Assembly: GCA_019752535.1 (NCBI GenBank)
Contig: JAIEMA010000014.1
Span: 42,036 to 106,035, forward strand
DNA length: 64,000 nt
Source: Bacteriovoracaceae bacterium
Lineage (GTDB): Bacteria > Bdellovibrionota > Bacteriovoracia > Bacteriovoracales > Bacteriovoracaceae
Reading direction: 5' to 3'
Below the pieces are notes generated by a model, which searched no databases, was not told where the DNA came from, and saw only the letters and a program-made list of their open reading frames with translations. Every line of letters begins with the position of its first letter. Position 1 is the first letter of the stretch. Both the position numbers and the translations under genes were made by a program. Below, piece by piece: positions 1-64,000 of the stretch.

Positions 1-2373
1 TCCAGTCAACGATAGCTCACCAGTCATGGCGACATCGCCCCTGACTTTCTTATTCGTGGCCAAGCTATAAAGCGCCAAAGCCATCGTTATACCTGCAGAA
101 GGGCCATCTTTAGGTGTCGCACCGGCCGGCAAATGAAGATGAATCTCATGAGTTGCTAAAAAATCTGTCGCTTCTTCAGCGAGTGCTGGGTTAGCTGGAA
201 TTTTTAAAACATCCGATGGATTTGAAGGAACCGAAATCATTTTTGTTTTTTTCTTAGGTGTCTTCTTTTTATCCAACTCTTTTTTCACATCGATTTCATC
301 TTGAAGCATGCGCTTTACAAAACTGTATGCAAGATTAGCCGATTCATTCATGACATCACCGAGCTGACCGGTAAGTTTAAATCCTTTCCCCTTAAGAGGA
401 ATGGATTCAATGAAAAGAATGTCCCCACCAAATGCCGTCCAAGCAAGACCTGTCACTACGCCCGGCATGAGTGGCTTTTCAGCTTTATCAGTTTCAAATC
501 TTTTGCTGCCTAGGATTTTTTCTAGTTCGGCCGGAACAGGTGTGTATGTATGCTTTCTTTTGCTAGAAACTTTTTCTAAAGCAGCCCTACGACAAAGTTT
601 AGCAATGAGTTGCTCCATCACACGAACGCCTGGTTCGCGAGCATAGTCTGAGATTAATGCTTTAAGAAGTGGTGTTGAGAGCTTTAAATCCTTGGAAGTG
701 AGTCCATGTTTTTTTAGCTGCTTTGGAATCACCCACTTGGTCACGATTGAGAGTTTTTCTTCAAGAGTGTAGCCAGAGATTTCAATGAGCTCCATTCTAT
801 CTAAAAGAGCCTCAGGTATTTCCCCTACGTAGTTTGCAGTGGCTATGAAGAGAACTTTAGACAGATCAAATGGAACATCTAAGTAGTTATCAATAAATGT
901 TTTGTTTTGCTCTGGATCCAAAACCTCAAGTAATGCAGAAGCCGGATCACCTTGAAAACTTTTTCCAAGTTTATCGATCTCATCTAGCATAATGACAGGA
1001 TTATTCACTTCTACGCGCTTAAGAGCTTGTATCACTTTCCCTGGCATCGCTCCGACGTAAGTTCTTCGATGACCCTTGATCTCAGCTTCGTCACGCATTC
1101 CTCCAAGAGAGAAGCGATAAAATTTTCTTCCAAGAGCACGGGCAATACTGTGACCGAGAGATGTTTTACCCACGCCTGGAGGACCGGAGAGACACAAAAT
1201 TGTGCCATCATATTCCGGTTTAAGCTTTCTCACAGCTAAGAATTCCATAATTCTTTCTTTCGCTTTCTCTAAACCGTAATGATCTTTTTCAAGTATTTTT
1301 CGAGCAGCTGCAATATCGACTTGATCATCAGAGAATTTGTTCCAAGGTAGCTGAACCATCCACTGAAGGTATGTTCTGGTTACGTTGTATTCAGGAGAAC
1401 TATCTGGGATTGATTCGAGACGATCCAATTCTTCCAATGCAACTTTATGAGCATCTTCGGGAAGGCCTGCGGCATCAAGGGTTTCCTTAAGCTTTTTCAT
1501 GTCCTTGGCTTTTTCGTCTTCATCCATGCCAAGTTCATTTCTAATAACTTTTAGCTGCTCTCTTAAGAAGTACTCACGCTGGTACTTATTAACCTTATCA
1601 TTCACTTCATCTGTGATTTTTTTCTGAATATCTGCTACATCTTTTTCGCGCTTTAAATAAACCAGAAGTTTAGCAAAACGTTTTTTAACAACAAGAGTTT
1701 CGAGAAAGTCTTGCGCTTCAGGAACATCAAGCGAAAGCGCAAACGCAACCAAATCTGCTAAACTTCCAGGCGAGGGAGAATTCAACATCGCCAGTTTCAT
1801 CTCTTCATTAAAGTAAGGATTAATCTCTGAGAGTTTCTTCACCTGATTAATAACTGATCTTGTGTAAGCATCTAGTTCTTCATCTGGTTCATGAATATCA
1901 CTAAAGACCTCAGGACGACACATAAGGAGTGGCTTATCTCCTGTATATTCGACAGCACGAAATCTTCTCATCCCATGAACGAGAAGATTTACACTTCCAT
2001 CGGGTAGCTTAAGTTTTTTTACAATTTTACAAAGCACGCCCACTTTGTAGATATCATGTGGAGTCAGAGGACGGTTGATGGCTTCAGGTCCGTCCTGAAT
2101 ATCATGCTCCTCCTCTTCTTCAGCTTCATCGTCTTCATCGATCATTGTTTCATGATGATCTTTAAACTTTACGAGATTGAGCGCTATGTAATTATGTTTG
2201 CCAAGATAAGCATCTAATTCGGGTGTATATTTATCTTCTGATAAAATAATTGGGGCAATCATTCCTGGAAAGATAGGACTGTTCACAATTGGAATAATGA
2301 CAACCTCTGAAGGAATTTCTCCTAGAAATTGTGCATCTGAATTTGCTTTCATGTTCTTTTTTTCTTTAGCCAT
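1..2373 (-). CDS. lon: ATP-dependent Lon protease (LonA); the C-terminal end runs off the left edge of the window
   Basis: Absent from the ORF track because no stop codon lies in the window. Reading the minus strand from ATG 2373..2371 (preceded by GGGGAGAAAAT) gives MAKEKKNMKANSDAQFLGEIPSEVVIIPIVNSPIFPGM... It contains Walker A GPPGVGKTS and the protease motif HLHLPAGATPKDGPSAGITM. Confidence 0.9.
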   Translation of the reverse strand, partial: MAKEKKNMKANSDAQFLGEIPSEVVIIPIVNSPIFPGMIAPIILSEDKYTPELDAYLGKHNYIALNLVKFKDHHETMIDEDDEAEEEEEHDIQDGPEAINRPLTPHDIYKVGVLCKIVKKLKLPDGSVNLLVHGMRRFRAVEYTGDKPLLMCRPEVFSDIHEPDEELDAYTRSVINQVKKLSEINPYFNEEMKLAMLNSPSPGSLADLVAFALSLDVPEAQDFLETLVVKKRFAKLLVYLKREKDVADIQKKITDEVNDKVNKYQREYFLREQLKVIRNELGMDEDEKAKDMKKLKETLDAAGLPEDAHKVALEELDRLESIPDSSPEYNVTRTYLQWMVQLPWNKFSDDQVDIAAARKILEKDHYGLEKAKERIMEFLAVRKLKPEYDGTILCLSGPPGVGKTSLGHSIARALGRKFYRFSLGGMRDEAEIKGHRRTYVGAMPGKVIQALKRVEVNNPVIMLDEIDKLGKSFQGDPASALLEVLDPEQNKTFIDNYLDVPFDLSKVLFIATANYVGEIPEALLDRMELIEISGYTLEEKLSIVTKWVIPKQLKKHGLTSKDLKLSTPLLKALISDYAREPGVRVMEQLIAKLCRRAALEKVSSKRKHTYTPVPAELEKILGSKRFETDKAEKPLMPGVVTGLAWTAFGGDILFIESIPLKGKGFKLTGQLGDVMNESANLAYSFVKRMLQDEIDVKKELDKKKTPKKKTKMISVPSNPSDVLKIPANPALAEEATDFLATHEIHLHLPAGATPKDGPSAGITMALALYSLATNKKVRGDVAMTGELSLTG

Positions 2374-2411
2374 ATTTTCTCCCCTCGCTGTATGCGAGGT
2401 CTAAATTTGTA

Positions 2412-2879
2412 TTAGGGACGGATATCAATTACTAATCTTGCAGGATTCTCAAGATAGAAAACATCAAACGTTAATTTTGACTTAAGCTGCAATTCCATAG
2501 TCACTTGATTCTGGTCAATGGCTAGAAAATCTACTGCTTTTACATTTTTTGTATTTTTAAGTGATGAAATTTGTGGAGCAACATTTGTATCAAAAAAATC
2601 TACCGAGATTTTTTTTGAACCTTCATTTATATGACCATAAATTTTTGGAGCGTTTGCTCCGGCAAAATCAATGACAACTCTTTCGTAGCCACGATCGGCG
2701 ACATTTGAACTTCGTATTCCAGTTATAGAAGATTTTGTCCCTTGATTAAGATGAAAAATTCCATGACTAAGATAAATAGCCTTTTTTCTTGAAGCTAATT
2801 TCCAGATGCGTTCATCATTTAGATTTTGAGCTAAAGCTGAAAAGGAAATAATTCCGACTAAAATCCACAAGTATTTCAT
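2412..2879 (-). CDS. Secreted stand-alone AMIN-domain-like protein (function unknown)
   Basis: 155-aa ORF with signal peptide MKYLWILVGIISFSALAQ. The C-terminal part, ...ERVVIDFAG...VTMELQLKSKLTFDVFYLENPARLVIDIRP, has the pattern I recognise from AMIN domains (N-termini of PilQ/AmiC). Confidence 0.55.
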   Translation of the reverse strand: MKYLWILVGIISFSALAQNLNDERIWKLASRKKAIYLSHGIFHLNQGTKSSITGIRSSNVADRGYERVVIDFAGANAPKIYGHINEGSKKISVDFFDTNVAPQISSLKNTKNVKAVDFLAIDQNQVTMELQLKSKLTFDVFYLENPARLVIDIRP

Positions 2880-2920
2880 ACGCCCACCTCGTTATTCCTC
2901 AAAATTCTACAGAAGCTTCT

Positions 2921-4693
2921 TCAGTGAGGAAAGCGACGATGACGAATGAAAATTATTAAAATGAAACCTACGAACAAAGTGGCCATCCATGAACCGGAAC
3001 CGGGGCCACCCGAAGAAGGTGGCTGCCATGTACCACATGCGGCTGCCTGAGCTTGTGTCCCCTTATCTTCAGTTTCACCAGCTAGAGCTGCCGAAGAGAC
3101 GGGATTGGCCTTAACTGCGAATGAATAAGGTGCATCGATACAAGAATAATTATCAGAAAGAACCGCCACTTGATCTAAGTAATAGGGTGCTCCATTACGA
3201 ATGACGCTAGCAATCATGAACCATGGTTTGTCTTTTTTAACAAAATATTCAGGAACCGGCATATGAATAGCGGTCTCATAAGCAGAAAGCGCTCTCGGCA
3301 TCAATTTAACAGTTATATTATTAAGCGCAGGATTATTATGAAGTGGATAAGAGAGAATCCTGTCATATTTAGGTCTTAAGGTAGAGGCATCAAGAGCTGG
3401 TGAAGGAATTCCACCGCGATCAGAATCGATTGCAACTCCATTGGGTCCATCAATTTCGATCGAAAAATCTAAGGGTGATCCAATCGAAGCAGTCATGAAT
3501 TTTAATTCTAAATACACACTGCCAGATGGAACTGGAAGAGAAGTGAGGTCTAAATTTACAGTATCGGCCATTGAATTAGAATAACTAGAGGTAGGAAGAA
3601 CATCCGAAGAGCTGTAGTAACCTACAAAAGCAGACGCAGGTTTTGTCGTTGATGCAGTAAAATTATATTCACCACCACCAGAGGAATTTACTTTCGCCAA
3701 TAAATAGTCTTCCCCAACTCTCATCTGACATCGAATACTGACGACACCAATATCTAAACTCGATTGAGAGCTTGTGAGTTTTAAAGGTTGAGGATGTCCC
3801 TTCCCGCTAGTTCCACAGGTTTCAAAAAAACTTCCAACATATGAGTTAGGACAATAATTATTTTTTGCACTCCTATAGGCATCTGGAAGTGCAGTTAAAT
3901 AATTAAGAGGTTCAGTATAGATATAGTAAGTGTCTTCTAAGTTAAGTCCACTTACAGAAAATGAGCCATCTTCTTGTGAAATACTAGAGGCTGCGACAAT
4001 ACCTGTTTTGGTTGAGATCGCTTGCACGTGAGCACCAAAAATGGGGACATGATTCCCCCCTTCAATCTTACCTCTAATCGTTCCAAAGCCTGATTTTCCA
4101 TACACAACTCTCAACCCAGAGATATCATCCGAGTGTGGTGAATATTGACCCTTAAACGCTGTAAAAAGCATTGTGCTGTCACGCACTTCCGAGTGAGATA
4201 AACCAAAAAAATGTCCCATCTCATGGGCCACAACATCACCCAAATAAACGCGAGATAAAAGTCCTGCGCCAGGAGTTGTACAAATATTTGCTGCTTTATC
4301 TGCGGTAAGACAAAAGCCTCGACTGGCGGTCTGATTAATTAGAATATTTCCATTCGTTACTTTACCTAGTCCTGGATCATAACTTAAAACCGTAACTGCA
4401 ACGACGCCAGGACCGAAATATCTCTCATCAGATGAATAAGATAAAATATTATTTCCAGTACTGGATTGTGTGACTGTAATGGGAGAATACATATTCCATG
4501 TATTAATCACTTCTGAAAAAATGACTGAACTTTGTGAAGCTGTGACATCAGATGAATTGTTTACGATCACCAGTGGAACTTGCGTCGTCGCCCACTTAAT
4601 CGGAACACGTTGAGTTGATTCTGCTGGGATATATGAATACACTACCGAAATTGAATTCAGAATAATTAGGGCTAAGAAGAGTTTGAACTTCAA
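2921..4693 (-). CDS. Secreted zinc metalloprotease, metzincin (matrixin/M10-like) with a C-terminal anchor/sorting signal
   Basis: 590-aa ORF with an N-terminal signal peptide. It carries VAHEMGHFFGLSHSEVRDSTM (HExxHxxGxxH plus Met-turn, near 4190-4231). The segment GTIRGKIEGGNHVPIFGAHVQAIS...GSFSVSGL looks like a carboxypeptidase-regulatory-like beta-sandwich. The tail is AACGTWQPPSSGGPGSGSW-MATLFVGFILIIFI-RHRRFPH. Confidence 0.75.
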   Translation of the reverse strand: MKFKLFLALIILNSISVVYSYIPAESTQRVPIKWATTQVPLVIVNNSSDVTASQSSVIFSEVINTWNMYSPITVTQSSTGNNILSYSSDERYFGPGVVAVTVLSYDPGLGKVTNGNILINQTASRGFCLTADKAANICTTPGAGLLSRVYLGDVVAHEMGHFFGLSHSEVRDSTMLFTAFKGQYSPHSDDISGLRVVYGKSGFGTIRGKIEGGNHVPIFGAHVQAISTKTGIVAASSISQEDGSFSVSGLNLEDTYYIYTEPLNYLTALPDAYRSAKNNYCPNSYVGSFFETCGTSGKGHPQPLKLTSSQSSLDIGVVSIRCQMRVGEDYLLAKVNSSGGGEYNFTASTTKPASAFVGYYSSSDVLPTSSYSNSMADTVNLDLTSLPVPSGSVYLELKFMTASIGSPLDFSIEIDGPNGVAIDSDRGGIPSPALDASTLRPKYDRILSYPLHNNPALNNITVKLMPRALSAYETAIHMPVPEYFVKKDKPWFMIASVIRNGAPYYLDQVAVLSDNYSCIDAPYSFAVKANPVSSAALAGETEDKGTQAQAAACGTWQPPSSGGPGSGSWMATLFVGFILIIFIRHRRFPH

Positions 4694-4702
4694 ACTAATG
4701 AA

Positions 4703-5434
4703 CTACCTCGTCTTTTTTCTACCCCACCAAGCCGAGAGAGCTCCCAGGGCACTTAACATAGTGACTAACCAAAAGCTGTTCATCACATTTGGTTCATGAC
4801 TATTTTCCTTTTCATTGCCATGAGATGCAATTGAGCGGGAATTGCCTGTTTGTTGGTGAACCATTTGAGTTCGAGATTTCTGAAGCTCATAGGAATATTT
4901 ATCAGAGTAAACTTCTTTCAATGGTTTCGCTTTTAAACTCGCGACCTTACGTAAAAATTTCGACATTTCTATTCTTGAAAGCTCTGGATTTGAAGGAAAT
5001 ACCGAATTGATGAGAAGTGTAGTTTGACCAATCCTCACCACTTTAAAGGTCCCCATCGCTAGGCCTTGAACCCACAGACGGCCGTCCTCATTTTGCTTAA
5101 GAAAGATGACATTCTTTTCGCCTGAAACAAACTGAGGTGCGCCCTCGACTTGAGTGACTCTATGACCGATTCTTCCGCCGGGATAGTAAACTTTGACCTC
5201 TGTCAGACCGAATTCTTCTGCATCAAGACCACTTTCTCTCTCTATTTTAAATTGAGCCTCTGTGGCCATCGTTCCATCTTCTAGCTCAACAGACTTACTA
5301 CTTAGGAAATCACCCAACAAAATGGCATCGGCTGGCTGGATGAGCTTCTCAACGGGTAAGGGTTGAAAAGTAGTTGCATAACACATTGTTATTACAGATA
5401 AGTTAGCAAGCACTAGCTTAAGGAAGGTCTTCAT
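4703..5434 (-). CDS. Hypothetical exported protein with a C-terminal TM plus basic tail
   Basis: 243-aa ORF, 9 bp upstream of the metzincin gene. Signal peptide MKTFLKLVLANLSVITMCYA. The C-terminus is ...SHEPNVMNSFWLVTMLSALGALSAWWGRKKTR. I recognise no family. Confidence 0.5.
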   Translation of the reverse strand: MKTFLKLVLANLSVITMCYATTFQPLPVEKLIQPADAILLGDFLSSKSVELEDGTMATEAQFKIERESGLDAEEFGLTEVKVYYPGGRIGHRVTQVEGAPQFVSGEKNVIFLKQNEDGRLWVQGLAMGTFKVVRIGQTTLLINSVFPSNPELSRIEMSKFLRKVASLKAKPLKEVYSDKYSYELQKSRTQMVHQQTGNSRSIASHGNEKENSHEPNVMNSFWLVTMLSALGALSAWWGRKKTR

Positions 5435-5478
5435 ACCTTACTTATCGGCTCAACCTTATTTAAACTTGAGTAATTAAG

Positions 5479-8106
5479 TTAGACTTCTTTAAGCTCGATA
5501 TTATCTCTTGAAAAGATCAACTGCGAGTCTGCCAGCTGTGCAAAGAGTGGATCCGAATCAATAATAATTAAGGTGTTATTTCTTTGAGAAAGGTCTCGCA
5601 AGAAGAGACCTATACGAATCAGATCACTACTCGCAAGACCAAACGAAAGATTTTCAAATATCACTAAACTGTCTTCGAGATTTTTTAATAAGCACGACAA
5701 TAAATATAACCTTTGCTTCTCGCCGCCAGATAGGGTGTTGATCGGCCTGTCCAGAGAGAGATATTCAAGGTTCAATATTTTGAGATACTCCCATGTTCGC
5801 TTAAACTTTGGAGTCAGATCAATTCGATTTAATACTTCACCAATCGGCCTACTGAGCGCTTCATGAAGAGTCATGTATCCATCAGTTAATTCAGCATAAA
5901 TGGGCTTAATCTTTTTTCCCTTACAGTCATCACACGGGAGAATAATATCTTCCAAGTACTGCATCTCAATGACGAGATGTCCCCTCCCTTCACAGCGAGG
6001 ACACATTCCAAGTTCAGAGTTTGATGAGAGGTGACCATCTTTTAGCCCCATAGACTTCGCAACTGGGAGCTTGAGGAAATGCTTTCGAACAGAGGGAGCT
6101 AATTCCGTTAAACTGCCGACAGTCGATCGAGAAGTGAAGCGATTAAGATTTGAATCAACAAGAATAACTTCGTTAATATCTTTAAATCCTTTAATCGATT
6201 TGCAAAGTCCGGGATCATCTACAAGATTTTGGTGAGTTAATTTTCGATAAATCGAATTAGCCCCGATTCGAACAAGACATGTTGTTTTACCAGTACCAGA
6301 AGCTCCATGAGCCCAAATAAGCTGACCCACAGGTATTTTGAAACTTGGCCACATTAAACCATAATGACTTGGCTGATTGACTTCAATATAGTCCTGAGAT
6401 TTTTTTTGAATTACCGCCGGTTTCTTTTCAATTTTCTCTTTTTTAAATACATATTTTGAAGTTGAGTTATGAAAAAGAATTTCACCTCCCGCATCTCCTG
6501 AGCCGGGCCCCATAACAATGAGATGATCACTCTGCTTTTGTAAATATTCTGAGTGATCAATAATTATGACAGAATTCCCTTGTTCTATTATTTGTCTCAA
6601 ACCAGTTACAAGCATTTTTTGTTCAGCTAAGCCTAGCCCCAAGCTTGGCTCATCTAAGACAAATAGTGCACCTGTGCCTTCGAAGGAGAGATATTTTAAA
6701 AGCAAAAGTCTTTGATACTCACCAGCTGATAATGATCGTGTCTTGCGACTCAAATTTAAATGATCGAGACCAATCGAGCACGCGAGATCAAGCTTTCCAT
6801 GTATCGATTTTAATAGTTTTTGAGAATGATCTTTAGAATTCGTCATAGATTTTGAGACGATATTTCGAAATTCTTCAATACTCATTTTTGAAAAATCTTG
6901 AAGAGCATATTCATGGCTGCCAAATTTTGCTCTGTGATTGATCACTTTTTGATCTATCCTAGATCCTTGGCATACTTCGCAGAGAACTTCCATTTGAAGT
7001 TTTCTGATGAACACTCTCACTGCTGGCTTATATCTCTTAGACTCTAGATATGTTTTAACACCTTCAAACCCTTCCCAGTCACCCTGGCCATCCATCAAAA
7101 TTTTTAAAAATTCTTTAGGCAATTCCTTTATTGGTACTTTCGTCGACCATTTTTTCTTCTTCATTAGCTTGATCAACTCTTTATTCCACCAATCAAGAGG
7201 ACCAAACTTTAAAAAGCCAACACCAAATTCATCCACTGATAAATCTTCATCTATCAATTTATTTTTGTCATAAACCAAGTTCGCTCCATAGCCTTTGCAG
7301 TTCTTGCAGGCTCCAAGGGCGGAGTGCGGAGTAAATGAATGTGTTGTCACAATTCCTACGCTTGCAAAATCACATTTAGGGCATTGCTTATTTGATTTAA
7401 ATTCAAATTTAGCTAATTTTTTTGAAGATTCATTCCAAAGAAGAAGTGGCTTGCCCTTAATTTTCAAAATAAGATCCGCATTTTTTTGATTAAGCGATGC
7501 GAGCGTTGATCTTTTAAAACGGATGATCTCCCAGATCTCATCTTCTTCATCAAATTCACGAACTGTTTTTTGCTTTTGATTAAACGATCTTGCCGGTGAG
7601 AAATTTTCACCTAAAACTGCTCTCGCTAAGTCTTTCTCCGCCAAGAGGTGCCAAATATCAGTTTCATTTAATTTAGTTTTTTCAGCTAATTGCTCGGCTA
7701 ATCCTACTTCTATAAGCTCAGTTTTGTGTGTAGGACATAACTCTTTTGAGTATTGGTAGTAATAGCCCTGTAATAACTCAGTTAGGCGCATAATATCTGA
7801 AGCGACAGAGCGGGATCCTAAGACTGGATTTATCTGTGGAAGACCAAAAACTGGCAAAACTGGAAAAATTACATCTACATCTACGGCTGCGGGTCGATCT
7901 GAAAAAAATTTCATTGAGTTAGGAAACGAATTAACAAATCGTCTCTTCGATTCACTCAACAGAGTATGAAAAGCGAGAGAGGTTTTCCCCGATCCAGAAG
8001 CGCCAGCAAAACAGATTAATTTACCAAGTGGGAGATCAAGATCGATATTCTTTAAATTATGAACTCGGGCTCCACGAATTTTTATGACGTTTTTATCTGT
8101 TTTCAT
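5479..8106 (-). CDS. Divergent UvrA-family ABC ATPase (UvrA paralogue-like)
   Basis: 875 aa. The N-terminus IKIRGARVHNLKNIDLDLPLGKLICFAGASGSGKTSLAF is UvrA-like. The second Walker A is AHGASGTGKTT. Signatures are LSAGEYQRL and LSGGEKQRL. Zn modules are CPKCDF...CKNCKGYG, CEVCQGSR and CPRCEGRGHLVIEMQYLEDIILPCDDCKGKK. The rest is much more diverged than canonical UvrA. Confidence 0.8.
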   Translation of the reverse strand: MKTDKNVIKIRGARVHNLKNIDLDLPLGKLICFAGASGSGKTSLAFHTLLSESKRRFVNSFPNSMKFFSDRPAAVDVDVIFPVLPVFGLPQINPVLGSRSVASDIMRLTELLQGYYYQYSKELCPTHKTELIEVGLAEQLAEKTKLNETDIWHLLAEKDLARAVLGENFSPARSFNQKQKTVREFDEEDEIWEIIRFKRSTLASLNQKNADLILKIKGKPLLLWNESSKKLAKFEFKSNKQCPKCDFASVGIVTTHSFTPHSALGACKNCKGYGANLVYDKNKLIDEDLSVDEFGVGFLKFGPLDWWNKELIKLMKKKKWSTKVPIKELPKEFLKILMDGQGDWEGFEGVKTYLESKRYKPAVRVFIRKLQMEVLCEVCQGSRIDQKVINHRAKFGSHEYALQDFSKMSIEEFRNIVSKSMTNSKDHSQKLLKSIHGKLDLACSIGLDHLNLSRKTRSLSAGEYQRLLLLKYLSFEGTGALFVLDEPSLGLGLAEQKMLVTGLRQIIEQGNSVIIIDHSEYLQKQSDHLIVMGPGSGDAGGEILFHNSTSKYVFKKEKIEKKPAVIQKKSQDYIEVNQPSHYGLMWPSFKIPVGQLIWAHGASGTGKTTCLVRIGANSIYRKLTHQNLVDDPGLCKSIKGFKDINEVILVDSNLNRFTSRSTVGSLTELAPSVRKHFLKLPVAKSMGLKDGHLSSNSELGMCPRCEGRGHLVIEMQYLEDIILPCDDCKGKKIKPIYAELTDGYMTLHEALSRPIGEVLNRIDLTPKFKRTWEYLKILNLEYLSLDRPINTLSGGEKQRLYLLSCLLKNLEDSLVIFENLSFGLASSDLIRIGLFLRDLSQRNNTLIIIDSDPLFAQLADSQLIFSRDNIELKEV

Positions 8107-8175
8107 TTACTGAGAGGATAGACGGAGTGAAAAGATTTGGCGAAGAATGAAAAATTTGTCGCACTCTTGAATAAG

Positions 8176-8198
8176 AAAGGGCCCAAAAAGGGCCCTTT
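8176..8198 (-). terminator. Rho-independent terminator downstream of rplM-rpsI
   Basis: Perfect palindrome aaaGGGCCCaaaaaGGGCCCttt. On the minus strand the GGGCCC/GGGCCC stem is followed by TTTCTT, 24 nt after the rpsI stop. Confidence 0.65.
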
Positions 8199-8221
8199 CA
8201 ATTTGCGCTGTATGAAAAAAA

Positions 8222-8623
8222 TTAACGCTTAGAGAACTGACATGAACGACGTGCACCGCGAAGACCGTACTTTTTACGCTCAACCTTACGAGAGTCACGT
8301 GTGAGGAAGCCAGCTTTCTTAAGTTCGCCACGAGAATTCGGAGCAATCTTGAGAAGAGCGCGTGCGATACCCAAACGGATAGCACCGGCTTGACCAGTTA
8401 CACCGCCACCTTTGACGTTGATGTGGAAATCATATCCATCATTCATCTTCAAAAGCTGAAGTGGTTGGTTAACGATAATGCGGCTAGTACCTACTGGAAA
8501 GTAGTCACCAAGCTCGCGGTGATTAATAAGAATTTTCCCGCTTCCGCGAGAAACATAAACTCTAGCCACTGAAGTTTTACGGCGGCCTAAAGTGTGAACA
8601 TCGTATGCTTTTGTTTTGCTCAT
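8222..8623 (-). CDS. rpsI: 30S ribosomal protein S9
   Basis: 133 aa. Contains [20 protein letters not shown] and ends ...RRSCQFSKR, typical of S9. Lies directly downstream of rplM. Confidence 0.95.
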
Positions 8624-8633
8624 GGTCTAATCC

Positions 8634-9080
8634 TTAGAGATTCAATTTCAAGGCTGTTGGTTTTTGTGCTTCGTGAGTGTGAGTAGCGCCTACAAACACT
8701 TTCAATTTTGTTAATTGCTTACGACCTAAAGTATTTTTAGGAAGCATGCCTTTAACAGCTTCGAACACAATCAATTCAGGATGCTTAGCAAGCTGCTCTT
8801 TAGCAGTACGTCTCTTGATTCCACCAATGTGATTAGTGTGCCAATTGTACTCTTTCTCATCCCATTTCTTTCCAGTGAATTTAACTTTCTCTGCGTTCAC
8901 AACAACAACAAAGTCACCAGCGTCATTGTTTGTGCAGAAAGTTGGCTTATTTTTTCCACGAAGAACTTTTGCTACTTCAGAAGCAAGGCGTCCCACCACC
9001 ATGTCTGTGGCGTCGACGACCCACCATTTTTTATCTAACATGTCCGCTTCTTTAAGCGCGAACGATTTTTGCGTAATCAT
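8634..9080 (-). CDS. rplM: 50S ribosomal protein L13
   Basis: L13-like sequence begins at MITQKSFALKEADMLDKKWWVVDATDMVVGRLASEVAKVLRGKNKPTF (ATG 9080..9078). It is preceded by AGAGGTG 7 nt upstream. The 40-codon upstream extension in the ORF track (to 9200) is not L13-like. Confidence 0.9.
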   Translation of the reverse strand: MITQKSFALKEADMLDKKWWVVDATDMVVGRLASEVAKVLRGKNKPTFCTNNDAGDFVVVVNAEKVKFTGKKWDEKEYNWHTNHIGGIKRRTAKEQLAKHPELIVFEAVKGMLPKNTLGRKQLTKLKVFVGATHTHEAQKPTALKLNL

Positions 9081-9217
9081 AAAATACACCTCTATAAAAT
9101 CAAAAAAATATTTCTTTCCCCGGTTACCGTCGCTCTTCATAATGTTGAAGTAGAGGCCAAAACTTCTAAGTGAGGTTTCAGCATTCTTCATTGAATTCAT
9201 CTAGGTTTAAGGGGGGA

Positions 9218-12088
9218 CTAGAAGAACCCAATTGACACATGGAAGCGTCCGGGGGCCTCGAGATTACCATCAGCATCGCGCTTTCTCAAGAGCTTGAAGC
9301 CATAATCAAAGTCTAAAGTTCCTACTGGAGTAACGACCTTAAAGGTCACCCCCACCGACTGACGTAAATCGGAGAGGTTAACTGAATCCTTGTAGACGCG
9401 CCCCGCATCAAAGAAGACTCCGGCCATCAAAGAATCATTGATAAAATAGCGGGGTTCAAGCTTAAAGTTGGCCATGTAGGCCTTATCTTGGACTCTGTCG
9501 TCCCCAATATCTTTGCCGTTTGGAAGACGATTGATCTCTCGATCACTGAAGCCTCGAACAATATCCAGACCCGTGAGACGGAAAATTTTGATATTAGGAA
9601 TATAGCCTTCAGTCTGTTTTTGACCACTCTGTGGATCTATAACCGGATTGCCAGCTGAATCTGTTTGCAATTTTTTTGCTAAGTTCTCCTCAACACCTCC
9701 AACCATTGAGACAGCAATTGTCCCGCGTGGGATAGGGATGTAAAATCGATTTCTAGAAATCAGTTTATAGAAATTAATAGTGAGATCTTTCTTTTGCTGA
9801 GAAAGCAAAAGTGGATTTGCTATCTCGTTTGAAATATTGAACCAAGCACCAGCAGTTGGATTGATTCGTGTGTTTCGATAATCTGCCGTGAAACTAGGAG
9901 TAATAGCTCCAATTTCAAAGCTCCCATTGTCTCGGTTTTCAGTTGCATCGAATTGGTTAATACTTTCAAATTGGTGACGCAAAGATACTGAATATTTTGA
10001 TCCAAAATCTCGACTCAGCGTATTTGAGATTCTTCTGATATCAGCATCAAAAGAAAAGAATCTTCTTCGCTGAACAGTTAAACCAATTCCATAATTGACA
10101 TAAGTATCACTTACATCTGGAACGTTAAGCATTGCTGTAACGTTATATTCAAGCAGACTCTTTCCTTCACTCGCTCTTCTCGCATCAAAGGCCTGGGTGT
10201 TTACCCTCTGGTTGACTTGGCCAGTGAGTGAAGTGGAGATATTCTCACCAAGTAAATTGAGAAACGAGACAGTTCCCGATAGCTTCATTCCTATATCAGT
10301 CCTGAATCCAGGTGCAATTTCAATCAAGCCAAAATCTCTCTCAACGACCTCCACGGCCAAATCTGTTAAGGGAGTATCACCTTTGTGAAAAATGGGCTTC
10401 ACGCGAACAGTGGTAAAAAGCCCAGTTGAATTCAGATTATTTTCATATTCTTTTACTTTATTAGGAGTAATAGGATCGCCATGATTGAATGGAGATTTTC
10501 TTCGTAAAACTTTATTTCTTGTGTCTCTATTTCCAACAAGAACATGTCTATTAAACGTAATTCTCTTGCCCTTACGAATCTTGATATCAATTTTTACTGA
10601 AGAGGTATCCTTTCCATAATTGACTATGTCATCAGCATCACGATTATAGACTTCGGCGTTGTACCAACCTAGATCTTGAAGTGTATCAGTTATTAATTTT
10701 ATATCTTCCGCAAAGGCTATAGGATTGAAGAAATTGCCCTGCTTTGTTTTAAGAGATTCAGCTATTTCTGTGGTTTCTTGATCTGTTAATCCTGAGAACT
10801 TAATCTCATCAACGAAAACACGACTCCCCTCTACGACAGTGTATTCTAAGTTTGCAGAAGTGGGATCATCCCCGTAACTCACGCGTGGGTCTTCTATACT
10901 TGCTCGTACAAAACCAAGCTGAATGTATTGATTCTTTAGCCAATTCGCAAAGTTCTTATTTGATTCTTCGTCATAGAATCCAGCTCCAGAGAGCTCACTT
11001 GCCTGCTCTTCCCACATCTTCTTGAGCTTTCGTTCATTAAAGTAATTTGAGCCGACAAAATGGACTTCCCTTACCCTCGTTCTTACACCCTCGAAAATTT
11101 CAACTTTAGAATGGTTAACCCAATCATTTTGTGAATTCTTATAACGAGAGAGAGTGAGTTTAATATCAGAGTTAAGGTAACCATTTTTCTTTAAAGAATC
11201 TTTGATACCCACTTTTAAAGTCGACTCATCAATCGGTCTTCTATAGCGCCTAAATAATTCTCGTACAATTGGGCCGAACTCCATTTTAACATCAACGGCG
11301 GGAGGTGGAGGTTGAACAATGTCAAAAACCCATTGCTCTACTGGTGCAATTAAGGCTTCCAATACGACATTATCCCCTTTCTTCTTTGGAGTAAGTGTTA
11401 CCGTCGTGAGGAAATATCCATAGCTAAAAAGTTCTAACTCTAATTCATCCGCTTTTGTACGAACAAGTTGAACATCATAGTTTTTAAATTTAAGCTCTTC
11501 AAATTTTTGAGTCGCAAATTTTCTCACCGTTTCTGAGTTTGTTGTGACTTTGATATCCTCTAAAACTTGAGGAATGCCAGGTTCAATATCTATGACGATG
11601 TTTGTCTCGTTATCTCTTGTTTTCGTATTGTAATTTATTTCAGAACGAGGATATCCTTTACTGGCCAGATATTGTCTCAGTCTTAGGGTTTCCTCATCAA
11701 GAAGATCATCTTCAAACCATTGCGAAGACTTGATCTTAATATTTCTTTCAACATATTCCTTTATTAATGGGTCAGAGCTTTTGACTTGTATGCTGCCGAT
11801 AATGTTTTTAGGAAAAAAGTTGATTGTCAGTGTATTCAGTTCAGCTTTTTCATTTAGTTCCCAATGGAAATTTCTAAAACCTCCCATCGAAACAACAACT
11901 TTCAATGTTTGACGAAGATGCGTTGTATTTCTATAAGTATCTTTAAGTGTCTCAAGTCTTATTTTGGTTTTTTGACAATATTGTGTTTCACCACAATTTA
12001 TTACTAATTGATCGACCTTAAGGACTGCCCTCGCCTGAGCCGAGATTATCAAAAAAGTGAATAGAGACAAAAGTTTGATCACATTCAT
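9218..12088 (-). CDS. Omp85-family outer-membrane beta-barrel assembly protein (BamA/TamA-like)
   Basis: 956 aa. Signal peptide MNVIKLLSLFTFLIISAQARA, POTRA-like repeats, a C-terminal barrel and a terminal aromatic signature ...GRFHVSIGFF. The start overlaps the tamB stop (ATGA at 12085-12088). Confidence 0.85.
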   Translation of the reverse strand: MNVIKLLSLFTFLIISAQARAVLKVDQLVINCGETQYCQKTKIRLETLKDTYRNTTHLRQTLKVVVSMGGFRNFHWELNEKAELNTLTINFFPKNIIGSIQVKSSDPLIKEYVERNIKIKSSQWFEDDLLDEETLRLRQYLASKGYPRSEINYNTKTRDNETNIVIDIEPGIPQVLEDIKVTTNSETVRKFATQKFEELKFKNYDVQLVRTKADELELELFSYGYFLTTVTLTPKKKGDNVVLEALIAPVEQWVFDIVQPPPPAVDVKMEFGPIVRELFRRYRRPIDESTLKVGIKDSLKKNGYLNSDIKLTLSRYKNSQNDWVNHSKVEIFEGVRTRVREVHFVGSNYFNERKLKKMWEEQASELSGAGFYDEESNKNFANWLKNQYIQLGFVRASIEDPRVSYGDDPTSANLEYTVVEGSRVFVDEIKFSGLTDQETTEIAESLKTKQGNFFNPIAFAEDIKLITDTLQDLGWYNAEVYNRDADDIVNYGKDTSSVKIDIKIRKGKRITFNRHVLVGNRDTRNKVLRRKSPFNHGDPITPNKVKEYENNLNSTGLFTTVRVKPIFHKGDTPLTDLAVEVVERDFGLIEIAPGFRTDIGMKLSGTVSFLNLLGENISTSLTGQVNQRVNTQAFDARRASEGKSLLEYNVTAMLNVPDVSDTYVNYGIGLTVQRRRFFSFDADIRRISNTLSRDFGSKYSVSLRHQFESINQFDATENRDNGSFEIGAITPSFTADYRNTRINPTAGAWFNISNEIANPLLLSQQKKDLTINFYKLISRNRFYIPIPRGTIAVSMVGGVEENLAKKLQTDSAGNPVIDPQSGQKQTEGYIPNIKIFRLTGLDIVRGFSDREINRLPNGKDIGDDRVQDKAYMANFKLEPRYFINDSLMAGVFFDAGRVYKDSVNLSDLRQSVGVTFKVVTPVGTLDFDYGFKLLRKRDADGNLEAPGRFHVSIGFF

Positions 12089-15000
12089 TTAAATGTCATC
12101 CTAAACTTAACGTCGCCACCTATCGAGTTATCGATAATGTCTTCAGTTCCCTCTGCGTTTGTTCTTAGCTCATAGATACCTTCAAGTTGAACTTTTCTTG
12201 AAAGTCCATAATTCAGATTCATACGCTGTCGCTGACCAATTGAACCACCCACGGTGCTTGATACAGATAAGCTCATCGCTTCCGATATTCTTTTCTTAAC
12301 CTCAATATTTGTTGCCGTTCTTGTTCTTGCTAGAGCATTTGCTCCCCCCGTTTGGTCTTGGGATCTTCCGGCGAGCATACTGTCACTTGATTGGACAAAC
12401 ACTGTTCCAAGATTCACTTGTAGACCAAATTGCTTTTTAACGATGTCTGTTACTTTGAATTGATCAAAGATAAATGATCCTACACCAACGTTCGTTAAGT
12501 TTTGTCTCTCTCCTGCGGAGATGGAATTAGATAAATCATCTGTATAGCCAAAGGCGATAAGGGAGAGGATATTTTGCTTTGAGAGAGCGGGGTCAGAGGA
12601 TAAATCGAAAGTAAAACTCTCTGGATTACCAAATGCTTTGGCTGTGACTTTATAATTTGCAATCACGGAGCTCGCGGCCACTTCAAAATCAGGATTGGTG
12701 ATCTTCTTTCTGCTACTAAACAGCAACTCTGCTTTGTTGATTTGGTATTCACTGTTTTTGAAAAAGACTTTAGAGGCACCCTGTGAAGTCTGCACCTTGC
12801 CTTCAGCTGCGGGATTTAGGACATCGCCAGAGAGCTGTAAGTCTCCAACCAAATAAACATCCATGAGTGAATTATTGAGATTTATCGGATTTTCAGTTCG
12901 GACAGAGAGATCCAGATTCACAAGATTTGAAAATGCACCATCTTGCTCGCTTGGAAGATATTTTGTGTCGGCCGACTGAGACCCCTTGCCCGTAAAATCA
13001 TTTAACTCATTTAGGATTGAGCCCTTGTTTATTGTGATGTCTCCATTAAGTAAATAAGGTGGCTTTCCACCAAAAAGCATTCCACTGCCTGAGGCCGTAA
13101 TATGAGATTTGTTTTTTATGGGAATAGAAGCTCTCTCTAAAGTGTATCTAATGTTTACATCAGGATTGATTCGGTTAAAAGCGATGGAGCCATTCGCCTG
13201 AACTTTTCCAGAATCAGGTCTAAATGAGAAATTTTCAATTTCCAACTCACCTTCATTTACAGAGATAGAGTAATTTAAATTGCCCATGCTAAAGGGAAGC
13301 AAATCGGTTGTAAGGGTTATATCTTTTGCCGTTGACTCTAAACCAATGTCGAACTTATTACTTTTTAATATATTGCGAAGAGAAACCAAGAATCTCCCCT
13401 CAGCTCTTTGAATGTGTTTACTGAGTAGTTCAAGATATTTAGCCTCAGCATCTAGATCGGTTTTAACAACAATCCCTTGATCTATGCCACCCGTCGCTTT
13501 GGAGTTTAATCTGAAGTCATTGTTAATGACTTTAAAATCCCAGCTTTGAATAGTTCCATCGCGTACAATGATTTGAGGGGTTGGGAAATTTTGCTTAATT
13601 CCAATCTCAGGAGTAATTAGCTGGAGATTCTTTAGCCATAATTTTGAATTCAGCTTATCCCACTGCCAATCGGTAACAGATAAAGTTGAAGAGAGCTTCA
13701 CCTGTCCTGTTGAATTCAGGAGCTGGGGATTCTCTCCTAGTAGGCCGCGCATGAAGAGAGGGAGATCATCAATATCTACTTCAAGTGTTGCAGAAACAGT
13801 TTGTTTGTTCTTGTTTGTATATGATGAAGCAAACAGACTTATCCAGCCATTAACAATCTTCGCATCAAGATTAATTGATTCGTTAGAGACATCCCATTCG
13901 AAAATGCTATCAGGGATATATTTGTCATAAATCCTAGACTTCGTTAAGGCGAGATATCCCTTATGGCTCCACCTTGAGGATGAATAACTACCTTTGAATT
14001 CACCTACACCATTGAACTCCACAGATAATGGAAGTTTTTTATAAAATGATATTTCAGTAGAAGACATATTACGCAAAGAGAGCTGATAATCGAGGCGGCT
14101 TGCATTCAAATTGTATGCAATGTCACTAAACACTTTGCCCTCTTCTTTGATGACTGAAAAATTCTTTAACTGGATGACTTTATCCGCGTAGATGAATGTA
14201 AATTTAGAATCTTTGAACGCTTCTCCATAGGCCGTAATTTTCTGTGCATAAACATCAGCTCCCACTTTTAAGTTTTTGATGGAGTCTTTTGCAAAGATCT
14301 CAACCCCACCCTGGATGTTTGCTTCAAAATCAGAGGGCAGAAATGAGAGTCCAGAGGATATTGGTGAAATAGCATCTTTAAATTCAGAATAACTGATATT
14401 AGGAATATCAATTGATAGATCTAATAAGAATTTTTTAAAATTAACAATTCCCGATCCAGAGTAAGCATAGCGACTTTTCTTTGCTTTAAAAAATGGAAGC
14501 TCAACAGATCCATCTTTAAGAGAAATATCAATTCGATGATTTGTATCACCAAGCTTATAACCCAAAATTTCAAAGTTTCTAAAATCGCCTTCAATAGAAA
14601 AGGAGACATCATCAAGAGGCCCCGATACTGATATTTTGTTCTCGCCCTCACCTTTGAGATCTAGCTCCGCTATATTTCCAAAATCCTGAAGCGAAATATT
14701 ATTCAGTGGAATTTTAAAATTCACACCATTCTTGTTTACCGATCCAGAGATATCAAATTGAGACTTTGGTGCTTTAATGTTTGCGCTCATCTGAAACTCA
14801 CCGTTAATGACATTGAATTCTGACTTGTAAAGCCAGAGCTCCGGTGCCTTAACGACATTCATTATTTGTGTGTCTGATTTTTTGATTTCAAGGCGCAATC
14901 CCTCAACTTTGAATCCGCTATCAGGGGTGAAGTAGAGATTTTTTCCCTTGAGTTGAAATTTAATGTTTCCCGTAATTGCACCTTTCAAAGGTTGCAATGG

Positions 15001-16095
15001 CTCGCCTAGGAAAGTTAGGGCATTATTCAACTCTAGTTTTTGCACCTTAGCCAATACAGGGTCGGGAAGGATTTTTCTATTTTTTTGATCCCAAACAAGC
15101 ACGGGAGAAATTAAATCGATTTTTTCATTATGATTTTTTAAAGAAAGTGTAGGAATAGAAATCCCGATCTCATTTGAAATAATTTTTCCGAGGATAAGCT
15201 CTGATCTGACAATATTAGATTCCAGATTCGTTATTTCAAAATCAGAACTCAATCGCGGGCCTGATTTTTCAGACCAGGTCAACTTGCCCTTTGTCTTAAC
15301 AATTCCATCAAAAACTTTTACGGGTTCTATTTCTAACCACTCTTTAATATCAGGTAGAAAAACTTCCGAATCTATATCTCCCTCTACGAGAGTTTTGGTG
15401 ACGTCACTCCAATCTTTGATCGTTAGATTGCCCTTTATCTGAGATCTCTTTTGTAAAATTTGAAATGACTTAGCGAAAATATAATCTTTCTTTAAATCAC
15501 CTATAATTCTGAGTAAGTCGATGCTACTTGGTATTTTTTCATGGCCTATCTGTTTTAAATCTCCATCAATCCTAATGACCTTACTTCCGGGAAAAATTAC
15601 TAAGTTATTCACATCGAGGCTTACCCCCTCAACAATAACCCTACTATCACTTATCGCCAGTGAACCAATATCAATCGGAAGTTTTTCTAGTTCGTTTTGA
15701 ATAACGTCCCATGGATGCTTCCCAGAAGATTCATCTTTTGCAATTTCAAGTTTTGCAAATCCTTCGCGAAGAAAAATTTCCTTAAGTCGAAACTTGCTGT
15801 TTCTGAACGTATCGAGATCGAAAAAGACGCCGAGTTCACCCGCCTCAGCAAAAATCTTTGTCCCTTCTTTGTTATATTCAAGATTGATGTTTTCTAGAGC
15901 AATGCCCGGGGGAAAGAACTTCATTCCAATTCGGCTAAATTTTATTTTTGTATCAAATTTTTGTGAAGAGACTTCAGTAATGGCTTTAGACAATAATCGG
16001 CCGAATGCCTTTGATTGAATGAAGGCCCAGCCAGCTGCTGAGAGAGCAACAAATAGCAAAAGAAAAAAGACTAGAACAGTATTGATTCTAGACAA
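12085..16095 (-). CDS. tamB: Translocation and assembly module protein TamB-like (DUF490-type C-terminus)
   Basis: 1336 aa. N-terminal membrane anchor VLVFFLLLFVALSAAGWAF, a long beta-rich body, and the C-terminus ...MNLNYGLSRKVQLEGIYELRTN...GGDVKFRMTFK. TTG start at 16095. Coupled to the Omp85 gene. Confidence 0.75.
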   Translation of the reverse strand: MSRINTVLVFFLLLFVALSAAGWAFIQSKAFGRLLSKAITEVSSQKFDTKIKFSRIGMKFFPPGIALENINLEYNKEGTKIFAEAGELGVFFDLDTFRNSKFRLKEIFLREGFAKLEIAKDESSGKHPWDVIQNELEKLPIDIGSLAISDSRVIVEGVSLDVNNLVIFPGSKVIRIDGDLKQIGHEKIPSSIDLLRIIGDLKKDYIFAKSFQILQKRSQIKGNLTIKDWSDVTKTLVEGDIDSEVFLPDIKEWLEIEPVKVFDGIVKTKGKLTWSEKSGPRLSSDFEITNLESNIVRSELILGKIISNEIGISIPTLSLKNHNEKIDLISPVLVWDQKNRKILPDPVLAKVQKLELNNALTFLGEPLQPLKGAITGNIKFQLKGKNLYFTPDSGFKVEGLRLEIKKSDTQIMNVVKAPELWLYKSEFNVINGEFQMSANIKAPKSQFDISGSVNKNGVNFKIPLNNISLQDFGNIAELDLKGEGENKISVSGPLDDVSFSIEGDFRNFEILGYKLGDTNHRIDISLKDGSVELPFFKAKKSRYAYSGSGIVNFKKFLLDLSIDIPNISYSEFKDAISPISSGLSFLPSDFEANIQGGVEIFAKDSIKNLKVGADVYAQKITAYGEAFKDSKFTFIYADKVIQLKNFSVIKEEGKVFSDIAYNLNASRLDYQLSLRNMSSTEISFYKKLPLSVEFNGVGEFKGSYSSSRWSHKGYLALTKSRIYDKYIPDSIFEWDVSNESINLDAKIVNGWISLFASSYTNKNKQTVSATLEVDIDDLPLFMRGLLGENPQLLNSTGQVKLSSTLSVTDWQWDKLNSKLWLKNLQLITPEIGIKQNFPTPQIIVRDGTIQSWDFKVINNDFRLNSKATGGIDQGIVVKTDLDAEAKYLELLSKHIQRAEGRFLVSLRNILKSNKFDIGLESTAKDITLTTDLLPFSMGNLNYSISVNEGELEIENFSFRPDSGKVQANGSIAFNRINPDVNIRYTLERASIPIKNKSHITASGSGMLFGGKPPYLLNGDITINKGSILNELNDFTGKGSQSADTKYLPSEQDGAFSNLVNLDLSVRTENPINLNNSLMDVYLVGDLQLSGDVLNPAAEGKVQTSQGASKVFFKNSEYQINKAELLFSSRKKITNPDFEVAASSVIANYKVTAKAFGNPESFTFDLSSDPALSKQNILSLIAFGYTDDLSNSISAGERQNLTNVGVGSFIFDQFKVTDIVKKQFGLQVNLGTVFVQSSDSMLAGRSQDQTGGANALARTRTATNIEVKKRISEAMSLSVSSTVGGSIGQRQRMNLNYGLSRKVQLEGIYELRTNAEGTEDIIDNSIGGDVKFRMTFK

Positions 16096-17533
16096 TGCTT
16101 GCCACCCTTTCTCTTACCAGGCGATAACTTGGATCCATCTCTTCAACAATTCTCAAAGTATTCTTTCCGTCAGCTTTTCTACCAAGCTTCAGATATAAGC
16201 TACCTTCTACATATTTCAGTTCTTTGAATTCATCGATTGTTAGATCTTTTCTGCCAAGCATCTCCTCAATAAAAGCGAGGGCAAGATGCTTTTGTCCCAT
16301 GTCTAAGGAATGAATGACTTGGAAATATTTTATTTTTTTGTAGGATTCTGAATCAATCTCTTGAGTATCAAATTTGTTCAATAACCAACCCACAACTCTA
16401 TTGAGTCCCATCATTTTGTAGGTCACTAATAAGTCCGGCAGCTGAGTGATGTTGGGCGATAATAGTTCGAGCTGTTTAATCATGTTTGACTCAACAGACT
16501 TGTATTCATCTCTGTCGTCTTCACTAACCAAATCTGATTTCTCATCTTGGGTGATTGGCTCAAGTAACTTAAGATCGTCTTCACTCAAAACCACTTTATC
16601 ATTAAACTCCTCGGCTTGATGTTTTCTCTCCCCACCTTTCTCCAATGCCCATTTTTTTAAGTTGGAGTCATACCGAGTAAGCTTTACAAAGGAATATCCT
16701 TTCTTCTTTTTAATTTGAGAAAAGCATTCATTTAGGATTTCCACTTCGTTTGTCATTAAAGCGACTTCCAAACACAGTTTGAGATTCTTAAACGATTGAT
16801 CATTAACAATGACTTCAATGAGTTTTTTCCAGTCTTCTTTTGGAATGCCTTCAGTGGTAAGTAATTTTCTCTGCAAGTGACAAAAGTGATTAACCAAAAC
16901 GGATTCACCATTGGATGTATCCAGGGTGCTCATCACATTGTTTATGGTTTCAAGGATTTCAATTTTAGATGTTTCAGCGAGGTCATCAATCTTTATCCAC
17001 TTGCGATTAATATCTTCTAAAATCTTGATATAGCTTTTTTCTGCCTCAGCGATATTCTCTAGGATCACACAGGCCTGAAGAAACACTATTTGAAAAAAAA
17101 GACTGTGAGGGAATCTCTGCTTGTAGAGTGACGACTGATTTAATAGTTTGTGTGTTAATTTTTTCTCAACAAGAAGACTTAACTCTTTAATCGCAATTGT
17201 CTTACTCGTATGCACTTCACCGCGCTCAAAAGCTGCTGCTGATAAATGCTCAAAATAAAATGATTTATTTATTTCTGGAATATATTTTTGATTAAGCTGA
17301 AGGAACTCAACCAGCTCTTTCCACATTTTGTTGTTAAAAAGATGATCAGAGTATTTTCTTATTTCTCTCCAACATGATTCTTCACGAAGAATTTTTGCGC
17401 ACTCAACCAGCATTAAGAAATAATGATCTCTCACCTCGGCTTGAGTAGTGATATCGACTCGGGCAAAATGGGCATCTGCTTCCAGGAATTGGCGCGCCTC
17501 ATACGCGGCTTTTCCAAGCTCATAATGATTCAT
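16088..17533 (-). CDS. Hypothetical cytoplasmic helical-repeat (TPR-like) protein
   Basis: 481-aa ORF with no signal peptide or TM, all-helical in appearance. Strong SD (AGGAGGGGG) before ATG 17533. Its stop overlaps the tamB TTG start by 8 nt. Confidence 0.6.
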   Translation of the reverse strand: MNHYELGKAAYEARQFLEADAHFARVDITTQAEVRDHYFLMLVECAKILREESCWREIRKYSDHLFNNKMWKELVEFLQLNQKYIPEINKSFYFEHLSAAAFERGEVHTSKTIAIKELSLLVEKKLTHKLLNQSSLYKQRFPHSLFFQIVFLQACVILENIAEAEKSYIKILEDINRKWIKIDDLAETSKIEILETINNVMSTLDTSNGESVLVNHFCHLQRKLLTTEGIPKEDWKKLIEVIVNDQSFKNLKLCLEVALMTNEVEILNECFSQIKKKKGYSFVKLTRYDSNLKKWALEKGGERKHQAEEFNDKVVLSEDDLKLLEPITQDEKSDLVSEDDRDEYKSVESNMIKQLELLSPNITQLPDLLVTYKMMGLNRVVGWLLNKFDTQEIDSESYKKIKYFQVIHSLDMGQKHLALAFIEEMLGRKDLTIDEFKELKYVEGSLYLKLGRKADGKNTLRIVEEMDPSYRLVRERVASIV

Positions 17534-17579
17534 AGTAACCCCCTCCTGGGGTTATTTAACTTCCTGATATCATTATACT

Positions 17580-18938
17580 TTATTCGTGTAATTTCGTGAG
17601 AAAATTTGTTGAATAACGGTTAGCAATAAAGTCTGGATGACTGATGATTTTCTTATGAAGATCTATATTTGTCTGAATACCTGAGACAACTATTTCATTA
17701 AGAGCTCTCATGCCTCTGGCGAGGCATTTTTCACGAGAATCAGCCGTTATGATGACTTTTGAGACCATAGAGTCATAGTAAGGAGGTACGGTATAGCCTG
17801 TATAAATGAAATCATCAGAGCGAACACCCAAGCCACCAGGTCGGTGATAATGAGTGATGGCCCCCGGAGAAGGCATCCCTGTTTTTCCATCTTCTGCATT
17901 TATTCTAAATTCGATGACATGACCCCGGAAATTTATGTCAGCTTGCTTTATTGTTAATTTGTGACCCATGGCCACTCTGATTTGTTCAGCAATCAGATCA
18001 ATTCCAGTTCTTTGTTCAGTGACTGGATGCTCTACTTGAATACGCGTGTTCATTTCCATGAAATAGAAGCGTCCATCGTCTTGATCAAAAAGATATTCAA
18101 CCGTTCCTACTGAATCATAACCAACTGCTTTAGCTAGTCGAATTGAAGCATCACACATTTCTTTACGTGTTTTTTCGGGAAGAACAGGAGAAGGACTCTC
18201 CTCTAAAATCTTTTGAAAACGTCTCTGAATGGTGCAGTCACGTTCACCTAGATGAAGAATATTTCCATGCTTATCTGCAAGAATTTGAATTTCTATGTGG
18301 CGTGGATTTTGAACATATTTTTCAATAAATAATGTTCCATCACCAAAGGCATTTTTTGCTTCGACTTCAAGGCGAGCGAGTGTGTCGGGAAGTTCCGCTT
18401 CACTCTCAATTCGCTTCATTCCTCTTCCGCCGCCGCCCGCTGAAGCCTTAATCAAAATGGGATAACCCATCTTTTTTGCTTCTTTTTTAATTTCTTCTAA
18501 ATCCTTCCCCTTCACATAAATAGGCTCAAGGGTCGGAACTCCGGCCTCACGGGCCAGAATCTTTGATTCAATTTTATCACCCATTTTGCGAACACATTCC
18601 GGCGAGGGGCCAATAAATGTTATCCCCCACTTCGCACACATTTCTGAAAACTCATCATCTTCAGAGAGGAATCCGTAACCTGGGTGGATCGCATCCGCTC
18701 CTGTAATATCGGCAGCAGAAAGGATTTGAGGAATATTTAAATAACTTTGAGCACTCTTAGGAGGTCCAATACAAACTGACTCATCGGCCATTTTTACATG
18801 AAGACTGTCTTCATCAGCAGTGGAATGAATACTTACAGTTTCAATGCCAAGTTCTTTGCAAGAACGAATAATTCGAACAGCAATTTCACCACGATTGGCG
18901 ATGAGAACTTTTTTAAATGGTTTTACTGTTGAGCTCAT
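17580..18938 (-). CDS. accC: Acetyl-CoA carboxylase, biotin carboxylase subunit
   Basis: 452 aa. FKKVLIANRGEIAVRIIRSCKELGIETV..., GGGGRGM and EMNTRIQVEHPVTE are classic AccC motifs. Confidence 0.95.
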   Translation of the reverse strand: MSSTVKPFKKVLIANRGEIAVRIIRSCKELGIETVSIHSTADEDSLHVKMADESVCIGPPKSAQSYLNIPQILSAADITGADAIHPGYGFLSEDDEFSEMCAKWGITFIGPSPECVRKMGDKIESKILAREAGVPTLEPIYVKGKDLEEIKKEAKKMGYPILIKASAGGGGRGMKRIESEAELPDTLARLEVEAKNAFGDGTLFIEKYVQNPRHIEIQILADKHGNILHLGERDCTIQRRFQKILEESPSPVLPEKTRKEMCDASIRLAKAVGYDSVGTVEYLFDQDDGRFYFMEMNTRIQVEHPVTEQRTGIDLIAEQIRVAMGHKLTIKQADINFRGHVIEFRINAEDGKTGMPSPGAITHYHRPGGLGVRSDDFIYTGYTVPPYYDSMVSKVIITADSREKCLARGMRALNEIVVSGIQTNIDLHKKIISHPDFIANRYSTNFLTKLHE

Positions 18939-19399
18939 GATCGCTTAATTTTAAAAAGGGCCTGACCAAATTCAACTAGGCTTTCGTTTTCAACACAGAT
19001 TTCAACAATCTCACCAGCAGCATCTGCATCAATTTCATTCATGATTTTCATCGCTTCAAGGACGCAAAGAGGTTGTCCTACTTTTACCTTGTCACCCACT
19101 TTTGAATAAGCAGGTTTTCCAGGTCCTGGTGCTGCATAGAAAGTTCCAACGAATGGAGATTTCACGACATGAATATTTGCATCATTAATAGGAGCAGCCT
19201 TCGGTGCCTCTGCACTTACTTTAGGAGTGGCAGCAGCTACAGCTGTTTGAACAACTGGTGAGTGCATCATCACTGGTGCAGAAGTAGAGCCAAAATTAAC
19301 TTTCAACTTTATCGTTTTTGTCTCGTATACAAGTTCACTCGCTCCTGAGTCTTTGGCGAGCTTTACAAAATCTTTAAGACCTTTCATGTCGATGGCCAT
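18935..19399 (-). CDS. accB: Biotin carboxyl carrier protein of acetyl-CoA carboxylase
   Basis: 154 aa. Ala/Pro-rich linker and biotinylation motif CVLEAMKIMNEI. ATGA overlap with accC. Confidence 0.9.
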   Translation of the reverse strand: MAIDMKGLKDFVKLAKDSGASELVYETKTIKLKVNFGSTSAPVMMHSPVVQTAVAAATPKVSAEAPKAAPINDANIHVVKSPFVGTFYAAPGPGKPAYSKVGDKVKVGQPLCVLEAMKIMNEIDADAAGEIVEICVENESLVEFGQALFKIKRS

Positions 19400-19402
19400 A
19401 AA

Positions 19403-19969
19403 TTAAACCTTTGCCCTTTCCATGTATTCACCGGTGCGAGTATCAATTTTGAGGGTTTCGCCTTCTTTGATAAACAAAGGAACGTTGACTTGAAGACCTG
19501 TATCCATAATGGCTTTTTTGCTGCCACCGGAAGCGGTGTCACCTTTTAAACCTGGATCAGTGCTGACAACTTTCAAATTTACGAAGTTGGGAACTTCAAT
19601 CGCAATGGGGCGACCATTGTAATAAAGAACGAAAACCTTAATACCTTCTTGCAAATAATATTTGTAATCTCCAACTTGCTCGTTTGAAAGATGGATCATT
19701 TCAAATGTGGCCTGTTCCATGAAATTAAAACCATCCATATCTGAATAGTTAAATTCCATTTCACGCTCTTCCATATCTGGGCGGCCTACAGTTTCAACTC
19801 CGGCCTTAAATGTTCTTTCGACAACTTGATTGGTTTCTAAGTTTTTAAGACGTGTACGAACAAAAGCCGACCCTTTTCCAGGATTCACGTGTTGGAATTC
19901 TACGATGAGATAAGGTTTGCCTTCGATCTCAATTTTGAGACCTTTTCTGAAATCAGTTGTTTGATACAT
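19403..19969 (-). CDS. efp: Elongation factor P
   Basis: 188 aa. MYQTTDFRKGLKIEIEGKPYLIVEFQHVNPGKGSAFVRTRLKNL is canonical EF-P. Confidence 0.95.
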   Translation of the reverse strand: MYQTTDFRKGLKIEIEGKPYLIVEFQHVNPGKGSAFVRTRLKNLETNQVVERTFKAGVETVGRPDMEEREMEFNYSDMDGFNFMEQATFEMIHLSNEQVGDYKYYLQEGIKVFVLYYNGRPIAIEVPNFVNLKVVSTDPGLKGDTASGGSKKAIMDTGLQVNVPLFIKEGETLKIDTRTGEYMERAKV

Positions 19970-19981
19970 GGAGCTTCCTCT

Positions 19982-20404
19982 CTAGATTTGGGACTTTACA
20001 GCTAGCCAATAGGCGTCTTTTCCGAGCCCGGTCATTATGGCCAGGCAAGCTTTTGCCGTCAATAAAGTCTCTCTAAAGGATTCACGTCGATAGACGTTTG
20101 AAAGATGCACTTCAATTACTGGAATTTTAAGAATTTTGATCGCGTCATGGATGGCCACAGACGTATGGGCATAAGCCCCTGGATTAATGACTACAGCGCG
20201 GTAATTCTGCGATGCAGCCAATTGAAGACGACCGACAATTTCTCCCTCGATGTTGGACTGGTACCATTCAATCTTTGCTGCAGTCCCTATTTTCTCTTCA
20301 GTATATTGTGCAATCTCATCGAGAGTTTGAGCGCCATAGATCTCAGGCTCTCGCTTACCCAGCATATTTAAGTTGGGGCCATTGATAATCAGAAAACTAG
20401 GCAT
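19982..20404 (-). CDS. aroQ: 3-dehydroquinate dehydratase, type II
   Basis: Starts at ATG 20404 (MPSFLIINGPNLNMLGKREPEIYG...) and contains HLSNVYRRESFR. The ORF track's 6-codon extension is unnecessary. 8-nt overlap with the upstream TPR gene stop. Confidence 0.9.
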   Translation of the reverse strand: MPSFLIINGPNLNMLGKREPEIYGAQTLDEIAQYTEEKIGTAAKIEWYQSNIEGEIVGRLQLAASQNYRAVVINPGAYAHTSVAIHDAIKILKIPVIEVHLSNVYRRESFRETLLTAKACLAIMTGLGKDAYWLAVKSQI

Positions 20405-21413
20405 GATTATTCTTCTTTTCATCGGCCGTAAGCTGAATGTTTTGAAGGAATAATCTTAGCGCTCTTTCCATTTTTTGAGCTTCAGGTGCCTGGACTTCAT
20501 TCTCAATGATTCGCATTAGCTCATCATGGCCATCGGCTTCCGAATTTATTGATGGAGATTTTTTGATTTCCTTGAGTCGCTTAATACTGCGTGTATCTTG
20601 AGGATTTAATTCGATGATTTTTTCTAATAGATCGATAGCGGGACCAATGTGATTTTGACTCATGTAAAGATCCACAAGAGTATGCGAAGCCAGGGGAGCA
20701 GAATCTGAGTGAATCGGGGCTTCAGCATCTTCGGGAGTCACTTCTTCGTCACTAAAAAAATCATCATCAATCGAGCGAGACATGATCTTCCAATCGTCTT
20801 CTTTGCCAATTGGTGTCGTGTGATTTTGAGTCCCTGTCGACATGCTCCAATTATCTTCTTCACTGATTTCTGTCTTATTGGATTTTTCAGGACTGAAATC
20901 CACCACGCTCCAATCATCTTCATCAATGCTAAATTCAGGATTAGATTGAGCAGGAGCTTTCTTCACAATTGCTTGCGGCTTAAGATTCTTTTTTTGCAAA
21001 TCATCTTCAAGAGCACGAACTTGTTGAGCAAAATATTTATCACTTGGGTTTAAAAATAATAAATACTTAAAAGTCTCTAAGGCTTCATCCAATTGCCCTA
21101 AATCGAGACAGACTTGAGCGAAGAGTTTTTGAAGTCCCGGATTGTCTCTATTTTGTCCAGTGAGCGGAAGTAAGGTCTGGTAGGCTGCTTCATTTTTTTG
21201 TTGATCATGATAGCATTGGGCTAAAACAAGATAGCCTAAAACATATCCAGGATGTCTCTTGATTCCTTCTCTGAGAATCTTAAGGGCTTCATCATACATT
21301 CCCAATTTTCTATAAGATTCAGCTAAGGGTGCAAAGACTCTCGATCCCGGCTGCTTGCGGTACTGCTCAAGATACTTACTTAATAATGCAGAAGCAGGAC
21401 GGCGTGCGGCCAA
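20397..21413 (-). CDS. TPR-repeat protein with an acidic Trp-motif linker
   Basis: 338 aa. TTG start at 21413 with GGAG 7 nt upstream, immediately after the pilQ stop. TPR-like helices at both ends. The central segment carries DEDDWS / EEDNWS / KEDDWK / DDDFFS. Confidence 0.7.
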   Translation of the reverse strand: MAARRPASALLSKYLEQYRKQPGSRVFAPLAESYRKLGMYDEALKILREGIKRHPGYVLGYLVLAQCYHDQQKNEAAYQTLLPLTGQNRDNPGLQKLFAQVCLDLGQLDEALETFKYLLFLNPSDKYFAQQVRALEDDLQKKNLKPQAIVKKAPAQSNPEFSIDEDDWSVVDFSPEKSNKTEISEEDNWSMSTGTQNHTTPIGKEDDWKIMSRSIDDDFFSDEEVTPEDAEAPIHSDSAPLASHTLVDLYMSQNHIGPAIDLLEKIIELNPQDTRSIKRLKEIKKSPSINSEADGHDELMRIIENEVQAPEAQKMERALRLFLQNIQLTADEKKNNHA

Positions 21414-21423
21414 TGCTGACTCC

Positions 21424-23238
21424 TTACATCTTCGCTGAAGAAGAGTTCTGTCTATCGATAAGACCAGCTTCCTCTTGATTGATAATTCTTGGGGTTAAGA
21501 AAATCAACAATTCACTTCTCGTATTTGTGGGATTGTACGGAGTTCTAAACAACCATCCCACAAGAGGCAAATCTTTAAGAAAAGGTATTCCGCTATGAGA
21601 TTCTGTACTTGTTGTTCCGTAGAGACCACCAAGAACAACAGTTGATCCATTGTCGACAAGAACATTGGTCTTCAACTGTCTAGTCGTTGTATTAGGTGGG
21701 GCATTTGCTCCAGGTCTATCACCGAATGCTCCCTTGCTAAGTTGAACATCCATGTTAATTGCACCCTCATTCGTGACTTGAGGAGTGACAGTTAAGTTAA
21801 CACTCACTGGAATCGTCTGAAATGCTTGGGTCGTTGCACCGTTTGCAACAGTCGTCACAAGAAAACTCGTAGTCTCAGTGCTCGTAATGTTTGCTGGTTT
21901 TTTGTTTTGAGTAATCACTTTAGGGGCCGTGACAATTCGAACCTTAGACTCACTTTCCATCAATTCAAGTGCGGCGGATAAATTGCCCAATCTCTTGAAG
22001 CTTGCAATGTTAATTCCGAGAGCAGACCCACCCGTTCCTCCGCTTGCTGTCGAAAAAGAAAATCCAGGTCCTCGGTTTGTTACTGTTGTGATGTCCACAA
22101 CGGGGTCATAACCAAAAGTGAGTCCGTTAGATAAACCAATACGCTTTCCATAAGCTTCGCTTGCTTCAACAATTTTAGCCTCAATAAGAATCTGTGGCGT
22201 TTGTGTGTCTAAAAGTTCAACGATTTTCTTTATTCTTTCAATCGAATCCACTGTATCTTTTACAATTAAACTGTTTGTTCGTGGATCATCAGACATCGTT
22301 CCGCGAGTAGGCGTGAGGTAATCGGTAAGAATTTTTTTAAGATCCGCCATTTCTGCATAGCTGATTGGAAATACTTTTGTCACCAAAGGCTCAAGACCTA
22401 ACTTAAGCTGTTGGGCTTTAGCGTCAGCTTCTCTTTCTGTCGTTGCTTTCTCTATTGTTGTCACAGAAAGGATATTTGAATTTTTTGTGGCTACTAGTTT
22501 TGAGAGGGCCAAGATTGTATCAAGCGCTTGGTCCCAAGGGATGTTGGTTAACGAAAGAGTAAGGGGCGCCACTTTGGTAATATCAGCATCAATAATGATA
22601 TTAAAACCAGAAGTATCAGCAATCATTCTTAATAAATCAGGAAGGGGAATATCTTTTACATTAATCGATATTTTTTTACCGATATATTTCTTCGGGCCTG
22701 AAAGAGTGAGGTTTTCTAAAATATCTTCAATAGAGGCTGATTTTGGAACATTCAGATGAACCGAGTCTTCAATTTTCTCAGTTTTGCCCTGCTCAGTCGT
22801 TTTTACCATTGTTGTTTCTGTTTCTTTCAATTTAGATTTTGAAAAAACACCAAAACGGTTCTCAATGCTCAAGACTATTTTATTTCCCTGAGAGTCGAGG
22901 ATTGACCTCACGTTGTCCCGAAGTTGAACGGCAAATCGAATATCATTAGTTGCGCCAGGTTTTGGATAGCCTGAAATATAGACAGTGGCCCCATCAAATT
23001 CCGATGTATCAATGCCGCGCAAAAGCTTTTTGTCGATTTTTACATTTTTTAGATCGAGAATAATCTGCTTATCATCTTTTACGTGGAGGCGATCAGCGAC
23101 AATTGGCTTATCCACTTCAATCACAAGCTTACTTACGTCCCCTTCTTGCAAGAAGTTGACTGACTTAATCTCCTGCCCCCACGAAGTGTTGGTAGAAAAT
23201 AGAATCATTGAAATAAGAATGAAAAATCCGTTTTTCAT
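21424..23238 (-). CDS. pilQ: Type IV pilus secretin PilQ (AMIN domain plus secretin)
   Basis: Likely start is ATG 23238 (MKNGFFILISMILFSTNTSWG signal peptide). AMIN-like IKSVNFLQEGDVSKLVIEV...IILDLKNVKI. Secretin C-terminus VLVDNGSTVVLGGLY...GIPFLKDLPLVGWLFR...ELLIFLTPRII. Confidence 0.9.
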   Translation of the reverse strand: MKNGFFILISMILFSTNTSWGQEIKSVNFLQEGDVSKLVIEVDKPIVADRLHVKDDKQIILDLKNVKIDKKLLRGIDTSEFDGATVYISGYPKPGATNDIRFAVQLRDNVRSILDSQGNKIVLSIENRFGVFSKSKLKETETTMVKTTEQGKTEKIEDSVHLNVPKSASIEDILENLTLSGPKKYIGKKISINVKDIPLPDLLRMIADTSGFNIIIDADITKVAPLTLSLTNIPWDQALDTILALSKLVATKNSNILSVTTIEKATTEREADAKAQQLKLGLEPLVTKVFPISYAEMADLKKILTDYLTPTRGTMSDDPRTNSLIVKDTVDSIERIKKIVELLDTQTPQILIEAKIVEASEAYGKRIGLSNGLTFGYDPVVDITTVTNRGPGFSFSTASGGTGGSALGINIASFKRLGNLSAALELMESESKVRIVTAPKVITQNKKPANITSTETTSFLVTTVANGATTQAFQTIPVSVNLTVTPQVTNEGAINMDVQLSKGAFGDRPGANAPPNTTTRQLKTNVLVDNGSTVVLGGLYGTTSTESHSGIPFLKDLPLVGWLFRTPYNPTNTRSELLIFLTPRIINQEEAGLIDRQNSSSAKM

Positions 23239-23287
23239 ATCACACACTCTTGATTTTGGCATCGATGGTCCGATGCCTTGCTTCATT

Positions 23288-23746
23288 TTACTGCGAAATG
23301 GGAATCACTGTCTCTAAATATTCTTCCTCTCCGTAAACATTCACCAATTTCTCTACTAAAATCACTCCACCTGGGTGAATGGCTTTCAACTCGGCATTAT
23401 CCGCTCCAAGACGCATTCCCTCTCGCAAAACGACAATATCTTCTCTGCCTTCAAGCCGCGCGAGGGCCCGTCTTTCTTTTCCAATCATGACTCCAACAAT
23501 TCTAACTTTATCAACCGATATCGTTCCGAGCGGATCTATATTTGTATAGATCCCATCCCTCATTAATGATTTTTCTTTTCTTCCTTCTTTTTTATTCCCT
23601 TTTATGAGGGGAGCTTTAAAAGGGTCACGAAGATCGAAGGGATTCTCAATAACAGTTTTATTTTTAAATACTTCACGCAATTTGGAACTGGTCTGACCAA
23701 AGGCTTGCGTAGAAATTAATAGGAAAATGACTATAAATTTATTCAC
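23288..23746 (-). CDS. pilP: Type IV pilus assembly protein PilP-like
   Basis: Position between pilO and pilQ. The C-terminal beta domain is VDKVRIVGVMIGKERRALARLEGREDIVVLREGMRLG. Probable GTG start at 23746 (VNKFIVIFLLISTQAFG signal peptide), overlapping the pilO end by 8 nt. The start is uncertain and there is no lipobox Cys. Confidence 0.6.
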   Translation of the reverse strand: MNKFIVIFLLISTQAFGQTSSKLREVFKNKTVIENPFDLRDPFKAPLIKGNKKEGRKEKSLMRDGIYTNIDPLGTISVDKVRIVGVMIGKERRALARLEGREDIVVLREGMRLGADNAELKAIHPGGVILVEKLVNVYGEEEYLETVIPISQ

Positions 23747-24422
23747 CGCCACCTCTACGCTTCTTACGCTTAGGTTTAGAGCCATCATCGGCCGCAGCAC
23801 CGCCACCACCAAACTGAGTTTCAATTTCCTCAAGCCCAGAAGATTCTTTGTGAGATGAGTTAAATTTAAAAGTATCAATTGTCGTATCCATACTCACGAC
23901 TTGGAATCGGCCCTTTTGAGGTTGAGTATCTGAGCGGATCGTAAGATTTTGAACGTTAAACAATCTATCCGCAGAGTTAATTCTTTCGAGAAAAATGACA
24001 AATTGAAGAAATGTTCCCCGGGCTCGAATCTGATAGGGTTTCGAGATATAAAAACCCATCGGCTGCTCTCTTAAAGGGTTAGGCTCAATTTCAGGCATAT
24101 TGAGGCCTCGACCCTCTTTAGAGATAAAGTCCAGAATTTCGATATCGTTGATTTCGGCCGGAAGTTGCTTTTGAACTTTTTCAATACTGTTAAAGACTTC
24201 TGTAACCCTTAACTTCGTTTGATCGACATTTTTTCTAAATTCATCAATTTGGCTTAATTTCTTTTGAGCTGTTGCTATATCAGTTTGAACAGCAGGTATT
24301 TGCGCATTAATTTCTTCCAATAATGTTTCGTGTTCTGAGTAAACTTCATAGAAGCCATACGCCGCATACGCAAACAGTATGACATGAAGCTTAGCCAGGA
24401 ATTTACTTAGCATCTCTTTCAT
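23739..24422 (-). CDS. pilO: Type IV pilus assembly protein PilO-like
   Basis: 227 aa. N-terminal TM LHVILFAYAAYGFY followed by a coiled coil. Position is in the pilMNOPQ order. TAATG junction with pilN. Gly/Lys/Arg-rich C-terminal tail. Confidence 0.75.
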   Translation of the reverse strand: MKEMLSKFLAKLHVILFAYAAYGFYEVYSEHETLLEEINAQIPAVQTDIATAQKKLSQIDEFRKNVDQTKLRVTEVFNSIEKVQKQLPAEINDIEILDFISKEGRGLNMPEIEPNPLREQPMGFYISKPYQIRARGTFLQFVIFLERINSADRLFNVQNLTIRSDTQPQKGRFQVVSMDTTIDTFKFNSSHKESSGLEEIETQFGGGGAAADDGSKPKRKKRRGGGE

Positions 24423-25015
24423 TACTCAAACCTCGTAATTGTTGCAGTAATTTCAAAAGGCGCCAGATTTTTCATTTCTGGAGGTAAGCTTTCAGTGTCC
24501 GTCTTGCTGTAAATAATATTTTTTTCAAAGAAAATTGATTTTTTTAAATTTTCTAAAAACAATCCCTGATTTGTATAATCAAGCGAGAGTCCCTTAAAAG
24601 TTAATTTATTTTCCGAAAATCCAATCTCAGTGAGCCAGATCTCAGGTGGAATATTCTTGGCAACGTAAACGAGAATACTCCAAGGGTTTTTCTTTTTAGT
24701 AATAATTTCTTTTACGACATTGAGTTTGTCTGTTAATTGCTGCTCTCTTCTTTTTAGCTGTTGAACCTGCTTATCAAACTCTTTAAGGGCATTCACTCTT
24801 TTATTAAGTTTCATTTTTTGGGAATTCAACTCGACCAGTTGTTGATCAGCTGCATCTCTTTCTGCTTTAAAAGAATCGACAAAAAAGAAATCTGGTACAT
24901 AAAGCATAAATATACCGAGAAGCACGAGCTTCACGTTTAGCTTTGATAAATCAAAACCTCCGACATTGGCCAGATCTAGAGGTTTCTTTAATGTACTGAG
25001 GTTAACCTGAATCAT
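24422..25015 (-). CDS. pilN: Type IV pilus assembly protein PilN-like
   Basis: 197 aa. Short cytoplasmic N-terminus, TM LVLLGIFMLYVPDFFFV, coiled coil. Lies between pilM and pilO. Confidence 0.75.
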   Translation of the reverse strand: MIQVNLSTLKKPLDLANVGGFDLSKLNVKLVLLGIFMLYVPDFFFVDSFKAERDAADQQLVELNSQKMKLNKRVNALKEFDKQVQQLKRREQQLTDKLNVVKEIITKKKNPWSILVYVAKNIPPEIWLTEIGFSENKLTFKGLSLDYTNQGLFLENLKKSIFFEKNIIYSKTDTESLPPEMKNLAPFEITATITRFE

Positions 25016-25016
25016 T

Positions 25017-26099
25017 TCAAGCCCTCATTCCTAAACCCATTACAACAGTTCCGACTGCCGCAATTTGTTCAATATTATCTTCCAAAGCTGAACTCGAACA
25101 CTTCACTCCATAATCAAACGGATTAAAGATTTCGACTTCCATTCCTAAACTCTGATCCAGCATCTCTTTTAGTAGCGGTAAGCGAGAGCATCCCCCCATC
25201 AGAAAACAATTAGTCACTTGTTCTGTGGATCCAGCAGAGATGTAGAAGTTTAAGTTCTTTTTTAATTCAACAATCTGTGATTCTAATTGGCTTTGAATAA
25301 TGGTCAAAATTTCTTCCGGAAGATTTCCATTATCATCTTTTGTCGTTTTTAAGTCTTCCGCTTCTTCATAACTGACGGCCATCTGGCGCTGAATCTCTTC
25401 AGTGATCAGTGAACCACCCATAGGAAGTTCTTTTGAAAAGATTGGTCCACCATTTCTATAAATTACAAGCTTAATACTTTGAGCACCGTAATCAATTAAG
25501 ATGCTACCCTCTGCTAAGTCTGGATTGGCAACAACTGCCGTTTCTTCAAAAATATTTGAAAGTGCAATGACGTTAAGATCAATATATTTCACTTGTAGCT
25601 TTGCTTCTTTTATTAAATCTTGAAATCTTTCGACAACGTCTGTGCGAGCAGCGGCAACAAGAGCATCCTTACCACCACCTTCTGTGTCTCCGATGACATG
25701 AAAATCAATTTCACTCTCATCTGCACCAAAAGGAATGTATTGTTCAGATTCCCACATAATGTGATCCTGAATTTCTTCTTTCGATCCATCGGGTACAGAT
25801 AGTCTTTTTGTCATGGTGTTTTGACCATACAGACCAATACAAACATTCTTTGATTTTATACCTGCTGTTCTCAGTGCAGCTTGAATCGCTTCAACAATCT
25901 CTTCAGGCTTTTGAAATTCATCTTCAATAATTGCAGCTTCACTAAGTGGAATGATTGCGAATTTATCTAATTTCCATTTTCCCGATGAACCAGACATTTC
26001 ACACAACTTAATACTGTGTGACCCAAGATCAAGTCCCATAACAGGACCTGATGATATGCCACCCAAAAGTTCTTGAAGTTTTTCTTGTAACGAAGGCAC
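25017..26099 (-). CDS. pilM: Type IV pilus assembly ATPase-fold protein PilM
   Basis: 360 aa. Actin-like fold motifs GLDLGSHSIKLCEM and LIDYGAQSIKLVIY. GTG start at 26099; an alternative ATG lies 21 codons in. Confidence 0.9.
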   Translation of the reverse strand: MPSLQEKLQELLGGISSGPVMGLDLGSHSIKLCEMSGSSGKWKLDKFAIIPLSEAAIIEDEFQKPEEIVEAIQAALRTAGIKSKNVCIGLYGQNTMTKRLSVPDGSKEEIQDHIMWESEQYIPFGADESEIDFHVIGDTEGGGKDALVAAARTDVVERFQDLIKEAKLQVKYIDLNVIALSNIFEETAVVANPDLAEGSILIDYGAQSIKLVIYRNGGPIFSKELPMGGSLITEEIQRQMAVSYEEAEDLKTTKDDNGNLPEEILTIIQSQLESQIVELKKNLNFYISAGSTEQVTNCFLMGGCSRLPLLKEMLDQSLGMEVEIFNPFDYGVKCSSSALEDNIEQIAAVGTVVMGLGMRA

Positions 26100-26140
26100 G
26101 GTCTAACACCTGTCCCTTGAAAATACACAAAGTTGATTTG

Positions 26141-26170
26141 ATTATAGGACGCGTTGAAACGTGTCTTCAA
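26141..26170 (-). promoter_or_regulatory. Candidate sigma70-type promoter for pilMNOPQ
   Basis: Minus strand reads TTGAAG-N18-TATAAT (-35 at 26170..26165, -10 at 26146..26141), about 40 nt upstream of the pilM start. The spacer contains the near-palindrome GACACGTTtcAACGCGTC. Confidence 0.4.
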
Positions 26171-26212
26171 GGATTTACTGCAATGCTCGTCCGAGTAAAA
26201 GAATCAGGAACT

Positions 26213-26983
26213 TTAAAAAATATTGATTCCTAAACTTGAAAGTAGACCAGGATTAAATAGCTGAACAAAAGAGACAACAATTATAAAGGGACCAAAGGGA
26301 ATCCCACCTTCTCTATCGTAGCGCTTGGCCAAAATAAGAATTATTCCAACGATAGATCCTAGAAAGCAGCTAAAAAAGATATTCTCCATAATTCCAAACG
26401 GCCCTAAATAGACTCCGAGAACCCCCCATAGCTTAATATCTCCACCACCAAGACCAACTTTGCCCTTCCATTTATAAAAACCCCAAGAAACGGCAAGGGG
26501 TCCTAAAAATCCAAAAGCCCCACCTGCTAACCAGTGCATGGGTGAATTAAACATGATTTCGTAGGGTAGAATTAAACAAAGAAGATAAATATTTATCGAG
26601 TCTGGCAGAATTTTATGCTCGAGATCGATAAAAAAGTGACAAATGAGAGCACCACTAATTGCAGAGATGAAGATCCATCTAAAGAGTAATTCGGGACTCA
26701 GTAATTGAGGAAATGCTAAGAACATTATTAAACCCATCGCTAATTCTACGGCGGGATATCTCCAACTAATGGGGGCTGAACAATTTTTGCACTTTCCTCT
26801 AAGATAAATCCAACTCACTAATGGAATATTTAGCCACCAAGGAATAGGGGCCGAACATTTGGGGCAGGCAGATCGAGAAACGACCATGTCAGTGTTTCTT
26901 GGTAATCTGTGAATGACGACATTAAGAAAACTGCCTATCAATAAACCCAAAACGCCAGCATAAATTCGATATAACTCTTCCAT
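26213..26983 (-). CDS. pilD: Prepilin peptidase / N-methyltransferase PilD
   Basis: 256 aa, polytopic. Cys-rich box SACPKCSAPIPWWLNIPLVSWIYLRGKCKNCSAPISWRYP and GGGDIKL (catalytic Asp region). The ATG abuts the stop of the upstream permease gene (TAAATG). Confidence 0.9.
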   Translation of the reverse strand: MEELYRIYAGVLGLLIGSFLNVVIHRLPRNTDMVVSRSACPKCSAPIPWWLNIPLVSWIYLRGKCKNCSAPISWRYPAVELAMGLIMFLAFPQLLSPELLFRWIFISAISGALICHFFIDLEHKILPDSINIYLLCLILPYEIMFNSPMHWLAGGAFGFLGPLAVSWGFYKWKGKVGLGGGDIKLWGVLGVYLGPFGIMENIFFSCFLGSIVGIILILAKRYDREGGIPFGPFIIVVSFVQLFNPGLLSSLGINIF

Positions 26984-27748
26984 TTAGTGCAGCTCTTTTT
27001 TGTTCATCATCCAAACAGATAAAGAAATTAAAAATGCAGAGTACAAAAGACCATACGAGAAAGTCGATAATAGCCAATTGAGAGAGACAGTCTGCTCATA
27101 AAGAACTAGATCTTTGAGATTGAACTTATAAAATCCCGGTAAGACCAAATGGTAGAAATCTAAAATTGCAGCAAGCGCAGGTTTAGAAGTCACATACAAT
27201 GCCTTACGTGTTTCACCGATAACGTGGCCTGTGACAAGCAAGAGAAGGGAAAACAAGATGGTAAGCACAGTATTCACTTCTAGTGAAATGCTAACCACTA
27301 AAACCATTAACATCAGACATTCTAAATAATTAAATACGATTGACCAAAGTATTAAGCTTGAAATGGGAGTCCCTAAAAGCATCACAGTTATTAATGAGAA
27401 ACTTGAGAGCAATAAAAAATTAATTGCTAAAAAGACAGAAAGACCAAGGATTTTCCCTAGCAAAAACTCACCTCGATTCACTGGACGGGATAAAACCATA
27501 TAGATGGTCCTAGATTCAATTTCCTTACTTATAAGACCAGCACCAATAAATATCGCAATGCCGTATCCCGAGAGGGAAAGAGAAGCCAGTCCTATATCAA
27601 GAGCAACACGAGAGGGAACACCAAAAGTAAACTCTGATGAAACCCAAGAGAGAATTGCTATAAGTGCACCAAGGCCAACAACATTCCAAAGTAATTTGCT
27701 TTTGAGGAGTTCTTTTAAAGTATAGCGAGCGATAATTATAATTTTCAT
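26984..27748 (-). CDS. ABC-2-type transporter permease (position of Myxococcus PilI)
   Basis: 254 aa with about 6 TM segments. ATGA overlap with the ATPase gene upstream and directly abutting pilD downstream. Confidence 0.7.
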   Translation of the reverse strand: MKIIIIARYTLKELLKSKLLWNVVGLGALIAILSWVSSEFTFGVPSRVALDIGLASLSLSGYGIAIFIGAGLISKEIESRTIYMVLSRPVNRGEFLLGKILGLSVFLAINFLLLSSFSLITVMLLGTPISSLILWSIVFNYLECLMLMVLVVSISLEVNTVLTILFSLLLLVTGHVIGETRKALYVTSKPALAAILDFYHLVLPGFYKFNLKDLVLYEQTVSLNWLLSTFSYGLLYSAFLISLSVWMMNKKELH

Positions 27749-28656
27749 TTCTCACTCTTAATATTATAGAAAATATCTTCCAAGCTTAGACGGGTTTGTT
27801 CAACGCCAAGAATACTAATATTTTTATGTACTAGCTCTTGAATGAGTGAATTTTGTTTTTCTTGTGTGACTTCCAGCAAAGTTAGCTCAGGCCCCATGGG
27901 AGCCGATTTAATCAACGCTGTTGAAATTTCAAATTTACCATTTGGAATTTTTATCAAAAAGGATGGCTTCACGTTATCTTGAATCACCTTATCGACTGAT
28001 CCTTGATAGACTAATTTTCCAGATCTTAGAAAGACCACATTGTCGCAACTTTCTTCAACGTCAGGCACAACATGGCTGCTAAAAAAGATTGTCGTTCCCT
28101 CTTCATTAGTTTTTCGAAGTACATCTTTAAACTCTTTTCTACCAATAGGATCTAAGCCCGAGAGCGGCTCATCAAGAATGATGAGCTTTGGGCGATGGAG
28201 TAATACGGCCATAAAACCAAGTCTTTGCAACATACCCTTTGAATAACTACGTAGCGGTCGATCGAGAGCATGATCAATATGTAATATTTCTGAATTTGAT
28301 TTTATTTGATTTTTAATTGTGTCTCTTGTGAGACCAGATAATTCTCCGACGAAGAAAGCAAATTCACGACCAGTCAAATGAGGATAAAAGTAAGGTCGCT
28401 CAGGTAAAAAACCAATTTGATTTAAAGCCTTTTTAAAACTTCCACCAATTTCACTTCCATAATGAACAGTACCCATGTCTGCTCTAATAAAATCTAAGAG
28501 AATTTTAATCGAGGTGGTTTTCCCTGCACCATTTGCACCAAGAAAGCCAACCATGGCTCCAGAGGGGATTGAAAAACTCACATCATTCAATGCATGTACA
28601 GACTGACTTAACAAGTCGGTCTTAAACACTTTGCTCACATTTTCAAAAGTAATCAT
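27745..28656 (-). CDS. ABC transporter ATP-binding protein (position of Myxococcus PilH)
   Basis: 303 aa. Walker A GANGAGKTT, signature-like YSKGMLQRLGF, Walker B LIILDEPLSGLD, H-loop FFSSH. Confidence 0.85.
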   Translation of the reverse strand: MITFENVSKVFKTDLLSQSVHALNDVSFSIPSGAMVGFLGANGAGKTTSIKILLDFIRADMGTVHYGSEIGGSFKKALNQIGFLPERPYFYPHLTGREFAFFVGELSGLTRDTIKNQIKSNSEILHIDHALDRPLRSYSKGMLQRLGFMAVLLHRPKLIILDEPLSGLDPIGRKEFKDVLRKTNEEGTTIFFSSHVVPDVEESCDNVVFLRSGKLVYQGSVDKVIQDNVKPSFLIKIPNGKFEISTALIKSAPMGPELTLLEVTQEKQNSLIQELVHKNISILGVEQTRLSLEDIFYNIKSEK

Positions 28657-28673
28657 ATATAATTTAATTCTCT

Positions 28674-29489
28674 ATGCTTCAGGATTATAAATCAATAGTT
28701 AGCAAAAAGAGTTTATTACTATCCATTCTATTTTTTGGTGTGGCCCTTTATTTTCACCACCACTCACCTCCACTTGAGATCAAGATTGATCGACAGCGAC
28801 ATGCCATTATCCCTAGAGCTTCAATTCTTCGTATTATCGATCTTGGCCTCCATCGAGGATTAGCTGATTTACTGTGGGTTCATACTCTCATGGAATCCGA
28901 CATCGATCATTATAATGCTACAGACCTTCAATCATGGATCTATTTGCGATTAAGAGAAATTGTTACGTTTGATCCCAAGTTTTGGGATGCTTACTATTTT
29001 GGCTCTGAATATTTAATGATTGTAAAAAATGATTTAACTGGAGCAGAAGATCTACTGAAGCGAGGTTTGTCCATCTACCCAGACAACTTCAGTTTAAATT
29101 TTAAAATGGGCTATCTTCTTGCTATTGAAAGGCAAGACCCAGCGGCGGCATTTCCTTTTTTTGATAAAGTTAAAAATGACCCAAATCGGCCTGGCTACTT
29201 TGATTCATTATTTGCAAAACTCGCTTATAGTAAATTTGGAGCTCAAGAAGCAAAAGTGATGATTGTTGAATCACTCAAAAAGCACAAGCCAGAGGATGAG
29301 ATCTATAAACGTTTGTACCATCAACTCTATACTTTGGAATCTCTCACGGATCTGGATTGCCTTAACTCAAATCTTAAAGACTGCAGAAGAACAGATATCG
29401 AGGGATCTCCTTATATCTTTAATTCAGGAAAGTGGACTTCACCTAAACCACTCTTAGAGATGAAACTTCACTACAGAGCTGAAAAATAA
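28674..29489 (+). CDS. Hypothetical membrane-anchored TPR-like protein
   Basis: 271-aa ORF and the only plus-strand gene inside the pil cluster. N-terminal TM LLLSILFFGVALYF, then helical-repeat sequence (AEDLLKRGLSIYPDNFSLNFKMGYLLAIERQDPAAAFPFFDKV). Ends at a strong terminator. Confidence 0.55.
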   Translation: MLQDYKSIVSKKSLLLSILFFGVALYFHHHSPPLEIKIDRQRHAIIPRASILRIIDLGLHRGLADLLWVHTLMESDIDHYNATDLQSWIYLRLREIVTFDPKFWDAYYFGSEYLMIVKNDLTGAEDLLKRGLSIYPDNFSLNFKMGYLLAIERQDPAAAFPFFDKVKNDPNRPGYFDSLFAKLAYSKFGAQEAKVMIVESLKKHKPEDEIYKRLYHQLYTLESLTDLDCLNSNLKDCRRTDIEGSPYIFNSGKWTSPKPLLEMKLHYRAEK

Positions 29490-29519
29490 AAAAACCCACG
29501 ACAAGCGTGGGTTTTTTTT
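29488..29519. terminator. Bidirectional Rho-independent terminator between the 271-aa ORF and pilA
   Basis: aaaaACCCACGacaagCGTGGGTttttttt: 7-bp GC-rich stem, 5-nt loop, A-run on one side and T-run on the other. It sits between two convergent stops. Confidence 0.75.
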
Positions 29520-29536
29520 AAGTATCTCTCTAAGAA

Positions 29537-30091
29537 TTAGTAACCAGCGTTAACCTGAAGAATCTGTTTGTTCTCGTTGATTGTGAATGTTGAACACTTG
29601 TTTGTACCGGCCGGAGCATCTACGAAGTTTTTATCAATTTTACCTGCAGCAGCAGCAAGGAAGTTGTTTTCCGTAGCAGTCCAAGCTGCAGTATCGATAT
29701 AAGCTGTATCAGCTGCAGCCACTGAACCGAGAGCTTTACCAGCAGCGAATTTATCGGCCACAGCAGCACAACCAGATGCACCGTTTGCGATAGCTACTGT
29801 GTGGGTCATAGCAGTGTTGAAACCGATCGCATAATAACGTTGAGCTGCTTCGTTGGTAGGGTTGTAACCCATAAACTGAAGACAAGTTCCATAACTGTCA
29901 TAGTCAGCAAAGAAAGATTGCTCAGCTGTATAGAGAGCAGAAAGCTGAAGTTTCGCTTCTGAAGTTTTAGATTTAGCTTGGTATTTTTTGAAGTTTGGAA
30001 CCGCAATAGCAGAAAGAACACCGATAATGGCCACAACCACCATAAGCTCCACTAACGTAAAACCACTTTCACTATTCATTAGCTTTTTCAT
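29537..30091 (-). CDS. pilA: Type IVa major pilin
   Basis: 184 aa. Class III leader and cleavage site [47 protein letters not shown], with conserved Glu5. Followed by a strong terminator. Confidence 0.9.
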
Positions 30092-30230
30092 AGATCCCCC
30101 AGTATTCGACCATTAAGAGGTCGGTTTATCGAAATTAGGAAGTCTAATTTCGGGACTACAGTTTCCCTTCTAAAATTTCATTGAGCATTAAGAGCTCTCA
30201 AAAATTCGATCCAGGTCTTGCAGTAAATTA

Positions 30231-30260
30231 ATAATAACATCAGTTCGTAAATCTCATCAA
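30231..30260 (-). promoter_or_regulatory. Weak candidate sigma70 promoter for pilA
   Basis: Minus strand reads TTGATG-N18-TATTAT (-35 at 30260..30255, -10 at 30236..30231). This would give a leader of about 130 nt. Sequence match only. Confidence 0.25.
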
Positions 30261-30348
30261 AAAACTTGAGCTTTTCCCCTAACCCATCAAAACATCGTCA
30301 ATGATCCCTCGGCTGGTTAGCGTTTTGTGCCAGTTTTATGTGGCAAAA

Positions 30349-31608
30349 CTAGTTGTCCGAGGCTTCAGCCTTATTGCCCCCACTATCATCATCACTTCCA
30401 CCAGCAGACATGAAGATTGGAAGATACATAGCGACCAACACGAGCGCGATCATTCCACCTAAAACGACTAGAATGAGCGGCTCAATGAGTTTTGTCATAT
30501 TGGCCACAACCTCTTCCACTTCTTCCTCAAAGACGTTAGCCACTTTCATAAGCATGGCATCCAAGTTACCAGTGGCTTCACCCACTTTAATCATCTGCAC
30601 AACGAGCTCTGGAAAGTACCGAATTCGTCCCAAGGGCTCTGTTATCGACTTACCCTCAGTCACAGCTTTTCTCACGGCGGTAAAATCACGGGCAATTTGC
30701 TGGTTATCAATCGTCTCAATACAGATATCAAGAGCATCAATGATCGGAACACCTGCAGAAAGCATCGTCGAGAGAGTTCTTGAAAAAGATCCAAGACTTG
30801 CCTTGATGACAAGTTCACCAAAAAGAGGAGCCTTCATGAGGAATCGATCCCATGCAAGCTTTCCTTCTTTGGTTCGAATGAAATTGATGAAAAGCATGAA
30901 ACCAGCAACCAAACCAGGCACCATCAATAAAGTGTAATTTTGAAAAAAATTTGAAATATCAATAACGAGCTGAGTGACGGCCGGGATCTCTTGACCAGTC
31001 TCTTGAAGAATTCCCACGAATTGAGGAACCACAAAAGTCATCAATCCCCAAATAACCAAGGTACCAATACAGACCACGATTGTGGGATACGTGAGAGCAC
31101 CCTTCACTTGTTTTCTCAACTTGTCTTGTTTTTCTAAAAATTCTGCGAGTTTATTCAGAATTCCGTCAAGAATACCGGCGGATTCTCCGGCCTTGACTAA
31201 GTTGCAATAGAGCTTATCAAAAGCCTTGGTGCCAGTGAGAGCATCAAAAAGAGATTTCCCCCCCTCAACCTGAGAGGCTACGTTTTTGATCGTTTTTTTA
31301 AAGAAAAGATTCTTTTCTTGTTTATAGAGAATTTCAAGACACTCCATGATTGGAACACCGGCGTTAATCAAGATCGCCAGCTGACGAGTAAAGCGCATGA
31401 GTTCTACGAGACCAAAGGGCTTAGCTAGTCCTTTGTCGACCATCCACTGACCCAAATCAATTTCTAGGGCCGAGGGTGGAATAATTCTAGAGGGGCGTAT
31501 ACCTTGGCGTCTTAGAAGCTTCTTGGCTTCTTTAAGTGATTCAGCATCAATATCGCCTTCGATACGTTTGCCGTCTTCACGCATTCCGGTATATTTAAAT
31601 TTTCCCAT
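30349..31608 (-). CDS. pilC: Type IV pilus inner-membrane platform protein PilC
   Basis: 419 aa. Duplicated GspF/PilC architecture: ...LMRFTRQLAILINAGVPIMECLEIL... and ...LGSFSRTLSTMLSAGVPIIDALDI... Three TM segments. Confidence 0.9.
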   Translation of the reverse strand: MGKFKYTGMREDGKRIEGDIDAESLKEAKKLLRRQGIRPSRIIPPSALEIDLGQWMVDKGLAKPFGLVELMRFTRQLAILINAGVPIMECLEILYKQEKNLFFKKTIKNVASQVEGGKSLFDALTGTKAFDKLYCNLVKAGESAGILDGILNKLAEFLEKQDKLRKQVKGALTYPTIVVCIGTLVIWGLMTFVVPQFVGILQETGQEIPAVTQLVIDISNFFQNYTLLMVPGLVAGFMLFINFIRTKEGKLAWDRFLMKAPLFGELVIKASLGSFSRTLSTMLSAGVPIIDALDICIETIDNQQIARDFTAVRKAVTEGKSITEPLGRIRYFPELVVQMIKVGEATGNLDAMLMKVANVFEEEVEEVVANMTKLIEPLILVVLGGMIALVLVAMYLPIFMSAGGSDDDSGGNKAEASDN

Positions 31609-31620
31609 CGCTCAATATTC

Positions 31621-32754
31621 CTATTTTTTCTTCGCTCCGGCCTGAAGACCCATCATCCTTTGCAGCTCTTCTGGATTGTTTGTATAACTCAAAGCGGATT
31701 CTGCTGAAATCACACCACCATCCAGAAGCTTCTTTAAGCTTTGATTCATCGTCGTCATACCGGTCTCATCTTGACCAATTTGCATTTGAGAGTAAATCTG
31801 GTGAACCTTATCTTCACGAATCAAGTTTCGAATCGCTGGAGTAATTCTCAAAATTTCTTGAACAGTTGCACGTCCTTTGGGAATTTTGGGTACAAGTTGC
31901 TGGGCGATAACACCCTGAAGAACGAAAGATAAAAGAGTTCGGATCTGTTCCTGTTGCTCATGAGAAAATACGTTCACAATACGATTAATCGTTTGAATCG
32001 TTGAGTTTGTGTGAAGTGTACCAAATACCAAGTGACCAGTTTCTGCGATTGTTAGCGCGGCTTCAATGGTTTCCACATCGCGAAGCTCACCCACAAGAAC
32101 AATATCCGGATCTTGACGTAAAAGTGACTTAAGGCCTTTACCAAAACTCAATGTATCTGCACCAATCTCTCGCTGATTCACAAGTGACATTTTATGTTGA
32201 TGCACGAATTCGACAGGATCCTCTAGAGTGATGATGTGGCCAGGAATTGTTGAATTGAGGCGATCAATCAGAGCTGCAAGTGTTGTCGACTTACCAGATC
32301 CAGTAGGTCCAGTCACGAGCACAAGACCATTGGAAACATTCACAATGTCTAATAAAACTTTTGGCAGGCCTAGAGCATCAAAGTCTGGAATCAAACTTGG
32401 AATTTGTCGAAAGACGGCTGCAACAGCAGCCTTAGAGTAAAATACGTTGGCACGAAAGCGCGCTAGCCCTTTCACACCGAACGAGAAATCTAATTCTAAA
32501 TTCTTTTCTAATTCTGCTTTCTGCTTCTCTGTGAGAATTTGATAAACTAATCGCTTAGTGTCATCTGCAGTGAGAGCCCCTACCTTCACTCTCACAACAT
32601 CTCCGTTAATACGCATACCAGGAGCCGTTCCGGTGGTGATATGTAAGTCAGAAGCACCTGATTCAACCATCACTTTAAAGAGCTGTTGAATCTGCAGTGC
32701 ACCTACGCCGGATTCTCCGACTTTGGTTCGTGTTGCGTCTTGTGAATTACTCAT
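31621..32754 (-). CDS. pilT: Type IV pilus retraction ATPase PilT
   Basis: 377 aa. Walker A GPTGSGKST, ITLEDPVEF, GELRD, and the PilT signature PAIRNLIREDKVHQIYS. Confidence 0.9.
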   Translation of the reverse strand: MSNSQDATRTKVGESGVGALQIQQLFKVMVESGASDLHITTGTAPGMRINGDVVRVKVGALTADDTKRLVYQILTEKQKAELEKNLELDFSFGVKGLARFRANVFYSKAAVAAVFRQIPSLIPDFDALGLPKVLLDIVNVSNGLVLVTGPTGSGKSTTLAALIDRLNSTIPGHIITLEDPVEFVHQHKMSLVNQREIGADTLSFGKGLKSLLRQDPDIVLVGELRDVETIEAALTIAETGHLVFGTLHTNSTIQTINRIVNVFSHEQQEQIRTLLSFVLQGVIAQQLVPKIPKGRATVQEILRITPAIRNLIREDKVHQIYSQMQIGQDETGMTTMNQSLKKLLDGGVISAESALSYTNNPEELQRMMGLQAGAKKK

Positions 32755-32766
32755 CTTTCCCCCGAA

Positions 32767-34437
32767 TTACAAATTATCAGATGCAGAATTTCCGATCGCT
32801 TCTTCTAGTGTAGTTAATCCTTGTGCTACTTTTGTGAGTGCACACATTCTTAATGTTTTCATTCCATCTCTGATGGCTTGTCTCTTAATATCATCTGTTG
32901 ATCCATGCTTAATAACGATCTCGCGAACCTTAGGAGTCATAGCTAGAACCTCATAAATCGCGATCCTTCCCTTATATCCCGTTTCATTACAAGCCTCACA
33001 ACCCTTGCCATGATAAACCTTAATTTTTTCAGCAGAAGCTGGCGCAAAACCACAGGCCACCAACTCTTCAATCCCCACCTTCTTCTCTTCGCGACAGTTG
33101 AGGCAGATTTTACGACATAGTCTTTGTGCAACGACCACATTGAGTGCGGCCACAACCAGGAAGGGCTCGATCCCCATATTAAGGATACGTGTAATTGTGG
33201 CGGGTGCATCGTTTGTATGTAGAGTGGAGAGAACTAAGTGACCCGTGAGTGCTGCTTCTACAGCAATTTCTCCAACCTCTAGATCTCGAATCTCTCCCAC
33301 CATGATAATATCTGGATCTTGACGCAAAAAAGCCTTAAGAGCGGAGGCAAATGTGAGACCAATGTCTTTTCTGACGTTCACCTGGTTGACACCCTCGAGG
33401 TTAAATTCGACTGGGTCTTCTGCTGTAGAGATATTATTATCTGGTGTATTAAGTTCAGAGAGAGCGGAATAGAGAGTTGTCGTTTTACCAGAACCGGTTG
33501 GCCCCGTTACTAGACACATACCGTAGGGACGATAAATGCCCTCTTTGAAGACATCAATTTGCTTTTGCTCAAAACCTAGCTTTGTCATATCAAGCTGCAA
33601 GTTAGATGAGTCTAAGAGTCGCATCACCATCTTTTCACCAAACAGAGTCGGCAGAGATGAAACACGATAATCAATAGGCTTACCACCAATGATCAACTTA
33701 ATACGACCATCCTGGGGCTTGCGCTTCTCAGAGATGTCCATTTGCGCCATGATTTTTAAACGTGACACAATTGAAGCCATCATACTTTTTGGAGGAGTTG
33801 CTGCTTCAACGAGAGAGCCATCAATTCGAAAGCGAATCCTGAAATTCTTCTCATAGGGTTCAACATGAATATCTGAAGCTTTTTTAATAAATGCTTCAGC
33901 TAACATTCTATACACAAACGTCACAACGTCATCGCCAATATCCTCAGCGCGAACAGTTTCTTCAGCAGCCATGGCAGCAGTCACTTCAACAATATTGCCA
34001 ATTAGATCGTCTACTGAATCTTTTATGCCAGAGAAAAGTTTTCTCCACGATGAGAGGTTCGTTAAAATAAATTCGACTTGCTTTTTATAAACATCAGACA
34101 GTTCCTTAACAGCTTCCTGGGTTACTGTAGGATCAAATGTGGCTAATGTGATTTTTGTGGCAGTCTTCTGGATAGGTATAGCTCTATACTTTACTACGTA
34201 TCGCTTCTTAAGACTTGAGAGTGTATCGGGTGGAACTTTTGCATTTCGCAAATCGATAAATGTCATTGAATATTTTTCAGAGACAATTTTAGCAAACTTG
34301 TTCTCATCAAAATATGGCATGCGAAGTAACTCAAATTCAGAAACTTCATCCTCTCGCCCCATTGAAAGGCGACGAAGCTCTTTTAAAGTTGCCATACCTG
34401 TGTTGGTGACAACGTCGATGAATTCCTTGCGAATCAT
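32767..34437 (-). CDS. pilB: Type IV pilus extension ATPase PilB
   Basis: 556 aa. GPTGSGKTTT, TAEDPVEF, GEIRD, and the tetracysteine motif CRKICLNC...GKGCEACNETGYKGR. Confidence 0.9.
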   Translation of the reverse strand: MIRKEFIDVVTNTGMATLKELRRLSMGREDEVSEFELLRMPYFDENKFAKIVSEKYSMTFIDLRNAKVPPDTLSSLKKRYVVKYRAIPIQKTATKITLATFDPTVTQEAVKELSDVYKKQVEFILTNLSSWRKLFSGIKDSVDDLIGNIVEVTAAMAAEETVRAEDIGDDVVTFVYRMLAEAFIKKASDIHVEPYEKNFRIRFRIDGSLVEAATPPKSMMASIVSRLKIMAQMDISEKRKPQDGRIKLIIGGKPIDYRVSSLPTLFGEKMVMRLLDSSNLQLDMTKLGFEQKQIDVFKEGIYRPYGMCLVTGPTGSGKTTTLYSALSELNTPDNNISTAEDPVEFNLEGVNQVNVRKDIGLTFASALKAFLRQDPDIIMVGEIRDLEVGEIAVEAALTGHLVLSTLHTNDAPATITRILNMGIEPFLVVAALNVVVAQRLCRKICLNCREEKKVGIEELVACGFAPASAEKIKVYHGKGCEACNETGYKGRIAIYEVLAMTPKVREIVIKHGSTDDIKRQAIRDGMKTLRMCALTKVAQGLTTLEEAIGNSASDNL

Positions 34438-34505
34438 TTTAAGACCCTTAAATATCCAAATTTCTGATACTTACCTTTCGGAGTCTAAGTACATGAAGTT
34501 AAATA

Positions 34506-35216
34506 TTATTGTTGTGATTCCCAGAAGGTAACCGCGTATTGCGCTTGGCTTTCGAGTAGAGAAAGCCCATCGATATACGACTTTACTCTCGAGGGGAGAT
34601 ACTTTTCATGCTGCTTATGAAGGTAGTTCAAATCCCAAAAAACCCATGTGGCATCTATGTTTCCTTGATAATTAAAATCTCTAGAACAAGCATTGATGAC
34701 AATTTTTGTCTGGTTTGAATTCTCAATAGTCGAAAGATTAAAATGTGAGAGATCGCCATGTTGTTGACGAGAAAATATTGCCGATTGTTGATTAAACTCC
34801 ATCAGTATCTTTTGACAGATCTGTCCCATCACACCATTACCTAGTACGAACCAAGATTTTGGCGAATATTTATTTATCAAGGTTGGAATTATATCTTTGA
34901 GTGCGAGAACATCGGTATTAATTGCAATAATGTCATTTTTCGAAATTTTCAAACAATTAACAGCATCATATTTTTCAAATTCCTTGAGTGCATATTTTGA
35001 ATAGTGCTTCTTCCACGGTGAAGTTATATTGATTCCATCAAATGATTTTTTTAACTCTTCTTCGGTTGGTAAGTCTTTTTCGTGATTAACATCAATAAGC
35101 CTATAGATATGGGGCCTTGAAATAAGCCTTTTATATATTTCGGGTGACTTTGAATGCGAAATATGACTCCCGATCAAACCAAATCTATTCAATTGAAAAC
35201 TCACTCGAAAAATCAA
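34506..35216 (-). CDS. aroE: Shikimate dehydrogenase-like protein (short form)
   Basis: About 230 aa. RFGLIGSHISHSKSPEIYKRL and GINITSPWKKH match the AroE N-domain motifs. The ORF-track start is a TTG at 35216 overlapping ribF; GTG 35204 or TTG 35192 are alternatives, so the start is uncertain. Confidence 0.65.
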   Translation of the reverse strand: MIFRVSFQLNRFGLIGSHISHSKSPEIYKRLISRPHIYRLIDVNHEKDLPTEEELKKSFDGINITSPWKKHYSKYALKEFEKYDAVNCLKISKNDIIAINTDVLALKDIIPTLINKYSPKSWFVLGNGVMGQICQKILMEFNQQSAIFSRQQHGDLSHFNLSTIENSNQTKIVINACSRDFNYQGNIDATWVFWDLNYLHKQHEKYLPSRVKSYIDGLSLLESQAQYAVTFWESQQ

Positions 35217-36117
35217 TATCCTTTCTTACTTGTGCCACCAGCTCATTAACTGAGGAAAACTTCATTTCTGAACGTATCCTGGAATAAAAATTAACCTCAA
35301 TATTCTCACCATAGATATCACCATTGAAGTCAATGATGTGCGTTTCTACAGACAAAGCTCTATCTTCTGAAAATGTCGGATTATGGCCAACATTCGTGAC
35401 TGACCTATAATTCATTCCTGAGAAACTTGTTTGTGTGACATAAACACCAGTAGCAGGAATCAATAGGTCACGATCAATCTGAAGATTGGCCGTAGGGATA
35501 CCAATTTTTTTTCCTCGCCCCTCGCCCTTTATAACAATTCCACTAAGTGAAAAAGGTCTACCAAGTAAGTCATTGGCACTACTAATATCTCCAGTCTCAA
35601 TCAATGAGCGAATAATCGATGAAGACACTTTGCTTGAATTCGTTTCATAGGCTGGGCACTCATAAACGCTTATATTTGTTTTTTTGCAATGCTCTTTTAC
35701 TAATTCGGAGTCTCCCGCCTTATTTGCACCAAATGCAAAGTCCCAACCCAGATACATCGATTTGATCGCGGGATAGGAGAGAACATACTTATCTAGAAAA
35801 TCCTTTGCATTCTGTGTACTAAAGTCTCTCGTGAATGGAAGCTCAATAAGGTAATCGACTCCAAGTTCACTAAGGATCTCCCTTCTTTTCATATAGCTTG
35901 AAATAAGAAAACGAGAAGCGTTGGCCTGAAGAATTTTTCTAGGGTGCGGGACAAATGTCATGACTGCAAGTTTTGTCCCACTCTTTTGTGACTCCGACTT
36001 TATGAGCTGGATCAATTTTCTGTGACCCGAGTGAACACCATCAAAATTCCCAAATGTTATTGTTAACCCAGGGTTTTCTGTGGTCGAAATCTTATCAATA
36101 GAATCAAACGTTTTCAT
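35185..36117 (-). CDS. ribF: Bifunctional riboflavin kinase / FMN adenylyltransferase
   Basis: 310 aa. TITFGNFDGVHSGHRKL (nucleotidyltransferase motif) and the kinase part GRGKKIGIPTANL...GHNPTF. ATGA overlap with batD. Confidence 0.9.
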   Translation of the reverse strand: MKTFDSIDKISTTENPGLTITFGNFDGVHSGHRKLIQLIKSESQKSGTKLAVMTFVPHPRKILQANASRFLISSYMKRREILSELGVDYLIELPFTRDFSTQNAKDFLDKYVLSYPAIKSMYLGWDFAFGANKAGDSELVKEHCKKTNISVYECPAYETNSSKVSSSIIRSLIETGDISSANDLLGRPFSLSGIVIKGEGRGKKIGIPTANLQIDRDLLIPATGVYVTQTSFSGMNYRSVTNVGHNPTFSEDRALSVETHIIDFNGDIYGENIEVNFYSRIRSEMKFSSVNELVAQVRKDIDFSSEFSIE

Positions 36118-37766
36118 GACTTGGACCTTAATTCATTTTTTAAAGCGGACAAGTGCCTTTTATCAATATCTATTAATTCTTTAGAAGTTCCAGTCTTAAA
36201 TTCACTCTGCTCTAAATTTGAAAGTAGTTGCAATAAATATTCCTTTGACTCTGTCTTTAGTTTTGATTTTTCCAAAATCTTTGATACAGACTGCTCGCTA
36301 CCGGGACTTAATTCATATAACAAACGAGTCAACTCTTTTGACGAGCCCTTTCCTGAAGCTAAAAGCTGGTAATCTCTCCCCCAAAATTCCGTTGGCCTGC
36401 GTAAAGGGGAGACAATTTTTTTAAACTTAAAAGAAAAAATGACTAAGCACAGAAGCAAGAGCGCAAGCCACCAAGTCTTGGTATCGAGAAGCCAATTGGA
36501 ATTTGAGAATCCCGCAGAGTTAGATTTCTCGATTACTTCTTTTTCTTGAACATTTTTGACCGGAGTCTCTGTCTCATTCGATTTACTCTTTTTCGCCGCG
36601 CCACCAGCAACGATTAATTCAGGAAGCTCTTTAATAATTGTTTCGTATCGAGAAGAGTTGGGATCAAAATAGCTGAATTCCACTTTCTGAGCACTGATCT
36701 CACCGCCTTCTTTACCCAAGTAGGTATAATCAAAAGTTTTAATTGCGCTCTCTCCACCAACAAGCGCAAGATCTGCTTTTGAATCAAATTTTTCCAATTG
36801 AGGCACGTTCCAAATGACTGGTGTTTCCATGTTTTCTAGGTTTCCGGGCCCAGAAACTGTTAACTTCGCATCGATAGGCTCATTAACAAGTATTTGATTT
36901 CGATTAATCTTTAAATCAAATTCGTGCTTGCCTACAAGACCTGTAAATGAGTTGGGTTTGCCTTCAAGTGGTAAGGCTTTTACTTCAATCGTTACGGGTT
37001 CGCTGGAAAATACTTTTGTCTTGAGATCCCTCATTCCTAAACCAAATCCAAAGCCCATATTACCAAATAAGTCTTGAGCATAGGTCGCGCTGATATCCAT
37101 TGGGTCAACAATCAATTTTCCTGGCTTTTCTGGATAGAGCCTTGCTGAGTAAATTGTGGATCTACCAAATATTTCACCGTCTACCGTAACTCTTTGGGTA
37201 TTTTCATTTTCCTGAATATAACGCTTCATGAATCCATCAAGCTTAGGATATTTTTTTATATCAAAAGCTTGTAAACTTGTTTTCTTATAGAGGTAATAGC
37301 GAACAGTAACGCCTTCACCCACGTAAACAGACTTTTTAGGAACATCAGCAGCTAAAAATACGAGCCTGGGCTCTGGCGGGGCAGATGTTACTCGAATAGG
37401 GATACTTGATTGTGTTATAGTTCTACCATCAATGTTGACCTTAACATCTCTTAGGTTAATGACACCGGCCTTATCGGCCCTAGCGTCATATGAAATAAGA
37501 AGCTCGCGAGAAACAGACAATTTACCATTCTGATAAATAGTGCGTGTCGATAAACCTTGAACTTGTCTGCCAAGAACCTCAAAACCCTCTGCCTTAAAAC
37601 TTATTTCAGGCTGACTATCTCCGGTTGTCTGACATTTAAAAAGAATCTGAAACGTTTCTCCAATGATGGGGTTGCGGGGATTTGTTTCAACAACAACGTC
37701 ATCGGCCGCAAAGCCAACAATAGAAACGAATAAAATCAGTATGCATGATAGTTTTTTGAAAACCAT
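36114..37766 (-). CDS. batD: BatD-like (oxygen-tolerance family) protein
   Basis: 550 aa. Signal peptide, large beta-rich periplasmic region, late TM WWLALLLLCLVIFSF, helical tail. Last gene of a MoxR-DUF58-VWA (Bat) operon. Confidence 0.65.
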   Translation of the reverse strand: MVFKKLSCILILFVSIVGFAADDVVVETNPRNPIIGETFQILFKCQTTGDSQPEISFKAEGFEVLGRQVQGLSTRTIYQNGKLSVSRELLISYDARADKAGVINLRDVKVNIDGRTITQSSIPIRVTSAPPEPRLVFLAADVPKKSVYVGEGVTVRYYLYKKTSLQAFDIKKYPKLDGFMKRYIQENENTQRVTVDGEIFGRSTIYSARLYPEKPGKLIVDPMDISATYAQDLFGNMGFGFGLGMRDLKTKVFSSEPVTIEVKALPLEGKPNSFTGLVGKHEFDLKINRNQILVNEPIDAKLTVSGPGNLENMETPVIWNVPQLEKFDSKADLALVGGESAIKTFDYTYLGKEGGEISAQKVEFSYFDPNSSRYETIIKELPELIVAGGAAKKSKSNETETPVKNVQEKEVIEKSNSAGFSNSNWLLDTKTWWLALLLLCLVIFSFKFKKIVSPLRRPTEFWGRDYQLLASGKGSSKELTRLLYELSPGSEQSVSKILEKSKLKTESKEYLLQLLSNLEQSEFKTGTSKELIDIDKRHLSALKNELRSKS

Positions 37767-39548
37767 TTACCAGTCCTTCTTTCTACCTTCTTTACGTTTT
37801 TGAGTCGATGTATCCAACAGCTTAAGCTGAAGCTTTCTGTCATCCTGCTTAAGTTGCTCTAAAAGCGGTGAAACCTTGGGCTTTCGCTCACCCCTCTCAT
37901 CACCCTCTTTATCAGATGGAGATTTAGTTTTTTCATCATCCTTGGGTTTGTCCCCCTGACCCTTTGACTCATTTCCATCCTTGCTCTCTTTGGGTTCATC
38001 CTTATTCTTTGGATCAAAAGGATTTTTCTTACTTTCATCCTTATCAGAATTCTCTCCGCTTTCGCCTTTACCCTTACCTTGTTTCGATTCACCTTCTTTC
38101 GGGTCGCTTTCACCCGAATTTCCTTGGTTCTTCTCTTGATCTTTTTTATCTTTATCTTTTTCTTCTTTAGACTTGTTCTTATCTTTTGAGGGTGGAGCCA
38201 CAAGCATCTTCTTAATATTTTCGTTTATCTTTTGCTTGAAAGCTTTATCTACATTGCCTCTCACACTTTCATCTTCTATCTCTGAATATTTGGAGAGGGC
38301 TTCTTGAATTTTTCCTGTCTCCAGCTCAGAAGTTGCCCAATTAAAGTATGAATCCGTTTTAGTTAAATGATCTTTTATTTCAAAGTTCTCTTTATAGATT
38401 TTCTGTGCCGATTCGTGCATTTTTAATTTCACCAGTTGATCAGCAAGATTAATCTTTTCATCCCTAGTGAGCTTTCCTGCTTTGAATAAATCTAATCTCT
38501 CTTGAACTTCAATTGGAATTTGAACTTCATTTTTTTCCTGTGCCGATAAGTTGGTCAGAGAAAGGGCTAAAAAAATCGCTAAGCCAATAGGTTTAAAAAA
38601 TCTTAGAATTAGACTCATTGATATAAGGACCAGACCCGGAACAGCCCAGCGTTCAAGAGCGACAGGACGTATAATATTCTCGCCCTCTTTTTCTGCCGTT
38701 TTTTGTTTTGAGAAAAAATCCAATATCTCTTCAGTTGGAAGATCATAATTTTCGACAATGAAATACTTTGAATTTGGATTGTCACTCGTTGCTTTCTTAA
38801 AAAATTCTTCGTTTAATCTCGAGATTACAGTTACTCCGTGGGACTTCTTTTGACCATAAAACATGCCAAAGTTATCTTTCATTGGAATAGGGCCACCATT
38901 TCTAGTTCCCACTCCTACTAAGGCTAAATTTATACCCTCAGGCACTTTAAACGACTCAGTATCAGCATTATCTTCGCCATCTGTGATCACAAGAATATTT
39001 CCGGCCACACCTTCGTTTTTGGGATCAAAATATCTGACTGCTTCTTCAATTGCTAAACCAATTGAGGATCCAGCATTCATGTTTTTTAACATTTTGACAC
39101 TATCAATTCTTGAATCGAGAAGATCTAAATCAGAAGTAAAAGGAACAATTTTCTTTGTGATATCAGCAAAAACCATCACACTAATTTGATGGCCAACGGC
39201 TTTGCGAGAAAAGTGCTTTGCAATCAAGACAGATTTCTCCAATCTATTCGGCCTAATATCTTCGGTGAGCATTGATGTTGAAGTGTCTATTAAAATTATT
39301 GTTTTATCTTGCTTTACCATACCTTTAATTTTTTGCTCACCAGATCTTGGATCAAGTAAAACCACAGACAACAGTGACAGGCCTAATAAAAAACAAAGCG
39401 AAGAGAGACGCGAAGAGAACTTTCGTTCGAGTAACCAATGCTCCTTTACCCACGAGAAGAACTTTTTCTCCAAAAGCACGTATAAGGCAGCAAACACAAA
39501 GATTGCTACAATTAAAAATGGGAGCAGCTTGATTTTCAAAAAAATCAT
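37767..39548 (-). CDS. batB: BatB/BatC-like fusion: VWA domain, TPR, and a long K/E/D/G-rich tail
   Basis: 593 aa. N-terminal TMs, VWA MIDAS-type start IILIDTSTSM, a second TM, TPR-like helices, then about 140 aa of low complexity (KDKNKSKEEKDKDKKDQEKNQG...). Confidence 0.75.
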   Translation of the reverse strand: MIFLKIKLLPFLIVAIFVFAALYVLLEKKFFSWVKEHWLLERKFSSRLSSLCFLLGLSLLSVVLLDPRSGEQKIKGMVKQDKTIILIDTSTSMLTEDIRPNRLEKSVLIAKHFSRKAVGHQISVMVFADITKKIVPFTSDLDLLDSRIDSVKMLKNMNAGSSIGLAIEEAVRYFDPKNEGVAGNILVITDGEDNADTESFKVPEGINLALVGVGTRNGGPIPMKDNFGMFYGQKKSHGVTVISRLNEEFFKKATSDNPNSKYFIVENYDLPTEEILDFFSKQKTAEKEGENIIRPVALERWAVPGLVLISMSLILRFFKPIGLAIFLALSLTNLSAQEKNEVQIPIEVQERLDLFKAGKLTRDEKINLADQLVKLKMHESAQKIYKENFEIKDHLTKTDSYFNWATSELETGKIQEALSKYSEIEDESVRGNVDKAFKQKINENIKKMLVAPPSKDKNKSKEEKDKDKKDQEKNQGNSGESDPKEGESKQGKGKGESGENSDKDESKKNPFDPKNKDEPKESKDGNESKGQGDKPKDDEKTKSPSDKEGDERGERKPKVSPLLEQLKQDDRKLQLKLLDTSTQKRKEGRKKDW

Positions 39549-40522
39549 GCAATCTCCCTTAGAATAGCGCGCTTTAAAACCTCAACAATCAAAATGAGAG
39601 CGAGGCCAATGGCAAAATAGCTGTAATACAATTCATTATAGACAACCTGGTTTTCTACTTTTATCTCAGTCTTTTCTAGCTTATCAATGTCTGCAAATAC
39701 ACGCTCAAGTGCTTGCTCATCTGTGGCGGGATAGAATTTGCCCTGAGTGAGGCTTGAGATCTCCTGAAGTGTCTTGTAATCGATTGAACCGCCAGGGATG
39801 AGTTGGTATTGAGTCCCAAAAACAGTTTTTCCAACTGGAATCTTAGCGTCATCATGACTCCCAACACCTATTGTGTAGACACGTATTCCTTGTTTCCTCG
39901 CCTCTTCGGCAGCCTGATAGGGAGTCAAGTTCCCGACATTGGCCACACCGTCAGTGAGTAATATGATGACTTTATTTTTTGCTTCTGACTCTGCTGCTCT
40001 CGCTACTCCTAACCCAAGCCCATCACCAATATTCGTCCCACTTCCAAGATATCCGATGTCGATGTCACCGATGACCTTATCTAACAAGTCTGGATCTGTG
40101 GAAAGTGGCATGAGAGTAAAAACTTTTTCTGAAAAAATGACTAAGCCAACACGGTCAGTAATTCTTTTTTGAGCAAATTTACGTAATTCTCTTTTTGTTA
40201 CCTCAAGACGATTAGGTTTTAAATCTTCTGCAAGCATAGATCTTGAAACATCCACAACAAGTACAATATCAACAACCTCACGGCTTGAGGGAGAGAAGCT
40301 CTTAGCAAGTCTTGGTTGAGTCAGGGCATAGCTTAAGTAGCCCCATCCTATCAGGCCTATGATAAAAAGAATGAAGCGGGTTATGGCGCGCCAGGATTGA
40401 CGACGTCCTTGTTGAAAACCAACACTTAGTAAACTTCCCGCGATAATTTTCCAATAGTCGAGCGACCAAAGAACTGAAACGAATAGTCCCAGGATGAATA
40501 AGTAAGGTGATTTATATTCCAT
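39545..40522 (-). CDS. batA: BatA-like membrane-anchored VWA-domain protein
   Basis: 325 aa. Two N-terminal TMs, VWA motif VLVVDVSRSMLAEDLKPNRL, ILLTDGVANVG, and a C-terminal TM. Confidence 0.8.
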   Translation of the reverse strand: MEYKSPYLFILGLFVSVLWSLDYWKIIAGSLLSVGFQQGRRQSWRAITRFILFIIGLIGWGYLSYALTQPRLAKSFSPSSREVVDIVLVVDVSRSMLAEDLKPNRLEVTKRELRKFAQKRITDRVGLVIFSEKVFTLMPLSTDPDLLDKVIGDIDIGYLGSGTNIGDGLGLGVARAAESEAKNKVIILLTDGVANVGNLTPYQAAEEARKQGIRVYTIGVGSHDDAKIPVGKTVFGTQYQLIPGGSIDYKTLQEISSLTQGKFYPATDEQALERVFADIDKLEKTEIKVENQVVYNELYYSYFAIGLALILIVEVLKRAILREIA

Positions 40523-41282
40523 TTAATTCCTCCCTCAATCCTGTGAGAAGAATTTCTTTTTTCTTTAATATTTCATTTACTTCGCCTTCATTCACCTGAG
40601 GTTTAAATTGTATTTGATTGAGGTCATTAAAGAATTCCTCTAATCCTTTTTTGCGATTCAAAAAAATCTCTTTGTAGAAATCTCTTTGCTTCCAAATCGC
40701 ACTTAATTGCTGAAGAGTGTTCGCACTCTCTACTTCCGATATCAGTTTCTGGATCAAGTTCTTTTTTGCCTTCTTTCTCTTAATCTTCTTTAGTACCTTC
40801 CACCCTGCAAAGCTGGATAAGAGCAGGAATGTCACAATGATTAGAGCAGCAAAAATCTTATTTTTTACAAACCAATTAAGAGAGAAGAGTTCTTGTTCAT
40901 TATAGATATATGTTTGCGGGATTTCTCCGATTGCTCCATCCCACTTAATATCTGGCGTATCTATTTGTTGAGTACCAGCATTAGATATTTCAATTTTGTC
41001 CGAGGGTTTAAAATCTGGACCAAGAACTAATTTGACTTTAAATTTCCAACCTTCTTGGCTCTTTTCCCAGGCAGAGGTGGAGAATATAAATAGGTATTTT
41101 TTATCAATCCCATTTTTTATAGTATTCGGGGATATTTGCGAAATATTAACACTCTCATCAGCTACAATTGAGCCCTCGGCAATTGAGCCAGGCTTATAGA
41201 TTTGATTTGAGTCATCTAGTCGTAACTCAATTTGAGCCAGGGCACTCATTGACAATATTAAGCCGAGAAGGAATTGAATCAT
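40512..41282 (-). CDS. Hypothetical single-pass membrane protein of the Bat operon (DUF4381-position)
   Basis: 256-aa ORF. Signal peptide, periplasmic domain, TM IFAALIIVTFLLLSSFAGW followed by KKIKRKKAKK, then a helical cytoplasmic tail. Sits between the DUF58 and batA genes with overlapping junctions. Confidence 0.55.
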   Translation of the reverse strand: MIQFLLGLILSMSALAQIELRLDDSNQIYKPGSIAEGSIVADESVNISQISPNTIKNGIDKKYLFIFSTSAWEKSQEGWKFKVKLVLGPDFKPSDKIEISNAGTQQIDTPDIKWDGAIGEIPQTYIYNEQELFSLNWFVKNKIFAALIIVTFLLLSSFAGWKVLKKIKRKKAKKNLIQKLISEVESANTLQQLSAIWKQRDFYKEIFLNRKKGLEEFFNDLNQIQFKPQVNEGEVNEILKKKEILLTGLREELNGI

Positions 41283-42103
41283 TGAAGTCTCCGCAAGAAG
41301 ATTTCAAGATATTTTTCACTTGTCATGACATAAGGAATTTTACTTATGGCTTCAGAGAATTTTGTTGGACTTGCAAGTCCCGCAGATTTGGCCCTCCCAG
41401 TAGCAAAGTTGAAGCTGAGTGGCTTTATGTCTATGGGTGAAATCATCCTTACAGCGTGAAAATGTCTAACCTGGGTTATTTTAAAAAAATCTGAGGTTTC
41501 GCTTATATTTGAAAAATCGCCAAGATAAACGATTTCTTTTCGCTTTGAAAGCTGTCTCTTAATCTCTCCTACAACAAATTCATCTTTGTTTTCTCTGAAT
41601 TTGAACTGCTGCGATAAATTCACTTTTCCCGATTCTAAAACTAAGCTCATCCTTTCAAGCCATGAAACGAAAAGTATTAAGCCCTCTCTTCCCTTTTTAG
41701 GTGGCAAGTGAACTGCTTCTCCGTTGCACAAGATCACTACTTTAATTTGGTCCTGCGTTTTTTGTGCCAAAAGATAGAGTAGAGCACAAGTCTCAAACAT
41801 CATTTGAATTTTTGAAATTCCATTTGATCCATAAAAAGACGAGGGATTTATATCTAATATTACACAGACCTCAACGTTGCGATCCTCTTCAAAAGTTTTG
41901 AGGTAGATATGGCTACTTCTTGCAGAAAGCTTCCAGTCAATAAACCTAACGTCATCGCCATGGGCATAGATTTGATGTTCGCGAAACTGAAGTCCAGCTC
42001 CCTTAAAGCGCGATCGCAATGCACCAACGCTCACACTATTAGCGTTACGAAAAACGGCATGCTGTATTGAGGCGACAACCCTTTCGATTTCTTTTATATC
42101 CAT
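41279..42103 (-). CDS. DUF58-family protein (MoxR partner)
   Basis: 274 aa. FREHQIYAHGDDVRFIDWKLSARS matches the DUF58 core (R.Y..GD..R.IDW..SAR). Lies immediately downstream of moxR. Confidence 0.75.
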   Translation of the reverse strand: MDIKEIERVVASIQHAVFRNANSVSVGALRSRFKGAGLQFREHQIYAHGDDVRFIDWKLSARSSHIYLKTFEEDRNVEVCVILDINPSSFYGSNGISKIQMMFETCALLYLLAQKTQDQIKVVILCNGEAVHLPPKKGREGLILFVSWLERMSLVLESGKVNLSQQFKFRENKDEFVVGEIKRQLSKRKEIVYLGDFSNISETSDFFKITQVRHFHAVRMISPIDIKPLSFNFATGRAKSAGLASPTKFSEAISKIPYVMTSEKYLEIFLRRLQ

Positions 42104-42106
42104 AAA

Positions 42107-43063
42107 TTATAGCGAATTGACTGCAATCTCCTTTACAAGACTTCTCATATTCACTTTATCTAGCACGGCTTCATAGCTTGGAATCACTCTGTGCGCTAAT
42201 ACACTAGGGACTACTGACAACACATTCTCTGGTGAAACGAAGTCTTTACCATCCATAAAGGCTTTAAACTTGGCGAGCTTATAGAGCCAGATACTTGCAC
42301 GAGGAGAGGCACCTGCTACGATGACGCCTTCCCTTTTTTTGTCAAACCAACGTGTTCCTGGTCTTGTCGCATGCACCATACGAATAATGATATCTTTAAT
42401 TTTTTCATCGACATAAATCCGTTCAACTTCATTTTTGATGGATTCAAAATCACTTTGATTGAGAACTGGCTTCAAGTTCAGATGTTCATGTTTCATATTA
42501 AGAATAGATTTCTCCGCATCATAGTCGGGATAATCAACATGAACTTTCATCATAAATCGATCTAGCTGCGCTTCAGGAAGATTGTAAGTTCCTTCTTGCT
42601 CAATTGGATTTTGAGTTGCAAGCACAACAAATGGAGTTGGAAGTTTATGACTCTTGTCACCGATAGTGACTTGTTTTTCCGCCATCGCTTCTAGAAGTGC
42701 TGATTGAACTTTAGCAGGCGAGCGATTAATTTCATCTGCTAGCACAATTTGAGAAAAGATTGGACCAAATTTGGTTGTAAATTCTTGCTTGGCCTGATTA
42801 TAGACCAGGGTACCAACCAAATCTGAAGGAAGTAAGTCTGGAGTAAACTGTACTCTCTGAAATTGTAAGTCACACAGTTTACTCATGACCGAAACACTCA
42901 TTGTTTTACCAAGGCCAGGCATTCCCTCAATGAGAACATGGCCTTCACAAACGAGAGCTGCCAAAATGGACTCAAGCATATCATCTTGGCCATAGACAAC
43001 GGCTTTGGCTTCTTGAAGAATCTGCTGCATTTTTTTTAAATTCGACATTTTATCCTCACTCAA
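42107..43063 (-). CDS. moxR: MoxR-family AAA+ ATPase
   Basis: 318 aa. HVLIEGMPGLGKT (Walker A), VLADEINR (Walker B), ATQNPIEQEGTYNLPEAQLDRF. Confidence 0.9.
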   Translation of the reverse strand: MSEDKMSNLKKMQQILQEAKAVVYGQDDMLESILAALVCEGHVLIEGMPGLGKTMSVSVMSKLCDLQFQRVQFTPDLLPSDLVGTLVYNQAKQEFTTKFGPIFSQIVLADEINRSPAKVQSALLEAMAEKQVTIGDKSHKLPTPFVVLATQNPIEQEGTYNLPEAQLDRFMMKVHVDYPDYDAEKSILNMKHEHLNLKPVLNQSDFESIKNEVERIYVDEKIKDIIIRMVHATRPGTRWFDKKREGVIVAGASPRASIWLYKLAKFKAFMDGKDFVSPENVLSVVPSVLAHRVIPSYEAVLDKVNMRSLVKEIAVNSL

Positions 43064-44252
43064 TTCTTACTAAGATGTATTTTATATAATTCGCCCTATC
43101 GTGAAATGAAGAAACGGGGTGATCCCAGCCTTGCATCCCTAATTCTAATATGTTCAATTCTCTGTTTTCTTGTTTTGCACTGTAGATAATTGTTTCCTGA
43201 AATTCTTCTAGGGAGATGTAGTGAGTGCATGAAGCAAAAGCAATGAGACAACTCTCGTCAGCCACCTTAAAAACCTTTCGATGAAGCTTTTTGTATCCCT
43301 CAATGGCTGCTAATTTATCTTTTTTGGACTTTGCAAAAGCCGGAGGATCACAAGCTATGATATTGAATTTTTTCTTGCTTGAAATCGCCTCATCAAGCCA
43401 TTTGAACACATCAGCTCTTTGGAAAGATCCACGATTATTAAATTTATTAATCTCTAAATGGTTTTCTATAATTTCTTGCAGAGGGGCCTGATCCACAAAC
43501 TCTACACTCTTTACACCGCCTCTAAGCTGGTGAAGCCCCCAAGAGCCACCATAGCAAAAGAGATCCAACCCTTTCTCTTTGGAACCGTTGTACTTTGTAA
43601 GGACGCTTTCAAATTTATTACGATTTTCTCTATGATCGTAATACCAGCCAATTTTCTGAAGATTCTTGGCAGGAATTTCATAAGAAAAATTATTTTCGGA
43701 AATTGATATCTTTTCAACACTCAACTCTTCTCTAAAATGGGGCAAAACCTCTTTTATTCTCTGCTGAGGGTTATCAAGGAAACATACAGGTCTTTTAATA
43801 ATCTCCAGGACTGTGCTTTTAATGTGTTCTCGCCACTTATCCATTCCAGCTGAATTTATTTGTATGAGAGTGCAATTTTCATAGCTATCAATGATTAGAC
43901 CCGGCAAACCATCAGACTCACCGAAAACAACTCTGCAGCCATTTTCATAGCCCTTGTATTTGAGGCGAGCATCATATGATTTTTTAATTCTGGCGGAGAT
44001 CAACTCTTCAACAAGATCTGACTTAGGTGGAGAACTTAGCTTTTTTAGAACCCTGATTGCGGGTATTTTATCTGCCACGAGAGGATTCGCGAAACCAATA
44101 TATAGCTTCTTTCCCTCTACATCTTTTAAAAGTATCCATTCTCCAGGAATAAGAGATTTGATCTGGCCCTCAACATCACTTTTGTTGAGCTCACCATGGC
44201 CTGATGATATTTTATGGATGGCTGATTTTTTTATTTCAAGAGACTTAAACAT
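43056..44252 (-). CDS. Class I SAM-dependent rRNA methyltransferase, RlmI/RlmK-like (PUA-like N-domain plus MTase)
   Basis: 398 aa. GLDLFCYGGSWG (SAM-binding loop) and IIACDPPAFAKSKKDKLAAIEGYKKL (DPPxF catalytic motif). Confidence 0.75.
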   Translation of the reverse strand: MFKSLEIKKSAIHKISSGHGELNKSDVEGQIKSLIPGEWILLKDVEGKKLYIGFANPLVADKIPAIRVLKKLSSPPKSDLVEELISARIKKSYDARLKYKGYENGCRVVFGESDGLPGLIIDSYENCTLIQINSAGMDKWREHIKSTVLEIIKRPVCFLDNPQQRIKEVLPHFREELSVEKISISENNFSYEIPAKNLQKIGWYYDHRENRNKFESVLTKYNGSKEKGLDLFCYGGSWGLHQLRGGVKSVEFVDQAPLQEIIENHLEINKFNNRGSFQRADVFKWLDEAISSKKKFNIIACDPPAFAKSKKDKLAAIEGYKKLHRKVFKVADESCLIAFASCTHYISLEEFQETIIYSAKQENRELNILELGMQGWDHPVSSFHDRANYIKYILVRIE

Positions 44253-44259
44253 TATTGAG

Positions 44260-45078
44260 CTATTGGTTCGGGGAGCTATGACTTAAGAACCATTTCATAG
44301 CTTCTCCAATATTAATTTTATAATTTTTAAAATAGAGAGTCTCTTCAACATTTCTCTCCATTGGCTTATTCTTTGTTCCTGGTTGATTCAAGGTTTGCTT
44401 TGTTTTTGTTTTTGTTACTGTTGGAACCCCTATACTGTTGATGACCTGCCAACTTGTGTCACTCTCTATCTCTAGAGTTTGCGGGCCTTCTTCTGCAACG
44501 GATGTTGAACTCGTAAGGAAATATTTGGGCTCACTCCAAGTGGCCTTCTCCCACTTCATTTTTGTGCGGATAATTCCAATCGGCTTTTTGGCAATTGATT
44601 CAACCAGCTTTCCTTCCTCATCCATAATCAATTCATATTCTGGTACAGGCATCATATTTGTGGAGTCTGTCGCCACGATTGTTCTTTCCTGCTTTGTACT
44701 CTTCTTCAGCTGATATCCTTTAAATTTTTGAGCAAACGGAATCGGGATGATTGTCTCAAGCTTTCCCACAATCATGGCTTTTAACTCTTCTTTGATTTCT
44801 CTAAAGCCTTCTGGCAAACCCAACACATCTACAGCGACTCTTTCAGGATTCGCCGTCCAGTAGATTTTGAATGAAACTTCATTAAGAGTTCCAAAAATCA
44901 TTTGTTCATTAAGTTGCTTTGTAATTTGAGGACTACTCAATTCGACTACCAAGTCAGTTAAACCTCTAAATTTTGGATTGTAGGATTTTTCCTCAGAAAC
45001 TTTGATCATCCCTTGAGGATCTTGTGCATAGAGATTTGTTAAAAATAAAATGCTAAATATGAGGTAAGTTACTTTCAT
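44260..45078 (-). CDS. Hypothetical secreted protein
   Basis: 272-aa ORF with signal peptide MKVTYLIFSILFLTNLYAQ. ATGA-type overlap with the upstream gene. No recognisable family. Confidence 0.5.
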   Translation of the reverse strand: MKVTYLIFSILFLTNLYAQDPQGMIKVSEEKSYNPKFRGLTDLVVELSSPQITKQLNEQMIFGTLNEVSFKIYWTANPERVAVDVLGLPEGFREIKEELKAMIVGKLETIIPIPFAQKFKGYQLKKSTKQERTIVATDSTNMMPVPEYELIMDEEGKLVESIAKKPIGIIRTKMKWEKATWSEPKYFLTSSTSVAEEGPQTLEIESDTSWQVINSIGVPTVTKTKTKQTLNQPGTKNKPMERNVEETLYFKNYKINIGEAMKWFLSHSSPNQ

Positions 45079-46382
45079 TCAATTTCTCCGGCACTTAGGT
45101 CACAAAGTAGTGTTTTTTGCTTCTTGTATGTTACCATTCCTGCAGCTCCAGTCACACCTCGAACGTACTTAACTTGTGTCATAATTATTTCAATTTGTGT
45201 TGCAGTGATTCTTGATTGATTTGCTATAAGTTTTGCCGCTTGGGTGATGACTTCAAGAGTTGGTACAGAGTCTGTGGCTAGCTTGATTATTGCATGTGCA
45301 CTTTTCCCATTTGCTGCGTGTACCCACCAATCATTTCCTTTTGACCAGAGCTTTCTCATCTCATCGTTACCAACCGCACTTGCCCCTACCGCAATTTTAA
45401 ATTTATCAAAACTATGAATGATAAAGTTATCTTCCTTTTTGGGAGCAATGAAAGCTGATTTTTTGCTGGACCAGACGGGCCCTGAAACATGTAGTGTGTT
45501 AATGATTTTATCTGTCTTATTTTTTAATTCCTCAATCTCCTGCAAGGATTCTTCTTGTCGTTTTCTCTGCAATGCTTCAGCTTTTTTTAATCGTTTGACC
45601 TGATCAAATATCCAGTCCCTTTTCTGCCATGCCGTTAGATTTCTAGGAAATTTGTATGATATTCGATTAACTGTAATTTTTTCATTCTTTTCGAATTCAT
45701 CTTCAGAAAAATCATTTACGACATAAGACTGAAGATTTTTCCAGTTCATGATTTTTTCTAAATCATTGCCAATTTTCTTTATTTTATTTTCAATTGTTTT
45801 AATTTTTTTATTTGGTGACCCTTTTGCCTTTGCATCTTTCACTTCTGATTCCAAAAGAGTCTTTATTGAAATACTATTTTCAGCACTATCTCCAGTGTCT
45901 TTGATTTCTCTTCTGCCTACCTCATTCATAATCTCAAAGCCATCCTCTCCTTCTCGCCTCTCGGTCCATGATAAAAACCAATCTCGATTCTCGACTTTAT
46001 ATTGAGCAAAATAGGCATTTCTACCAATCCAAGAAACATAGAGAAATTCTTTTCCACCTATTTTCTGAAATTCAAGCCTAATCCCTCTATCGATGGGATC
46101 CATAGAAATACCAATGAGAAGTGAGCTGGTGAGATTTTTTCGACTCCATTCAACCCATTGATCTTTTTTGCGAATAAAACTAACCGGCACTTCATCACCA
46201 ACCCAAAAGCCTTCATATCCATGGCCACGTCCTATGTAAAAAACTAAATTTTTTCCAGGGAACCTTACCTGTAGACATAAATACCGTGAGGTTCCATAGA
46301 TTTTTTGCACGTGACCAGCGTGAGAAAGACTTTTCTTCGCAATATCGACTTGCTGTTGAATCTGAAAATAGCGTGATATCAT
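45075..46382 (-). CDS. Compact NFACT-family protein (RqcH/FbpA-like: NFACT-N, coiled coil, NFACT-R/DUF814)
   Basis: 435 aa. N-domain with ...SLLIGISMDPIDRGIRLEF (DR dyad). Central coiled coil. C-terminal DUF814-like GASAVGNDEMRKLWSKGNDWWVHAANGKSAHAIIK...QIEIIMTQVKYVRGVTGAAGMVTYKKQKTL. Confidence 0.65.
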   Translation of the reverse strand: MISRYFQIQQQVDIAKKSLSHAGHVQKIYGTSRYLCLQVRFPGKNLVFYIGRGHGYEGFWVGDEVPVSFIRKKDQWVEWSRKNLTSSLLIGISMDPIDRGIRLEFQKIGGKEFLYVSWIGRNAYFAQYKVENRDWFLSWTERREGEDGFEIMNEVGRREIKDTGDSAENSISIKTLLESEVKDAKAKGSPNKKIKTIENKIKKIGNDLEKIMNWKNLQSYVVNDFSEDEFEKNEKITVNRISYKFPRNLTAWQKRDWIFDQVKRLKKAEALQRKRQEESLQEIEELKNKTDKIINTLHVSGPVWSSKKSAFIAPKKEDNFIIHSFDKFKIAVGASAVGNDEMRKLWSKGNDWWVHAANGKSAHAIIKLATDSVPTLEVITQAAKLIANQSRITATQIEIIMTQVKYVRGVTGAAGMVTYKKQKTLLCDLSAGEIE

Positions 46383-46391
46383 TTAATCACC

Positions 46392-48758
46392 ATGAAAGAC
46401 TCTGATAGTTCATCATTTAAGATCCCCGAATGGCCTCTGGTTCTAGAGAAGATAACTGCCTATTTCTTTTTTGATTGTAACAAAGAACGCCTTTCAATTG
46501 ATGATATTCCATTACCCTACAAAGCGATTGAAGCTTCATTTGATCGAATTCAATTTTTTCAAGAATATTTGATTGATGAATACACCCATTCATTTGCTAC
46601 ATCACTCGCGCCTCTTGATCCTCAGGTCTCCTTACCTGACTTGGTTGGTTATCTTGGGAAGGCCGGTTTTTTAAATATCAGAGACCAAAACCGTTTAGTA
46701 CTTGCTTGGGAGTCTGCACTAAAGCTCTCAAAGAGCAGCTCTCGCCACTTACTTAATCCCGTAACCAATCTGCTGCCACAGCTGCAGATGAATGAAGTCA
46801 CTAAATTCCTAAAAGAATTCCGCTATCTCGTTACGAAAGATGGAATCATTGATCACTCAAAGCATCCAGAACTTCAACAATTGACGAACCACTTATACGA
46901 ACAAGAAGATCGCTTAAGAAAAATTACCCAAGATCTTATTCGTTCAGAGGATTGGAAAAATCTACTCCAATATGACGGTTTTGACGTATTGGATGAGAGA
47001 TATGTTTTACCCGTAAGAACAGATTCATATCGTGTTGGTTTAGGCATTATTATTTCAAGATCAGAATCTGGATCTACTCTTTTTGTTGAGCCACACGTTT
47101 GTAGAGATCTTGCTTTTAAACGACTTGAAACGTTATCTCGAATAAAAGAAATCACATTTCAAATTGAAAACAATTTTCATAAAAAACTTGTCTCACTCTC
47201 ACCAGAGGCTGCTGAGGCGATCAATTCACTTTTATTGTTTGATGAATTTCTAGGTAAGTCTCGCTTTTGCCTCTCCTTTGGATTGAGCCGTCCTAAGATA
47301 CGAGACCGAGCGGGCTTTGCATTCCATGACCTCTTTCACCCATTAATCAAGAATCCCGTAAAGAATGATGTCTATATTGATTCAGTCCACACAGCTTTAG
47401 TGATATCTGGCCCCAACACAGGCGGAAAAACCGCATTACTTAAAGCCATCTCTCTTTCCTATCAATTGTATTTAAGTGGCCTATTTGTCCCGGCACTTCA
47501 CGCTGAGCTTTATCCCTATCAGACGCTTTTTTTTCTCGCTAATGATCTGCAGGATATAGGCCAAGGTCTCAGTTCTTTCTCTGGAGAAGTTCTAACATAT
47601 TTGAAACTTTCTGAAAGATTGAGTGCCCACAATCTCATTTTAGTAGATGAAATATTTAACTCAACAGGATCTGACGAAGCTTCAGCGTTAACACTTTCTA
47701 TGATTGATAATTTCAATCTTCGAAAACAATCTCATTTTATTTTATCTACACATCATCAACTTTTAAAAAACTTGGCGGGTGAACGTCCAACTGTACTTTC
47801 GGGCTCAATGGGTTTTGATGTTGCCGAGATGAAACCTAATTACCGTTTTTATCAAGGTGTCCCAGGACAATCCATGGCCGTTGAAATTTTTGAACGTCTC
47901 GCCCAGGATAATCCCTATGGTAAACTGATTGGTGAGGAAGCTCGCAATCTTCTTGATAAGAAGCAAGTAAACTATGAAAAACTAGTTCAGCAAGTGGCTC
48001 AAAAGGGTAGAGAGCTTGATGAAATGCTACAGGCGAACCGCGGCAAAGAGCGTGATCTCATGAATCGTGAAAAATCTCTCGAGGGGATAATGAAATTGCG
48101 AATGAATGATGAAATCACACGCGCAAAAAATCGTATTGAGCAAATAACAAAAGAAGCCCTTGAAGTTTTGGATCTAACGAAGTCTGGAGATATTCAGAGA
48201 CCCAAAAGGGCCGAAGACCGACTTAATGACTTAAAAAGAAACCTTGAAAAAGAGTTCGGAGAAGCAAATCCAACAACTCCCATGGAGGGTGAGGATAGTG
48301 CAGACATTTTACCTGTTCATATGTTGAGACAGGGAAATATTTATTATAATACTTTTCTAAAAAAAGAAGTTCAGCTTCAAAGTATAGATTGGCGGAAAAG
48401 ACAAGCCGTTGTGGCCAAGGGGTCGCTCACAGTCACAGTGCCACTTAATACTTTTAAGAAAGGGACAACGACAGTTAATTCATTTCAACAAATTCGAATT
48501 AGCGTCACGCGCGAAACAGAAAGATCATTCATTCTTGATTGTAGAGGAATGCGCCTAGAAGAATTCCAACATACAGTAGAAAAGAGTCTCGGCGACTTAC
48601 TCTCTGGAGACACTCCCGTCTTAAATGTAGTGCATGGGCATGGAGACGGTGTTCTAAAGGCATGGCTTAGAGGCTACATAGGAAAACATAAAGACTTCAA
48701 ATGGAGCCCTTCAGAAACTGGAAACGATGGCGAAACAGAAGTTAGACTTAAAGACTAG
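46392..48758 (+). CDS. mutS2: MutS2 (MutS-family ATPase with C-terminal Smr domain)
   Basis: 788 aa. Walker A ISGPNTGGKTALLKAI, Walker B LILVDEIFNSTGSDEASAL, and the Smr domain ILDCRGMRLEEFQHTVEKSLGDLLSGDTPVLNVVHGHGDGVLKAWLRGYI. Confidence 0.9.
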   Translation: MKDSDSSSFKIPEWPLVLEKITAYFFFDCNKERLSIDDIPLPYKAIEASFDRIQFFQEYLIDEYTHSFATSLAPLDPQVSLPDLVGYLGKAGFLNIRDQNRLVLAWESALKLSKSSSRHLLNPVTNLLPQLQMNEVTKFLKEFRYLVTKDGIIDHSKHPELQQLTNHLYEQEDRLRKITQDLIRSEDWKNLLQYDGFDVLDERYVLPVRTDSYRVGLGIIISRSESGSTLFVEPHVCRDLAFKRLETLSRIKEITFQIENNFHKKLVSLSPEAAEAINSLLLFDEFLGKSRFCLSFGLSRPKIRDRAGFAFHDLFHPLIKNPVKNDVYIDSVHTALVISGPNTGGKTALLKAISLSYQLYLSGLFVPALHAELYPYQTLFFLANDLQDIGQGLSSFSGEVLTYLKLSERLSAHNLILVDEIFNSTGSDEASALTLSMIDNFNLRKQSHFILSTHHQLLKNLAGERPTVLSGSMGFDVAEMKPNYRFYQGVPGQSMAVEIFERLAQDNPYGKLIGEEARNLLDKKQVNYEKLVQQVAQKGRELDEMLQANRGKERDLMNREKSLEGIMKLRMNDEITRAKNRIEQITKEALEVLDLTKSGDIQRPKRAEDRLNDLKRNLEKEFGEANPTTPMEGEDSADILPVHMLRQGNIYYNTFLKKEVQLQSIDWRKRQAVVAKGSLTVTVPLNTFKKGTTTVNSFQQIRISVTRETERSFILDCRGMRLEEFQHTVEKSLGDLLSGDTPVLNVVHGHGDGVLKAWLRGYIGKHKDFKWSPSETGNDGETEVRLKD

Positions 48759-49549
48759 TCGATTAACTTACCAATTCTCCAGGGCCTGAAAGCTAAGCTC
48801 TCCTGCTCATCTCCACCCCAAGGCCATGGAAACGAAAGCGAAAACCAAATCGCAATGGCACGACCCTTAATATTTCCAAAGGGCACAAATCCCCACGAGC
48901 GAGAGTCAGCTGAAAAATCTCTATTATCGCCCATCACGAAATAATGGTCGTTGGGTACAGTGACCTTATAGAAATTTGAATTAAAAATATTATCTTGATC
49001 AATTTGAGTTACGTGTTTGTGTTCGCCAGTCAGTGTTTCGAAAAACTTAAAATTATATCTTTTGTATTTTTCATCCATGTCTTCAATCTGCTCTTTGCCA
49101 TCAATGGCTTTGAGAGATAAGGGCACACCATTGATGTAAACAACTTTATCAACCACTTCTATTGTATCGCCAGGAAGACCAACAACTCTTTTAATGTAGT
49201 TTAAAGAATGATCTTGTGGATATTTAAACACAACAACATCACCTCTTAATGGCTTAGAGGGACCAGTAATGTAGGTTGGATCGGAAAACCAATCAGAAAA
49301 TGGCACTTTAAATCCATAGCTAAACTTATTAACTAAAATAAAGTCACCAATCAACAATGTGGGAATCATTGAGCCCGAGGGAATCTTAAAAGGTTCAAAT
49401 AAGACTGAACGAAAAAGAAGAACTGAAAAAATAATAAACGTGAAAGACTTTACTTCTTTGACGAATTTCTCTTTTTTGCTTGGTTTGGTTGGAACGACAG
49501 TTGATTCCTCTGTCGTAGTCGTTTCTTGGTTTAAGTCCTGTTGTTCCAT
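48755..49549 (-). CDS. lepB: Signal peptidase I
   Basis: Preferred start is ATG 49549 (AAGGA 5-6 nt upstream). TM FIIFSVLLFRSVLF, catalytic Ser box IPSGSMIPTL, Lys box YIKRVVGLPGD, and GDNRDFSADSRSWGFVP. Confidence 0.85.
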   Translation of the reverse strand: MEQQDLNQETTTTEESTVVPTKPSKKEKFVKEVKSFTFIIFSVLLFRSVLFEPFKIPSGSMIPTLLIGDFILVNKFSYGFKVPFSDWFSDPTYITGPSKPLRGDVVVFKYPQDHSLNYIKRVVGLPGDTIEVVDKVVYINGVPLSLKAIDGKEQIEDMDEKYKRYNFKFFETLTGEHKHVTQIDQDNIFNSNFYKVTVPNDHYFVMGDNRDFSADSRSWGFVPFGNIKGRAIAIWFSLSFPWPWGGDEQESLAFRPWRIGKLID

Positions 49550-50796
49550 ATTTTCCTTCGTAAGTACGACGATTGTCTCGAAGTACCCCAAATAAGTTCA
49601 TAGATTTCGCGAGCGATTTGAGTCGATTTAACATACCACTTTTTCTTGTTCACAATCATGACACAAAGAGAAACTCCACGATCTTGAGCATTTTTTGGAT
49701 CGCGAGAGTAACTCACAAACCAGTCTCTTTTTCCGAATGGCTCTCCACCAGTAATGGATCCCGTTTTACCAGCAATTTCAAGTTCTCTTAAAGAAGCTGG
49801 AAGCCTTCTAAAGGCGCGACGAGCTGTTCCGTCATCAACTGTGGCCATCATCATTTTGCGCAAATCTGCGGCAGTCTCTGTTGCAATCACTAGCTCTTGT
49901 TCTGGTGATGGCTCCCAGATCACATTACCTTCCTTATCTTCAATCCTTTTTACAAGTGACGGCTTTCTCATCACTCCACCATTGGCAATGACACTGGCAA
50001 TCATTGCACCATGAATAGGACTGATCATGGTGCTCACATTAAGCCCTGAAGCAAGTTCCGCCAAATTATATTGATCAATCGCTAAAGGAAACACCGAGCT
50101 CTTGGCTTGTGCGAATGGAAGAACTTCTTTATTAAAACCGAATTTTTCTGCCATCCTCTTGAGTCCAGTTGGCGAGAGATTATCAAGGGCAGCTTTACCA
50201 AATATTACATTGTTAGATCTTGCGAATGCATGTTCAAAATCTGTCTTGCGAGACCAACGTCCACCGTCTTGCTTGAGTTGATGTTTGTATAAGGTTGTAG
50301 ATTTTCCAGCAAACTGAAACTGTGTCTCATTTCCGACATGAGTGTTCTCAAGTAAATCTGCGGCTGTTATAATTTTAAAAACACTGGCCGCAGGATGAGT
50401 CGGTGAAAAAGTTGATAAGCGATGAGGCCTGTCATCACCTCTGGCAATATCAATCGCGGCCAATACATTCCCATTGTTGTTATCGATCACTACAACAGAA
50501 GTAAAATCTGGGCGATATTTTTTTATAATTTGAGCAATTGATTCTTCAAGTTCAGGTTTAATTGAGTAAAGGATTCTGTAGTTTTCAGCGTTCACCTTCA
50601 GCTGATCTGGCAATTTCCCTGTTTCATAGAAATTTTTATGAAATTCATTTTTAAATTTTTCAGGATCAAAAGATTTTCCTAAAAGAGAAATCTTCTTGAG
50701 AAAATCTAACGGATTAGCACCGGCCGCAAAGGATGCGCCCAAAGCTAATACAATAATAAGAAGCCATCCAAATTGGCTTCCAAGCATTCGTTTCAT
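49531..50796 (-). CDS. Penicillin-binding protein (transpeptidase-domain, monofunctional)
   Basis: 421 aa. Signal anchor, then SxxK (AASVFKIIT), SxN (ARSNNVIF) and KTG (AGKTGSITG) motifs in the correct order. Confidence 0.75.
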   Translation of the reverse strand: MKRMLGSQFGWLLIIVLALGASFAAGANPLDFLKKISLLGKSFDPEKFKNEFHKNFYETGKLPDQLKVNAENYRILYSIKPELEESIAQIIKKYRPDFTSVVVIDNNNGNVLAAIDIARGDDRPHRLSTFSPTHPAASVFKIITAADLLENTHVGNETQFQFAGKSTTLYKHQLKQDGGRWSRKTDFEHAFARSNNVIFGKAALDNLSPTGLKRMAEKFGFNKEVLPFAQAKSSVFPLAIDQYNLAELASGLNVSTMISPIHGAMIASVIANGGVMRKPSLVKRIEDKEGNVIWEPSPEQELVIATETAADLRKMMMATVDDGTARRAFRRLPASLRELEIAGKTGSITGGEPFGKRDWFVSYSRDPKNAQDRGVSLCVMIVNKKKWYVKSTQIAREIYELIWGTSRQSSYLRRKIWNNRT

Positions 50797-50805
50797 ATCT
50801 ATGAA

Positions 50806-51450
50806 TTATGCCTTGAAACCTTTCGCGATGACAAAAAATTCTTTAGAAACACTTCGTGTTGATTTAGGGCGAAGGTAGTGAACTTCATTAAACCGACTCT
50901 TTTGATTTTTTAGGAAATTCTGTGCGTCTTGGCTTTCAAACACCTTAATCACAAAATTACCACCCGGTCTCAATAGAATTGGTAGTAAGTTGAATACAGA
51001 TTCTACCAAATCTAAACTTCTTGCTTGGTCCACCGTCTTAATGCCCGTAGTGCTTGGGGCCATATCAGAGAGAACAACATCAAAAGCTCTCTCGGATCCA
51101 AGATCTTCTGGCCCCTTTAATTCAAAAATATCCTTCTCAAAAAGAGTCGCGTTTGGGAGTTGAAGTTTTTTGTTGATGGGTTGAATGTCGATCCCAAAGA
51201 CTCTTCCCTGGGGTCCAACTTTTGGTCCAGTGTATTGCGCCCAGGATCCTGGGAAATAGCCGAGGTCGACTACGAAATCACCACTTTTCAATACTTTAAA
51301 GCGTTGATCGATTTCTTCGAGCTTATAAATTGACCTAGCGAGGTATTTCTCGTCTTTGGCTTTGTTGTAATAATGGTCTTTTACTTTAAACATTTCCCGA
51401 AGATGCCAGAGGCCAGAAAGCTTTGGCAACTTTTGCGAGAGGAGAGCCAT
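50806..51450 (-). CDS. rlmE: 23S rRNA (uridine-2'-O)-methyltransferase RlmE/FtsJ
   Basis: SGLWHLREMFKVKDHYYNKAKDEKYLARSIYKLEEID aligns with the RlmE N-terminus (..RWLQEHF.D.YV..A...G.RSRA.YKL.EI). DLGYFPGSW and VLSDMAP are present. ATG 51450 is preferred; ATG 51393 and TTG 51462 are alternatives. Confidence 0.8.
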   Translation of the reverse strand: MALLSQKLPKLSGLWHLREMFKVKDHYYNKAKDEKYLARSIYKLEEIDQRFKVLKSGDFVVDLGYFPGSWAQYTGPKVGPQGRVFGIDIQPINKKLQLPNATLFEKDIFELKGPEDLGSERAFDVVLSDMAPSTTGIKTVDQARSLDLVESVFNLLPILLRPGGNFVIKVFESQDAQNFLKNQKSRFNEVHYLRPKSTRSVSKEFFVIAKGFKA

Positions 51451-52101
51451 GTGAATAGGCAAGAGAAGGCAAAAATCGTCTATGAGAGACTTTCAAAAAA
51501 GTTTCCAGATGCTCATTGCGAACTTAACCATGAGACTCCCTTTCAATTACTCATTGCCACTATTCTCTCTGCTCAATGCACAGACGTGCGAGTGAATATG
51601 GTAACACCCCTTTTATTTAAGACCTTTCCAACTCCACAGAAGCTCGCTAAAGCCAAGCAAGAAGCTGTAGAAGAGATCATTCGATCAACAGGTTTTTATA
51701 AAAATAAGGCAAAAAATATAATTGGTTGCGCCCAAGCCTTAGTGAGCAAGCATAACTCAATTGTTCCCGAGAGCATTGAAGAGCTTTCCGATTTACCCGG
51801 CGTCGGAAGAAAAACCGCAAATGTTGTTTTGAGCAACTGTTTTAATGTGAATCATGGTGTGGTCGTTGATACTCATGTGAAAAGAATCACTCACCTTTTG
51901 GGACTTACTAAAGAGAGTACTCCCGAAAAGATTGAGATTGATTTGATGAAGCTTTTTCCCAATGAAGAATGGGGAATGTTAAGTCATCTGCTTATTTTTC
52001 ACGGAAGACGAACATGCATAGCTAGGCGTCCGCAGTGCGATCTTTGCAGCCTGGTAGATATTTGTTCTTTTAGCTCAAAAAAATCTCGCTCAAAGAACTG
52101 A
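51451..52101 (+). CDS. nth: Endonuclease III
   Basis: GTG 51451 with GGAGA 5 nt upstream gives VNRQEKAKIVYERLSKKFPDAHCELNHETPFQLLIATILSAQCTD, co-linear with the Nth N-terminus. HhH-GPD LPGVGRKTANVVL. [4Fe-4S] cluster CIARRPQCDLCSLVDIC. Confidence 0.85.
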   Translation: MNRQEKAKIVYERLSKKFPDAHCELNHETPFQLLIATILSAQCTDVRVNMVTPLLFKTFPTPQKLAKAKQEAVEEIIRSTGFYKNKAKNIIGCAQALVSKHNSIVPESIEELSDLPGVGRKTANVVLSNCFNVNHGVVVDTHVKRITHLLGLTKESTPEKIEIDLMKLFPNEEWGMLSHLLIFHGRRTCIARRPQCDLCSLVDICSFSSKKSRSKN

Positions 52102-52798
52102 AGGCTTCATCTTTGCACCAAATCATGGGTGCTTGATATTTGACCTCATCTAATGATGATATTTTTCTTCTGCCAGAAAATAAGTGAATCCCTCTCTCTT
52201 CACAGAGCATTGTCCCCGCCGCAATATCCCAAATATTTTTGGGCTTAAGAGTTACGACATAGTCGCAAGCCCCAGCTGCAAGAAGAGCGAGTTTCAAAGC
52301 GATGCTCCCTCTGGGGGCGAGATGAGCCTGATTGAATTTTTTAAATAGACCGCTCTCCCACTCAGACCTTGAAACGAGTCCAGTGAGATAATCGAGATTC
52401 ATTTCCTTAGCAGGCCAATTAGATTTATTTTCACTCACCATTGAGAACCCAGTGTAGGGATTGAGGATTAAGCCGTAGCCTTCACTGATCTTTGACGAAG
52501 GCATCCAGGCCACACTCACAGCGCACTCGGCTCTTGAAGCAACGAATTCACGAGTCCCATCGAGTGGATCAACAATCATGGCAGGAAAATTCAATTCACT
52601 GTGATCTTCCTCTGAATAAAAGCTGAAACCCTTTGAAGCAGAATGATTTTTACAAAAATCAGAGAGGAGAATATCGATATTTGTGACGAGAGAATTGTCC
52701 GATTTGTAATCTGTCTTCTCGCCAATCTGGTGACAAATATCACCACAAAACTGACGAAGGTCAGTTATAAACTGTTGGCCCAGGTAAGATGCAAACAT
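52070..52798 (-). CDS. Inositol monophosphatase-family phosphatase (SuhB/CysQ-like)
   Basis: 242 aa. FYSEED, IVDPLDGTREF and NIWDIAAG are the family metal-binding motifs. Confidence 0.8.
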   Translation of the reverse strand: MFASYLGQQFITDLRQFCGDICHQIGEKTDYKSDNSLVTNIDILLSDFCKNHSASKGFSFYSEEDHSELNFPAMIVDPLDGTREFVASRAECAVSVAWMPSSKISEGYGLILNPYTGFSMVSENKSNWPAKEMNLDYLTGLVSRSEWESGLFKKFNQAHLAPRGSIALKLALLAAGACDYVVTLKPKNIWDIAAGTMLCEERGIHLFSGRRKISSLDEVKYQAPMIWCKDEAFSSLSEIFLS

Positions 52799-52989
52799 AA
52801 TTTTGGCCTAATCTCCCCATTGTCCTATGAGATTTCCACAGAACTTTGAGGGGTCCACTGGCTTCACTTATGTTGTTTAGCCGAAGCGCTGAAATAAGAA
52901 TTTCAACAACTTCTATAAATTTTCACTAGCTGCAAAGCATTATAAAAAGCCTTACAGACAAGCTTGACAGAGGTACTTATCCCCCAAAA

Positions 52990-53271
52990 TCAGCTCTGTT
53001 GGTCGTACATGGCCAACATTTCTACCCAGCCATCCTCGGCCACAGATAAAGCAAATACTCCATCTGTCTCAGCATGCTGACCATCAACCACACTGGTGAC
53101 CAACTTCACACCATTAGCATCTACGTAAACAAATGGCTCAGACGGCGAGTCAGGGATGGGGGACGGAGCTTCTAGGGACTGGTAGTTCGAGAGAAAATTC
53201 GCAACAACAAAAGCGGTAAGGGGGGCTTTAAACAAGAGGTCCTCCTTGAGCCGAACATGAGGGACATTCAA
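52990..53271 (-). CDS. Orphan 93-aa ORF in a GC-richer islet (coding status uncertain)
   Basis: ATG-initiated ORF. A TTGCGG-N18-TACAAT promoter-like element (53316..53287) sits about 15 nt upstream, with no clear SD. Codon usage (CTC, CCC, TCG, CCG, GAG, AAG) is unlike the neighbours. No recognisable family. Confidence 0.35.
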   Translation of the reverse strand: MNVPHVRLKEDLLFKAPLTAFVVANFLSNYQSLEAPSPIPDSPSEPFVYVDANGVKLVTSVVDGQHAETDGVFALSVAEDGWVEMLAMYDQQS

Positions 53272-53316
53272 TTGTCCCGTTAATAAATTGTAGCGTCATC
53301 TCACGATTGACCGCAA

Positions 53317-53343
53317 GGGCCAACATGGCCCCGTTACTTTTTT
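53317..53343. terminator. Terminator-like hairpin downstream of the 500-aa membrane protein gene
   Basis: GGGCCaacatGGCCC stem-loop. It is flanked by an A-run (minus-strand sense) and cgttacTTTTTT (plus-strand sense). The T-run is better placed for plus-strand transcripts. Confidence 0.3.
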
Positions 53344-53346
53344 ATG

Positions 53347-54849
53347 TTAATTCGTGGTGATATGAGATTGAGAGGGAGTGTTCTTGAAAAATTTTGCCGT
53401 TATTCTTACTCGCACTTCAAAATGCGAATCCAATAAGCAGATCAAAACATACAACAAATAAATAAAATTACGCTTTGATCGCAATCTTGAAATGACTTGA
53501 AAAACCCATTCTAGTGGAATGAGTGCCATGAAAGGAATAATCCACATCATGCCAAAGCCACGAAGCAAGTTTTTTTCAAGAGAGATGCCAACGAGAAAAA
53601 GAATAAGCACTGCTGATAAAAAATGTCCCATTCTCACTCTATCGAGTGTGAACTCTGCAAATTTTTTTCGAGTTGCAGGAGCGTATGCCAAAACAAGGAG
53701 AACTACCCCAACAAGAGCTAAAGCATAAAAAGATTTTCGCTTAATAAAATTAGCAAAAAATAAGTAAATCCCACTGAGTGACCAACCATGGCCAAAAATA
53801 TCTAAGTCAATGTGGTAAATGAAAACAAAAAAACAACCTATTAGACCAAGCGATGTGTATTTCAGAAACTGCTGTCGATACCAAACAGTCTTATCGTTCA
53901 TTTGCCACATCGTTAGCATCAAAAGACCCAGAGGAAAGAGCGGGAAAAAGTGGTAATTCAGCAAGGTTCCAAAGTAGCAAAGCATGCCATACATCAGCCC
54001 TGCTCGATAGGTTGCGCTCTTAGCAGACCACAACAATCCCCAAACCCAGACAATAGGAAAACAAGTTAACAAAACGCCAAACGGGTCTTTTTGCAAAAGC
54101 AATGTCCACGACCAAGAAGAAACTAAGGCAAAAATTCCTAAAATTGAAAGTCTTCTAGAAAAAAAGAATCTTAAGACTCCATAAAAACTCAGTAAATATA
54201 GAACCGCTCCCATCACGTAAAAGTGCATGCACCAAGCAACATACATGAGATGTGGAAATCGCTTAAATGGAAAATAATTTACAGAGAGAAAATTCCAATA
54301 TTGCTGTGAAACCTTCTCATCTGGATCAATTAATATTTTGAGAGAATCCAAATTATCAAAATAGGGAAAAAATGGAATAGAAACCAAAACCATAAGGATG
54401 GTTAAAAACAATACCGTCTTTTCAAAATTATCGAGGTATCTGTACTCGCCAAATTGAGTCGACACGGATTCTTCGATAATTTTTCCACGAGTAGGCCAGG
54501 AGTAGAACAGCCCGAGAAAAATCCAAAATCCCCAAAAGAAATGCTTGGTCCAACCATCGGGAAAGATCAGAACAAGATTGAAAAACATGACTGTGAAAGT
54601 GCTTCCTACGAGAAGTCGATAAACAATACGATCAATCGAGGAATTAGCCCTGAAGTAGATTTTGAAGCGATGATCGATCTCTTTGCCCAAGAGGTACCAT
54701 TGACTCGCTATAAAGAGCATATAGAGCATCATCAAAATGGCTTGTGAGAAAAGGTTCAACTCTAGGGTTTTTTGAATCCAGACAGGGATAAGCAAAAAAG
54801 AAAAGTAGATAACTACCCGATTAAAGAAGAACTTTGATTTTTCCAGCAA
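53347..54849 (-). CDS. Polytopic integral membrane protein (about 12-14 TM), function unknown
   Basis: 500-aa ORF, almost entirely hydrophobic helices rich in F/W/Y/L. TTG start at 54849 without an obvious SD, so the start is uncertain. Divergent from fliD. Confidence 0.6.
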   Translation of the reverse strand: MLEKSKFFFNRVVIYFSFLLIPVWIQKTLELNLFSQAILMMLYMLFIASQWYLLGKEIDHRFKIYFRANSSIDRIVYRLLVGSTFTVMFFNLVLIFPDGWTKHFFWGFWIFLGLFYSWPTRGKIIEESVSTQFGEYRYLDNFEKTVLFLTILMVLVSIPFFPYFDNLDSLKILIDPDEKVSQQYWNFLSVNYFPFKRFPHLMYVAWCMHFYVMGAVLYLLSFYGVLRFFFSRRLSILGIFALVSSWSWTLLLQKDPFGVLLTCFPIVWVWGLLWSAKSATYRAGLMYGMLCYFGTLLNYHFFPLFPLGLLMLTMWQMNDKTVWYRQQFLKYTSLGLIGCFFVFIYHIDLDIFGHGWSLSGIYLFFANFIKRKSFYALALVGVVLLVLAYAPATRKKFAEFTLDRVRMGHFLSAVLILFLVGISLEKNLLRGFGMMWIIPFMALIPLEWVFQVISRLRSKRNFIYLLYVLICLLDSHFEVRVRITAKFFKNTPSQSHITTN

Positions 54850-54867
54850 AATAGCTGAGTTTTTTAC

Positions 54868-54894
54868 TAAAGAAACCAGGGTAATCTCCGACTA
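54868..54894 (+). promoter_or_regulatory. Candidate sigma28 (FliA)-type promoter for fliD
   Basis: TAAAGaaa-N11-tCCGActA compared with the consensus TAAAGTTT-N11-GCCGATAA. 5/8 match in the -10 element. About 200 nt upstream of the fliD start. Confidence 0.3.
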
Positions 54895-55090
54895 GAACAG
54901 TGGGACTTTACTAAAAACAAAGTCTCACCCAAGACCTATTGAAATACGGGGGTGGAGTGTTCACCCATCCCCCTATTTCTCTTCTATGCTATCTAATTTC
55001 TGCCCACTTGCACACTGGCCAGAGAGATATAAAATAAAGATAGGGGCAGTAGGCCCATTTTCAGTTACCCCACGACATCAGGAGGATGAA

Positions 55091-56479
55091 TTGGGGATAT
55101 CCTTTGGCTCAATCAATTCAGGCCTTCCTAAAGATATCGTTCAGCAATTGGTGAACGCTGAGAAAATTCCTATCCAACAGATGGAAGCTCGCAAAGCTAA
55201 AATTTCAAACAAACAAGCCCTTGTCTCCCAACTCACTAAATTAGTCGAAAACATGAAGGGCGAAATTATTAAAAACAAGGGTGCCCGCTCATTAAGAGAG
55301 ATGAAGGTCAATGGTGGCGCAGACAATATAGCGATAACCGCAGATAAAAACATTGCTGAGCCTGGAAAGTATCAGCTTGAAGTTCTCTCCCTCGCACAAA
55401 AGTCTTCAGCTATATCAAACGGTGTTGAGGACAAAGATAAAACCTACATTGGTGTCGGCTACATTCGTGCCGTTATGCCTGATGGAGAAGAAAAAGAAAT
55501 CTACATCGATGAAGAGCATGCAAGCCTTACAGGTGTTGCCAAACTCATCAATGAGCAATCTGATACATTAGGCATGAGGGCCAATGTTATTAATGATGGC
55601 TCAGGATCTGATGAACCATGGAAGATGGTTCTCTCAATGAGTGACACTGGGGATGGAGCTAAGGCTGAGTTCCCTTACTTATATCTTGTAGATGGTGAAG
55701 TAGACATTTTTCTTGAAGGAGAACGTCCAGCTCAAGATGCAAAAATCAAATTAGATGGATTTGAAATTGAAGTTCCATCGAATAAAGTAACTGATCTTAT
55801 TCCAGGCGTAACAATTGATCTTAAGAAAGCTAAGCCCGGTGAAGAAATCAGTTTTGAAGTGACTGAAGATATTCAAGCTATTGGCGGAAAGATGACGTCA
55901 TTAGTAGATAACATCAATGCCGTTTTAAAATTTATCAAAGAACAGAATACATTAAGTGAAAAGTCAGATACCTCACAAACGTTGGGTGGAGATCTTACAC
56001 TTCAAACCATTGAATCACGTCTTCGTTCGACCATTTTTACGCCGATAATGACAGATAAAGGGCCAATGAGAATTGGTGATCTGGGTATTACTTATCAACG
56101 TGAAGGCTTCTTAAAATTTGATCAAGCCAAATTCGAATCAGTCTTAGCCGGTGATTACAAGAGAGTGGCCCAAGTTCTTAATGGTATCTATGGGCCAGAG
56201 GGCAAGACAGACGGTTTCATTGATAAACTAGAGCAGACCGCTCAACAACTTTTACAGCAGCCCAATGGCGCACTCGTCACAAGGCAGAGAGGCCTTAAGA
56301 GCAATATTGACCAAATTGATCGTCAAATTGCGACTCGCCAAAGAATGATTGATCAAAAAGAAGAAATACTTAAGCAGCGTTTCGCAAGATTGGAAGAAAC
56401 AATATCAAAGATTCAGGGTCAGGGTGCAGGACTTGCCGGGTTAGCGCAGATGGGTAATCCAGTGACACAATTAGGTTGA
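55091..56479 (+). CDS. fliD: Flagellar filament cap protein FliD (HAP2)
   Basis: In-frame TTG 55091 with GGAGGA 5 nt upstream gives LGISFGSINSGLPKDIVQQLVNAEKIPIQQMEARKAKISNKQALVSQL, the canonical FliD N-terminus. C-terminal coiled coil ...IDRQIATRQRMIDQKEEILKQRFARLEETISKIQ. The ORF-track extension to 54986 is not FliD-like. Confidence 0.85.
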   Translation: MGISFGSINSGLPKDIVQQLVNAEKIPIQQMEARKAKISNKQALVSQLTKLVENMKGEIIKNKGARSLREMKVNGGADNIAITADKNIAEPGKYQLEVLSLAQKSSAISNGVEDKDKTYIGVGYIRAVMPDGEEKEIYIDEEHASLTGVAKLINEQSDTLGMRANVINDGSGSDEPWKMVLSMSDTGDGAKAEFPYLYLVDGEVDIFLEGERPAQDAKIKLDGFEIEVPSNKVTDLIPGVTIDLKKAKPGEEISFEVTEDIQAIGGKMTSLVDNINAVLKFIKEQNTLSEKSDTSQTLGGDLTLQTIESRLRSTIFTPIMTDKGPMRIGDLGITYQREGFLKFDQAKFESVLAGDYKRVAQVLNGIYGPEGKTDGFIDKLEQTAQQLLQQPNGALVTRQRGLKSNIDQIDRQIATRQRMIDQKEEILKQRFARLEETISKIQGQGAGLAGLAQMGNPVTQLG

Positions 56480-56511
56480 TCCCTCAAGTAGGGGCATCAT
56501 AGGAGAAAAGC

Positions 56512-56919
56512 ATGAGTTACGGATTGGGTCAGTATAAAAAAACTTCAGTTGAAACTGCCAGCAGAGAGCAGATTCTTCTTATGCTTTATCAAGCAGCGAT
56601 TAAAAACTGCAAAAAAGCCATCGAGGCCATTGATCAAAAAAACATCGCCAAGAAAGGCGAGTACATTGGAAAAATGCAGGACATTATTGTCGAACTTTCA
56701 AACAGTCTAGATTTTGAAGTCGGTGGTGACGTGGCTAAAGAGCTTGATTCTCTCTATGACTACCTTATGTTCTCGAGCACACAAGCCAATATAAAAATTG
56801 AAAAACAACCCTTAGAGGCATGCCTCAAAGTATTAAACACACTTTATGATGGTTGGACAGAAGCAATCAAGAGCCTCAAGACAAATCCACAACAACAACA
56901 AAAAGCTGCCAATGAGTGA
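56512..56919 (+). CDS. fliS: Flagellar export chaperone FliS
   Basis: 135 aa. YKKTSVETASREQILLMLYQAAIKNCKKA...IGKMQDIIVELSNSLDFEVGGDVAKELDSLYDYL is a typical FliS four-helix bundle sequence. Confidence 0.9.
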   Translation: MSYGLGQYKKTSVETASREQILLMLYQAAIKNCKKAIEAIDQKNIAKKGEYIGKMQDIIVELSNSLDFEVGGDVAKELDSLYDYLMFSSTQANIKIEKQPLEACLKVLNTLYDGWTEAIKSLKTNPQQQQKAANE

Positions 56920-57232
56920 AAAGAAAATCGAGACCAGCCATTTAACATGGCGGGTTCTACGCTTAACTGAAAAAGCGATAACTCTTCTTGAATCTGGCAG
57001 GGTTGATGATGCTATCGCTGTTGTTGACAATAGAGAGAGGGCCCTCAATTTGTTGGCCACTCGAGCTGATATTACAGTCGCAGATGTGACGATCCTAAAC
57101 GAAATAGACAAGCTCAATGAAATTCTTCTCAGCAAGTTCATTGAATCTAAAGAACAAACTCAGAAGGATATCGCTTCAACTCATAAAAATGGTACCGCCC
57201 ACCGCTCGTATCAGTCCAATCAAGTCAAGTAA
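56912..57232 (+). CDS. Small helical protein in the fliT position (putative flagellar chaperone)
   Basis: 106 aa from ATG 56912, overlapping the fliS stop by 8 nt. MSEKKIETSHLTWRVLRLTEKAITLLESGRVDDAIAVVDNRERALNLL... Assignment rests on position and helical character only. Confidence 0.4.
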   Translation: MSEKKIETSHLTWRVLRLTEKAITLLESGRVDDAIAVVDNRERALNLLATRADITVADVTILNEIDKLNEILLSKFIESKEQTQKDIASTHKNGTAHRSYQSNQVK

Positions 57233-57313
57233 TCTCGTCGAATGTTTGACAGGGGGGTAACCCCCGTGAGGAAATAAGAGGACCAACTCAAATCCTTAAG
57301 GAAGAGGATTTCC

Positions 57314-57922
57314 ATGGATTCTACCTCTAATTTCTTGCGTCTAACTGAAGCTAAAACCAAAGAGCTTGTTCCCGTTTTAAATGGGCTCCCCCTGCATTCA
57401 CTTCACAATCCTCGCAGAGAAGCCGAAGTTTTTGCCAACAATCATTTAGCCCAGCTCTCAAAAACACCAAACGTGCTCATCTTGGGCTTAGGTTTCGCCT
57501 ATCACATTGAAGAAATGATCAAAGTGATTCAGCTTAGACACAAGGACTATCAGATAGGCGTAATTGAACCTCATAAGGAAGTTTTTCGCCTTTGGGAATC
57601 TTATCAAAAAAAGAGCAAGGGAATTGAAATCTATTGCTCGAAGAATGTTGATGAACTTTATGATAACGAAGATCTTTGTCGTTTTTTATTAAAAAAGCCT
57701 GTCGTCATCATCCATCAACCCTCATATGACTCTTCAAAAGAATTTTTTAAAAATTTTTTATGCAGGAAGGCTTCACAAAACATTGAAGATTTAAAAATCA
57801 ATCAAACTTGGTGGGACGAATGGTTGGCCACTCAGCCAAACACACCTCAAGCGTTACTTGAATCAAGCTCGCCAACATCTAATTGGTATAAGGCATTTTG
57901 GGAGCTGAAACATGCTGAATAA
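57314..57922 (+). CDS. Hypothetical protein resembling the N-terminal module of Maf (motility-associated factor/DUF115) proteins
   Basis: 202 aa. ...NGLPLHSLHNPRREAEVFANNHL...PNVLILGLGFAYHIEEMIKV follows the pattern (LHS.y.P..EAe ... vvv.G.GlGYhi) that I associate with Maf N-termini. The central MptE-like domain is absent. Confidence 0.5.
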   Translation: MDSTSNFLRLTEAKTKELVPVLNGLPLHSLHNPRREAEVFANNHLAQLSKTPNVLILGLGFAYHIEEMIKVIQLRHKDYQIGVIEPHKEVFRLWESYQKKSKGIEIYCSKNVDELYDNEDLCRFLLKKPVVIIHQPSYDSSKEFFKNFLCRKASQNIEDLKINQTWWDEWLATQPNTPQALLESSSPTSNWYKAFWELKHAE

Positions 57923-59183
57923 TGTAAAAAATCTTCACATCGTACTCAATAAAGATGCTGCAGAAATAATGGCAGACATTGATCCATTACTATTAAAGGT
58001 GAAGTATCCTGGTGAGCACACCGCTATTATTAGAGAAGAATATCTAGATGAAATGAAGGGGCTTAATCTCTTTCATGAAATCATCACTCTCGATGTTAAC
58101 TTTCTACAAAGATGTTCTTTTTCACCTTTACTTGGCGATGCTTCAGCATTCAAGTTTATGTGCCAAAAACTCAAGCCACTTACCAATGAAAAGTGGTCGA
58201 GGATTTTTAACATTAAGAGCTGCCCACTGAATTCGTCCTTCTCTACATTGTTTACAGCTAACACTCGAATTGGAGCCTATAGCAATGAAGGAAAATTCGT
58301 TTGTCATGAATCCCCTCTAAAGCTGAATTTAATTTCATCAAATTGGGGCATGGAGAACTCCTACCTGAGAAAGGTTTTAAATCAAAAATCTCTTCATCAA
58401 TTGGATATGGATAAAATCGAGAAAGAGATTTCACGAATTGCAGACCTTAAGACAAAAACGAATGATAAATTCATGAAGGGTGCGGTTGTTGCCGTTAATA
58501 TTAGTGAATGCAGTGAGAGTGTTTTAAACAATTTGAAATTCATGAATCAATTGTTTTCTCTTGTTCCAATGAACGAATTCTCTAAAATGACACTTGAATC
58601 CTTTGTAAACGTGGCCAATCCGATTGTCGACTCGATTAACCCTTTTTATTTTGACCTTGTTGTTAACAATCAAAGCAGAAAAAATTATTTTCTTAATAAC
58701 GAAATCAATATTGAAGGGCAAACGACAGAGGAGCTCACTGAAGTCATCTCAGAGATTCTTCCTAGCAATTTTACAAAGTGGTCTACTCTTTCATTCTTAT
58801 TTGATTACTTAGGAAATCCAAAACTCGCCCTCTCATGTGAGAAAATATTTACTAAATACGACAAAAAATCTGTCCAACCATTTTTATACAACGAAATCTT
58901 GCAACTCAAAGAATTTGCTAAAATTCTTCTTGAGGGCATCAGAAGAAATGTTAAGGGAGATATTTCATATCTCGAAAACTATTGGGCAACAAAACCCAGT
59001 ACTTTGAGTTATGTCAGCTGCATTGAGCTTTCAATGAAATCTCCAATCAAGCCTCTTTTGTCAGGTGAATCAGATTTACTTGCAATTAAGTTACGCATGA
59101 AGAATTTGAATTATTTTTATGAAAGAGTTTATCGAGCCTGCACAATCGATATACCAAAATCAGATCTGGCACTGACACTATGA
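57912..59183 (+). CDS. Hypothetical protein, degenerate GT-B/heptosyltransferase (GT9)-like N-domain plus helical C-domain
   Basis: 423 aa, overlapping the previous gene by 11 nt. NLHIVLNKDAAEIMADIDPLLLKVKYPGEHTAIIREEYLDEM...WSRIFNIKSCPLNSSFSTLFTANTRIGAY is co-linear with the GT9 N-terminal Rossmann pattern, but conserved motifs are degenerate. Confidence 0.5.
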   Translation: MLNNVKNLHIVLNKDAAEIMADIDPLLLKVKYPGEHTAIIREEYLDEMKGLNLFHEIITLDVNFLQRCSFSPLLGDASAFKFMCQKLKPLTNEKWSRIFNIKSCPLNSSFSTLFTANTRIGAYSNEGKFVCHESPLKLNLISSNWGMENSYLRKVLNQKSLHQLDMDKIEKEISRIADLKTKTNDKFMKGAVVAVNISECSESVLNNLKFMNQLFSLVPMNEFSKMTLESFVNVANPIVDSINPFYFDLVVNNQSRKNYFLNNEINIEGQTTEELTEVISEILPSNFTKWSTLSFLFDYLGNPKLALSCEKIFTKYDKKSVQPFLYNEILQLKEFAKILLEGIRRNVKGDISYLENYWATKPSTLSYVSCIELSMKSPIKPLLSGESDLLAIKLRMKNLNYFYERVYRACTIDIPKSDLALTL

Positions 59184-60511
59184 GCCTTAAAGTTTTATTC
59201 GTTTCACCAGACCACCAAAAACTGTTTGTAGATTTATCTATAAGTAGTGTTTTTGTAAAAAGCGAACATCCTCAACTGACAATTGATGTATATATCGACG
59301 TTGATCATGTTCCTTCTTGGTGGGTAAAACCAGGGGAGTGGTTTCAACTTATTCACTCATTGGATGAATGTTCAGAAAAGTATGATCTGATCATTCAAGC
59401 TGCTCCAAGTGAAGAAATGGCAAAAGCTCTTCTAAGTATTCAGTGCGAAAACCGCGCCGGTGTTTCCATTGTCCCTAATCTTCACGTTCAGGGACGATGG
59501 GCACAAACTCTTCTCTCCCAGATGGGGAGCAGAAGATTTGCACCATTTACTCCCTATGATCTTTTCAACCATGTTCTTCTGGGACGAACGACTCTTGATC
59601 TCAAAGAGAAAAAGATAAACACTACAGGGAGCTGGATTGTTGACCTCGATTCACTGCCTCAAAAATCAAGGAATTGGGGCGAGAAGCTCATTGCACACCT
59701 CTCAAGTCTTTACCCTAATCGAGTTTTAGATAAAATTCCGCCCACACCAACGAGTACCCCTATCTTTGGCTATGTTGGATCCAATACTTGCTATGCCAGC
59801 TGGATCTCAAGCCACGGATCTCATGTTGCGCTCATTATCGATGGGCCCCTTGAACCTCTGAGTGCGCCGGCCAACAGCAATTCATGGATAATGCCTCAAG
59901 ATAGCCTTTTGGATGTTTCAAAAATTCACAGCCTTTTTGCTTCTAGTGATCTGAACTTTCAAGGAGCCTATCGCTTAACGAATGAGTATTTAGGCGGACA
60001 GATACTAGACACCAAGAACGTAATCAATGATTCTGAATTTATTTTCGAAAAACTCCACTACGTAGTTTTTAATTACTTAAACGATCTTCTTGAAATTGAT
60101 ATTCCTATTCCTGAAATCACTGCCGCTTGCTGCTTAAAGATCAAGGGAATCAGATCTGTTTTTGATAAAATCAGCCATCTTAATTTGTTTGGGATTAAAT
60201 TCCTACAGGAATTTATAGATAAAACAAATGGCATCAACCCCAAGAGTGCAGACGTTAATGAGATCATTGAAAAGATCCATGAGATTGATCAACTAACAAT
60301 TAAAACGATGTCAGTCTACAGGGAAATGGACCTGCTCAGAAACTGGATTTATTACTCTAAAGCCGGAGCACGGGGTGATAATATATATGAAATCTCAAAG
60401 AGTTTGATTCTCATTTTTAATGAAATCAATCAGGCGCTTGGCGCCTATAGTGAATTAATTGATACAATTGTAAAAAAACATTCGAAAGAAGAAAACACTG
60501 TTGGTCCATGA
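59180..60511 (+). CDS. Hypothetical protein, second degenerate GT9-like domain plus helical C-domain
   Basis: 443 aa, ATGA overlap with the previous gene. LKVLFVSPDHQKLFVDLSISSVFVKSEHPQLTIDVYIDVDHVPSWW...YDLIIQAAPSEEMAKALLSIQCENRAGV parallels the WaaC/WaaF-type N-domain layout. Confidence 0.5.
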   Translation: MSLKVLFVSPDHQKLFVDLSISSVFVKSEHPQLTIDVYIDVDHVPSWWVKPGEWFQLIHSLDECSEKYDLIIQAAPSEEMAKALLSIQCENRAGVSIVPNLHVQGRWAQTLLSQMGSRRFAPFTPYDLFNHVLLGRTTLDLKEKKINTTGSWIVDLDSLPQKSRNWGEKLIAHLSSLYPNRVLDKIPPTPTSTPIFGYVGSNTCYASWISSHGSHVALIIDGPLEPLSAPANSNSWIMPQDSLLDVSKIHSLFASSDLNFQGAYRLTNEYLGGQILDTKNVINDSEFIFEKLHYVVFNYLNDLLEIDIPIPEITAACCLKIKGIRSVFDKISHLNLFGIKFLQEFIDKTNGINPKSADVNEIIEKIHEIDQLTIKTMSVYREMDLLRNWIYYSKAGARGDNIYEISKSLILIFNEINQALGAYSELIDTIVKKHSKEENTVGP

Positions 60512-60529
60512 TGGACCTAAGGATGAGTT

Positions 60530-60964
60530 ATGGATAAAACACTACATATTCAACAAGCAGAAATGAATTCTCTTATTTTCAATACACTTTTTGAGACAGT
60601 CACAGATTTAGGTAAGAAAGTAGACTCAATGCGATTGCTAAGTCCTATGTCTATGACAGATGGAGCAGTTATTGGATTAATTGATGACACCCGAAAGTTT
60701 GTAGTTTTTTTAAAATACGCTAATGAGTATATGCAGAAAACGATTGGGAGAAGCTCAATTCAAGAGGAAATGCTGCGCATTAAGCTACATCTTCTTTCTG
60801 TTTTAAGGGCCTTGTCTGATTATGTAAAACTAAACGATAAGCTCGCAATCCATGACTTGATCACTGAAGAGCTGCGGGATAATCTTACAATGTGGAAAAT
60901 CAACGTCATACCCTTACTGAGAATTCAGAGAAACGACCACTTGTCTGGATTGAACCCACTCTAA
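60530..60964 (+). CDS. Hypothetical small helical protein
   Basis: 144-aa ORF with AAGGA-type SD upstream. No TM and no recognisable motif. Confidence 0.45.
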   Translation: MDKTLHIQQAEMNSLIFNTLFETVTDLGKKVDSMRLLSPMSMTDGAVIGLIDDTRKFVVFLKYANEYMQKTIGRSSIQEEMLRIKLHLLSVLRALSDYVKLNDKLAIHDLITEELRDNLTMWKINVIPLLRIQRNDHLSGLNPL

Positions 60965-62562
60965 TTGAATTCATTCCACTAGAAGATCAAAAAAACTTCA
61001 CGAACCCAAAAAAAGAATCATCCTCTTGGAGAATCGAGGTCGAGCAAGATCAAATAGTCTTGTATGATCGGCGCAGACCTCATCTCAAATTACCCAAAGT
61101 AGGATCGAATCTTAGGCTAATGACTGATTCAATCGCCTCAACACATCAAGAAATTACTTCAACCTCCGATTATTGGGAGGATCGACTCTTAGTAGACCAT
61201 GCGAATTTGGCCTCTGAATTATTTAGGGAAAACACTAAAGAAAATGACTTAGACATTTTTTTTAATTTAATGTCCTCAACAATTAGTCTAAAAAGTGGCC
61301 TTGAATCATTTTTCAAAATAAAGAGATTCAAAGAGTTTAAGGTTGGGGAGCTGCTTGTACATCAGAAAGGGGAGTCGCAAGCATGGCAGATTGCATCGGG
61401 AGCCACATCGGAAGAACATACGCATTCACTTAATCTGGATTTATTTAATTCCCTTTATACAGCTGTAAAAAAATCTAAGAGCGGTCAATTTACGACCAGT
61501 CAATCAAAATGGAACTGGCTCCCTTTCGGTGGAAGCTTTATAGCTGAAACTTTTAGTTTTAGAAGATTTAATGCTATCTGGATTATTTCAAGAGAAGAAT
61601 TTCTCCCCTGTAGCCCTGAAGAAATTAATCAATTCAAATCATTGGCCATGCTCTGTAGTCACTGGCTTGAAAGTCTTGTTGAGCTGGAATTTAGTGACCT
61701 TAGGCTAGCGGAGATCATGTGGGTTCTGGAAAGATGTCCGCTGCCCATCATTCTTCAAGACGCAAACGGAAATTCTGTTTTCAGCAATGCCGCCTACCCC
61801 AAGGACGGCATCATAGAGAGTCTTACATGGATTAACCTTGGAAAAAATTATGAATTAGGGCTTGGGCAGAGAGATGATTGGGATACAACTCAAATAGATG
61901 TATTTCATAAGCACAAGATTGCACTATTAGGAGATCTTTTTAATACATTGAGACACGAACTTTCAAATCCACTCTTTGGTTTGGGTTTAGCATGTGACTT
62001 ATTACTTTTAGCTGATGGACCCGAAGACTCAAAAATTATGCTACTTGAAATTAAGAAGAATATTCAGAGATCACAGCAAATCATTCAAAATCTCTCAAAA
62101 CTTTATTCTACTGATGAGTCGACCAATGTGTGCAATCTTGAAAATGTGATCAATGAAGCACTTACTTTAGCTAAATCTGAACTCAGACAAATCAAGAAGA
62201 CTGTTCAGATTCATAGAAATCAGACTGTAGAAATAAAACCATTATTACTCATACAAATCCTATTTAACCTACTCATCAACAGTGCCCAGGCCATGCATGA
62301 GCAAAAATCTAATGGCGAGATCTCTATTACAACTACCGAAGATGCTGAAAATGTATTTATAAGATTTGAAGATAATGGACCCGGGCTACCCCAGTTGATC
62401 AAGGAAAATATTTTTCGACCGTTTCATACAACAAAAAACCAAGGCAACGGACTTGGTTTGGCATTATCAAGAGATCTTGCGATAAAAAATGGGGGCGACC
62501 TCAGCTTTATTGATCAAGCTCATGGAGCTGCCTTTTTATTGACTCTAAAGAAGGCACAATGA
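60892..62562 (+). CDS. Soluble sensor histidine kinase (unknown N-terminal sensor, HisKA, HATPase_c)
   Basis: H-box FNTLRHELSNPLFGL, N-box LINSAQAM, G1 DNGPGL, G2 GNGLGLALS. No TM segments. The ORF-track start is GTG 60892 (73-nt overlap with the upstream ORF); TTG 61060 and ATG 61120 are alternatives. Confidence 0.85.
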   Translation: MENQRHTLTENSEKRPLVWIEPTLIEFIPLEDQKNFTNPKKESSSWRIEVEQDQIVLYDRRRPHLKLPKVGSNLRLMTDSIASTHQEITSTSDYWEDRLLVDHANLASELFRENTKENDLDIFFNLMSSTISLKSGLESFFKIKRFKEFKVGELLVHQKGESQAWQIASGATSEEHTHSLNLDLFNSLYTAVKKSKSGQFTTSQSKWNWLPFGGSFIAETFSFRRFNAIWIISREEFLPCSPEEINQFKSLAMLCSHWLESLVELEFSDLRLAEIMWVLERCPLPIILQDANGNSVFSNAAYPKDGIIESLTWINLGKNYELGLGQRDDWDTTQIDVFHKHKIALLGDLFNTLRHELSNPLFGLGLACDLLLLADGPEDSKIMLLEIKKNIQRSQQIIQNLSKLYSTDESTNVCNLENVINEALTLAKSELRQIKKTVQIHRNQTVEIKPLLLIQILFNLLINSAQAMHEQKSNGEISITTTEDAENVFIRFEDNGPGLPQLIKENIFRPFHTTKNQGNGLGLALSRDLAIKNGGDLSFIDQAHGAAFLLTLKKAQ

Positions 62563-62927
62563 AAAGTATCTTAATAATAGAGGATGAAGTGCTCATTGCT
62601 CAGTCATTGAAGAAACTTCTCGAAAAGAGAGGCCACAAGGTTCAAACGACAGAATCTGGGATTGAGGCCATTAAATATATTAGTGAAACAAATTTCGATA
62701 GAATCGTCTGTGATCTCATGCTTCAAGACATCTCTGGATTTGATGTGCTTGAGGAATCAAGAAAAAAATATTCTCAAGATCAAATCGGAAAAATATTCAT
62801 TATTATGACGGCCTATAATTCTCCACAAGTACTCGAAAAGGCCTCTGAATACGAATGTGAAATTTTAAATAAGCCATTTGAAGATCTAAAATTGGCGATG
62901 GATAAAATCGAAGGTAGCCATATATGA
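62559..62927 (+). CDS. Single-domain (CheY-like) response regulator
   Basis: 122 aa. ILIIEDE..., phospho-acceptor context RIVCDLMLQDISGFDV, ...IIMTAY..., LNKPF. No output domain. ATGA overlaps at both ends. Confidence 0.85.
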   Translation: MKSILIIEDEVLIAQSLKKLLEKRGHKVQTTESGIEAIKYISETNFDRIVCDLMLQDISGFDVLEESRKKYSQDQIGKIFIIMTAYNSPQVLEKASEYECEILNKPFEDLKLAMDKIEGSHI

Positions 62928-63817
62928 AATCGATAACAAGTGTAGGCATAACTCTTAAGCCACATGCCACCAATGAATTTCTTAGTGTTCTTCCTCATCT
63001 ATGCCAATGGCTTAGCAGAAGAAAAAAAGAAATAATTTTCAGGCAACATGACCAAGAGAGAGTGGTTAAATTACTTCCAAAGTCTGAAGGAAAATTTGAT
63101 TTTCTTACTGACGAGAAATTTTTTAAATTGCCAGACATTATGATTTCACTCGGTGGTGATGGCACCATGATTGGAGTATGTAGAAAAATTTCACCCAAAA
63201 TTCCAATCTTAGGTATTAATTTGGGACGACTGGGTTTTATTACACCTTATTCCAAGAATGAATTCTTTGATCATCTCGGTCCTATCATCGATGGAAAATT
63301 TAAGACCATTAAACAACCACTGTACCAAGTTACTGTTTTGAGACGTGGAAAAACTATATTTCAACAACCTTTCTTTAATGACGCCGTTGTAGCGAAGAAT
63401 GAAATTGCTCGCATGATCCATCTTCGTGTCGAATCCAATGAAGAGCACATCTATAATCTCGCTGCAGATGGCTTGATTGTAAGCTCCACAATGGGATCAA
63501 CGGCTTATTCGCTTGCGGCCGGCGGACCTCTAGTCCACCCTGAGGTAGCGGCTTTAATATTAGCTCCGATCTGTCCGCACTCCTTAACTTATCGCCCTCT
63601 CGTGATCCCACCAAAATCAAAAATTAGTCTTAAAGTATTACCTCCCTACAATACTGTGAATTTGACATTAGACGGACAAGTTGTTTTTCCGATTGAAGAG
63701 CACGACAATATTCTTATAAATAAGAAGCCAGCGAAGTATGTTTCATTAATTGAAAATGAAGCAAGATCATTTTATGAAACATTGAAAGAGAAATTTGTTC
63801 ATGGAAGAAGATCATAG
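62924..63817 (+). CDS. nadK: NAD+ kinase
   Basis: 297 aa. IMISLGGDGTM, NLGRLGFIT and SSTMGSTAYSLAAGGPLVHP are the NadK motifs. Confidence 0.9.
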   Translation: MKSITSVGITLKPHATNEFLSVLPHLCQWLSRRKKEIIFRQHDQERVVKLLPKSEGKFDFLTDEKFFKLPDIMISLGGDGTMIGVCRKISPKIPILGINLGRLGFITPYSKNEFFDHLGPIIDGKFKTIKQPLYQVTVLRRGKTIFQQPFFNDAVVAKNEIARMIHLRVESNEEHIYNLAADGLIVSSTMGSTAYSLAAGGPLVHPEVAALILAPICPHSLTYRPLVIPPKSKISLKVLPPYNTVNLTLDGQVVFPIEEHDNILINKKPAKYVSLIENEARSFYETLKEKFVHGRRS

Positions 63818-63828
63818 AGGAAAAAATC

Positions 63829-64000
63829 ATGACACACTCAAATCTAATACTTGAATCTATTAAACTCCAAAATTTTGCGACATTTAAATCGCACTCTGTC
63901 AGTTTCTCATCAGGCCTTAATGCGATTATTGGAGAAACAGGATCTGGGAAAAGTTTACTTCTCGATGCACTCCAACTCGTATTTGGTGGAAGAGCTGACA
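63829..64000 (+). CDS. recN: DNA repair protein RecN, N-terminal fragment (continues past the right edge)
   Basis: Not in the ORF track (no stop in the window). ATG 63829 gives MTHSNLILESIKLQNFATFKSHSVSFSSGLNAIIGETGSGKSLLLDALQLVFGGRAD, the RecN N-terminus with Walker A GETGSGKS. nadK-recN adjacency is common. Confidence 0.85.
   Translation, partial: MTHSNLILESIKLQNFATFKSHSVSFSSGLNAIIGETGSGKSLLLDALQLVFGGRAD

Follow-up and report, generated by a model that had tools for sequence, protein, structure and literature searches.

A Maf-N-like and GT9-like gene module next to fliD-fliS-fliT in a Bacteriovoracaceae genome: a candidate non-catalytic derivative of a glycosylation system

Results

The window analysed here comprises 64,000 nt of the Bacteriovoracaceae MAG GCA_019752535.1 (contig JAIEMA010000014.1, positions 42,036-106,035, forward strand), and all coordinates below refer to it. 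Its plus strand carries four chained genes: ORF1 (57314..57922, 202 aa) for a standalone protein resembling the degenerate Rossmann domain at the N-terminus of Maf, ORF2 (57912..59183, 423 aa) for a predicted GT9-like GT-B protein without GT9 motifs, ORF3 (59180..60511, 443 aa) for a degenerate GT9-like protein and ORF4 (60530..60964, 144 aa) for a short helical protein of the DUF8042 type. ORF1 and ORF2 overlap by 11 nt (ORF2 ATG at 57912, ORF1 TAA at 57920-57922), ORF2 and ORF3 are joined by an ATGA at 59180-59183, and 18 nt separate ORF3 from ORF4. Lengths, common strand and translational chaining are all as an earlier sequence-only reading had given them. Each ORF has 20-35 homologous clusters of almost constant length, and the dN/dS values of ORF1 to ORF4, computed on a single unsaturated pair of orthologous loci, are 0.018, 0.026, 0.031 and 0.052. 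ORF1-4 are genuine genes under strong purifying selection. No TM segments were detected in the four proteins or in the adjoining kinase, and we therefore read all five as cytoplasmic.

Upstream of the module lie fliD (54986..56479, plus strand; FliD_N and FliD_C matches) and fliS (56512..56919, plus strand; Pfam FliS E=9.8e-39, TIGR00208 above cutoff), the filament cap and flagellin export chaperone genes that had been named at this place. Translation of fliD probably begins some 35 codons after the listed ATG, since its relatives measure 461-474 aa and align over 462 aa. The next gene (56912..57232, plus strand) most likely starts at the ATG at 56912, overlaps the fliS stop and encodes 106 aa; its earlier description as FliT-like agrees with its homologues in relatives (104-135 aa), in which PF05400 FliT matches are weak or faint. 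Divergent from fliD runs a gene for a conserved polytopic membrane protein of 500 aa (53347..54849, minus strand) with at least 11 TM-like segments and no Pfam or NCBIfam match. It occupies the same position in all lineages (45-83% identity); we regard it as a neighbour and at most as a candidate member of the module.

Downstream, the chain runs on through a histidine kinase, a receiver and nadK, as had been proposed; Pfam and NCBIfam confirm the families, and both junctions between these genes are ATGA overlaps. The kinase gene (60892..62562, plus strand) encodes HisKA and HATPase_c domains behind some 330 N-terminal residues that are assigned to no family. Its start is uncertain: a GTG at 60892 would overlap ORF4 by 73 nt, and the kinase gene call also overlaps the ORF4 homologue in one relative's contig and in four loci of low-GC relatives (L016-L019). 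The receiver gene (62559..62927, plus strand; Response_reg E=5.3e-18) encodes a single-domain CheY-like response regulator in which Pfam finds no output domain. The last gene of the chain is the housekeeping gene nadK (62924..63817, plus strand; NAD_kinase and NAD_kinase_C matches).

The spacer between fliT and ORF1 contains a promoter-like block (57245..57276, plus strand) that reads TTTGACA, about 13 variable nt and CGTGAGGAAATA. Across 11 loci of 29-60% GC its TTGAC and TG-N3-AAAT do not vary, and by exact search six loci contain the pattern, each a single time. An 18-nt leader follows immediately 5' of the ORF1 start, ATCCTTAAGGAAGAGGAT (57292..57309, plus strand), with an inverted repeat ATCCT/AGGAT, one GGA in the loop and another in the Shine-Dalgarno region. 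The exact 18-mer occurs once in the window and once per locus in 12 fetched Bacteriovoracia loci, and L018 carries a related leader, CCTTAAGGACGAGG. Rfam returned no match for the leader, and its fold energy is not significant (z=-1.3). Because the conserved promoter-like block and the unique leader precede ORF1, expression of the module may be separate from that of the fliDST unit. Upstream of fliD, the sigma-28-like match TAAAG-N14-TCCGACTA (54868..54894, plus strand) is weak evidence for a promoter: it has three mismatches, and such matches occur in the window at chance level. In L001 and L011, flagellin genes are preceded by comparable TAAG/TCAAG-N15-CCGA motifs.

That the four proteins have no confidently recognisable family stood for ORF2-4, which gave no significant Pfam or NCBIfam match, but needs qualification for ORF1 and for ORF4, whose counterparts in relatives are DUF8042 proteins. 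The only Pfam or NCBIfam signal in ORF1 is a sub-threshold match to Maf_flag10_N. The same sub-threshold match is found in 24/27 members of the ORF1 family, and Maf_flag10_N is the top Pfam family in 10/10 remote homologues sampled, once above the gathering cutoff. A profile search yielded a family of 644 cluster representatives; the best 150 of these are all 138-253 aa long, with a median identity of 30%. Judged by its profile matches, ORF1 is homologous to the N-terminal domain of Maf and stands alone as a protein. This bears out the proposed likeness to the N-terminal module of Maf/DUF115 proteins, and also the proposed lack of the catalytic MptE-like core, as Pfam finds the MptE-like/MAF_flag10 domain in none of ORF1-4.

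ORF2 and ORF3 gave confident AF2 models (pLDDT 86 and 87, pTM 0.87 and 0.85). The ORF2 model comprises an N-lobe (aa 1-146, 57912-58349), a reduced C-lobe (aa 191-270, 58482-58721) and a helical bundle (aa 271-423, 58722-59180), all on the plus strand, as are the N-lobe (aa 1-135, 59180-59584), reduced C-lobe (aa 151-284, 59630-60031) and crossover helix with helical bundle (aa 285-436, 60032-60487) of ORF3. The best Foldseek matches of both are GT9 enzymes (E about 1e-4, probability 1.0): 3tov_B for ORF2 (E=1.2e-4), followed by WaaC and WaaF, and WaaC for ORF3 (E=1.2e-4, probability 1.0, about 333 columns), followed by 3tov, the protein heptosyltransferase TibC and WaaF. On these models ORF2 and ORF3 are GT-B proteins with GT9 heptosyltransferases as nearest structures. 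Profile and structure searches thus recovered both the Maf and the GT-B relationships, and the co-linearity of the two N-termini with GT9 enzymes is confirmed. The view that only the N-terminal Rossmann half is GT9-like held for the N-lobe but not beyond it, as both GT-B lobes are present, the second reduced; a C-terminal helical domain exists in each, of about 150 aa rather than 180 aa. Neither the bundles nor ORF4 could be matched to FliS, flagellin, the Maf C-domain or any solved structure.

In related loci the ORF3 slot differs. In L016-L019 it holds proteins with Pfam Glyco_transf_9 matches (E=1.1e-19 in the L016 rescan), and the L016 protein matches the ORF3 family by hhalign (97.6%, E=4.8e-12, 375 columns, bundle included) and tblastn (E=1.8e-10). 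By these comparisons the slot holds, in low-GC relatives, a bona fide Glyco_transf_9 protein that is a homologue of ORF3, which strengthens the earlier description of ORF2 and ORF3 as pseudo-glycosyltransferase-like. These motif-intact proteins score far under all LPS heptosyltransferase equivalog cutoffs (57 bits vs 185). The N-terminal part of ORF2 is homologous to proteins of 525-574 aa in the ORF2 slot of L016-L019 (hhalign 93%, E=3e-7), the one in L016 with a weak heptosyltransferase I match (E=2e-4); GT9 motifs are missing from ORF2-type proteins in both clades. ORF4 matches 200-205-aa proteins of L016-L018 over the C-terminal 50 residues (hhalign 98.2%, E=5.4e-14). Precomputed matches assign these proteins and a 154-aa protein of L019 to PF26154 DUF8042, some also to PF27299 TP0873_N, named for TP0873, whose gene presumably neighbours fliD in Treponema. 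ORF4 is, on this alignment, a shortened DUF8042 protein without the TP0873_N-like part with which its longer counterparts begin. In low-GC relatives the fuller module is made up of five parts: a Maf-N-like protein, a motif-less GT9-like protein, a tiny ORF, a motif-intact GT9 protein with bundle and Cys cluster, and a DUF8042 protein. The arrangement, which had been taken as unfamiliar, is not unique to this genome; what we see here is a reduced form of a module present in every related locus sampled.

A bridging alignment with the motif-intact relatives shows what has changed, residues being mapped onto WaaC by sequence alignment and predicted secondary structure, not by superposition. At the catalytic Asp, G-D has become x-K in the ORF3 family, with K14 invariant, and the donor motif DSxxxH reads (N/Q/D)xxxx(S/A); the conserved GT9 motifs are degenerate, as had been noted. 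About 45-60 columns are deleted from the donor-binding C-lobe relative to motif-intact orthologues, and the Cys cluster is missing. An R/K-x-W motif equivalent to WaaC K192 is kept. The C-lobe is the least conserved region (3-4% invariant columns vs 14-37% elsewhere) and has the highest dN of all regions in a close orthologous pair, in which its dN/dS of 0.03-0.06 still indicates purifying selection. At a depth of about 60% FliD identity, GT9 orthologues are 37-41% identical over their full length within their own clade but only about 26% identical to ORF3, over the bundle, which points to restructuring on the ORF3 branch. None of 40 family members gave a Pfam or NCBIfam glycosyltransferase signature. 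The catalytic machinery of ORF2 and ORF3 seems to be gone, and because the catalytic residues are lost, active modification by these proteins seems unlikely in this genome.

Discussion

We propose that ORF1-4 are a reduced, catalytically degenerate version of the module conserved after fliD-fliS-fliT in this predatory group, forming a cytoplasmic complex that binds or escorts a client without catalysis and that descends from a GT9 glycosylation system of the flagellar locus (probability about 0.5). By analogy with GtfA/GtfB, the fuller form in low-GC relatives might combine a protein-glycosylating enzyme with non-catalytic substrate-binding partners. In the window's clade the GT9 enzyme in the ORF3 slot would have lost its catalytic base, donor motif, part of the donor-binding lobe and Cys cluster, while keeping its N-lobe and, above all, its helical bundle under strong purifying selection; it is from this combination of loss and retention that we infer a non-enzymatic complex. 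ORF1-4 might still serve the client of the ancestral module, for which flagellin or some other substrate of late flagellar export is the most plausible candidate, and the cytoplasmic kinase and CheY-like receiver, being coupled translationally, may monitor the state of the complex. If true, a protein-glycosylation system has been turned into a non-enzymatic one in this clade.

The points suggesting a flagellar role are two, position and Maf-N homology. Comparison of neighbourhoods placed the module directly after fliDST in related loci but did not establish this role, nor the flagellin or sheath modification machine or assembly checkpoint that had been suggested: the housekeeping genes nth, suhB-like, nadK and recN are equally syntenic in every relative found, and because this surrounding gene order is conserved too, synteny is uninformative here. 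It is conceivable, though improbable, that the module is not flagellar but serves the downstream kinase and receiver as an accessory or sensory unit, or belongs to another cytoplasmic process, and lies next to fliDST only through frozen gene order. The macro-synteny of unrelated housekeeping genes on both flanks would fit this, as would ORF1's own conserved promoter-like block and leader, a kinase gene that overlaps or abuts the ORF4 homologue in sampled loci and runs on into nadK, and the lack of a fold or sequence link of bundles or ORF4 to flagellar chaperones. However, the fliT-ORF1 gap is just 1-20 nt in L016, L017 and L019, which implies co-transcription with fliDST there, flagellin and PilZ genes follow a few genes downstream of the module in relatives, and the ORF4 counterpart matches the family named for TP0873, the presumed fliD neighbour. 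Descriptions of the Maf N-domain so far confine it to flagellin glycosyltransferases (PMC11339370).

Less probable still is that ORF3, alone or with ORF2, has kept glycosyltransferase activity through a non-canonical active site and that, as had been proposed, flagellin or a sheath component is glycosylated by the module. The GT-B fold is kept (high model confidence), and so are the WaaC K192-equivalent motif and invariant polar residues (D36, R92, R106, Q109 and D127 in the N-lobe; also E168), the C-lobe is under purifying selection, and the ORF1 domain family otherwise occurs in flagellin glycosyltransferases. An invariant Lys at the catalytic Asp position, the lost DSxxxH, the shortened nucleotide-binding lobe and the absent family signature nevertheless speak against activity, and a C-lobe that is the least conserved region is the reverse of typical GT-B enzymes.

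We doubt most that ORF1 is the active part and acts on flagellin, either as a small SAM-dependent methyltransferase or as a small nucleotide-binding enzyme, with ORF2-4 as substrate-presenting scaffold: among the best 150 of 644 representatives its family has a G-x-G loop, an acidic E85 ending the next strand and a fixed polar constellation (H28, S29, P33, E36, G58, G60, H64, E85, P86, P129, H134 and S137, each at least 93% conserved), and flagellin methylation is reported to accompany Maf systems in Shewanella and Aeromonas. Its weak PCMT, Methyltransf_3, Methyltransf_25 and PRMT5 matches, however, all fall far short of threshold (E of 0.02 at best) and never equal the Maf_N match, and the literature treats the Maf N-domain itself as a degenerate Rossmann fold that has methyltransferase-like motifs but no assigned function (PMC11339370).

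The module can be compared with several known systems. With the GT9 heptosyltransferases WaaC/WaaF (PF01075) and the autotransporter O-heptosyltransferases TibC/AAH, ORF2 and ORF3 share the two-lobe GT-B fold and, for WaaC, the N-lobe layout and the K192-x-W equivalent in ORF3; unlike them they lack a PF01075 signal, ORF3 has lost catalytic Asp, DSxxxH and part of the donor lobe, and they carry an appended bundle found in no GT9 structure. The iron finger of TibC is comparable in position to the four-Cys cluster of the PF01075 positional orthologues. FlmG of Caulobacter we take to be a modular flagellin glycosyltransferase with a substrate-binding and a glycosyltransferase domain. The FlmG concept, in which flagellin is glycosylated by a dedicated modular system in the cytoplasm whose genes accompany flagellar ones (PMC7591256), is similar, whereas our module shows no TPR domain or sequence relationship to FlmG, is split over four proteins and has a degenerate enzyme part. 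The Maf (motility accessory factor) flagellin nonulosonic-acid transferases share with our module the flagellar locus, the ORF1-related N-domain and a parallel logic of N-domain, glycosyltransferase-type domain and C-terminal helical bundle (PMC11339370). They differ in their central MAF_flag10/MptE-like (Cst-II-like) catalytic domain; the glycosyltransferase-type part of our module is GT-B/GT9-derived and sits on separate proteins, its bundles resemble nothing solved, and neither CMP-nonulosonate pathway nor other sugar-nucleotide biosynthesis genes were seen within the window. The accessory Sec system of streptococci has GtfA as its active GT-B enzyme. Two further GT-B proteins of that system, GtfB and Asp1, have no catalytic activity and bind its dedicated export substrate (10.1101/219105). 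Our module is GT9-derived rather than GT4-like, has helical bundles instead of an extended beta-sheet domain, and in the window's clade appears to lack an active partner in the locus, client binding being putative. As in the streptococcal system, the relatives pair a motif-intact GT-B enzyme with a motif-less GT-B paralogue, and in the window apparently inactive GT-B proteins are kept under selection beside export substrate and chaperone genes.

Gene organisation and conservation of the locus

Between fliD, fliS and a fliT-like gene on one side and a kinase, a receiver and nadK on the other, the window carries four chained genes on the + strand: ORF1 (57314-57922, 202 aa), ORF2 (57912-59183, 423 aa), ORF3 (59180-60511, 443 aa) and ORF4 (60530-60964, 144 aa). 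The ORF listing and an inspection of the junctions found these with exactly the lengths, strand and chaining that a sequence-only reading had reported. ORF1 and ORF2 share an 11-nt overlap, ORF2 and ORF3 are joined by an ATGA overlap, ORF3 and ORF4 are separated by 18 nt, and the kinase, receiver and nadK genes behind ORF4 are linked via more overlaps. On the 5' side the module is preceded by FliD, FliS and a 106-aa FliT-like protein, for which 56912 is the most likely start; in relatives, its homologues match FliT weakly or faintly.

ORF1-4 are real genes. ORF1-3 correspond to NCBI K2P81_04885 to K2P81_04895, each labelled 'hypothetical protein', and every one of the four ORFs has 20-35 homologous clusters of near-constant length at 34-61% identity. 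In L006 and L009, the sole pair of orthologous loci from relatives with unsaturated synonymous divergence, dN/dS was 0.018 for ORF1, 0.026 for ORF2, 0.031 for ORF3 and 0.052 for ORF4. Neither ORF1-4 nor the kinase contains a TM-like segment, hence the system should be cytoplasmic. Direct Pfam and NCBIfam scans gave nothing significant for ORF2, ORF3 and ORF4, and PDB sequence searches returned no match for ORF1-3 and nothing significant for ORF4.

The module was conserved in every related locus sampled. Conservation of the neighbourhood had been proposed as a check on a flagellar role; gene order is indeed kept in every relative, but this does not support such a role, because the housekeeping neighbours (MutS2, LepB, PBP, FtsJ, Nth, inositol phosphatase, NadK and RecN) are equally syntenic in all relatives found. 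Synteny is thus uninformative on a functional link to the flagellum. The window holds no sugar-nucleotide biosynthesis genes, no second GT9 gene, no csrA and no flagellin gene, and no paper on this locus turned up in our literature search, which covered TP0873, Bdellovibrio heptosyltransferase and flagellin glycosylation in Bdellovibrio.

ORF1 is probably related to the N-terminal domain of Maf proteins

ORF1 itself matches the Maf N-terminal family Maf_flag10_N (PF20157) below threshold, scoring 13 bits where the cutoff is 23.5, residues 29-90 aligning to profile positions 83-148. The aligned segment includes an HS..NP..EA motif and an LGLGFGYH loop. The same family was the best Pfam match, again sub-threshold (maximum 20.9 bits), in 24 of 27 ORF1-family members, and it came first in all 10 remote homologues sampled (22-27 bits, one of them above the cutoff at 27.0), which the profile of the ORF1 family retrieves at about E=1e-30. 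The resemblance to a Maf N-terminal module noticed from the sequence thus extends through the family, and ORF1, although sub-threshold on its own, is likely to be homologous to this domain. Weak methyltransferase matches accompany Maf_flag10_N in the ORF1 family, which fits a published account (PMC11339370) where the Maf N-domain is described as a degenerate Rossmann fold of unknown function with methyltransferase-like motifs. A search of PDB with the family profile matched neither Maf nor anything else.

An exhaustive search with the ORF1-family profile collected 644 cluster representatives at E <=1e-3, the best 150 of which are all standalone proteins of 138-253 aa. Across these 150 (median identity 30%) twelve residues are at least 93% conserved, namely H28, S29, P33, E36, G58, G60, H64, E85, P86, P129, H134 and S137, a set that suggests a functional site. 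The MAF_flag10/MptE-like catalytic domain (PF01973), which the sequence-only reading had declared missing, was found neither in ORF1-4 (E up to 1) nor in 67 family members (E up to 10).

ORF2 and ORF3 have the fold of GT9 glycosyltransferases

Given the family alignments as input, AlphaFold2 produced confident models for ORF3 (pLDDT 87, pTM 0.85) and ORF2 (pLDDT 86, pTM 0.87). In each of them two alpha/beta lobes are followed by helices over about 150 residues, and the predicted lobes have the two Rossmann-like domains of a GT-B fold. When ORF3 was compared with PDB in Foldseek, the leading match was WaaC of E. coli (E=1.2e-4, probability 1.0, about 333 columns); behind it ranked 3tov (a GT9 protein of Veillonella), TibC (a protein O-heptosyltransferase) and WaaF. 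For ORF2 the first match was 3tov_B (E=1.2e-4), and WaaC, WaaF and other GT-B proteins came next. These GT9 matches cover about 330-350 columns, but their TM-scores are modest (0.25-0.50). The GT9-like layout that had been proposed for both proteins is borne out by these best matches; the appended helical domain is also there, at about 150 residues in the models as against the roughly 180 given by the sequence-only reading. With the ORF3-bundle profile we looked for a resemblance to FliS or flagellin, and nothing among the PDB sequences was significant. A chain of the plant NDH-PSI supercomplex (9grx_1, 7f9o_6) also appeared among the GT9-like Foldseek matches (E=8.8e-4 for ORF2); this chain is perhaps a further GT9-like subunit with a structural and non-catalytic role.

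No match to PF01075 or to an NCBIfam heptosyltransferase model was obtained for ORF2, ORF3 or 40 family members, and hhalign of both families against a four-sequence alignment of E. coli GT9 proteins was not significant, the best local alignments lying in the co-linear N-lobe region. Judged from the predicted models and E. coli profiles alone, the relationship is one of fold, and the link to GT9 comes from structure together with the bridging orthologues described below, not from the E. coli profile comparison. Profile comparison did not reveal ORF2 and ORF3 as paralogues of each other (probability 1.8%), though both are GT9-like by fold.

Relatives with a motif-intact GT9 enzyme in the same slot

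The genomic context of five remote ORF1-family members was inspected. At one of these loci, L020, the contig ends inside the gene following the ORF1 homologue; the four others (L016-L019, 29-33% GC) were the only ones to cover the downstream region. There, FliD, FliS and a FliT-like protein are followed by the ORF1 homologue, a 525-574-aa protein, an ORF of 42-58 aa, a Glyco_transf_9 protein of 542-574 aa, a DUF8042 protein of 154-205 aa, HK, RR and NadK. The motif-intact GT9 orthologues lie at L016 12402-14045, L017 2970-4598, L018 8713-10437 and L019 11385-13055, and a PF01075 signature in this slot was seen only in these four positional orthologues. A motif-intact glycosyltransferase paralogue adjoining a GT9-like partner is thus present in L016-L019 and not in the window.

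The L016 GT9 protein matches PF01075 at E=1.1e-19, covering positions 2-238 of a 247-position profile, and heptosyltransferase models at E=1.9e-15, the latter far under the equivalog cutoffs. It aligns to the ORF3 family in hhalign with 97.6% probability (E=4.8e-12) over 375 columns, the whole bundle included, and reaches the window in tblastn at E=1.8e-10. The 532-aa product of the preceding large gene in L016 is alignable with the N-lobe of ORF2 (hhalign probability 93%, E=3e-7) and weakly to heptosyltransferase I (E=2e-4, profile positions 1-279 of 320). These alignments indicate that both large proteins of the window, ORF2 as well as ORF3, are descended from GT9 enzymes.

Just past their C-lobe the four GT9 orthologues carry a CxxC-x5/6-C-x4-CH cluster, which is missing from the ORF3 family and whose position is reminiscent of the four-Cys iron finger of TibC. 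Over this region the L018 protein gives a weak match to the Aah/TibC model (E=0.0044). The conserved tiny ORF between the two large genes (L016 12271-12399, L017 2839-2973, L018 8556-8732, L019 11260-11388) ends in ...ETL(L/F)L.S.IEEE in L016-L018 and has no counterpart in the window, where the ATGA overlap joins ORF2 and ORF3. A few genes upstream of fliD, L016 and L020 (3675-4589 and 4-915, - strand) encode a sigma-54 activator AAA+ protein of 303-304 aa with no call for a receiver or DNA-binding domain; its gene replaces nth in L016 and adjoins nth in L020.

ORF4 aligns to the DUF8042 proteins of the same slot

The ORF4 family aligns to the L016-L018 DUF8042 proteins in hhalign with 98.2% probability (E=5.4e-14), and homology resides in the C-terminal 50 residues (LHLLSVLRAL...HDLITEELRDNLT.WKI), which correspond to the C-terminus of the same-slot proteins. 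Precomputed matches assign PF26154 (DUF8042) to the slot proteins of L016-L019 and TP0873_N to some of them; our local Pfam scan returned no match for the L016 protein that has both assignments, and these models may be missing there. The TP0873_N part is absent from ORF4, which has 144 aa compared with 200-205 aa and aligns only over those 50 residues. A search of PDB with the ORF4 profile gave no meaningful match.

Loss of catalytic motifs in the window clade

For a bridging alignment we combined the ORF3 family with WaaC, WaaF and WaaQ from E. coli and with the L016-L018 GT9 orthologues, and L019 was checked apart; the residue mapping to WaaC is alignment-based and backed by predicted secondary structure. 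The reference G12-D13 dyad at the start of helix 1 holds the catalytic base (WaaC D13, TibC D110). According to this mapping the orthologues of L016-L019 retain R-(I/L/F)-G-D, whereas the ORF3 family would have x-K at the catalytic position with an invariant Lys14. The K192-x-W motif is kept as R/K-x-W in the ORF3 family, and the donor motif D261-(S/T)-x-x-x-H266 reads DSxxxH in the orthologues and (N/Q/D)xxxx(S/A) in the ORF3 family. About 45-60 alignment columns are deleted from the C-lobe of the latter (roughly WaaC 205-250), and the same gaps appear in the hhalign alignment. In the ORF2 family the position aligned with WaaC D13 is unconserved; ORF2-type proteins are devoid of GT9 motifs in both clades, and their C-lobe is reduced further in the window clade.

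In GT-B enzymes the donor-binding lobe is usually the conserved one. In the ORF2 and ORF3 families this is reversed: invariant columns make up 3-4% of the C-lobe compared with 14-37% of the N-lobes and bundles, and dN is highest in the C-lobe. At a phylogenetic depth that corresponds to about 60% FliD identity, full-length identity among GT9 orthologues of the same clade is 37-41%; at a similar depth ORF3 and the GT9 orthologues are about 26% identical, and in the bundle only, which argues that the two lobes were restructured on the branch leading to the window clade.

On this sequence evidence the module of the window is neither a Maf nor a functional GT9 enzyme, and the structural intuition of the sequence-only reading, a Maf-N-like ORF1 next to GT9-derived ORF2 and ORF3, was accurate. 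The module is akin to the glycosylation systems of flagellar loci and to GT-B pseudoenzymes, and is itself uncharacterised; what we say about its function is inferred.

A possible function of the module

On the model that the evidence favours most, the module in its fuller form, as in L016-L019, would be a cytoplasmic protein-glycosylation unit in which a GT9 enzyme with intact motifs works with a GT9-like partner that is inactive, the Maf-N-like protein and the DUF8042 protein. By analogy this resembles the organisation of GtfA/GtfB, where an active enzyme is paired with an inactive GT-B subunit that binds the substrate (10.1101/219105). In the window clade the enzyme, ORF3, would have turned into another inactive GT-B protein beside ORF2. 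Its counterpart by analogy is Asp1, an inactive GT-B protein (10.1101/219105) that escorts the export substrate of the GtfA/GtfB system. Like proteins of the GtfB/Asp1 type, ORF2 and ORF3 appear to lack the catalytic and donor residues of their GT-B fold, yet they are maintained (dN/dS 0.026-0.031). In the structural and evolutionary part of the model our confidence is high, at about 0.85.

The conserved N-lobe and bundle might still bind a client, for which flagellin or some other substrate of late export is the most plausible candidate. Position and Maf-N homology are what points to a flagellar client, and we would give it even odds. The cytoplasmic kinase and the CheY-like receiver, being translationally coupled, could read the resulting complex; any signalling role for the module is doubtful.

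It might be possible that the fuller module of the relatives is an undescribed flagellar protein-glycosylation system, in which a GT9-type enzyme extended by a helical bundle is joined by an inactive GT9-like protein, a Maf-N-like protein and a DUF8042 protein, and that the Bacteriovoracaceae form is a purely non-catalytic sensor or escort for late export. Such a complex would report the traffic of flagellin, FliS and FliD to a dedicated kinase and CheY-like receiver, and would amount to a pseudoenzyme-based checkpoint of flagellar assembly with its own conserved promoter and leader. In all its parts at once this combined reading is improbable.

Most flagellin glycosylation is currently ascribed to enzymes of the Maf and FlmG types, with a small number of lineage-specific transferases besides. 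To these, a conserved module that derives from GT9, has a Maf-N-like partner and lies in the fliDST locus of predatory bacteria would add an architecture. The window clade moreover offers a natural experiment, in which the catalytic apparatus is apparently lost while ORF3 and its partners are still under strong purifying selection. The natural contrast of a motif-intact and a degenerate form would make the role of the non-catalytic parts testable, be it client binding, chaperoning or signalling, and the locus would provide a first functional context for three unannotated families: the ORF1 family with its 644 representatives, the bundle-bearing GT9-like ORF2/ORF3 proteins and DUF8042.

The spacer upstream of ORF1 and the flanking genes

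The spacer between fliT and ORF1 measures 81 nt and contains blocks that do not vary between loci, although GC content spans 29-60%: TTGAC(A) at 57246-57251, TG-N3-AAAT at 57267-57275 and, directly 5' of the ORF1 ATG, the 18-mer ATCCTTAAGGAAGAGGAT at 57292-57309. The 18-mer is unique in the window and occurs in exactly one copy per locus in 12 of 12 fetched Bacteriovoracia loci. It forms an inverted repeat with one GGA in the loop and another in the Shine-Dalgarno region. From its sequence the region 57245-57309 looks like an internal promoter and regulated leader for ORF1-4, so that the module may be independent of fliDST read-through in the window clade. In L016, L017 and L019 the fliT-ORF1 gap is only 1-20 nt. 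Rfam has no family for the spacer or the 18-mer, the spacer folds no better than shuffled sequences, and no intrinsic terminator was found between fliT and ORF1 or within the gene chain. Action of CsrA on the leader was considered and is unsupported, csrA being missing from the window and no similar element lying upstream of the relatives' flagellin genes.

A sigma-54 consensus scan of the window gave as many matches as expected by chance, none of them close to the module. A sigma-28 scan was likewise at chance level, with one match sensibly placed upstream of fliD (TAAAG-N14-TCCGACTA, 54868-54894); similar motifs precede the flagellin genes in two loci from relatives, L001 and L011. The fliD ORF as listed encodes 497 aa and includes an extra stretch at 54986-55090; its true start is probably downstream, because the orthologues, at 461-474 aa, are shorter by about 35 codons.

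Divergent from fliD lies a gene for a 500-aa protein (53347-54849, - strand) with at least 11 TM-like segments. It occupies the same position in every relative (45-83% identical), belongs to no Pfam or NCBIfam family, and might act in the membrane as a partner of the flagellar locus or of the sheath. In relatives a conserved ORF of 59-87 aa adjoins it. On the far side of the module, about 330 residues of the kinase N-terminal region (60892-61900) are without domain assignment. Where the kinase gene starts is uncertain. A start at the GTG of 60892 gives a 73-nt overlap with ORF4, the in-frame ATGs that follow lie at 61120 and 61270, and in relatives the gene callers disagree by about 100 codons. 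Further away, positions 2921-46382 (mostly - strand) hold envelope and housekeeping machinery, among it an M10 protease, UvrA, a POTRA/Omp85 protein next to TamB, a type IV pilus secretin, a T2SSE ATPase, a BatD/VWA operon and an NFACT-like protein.
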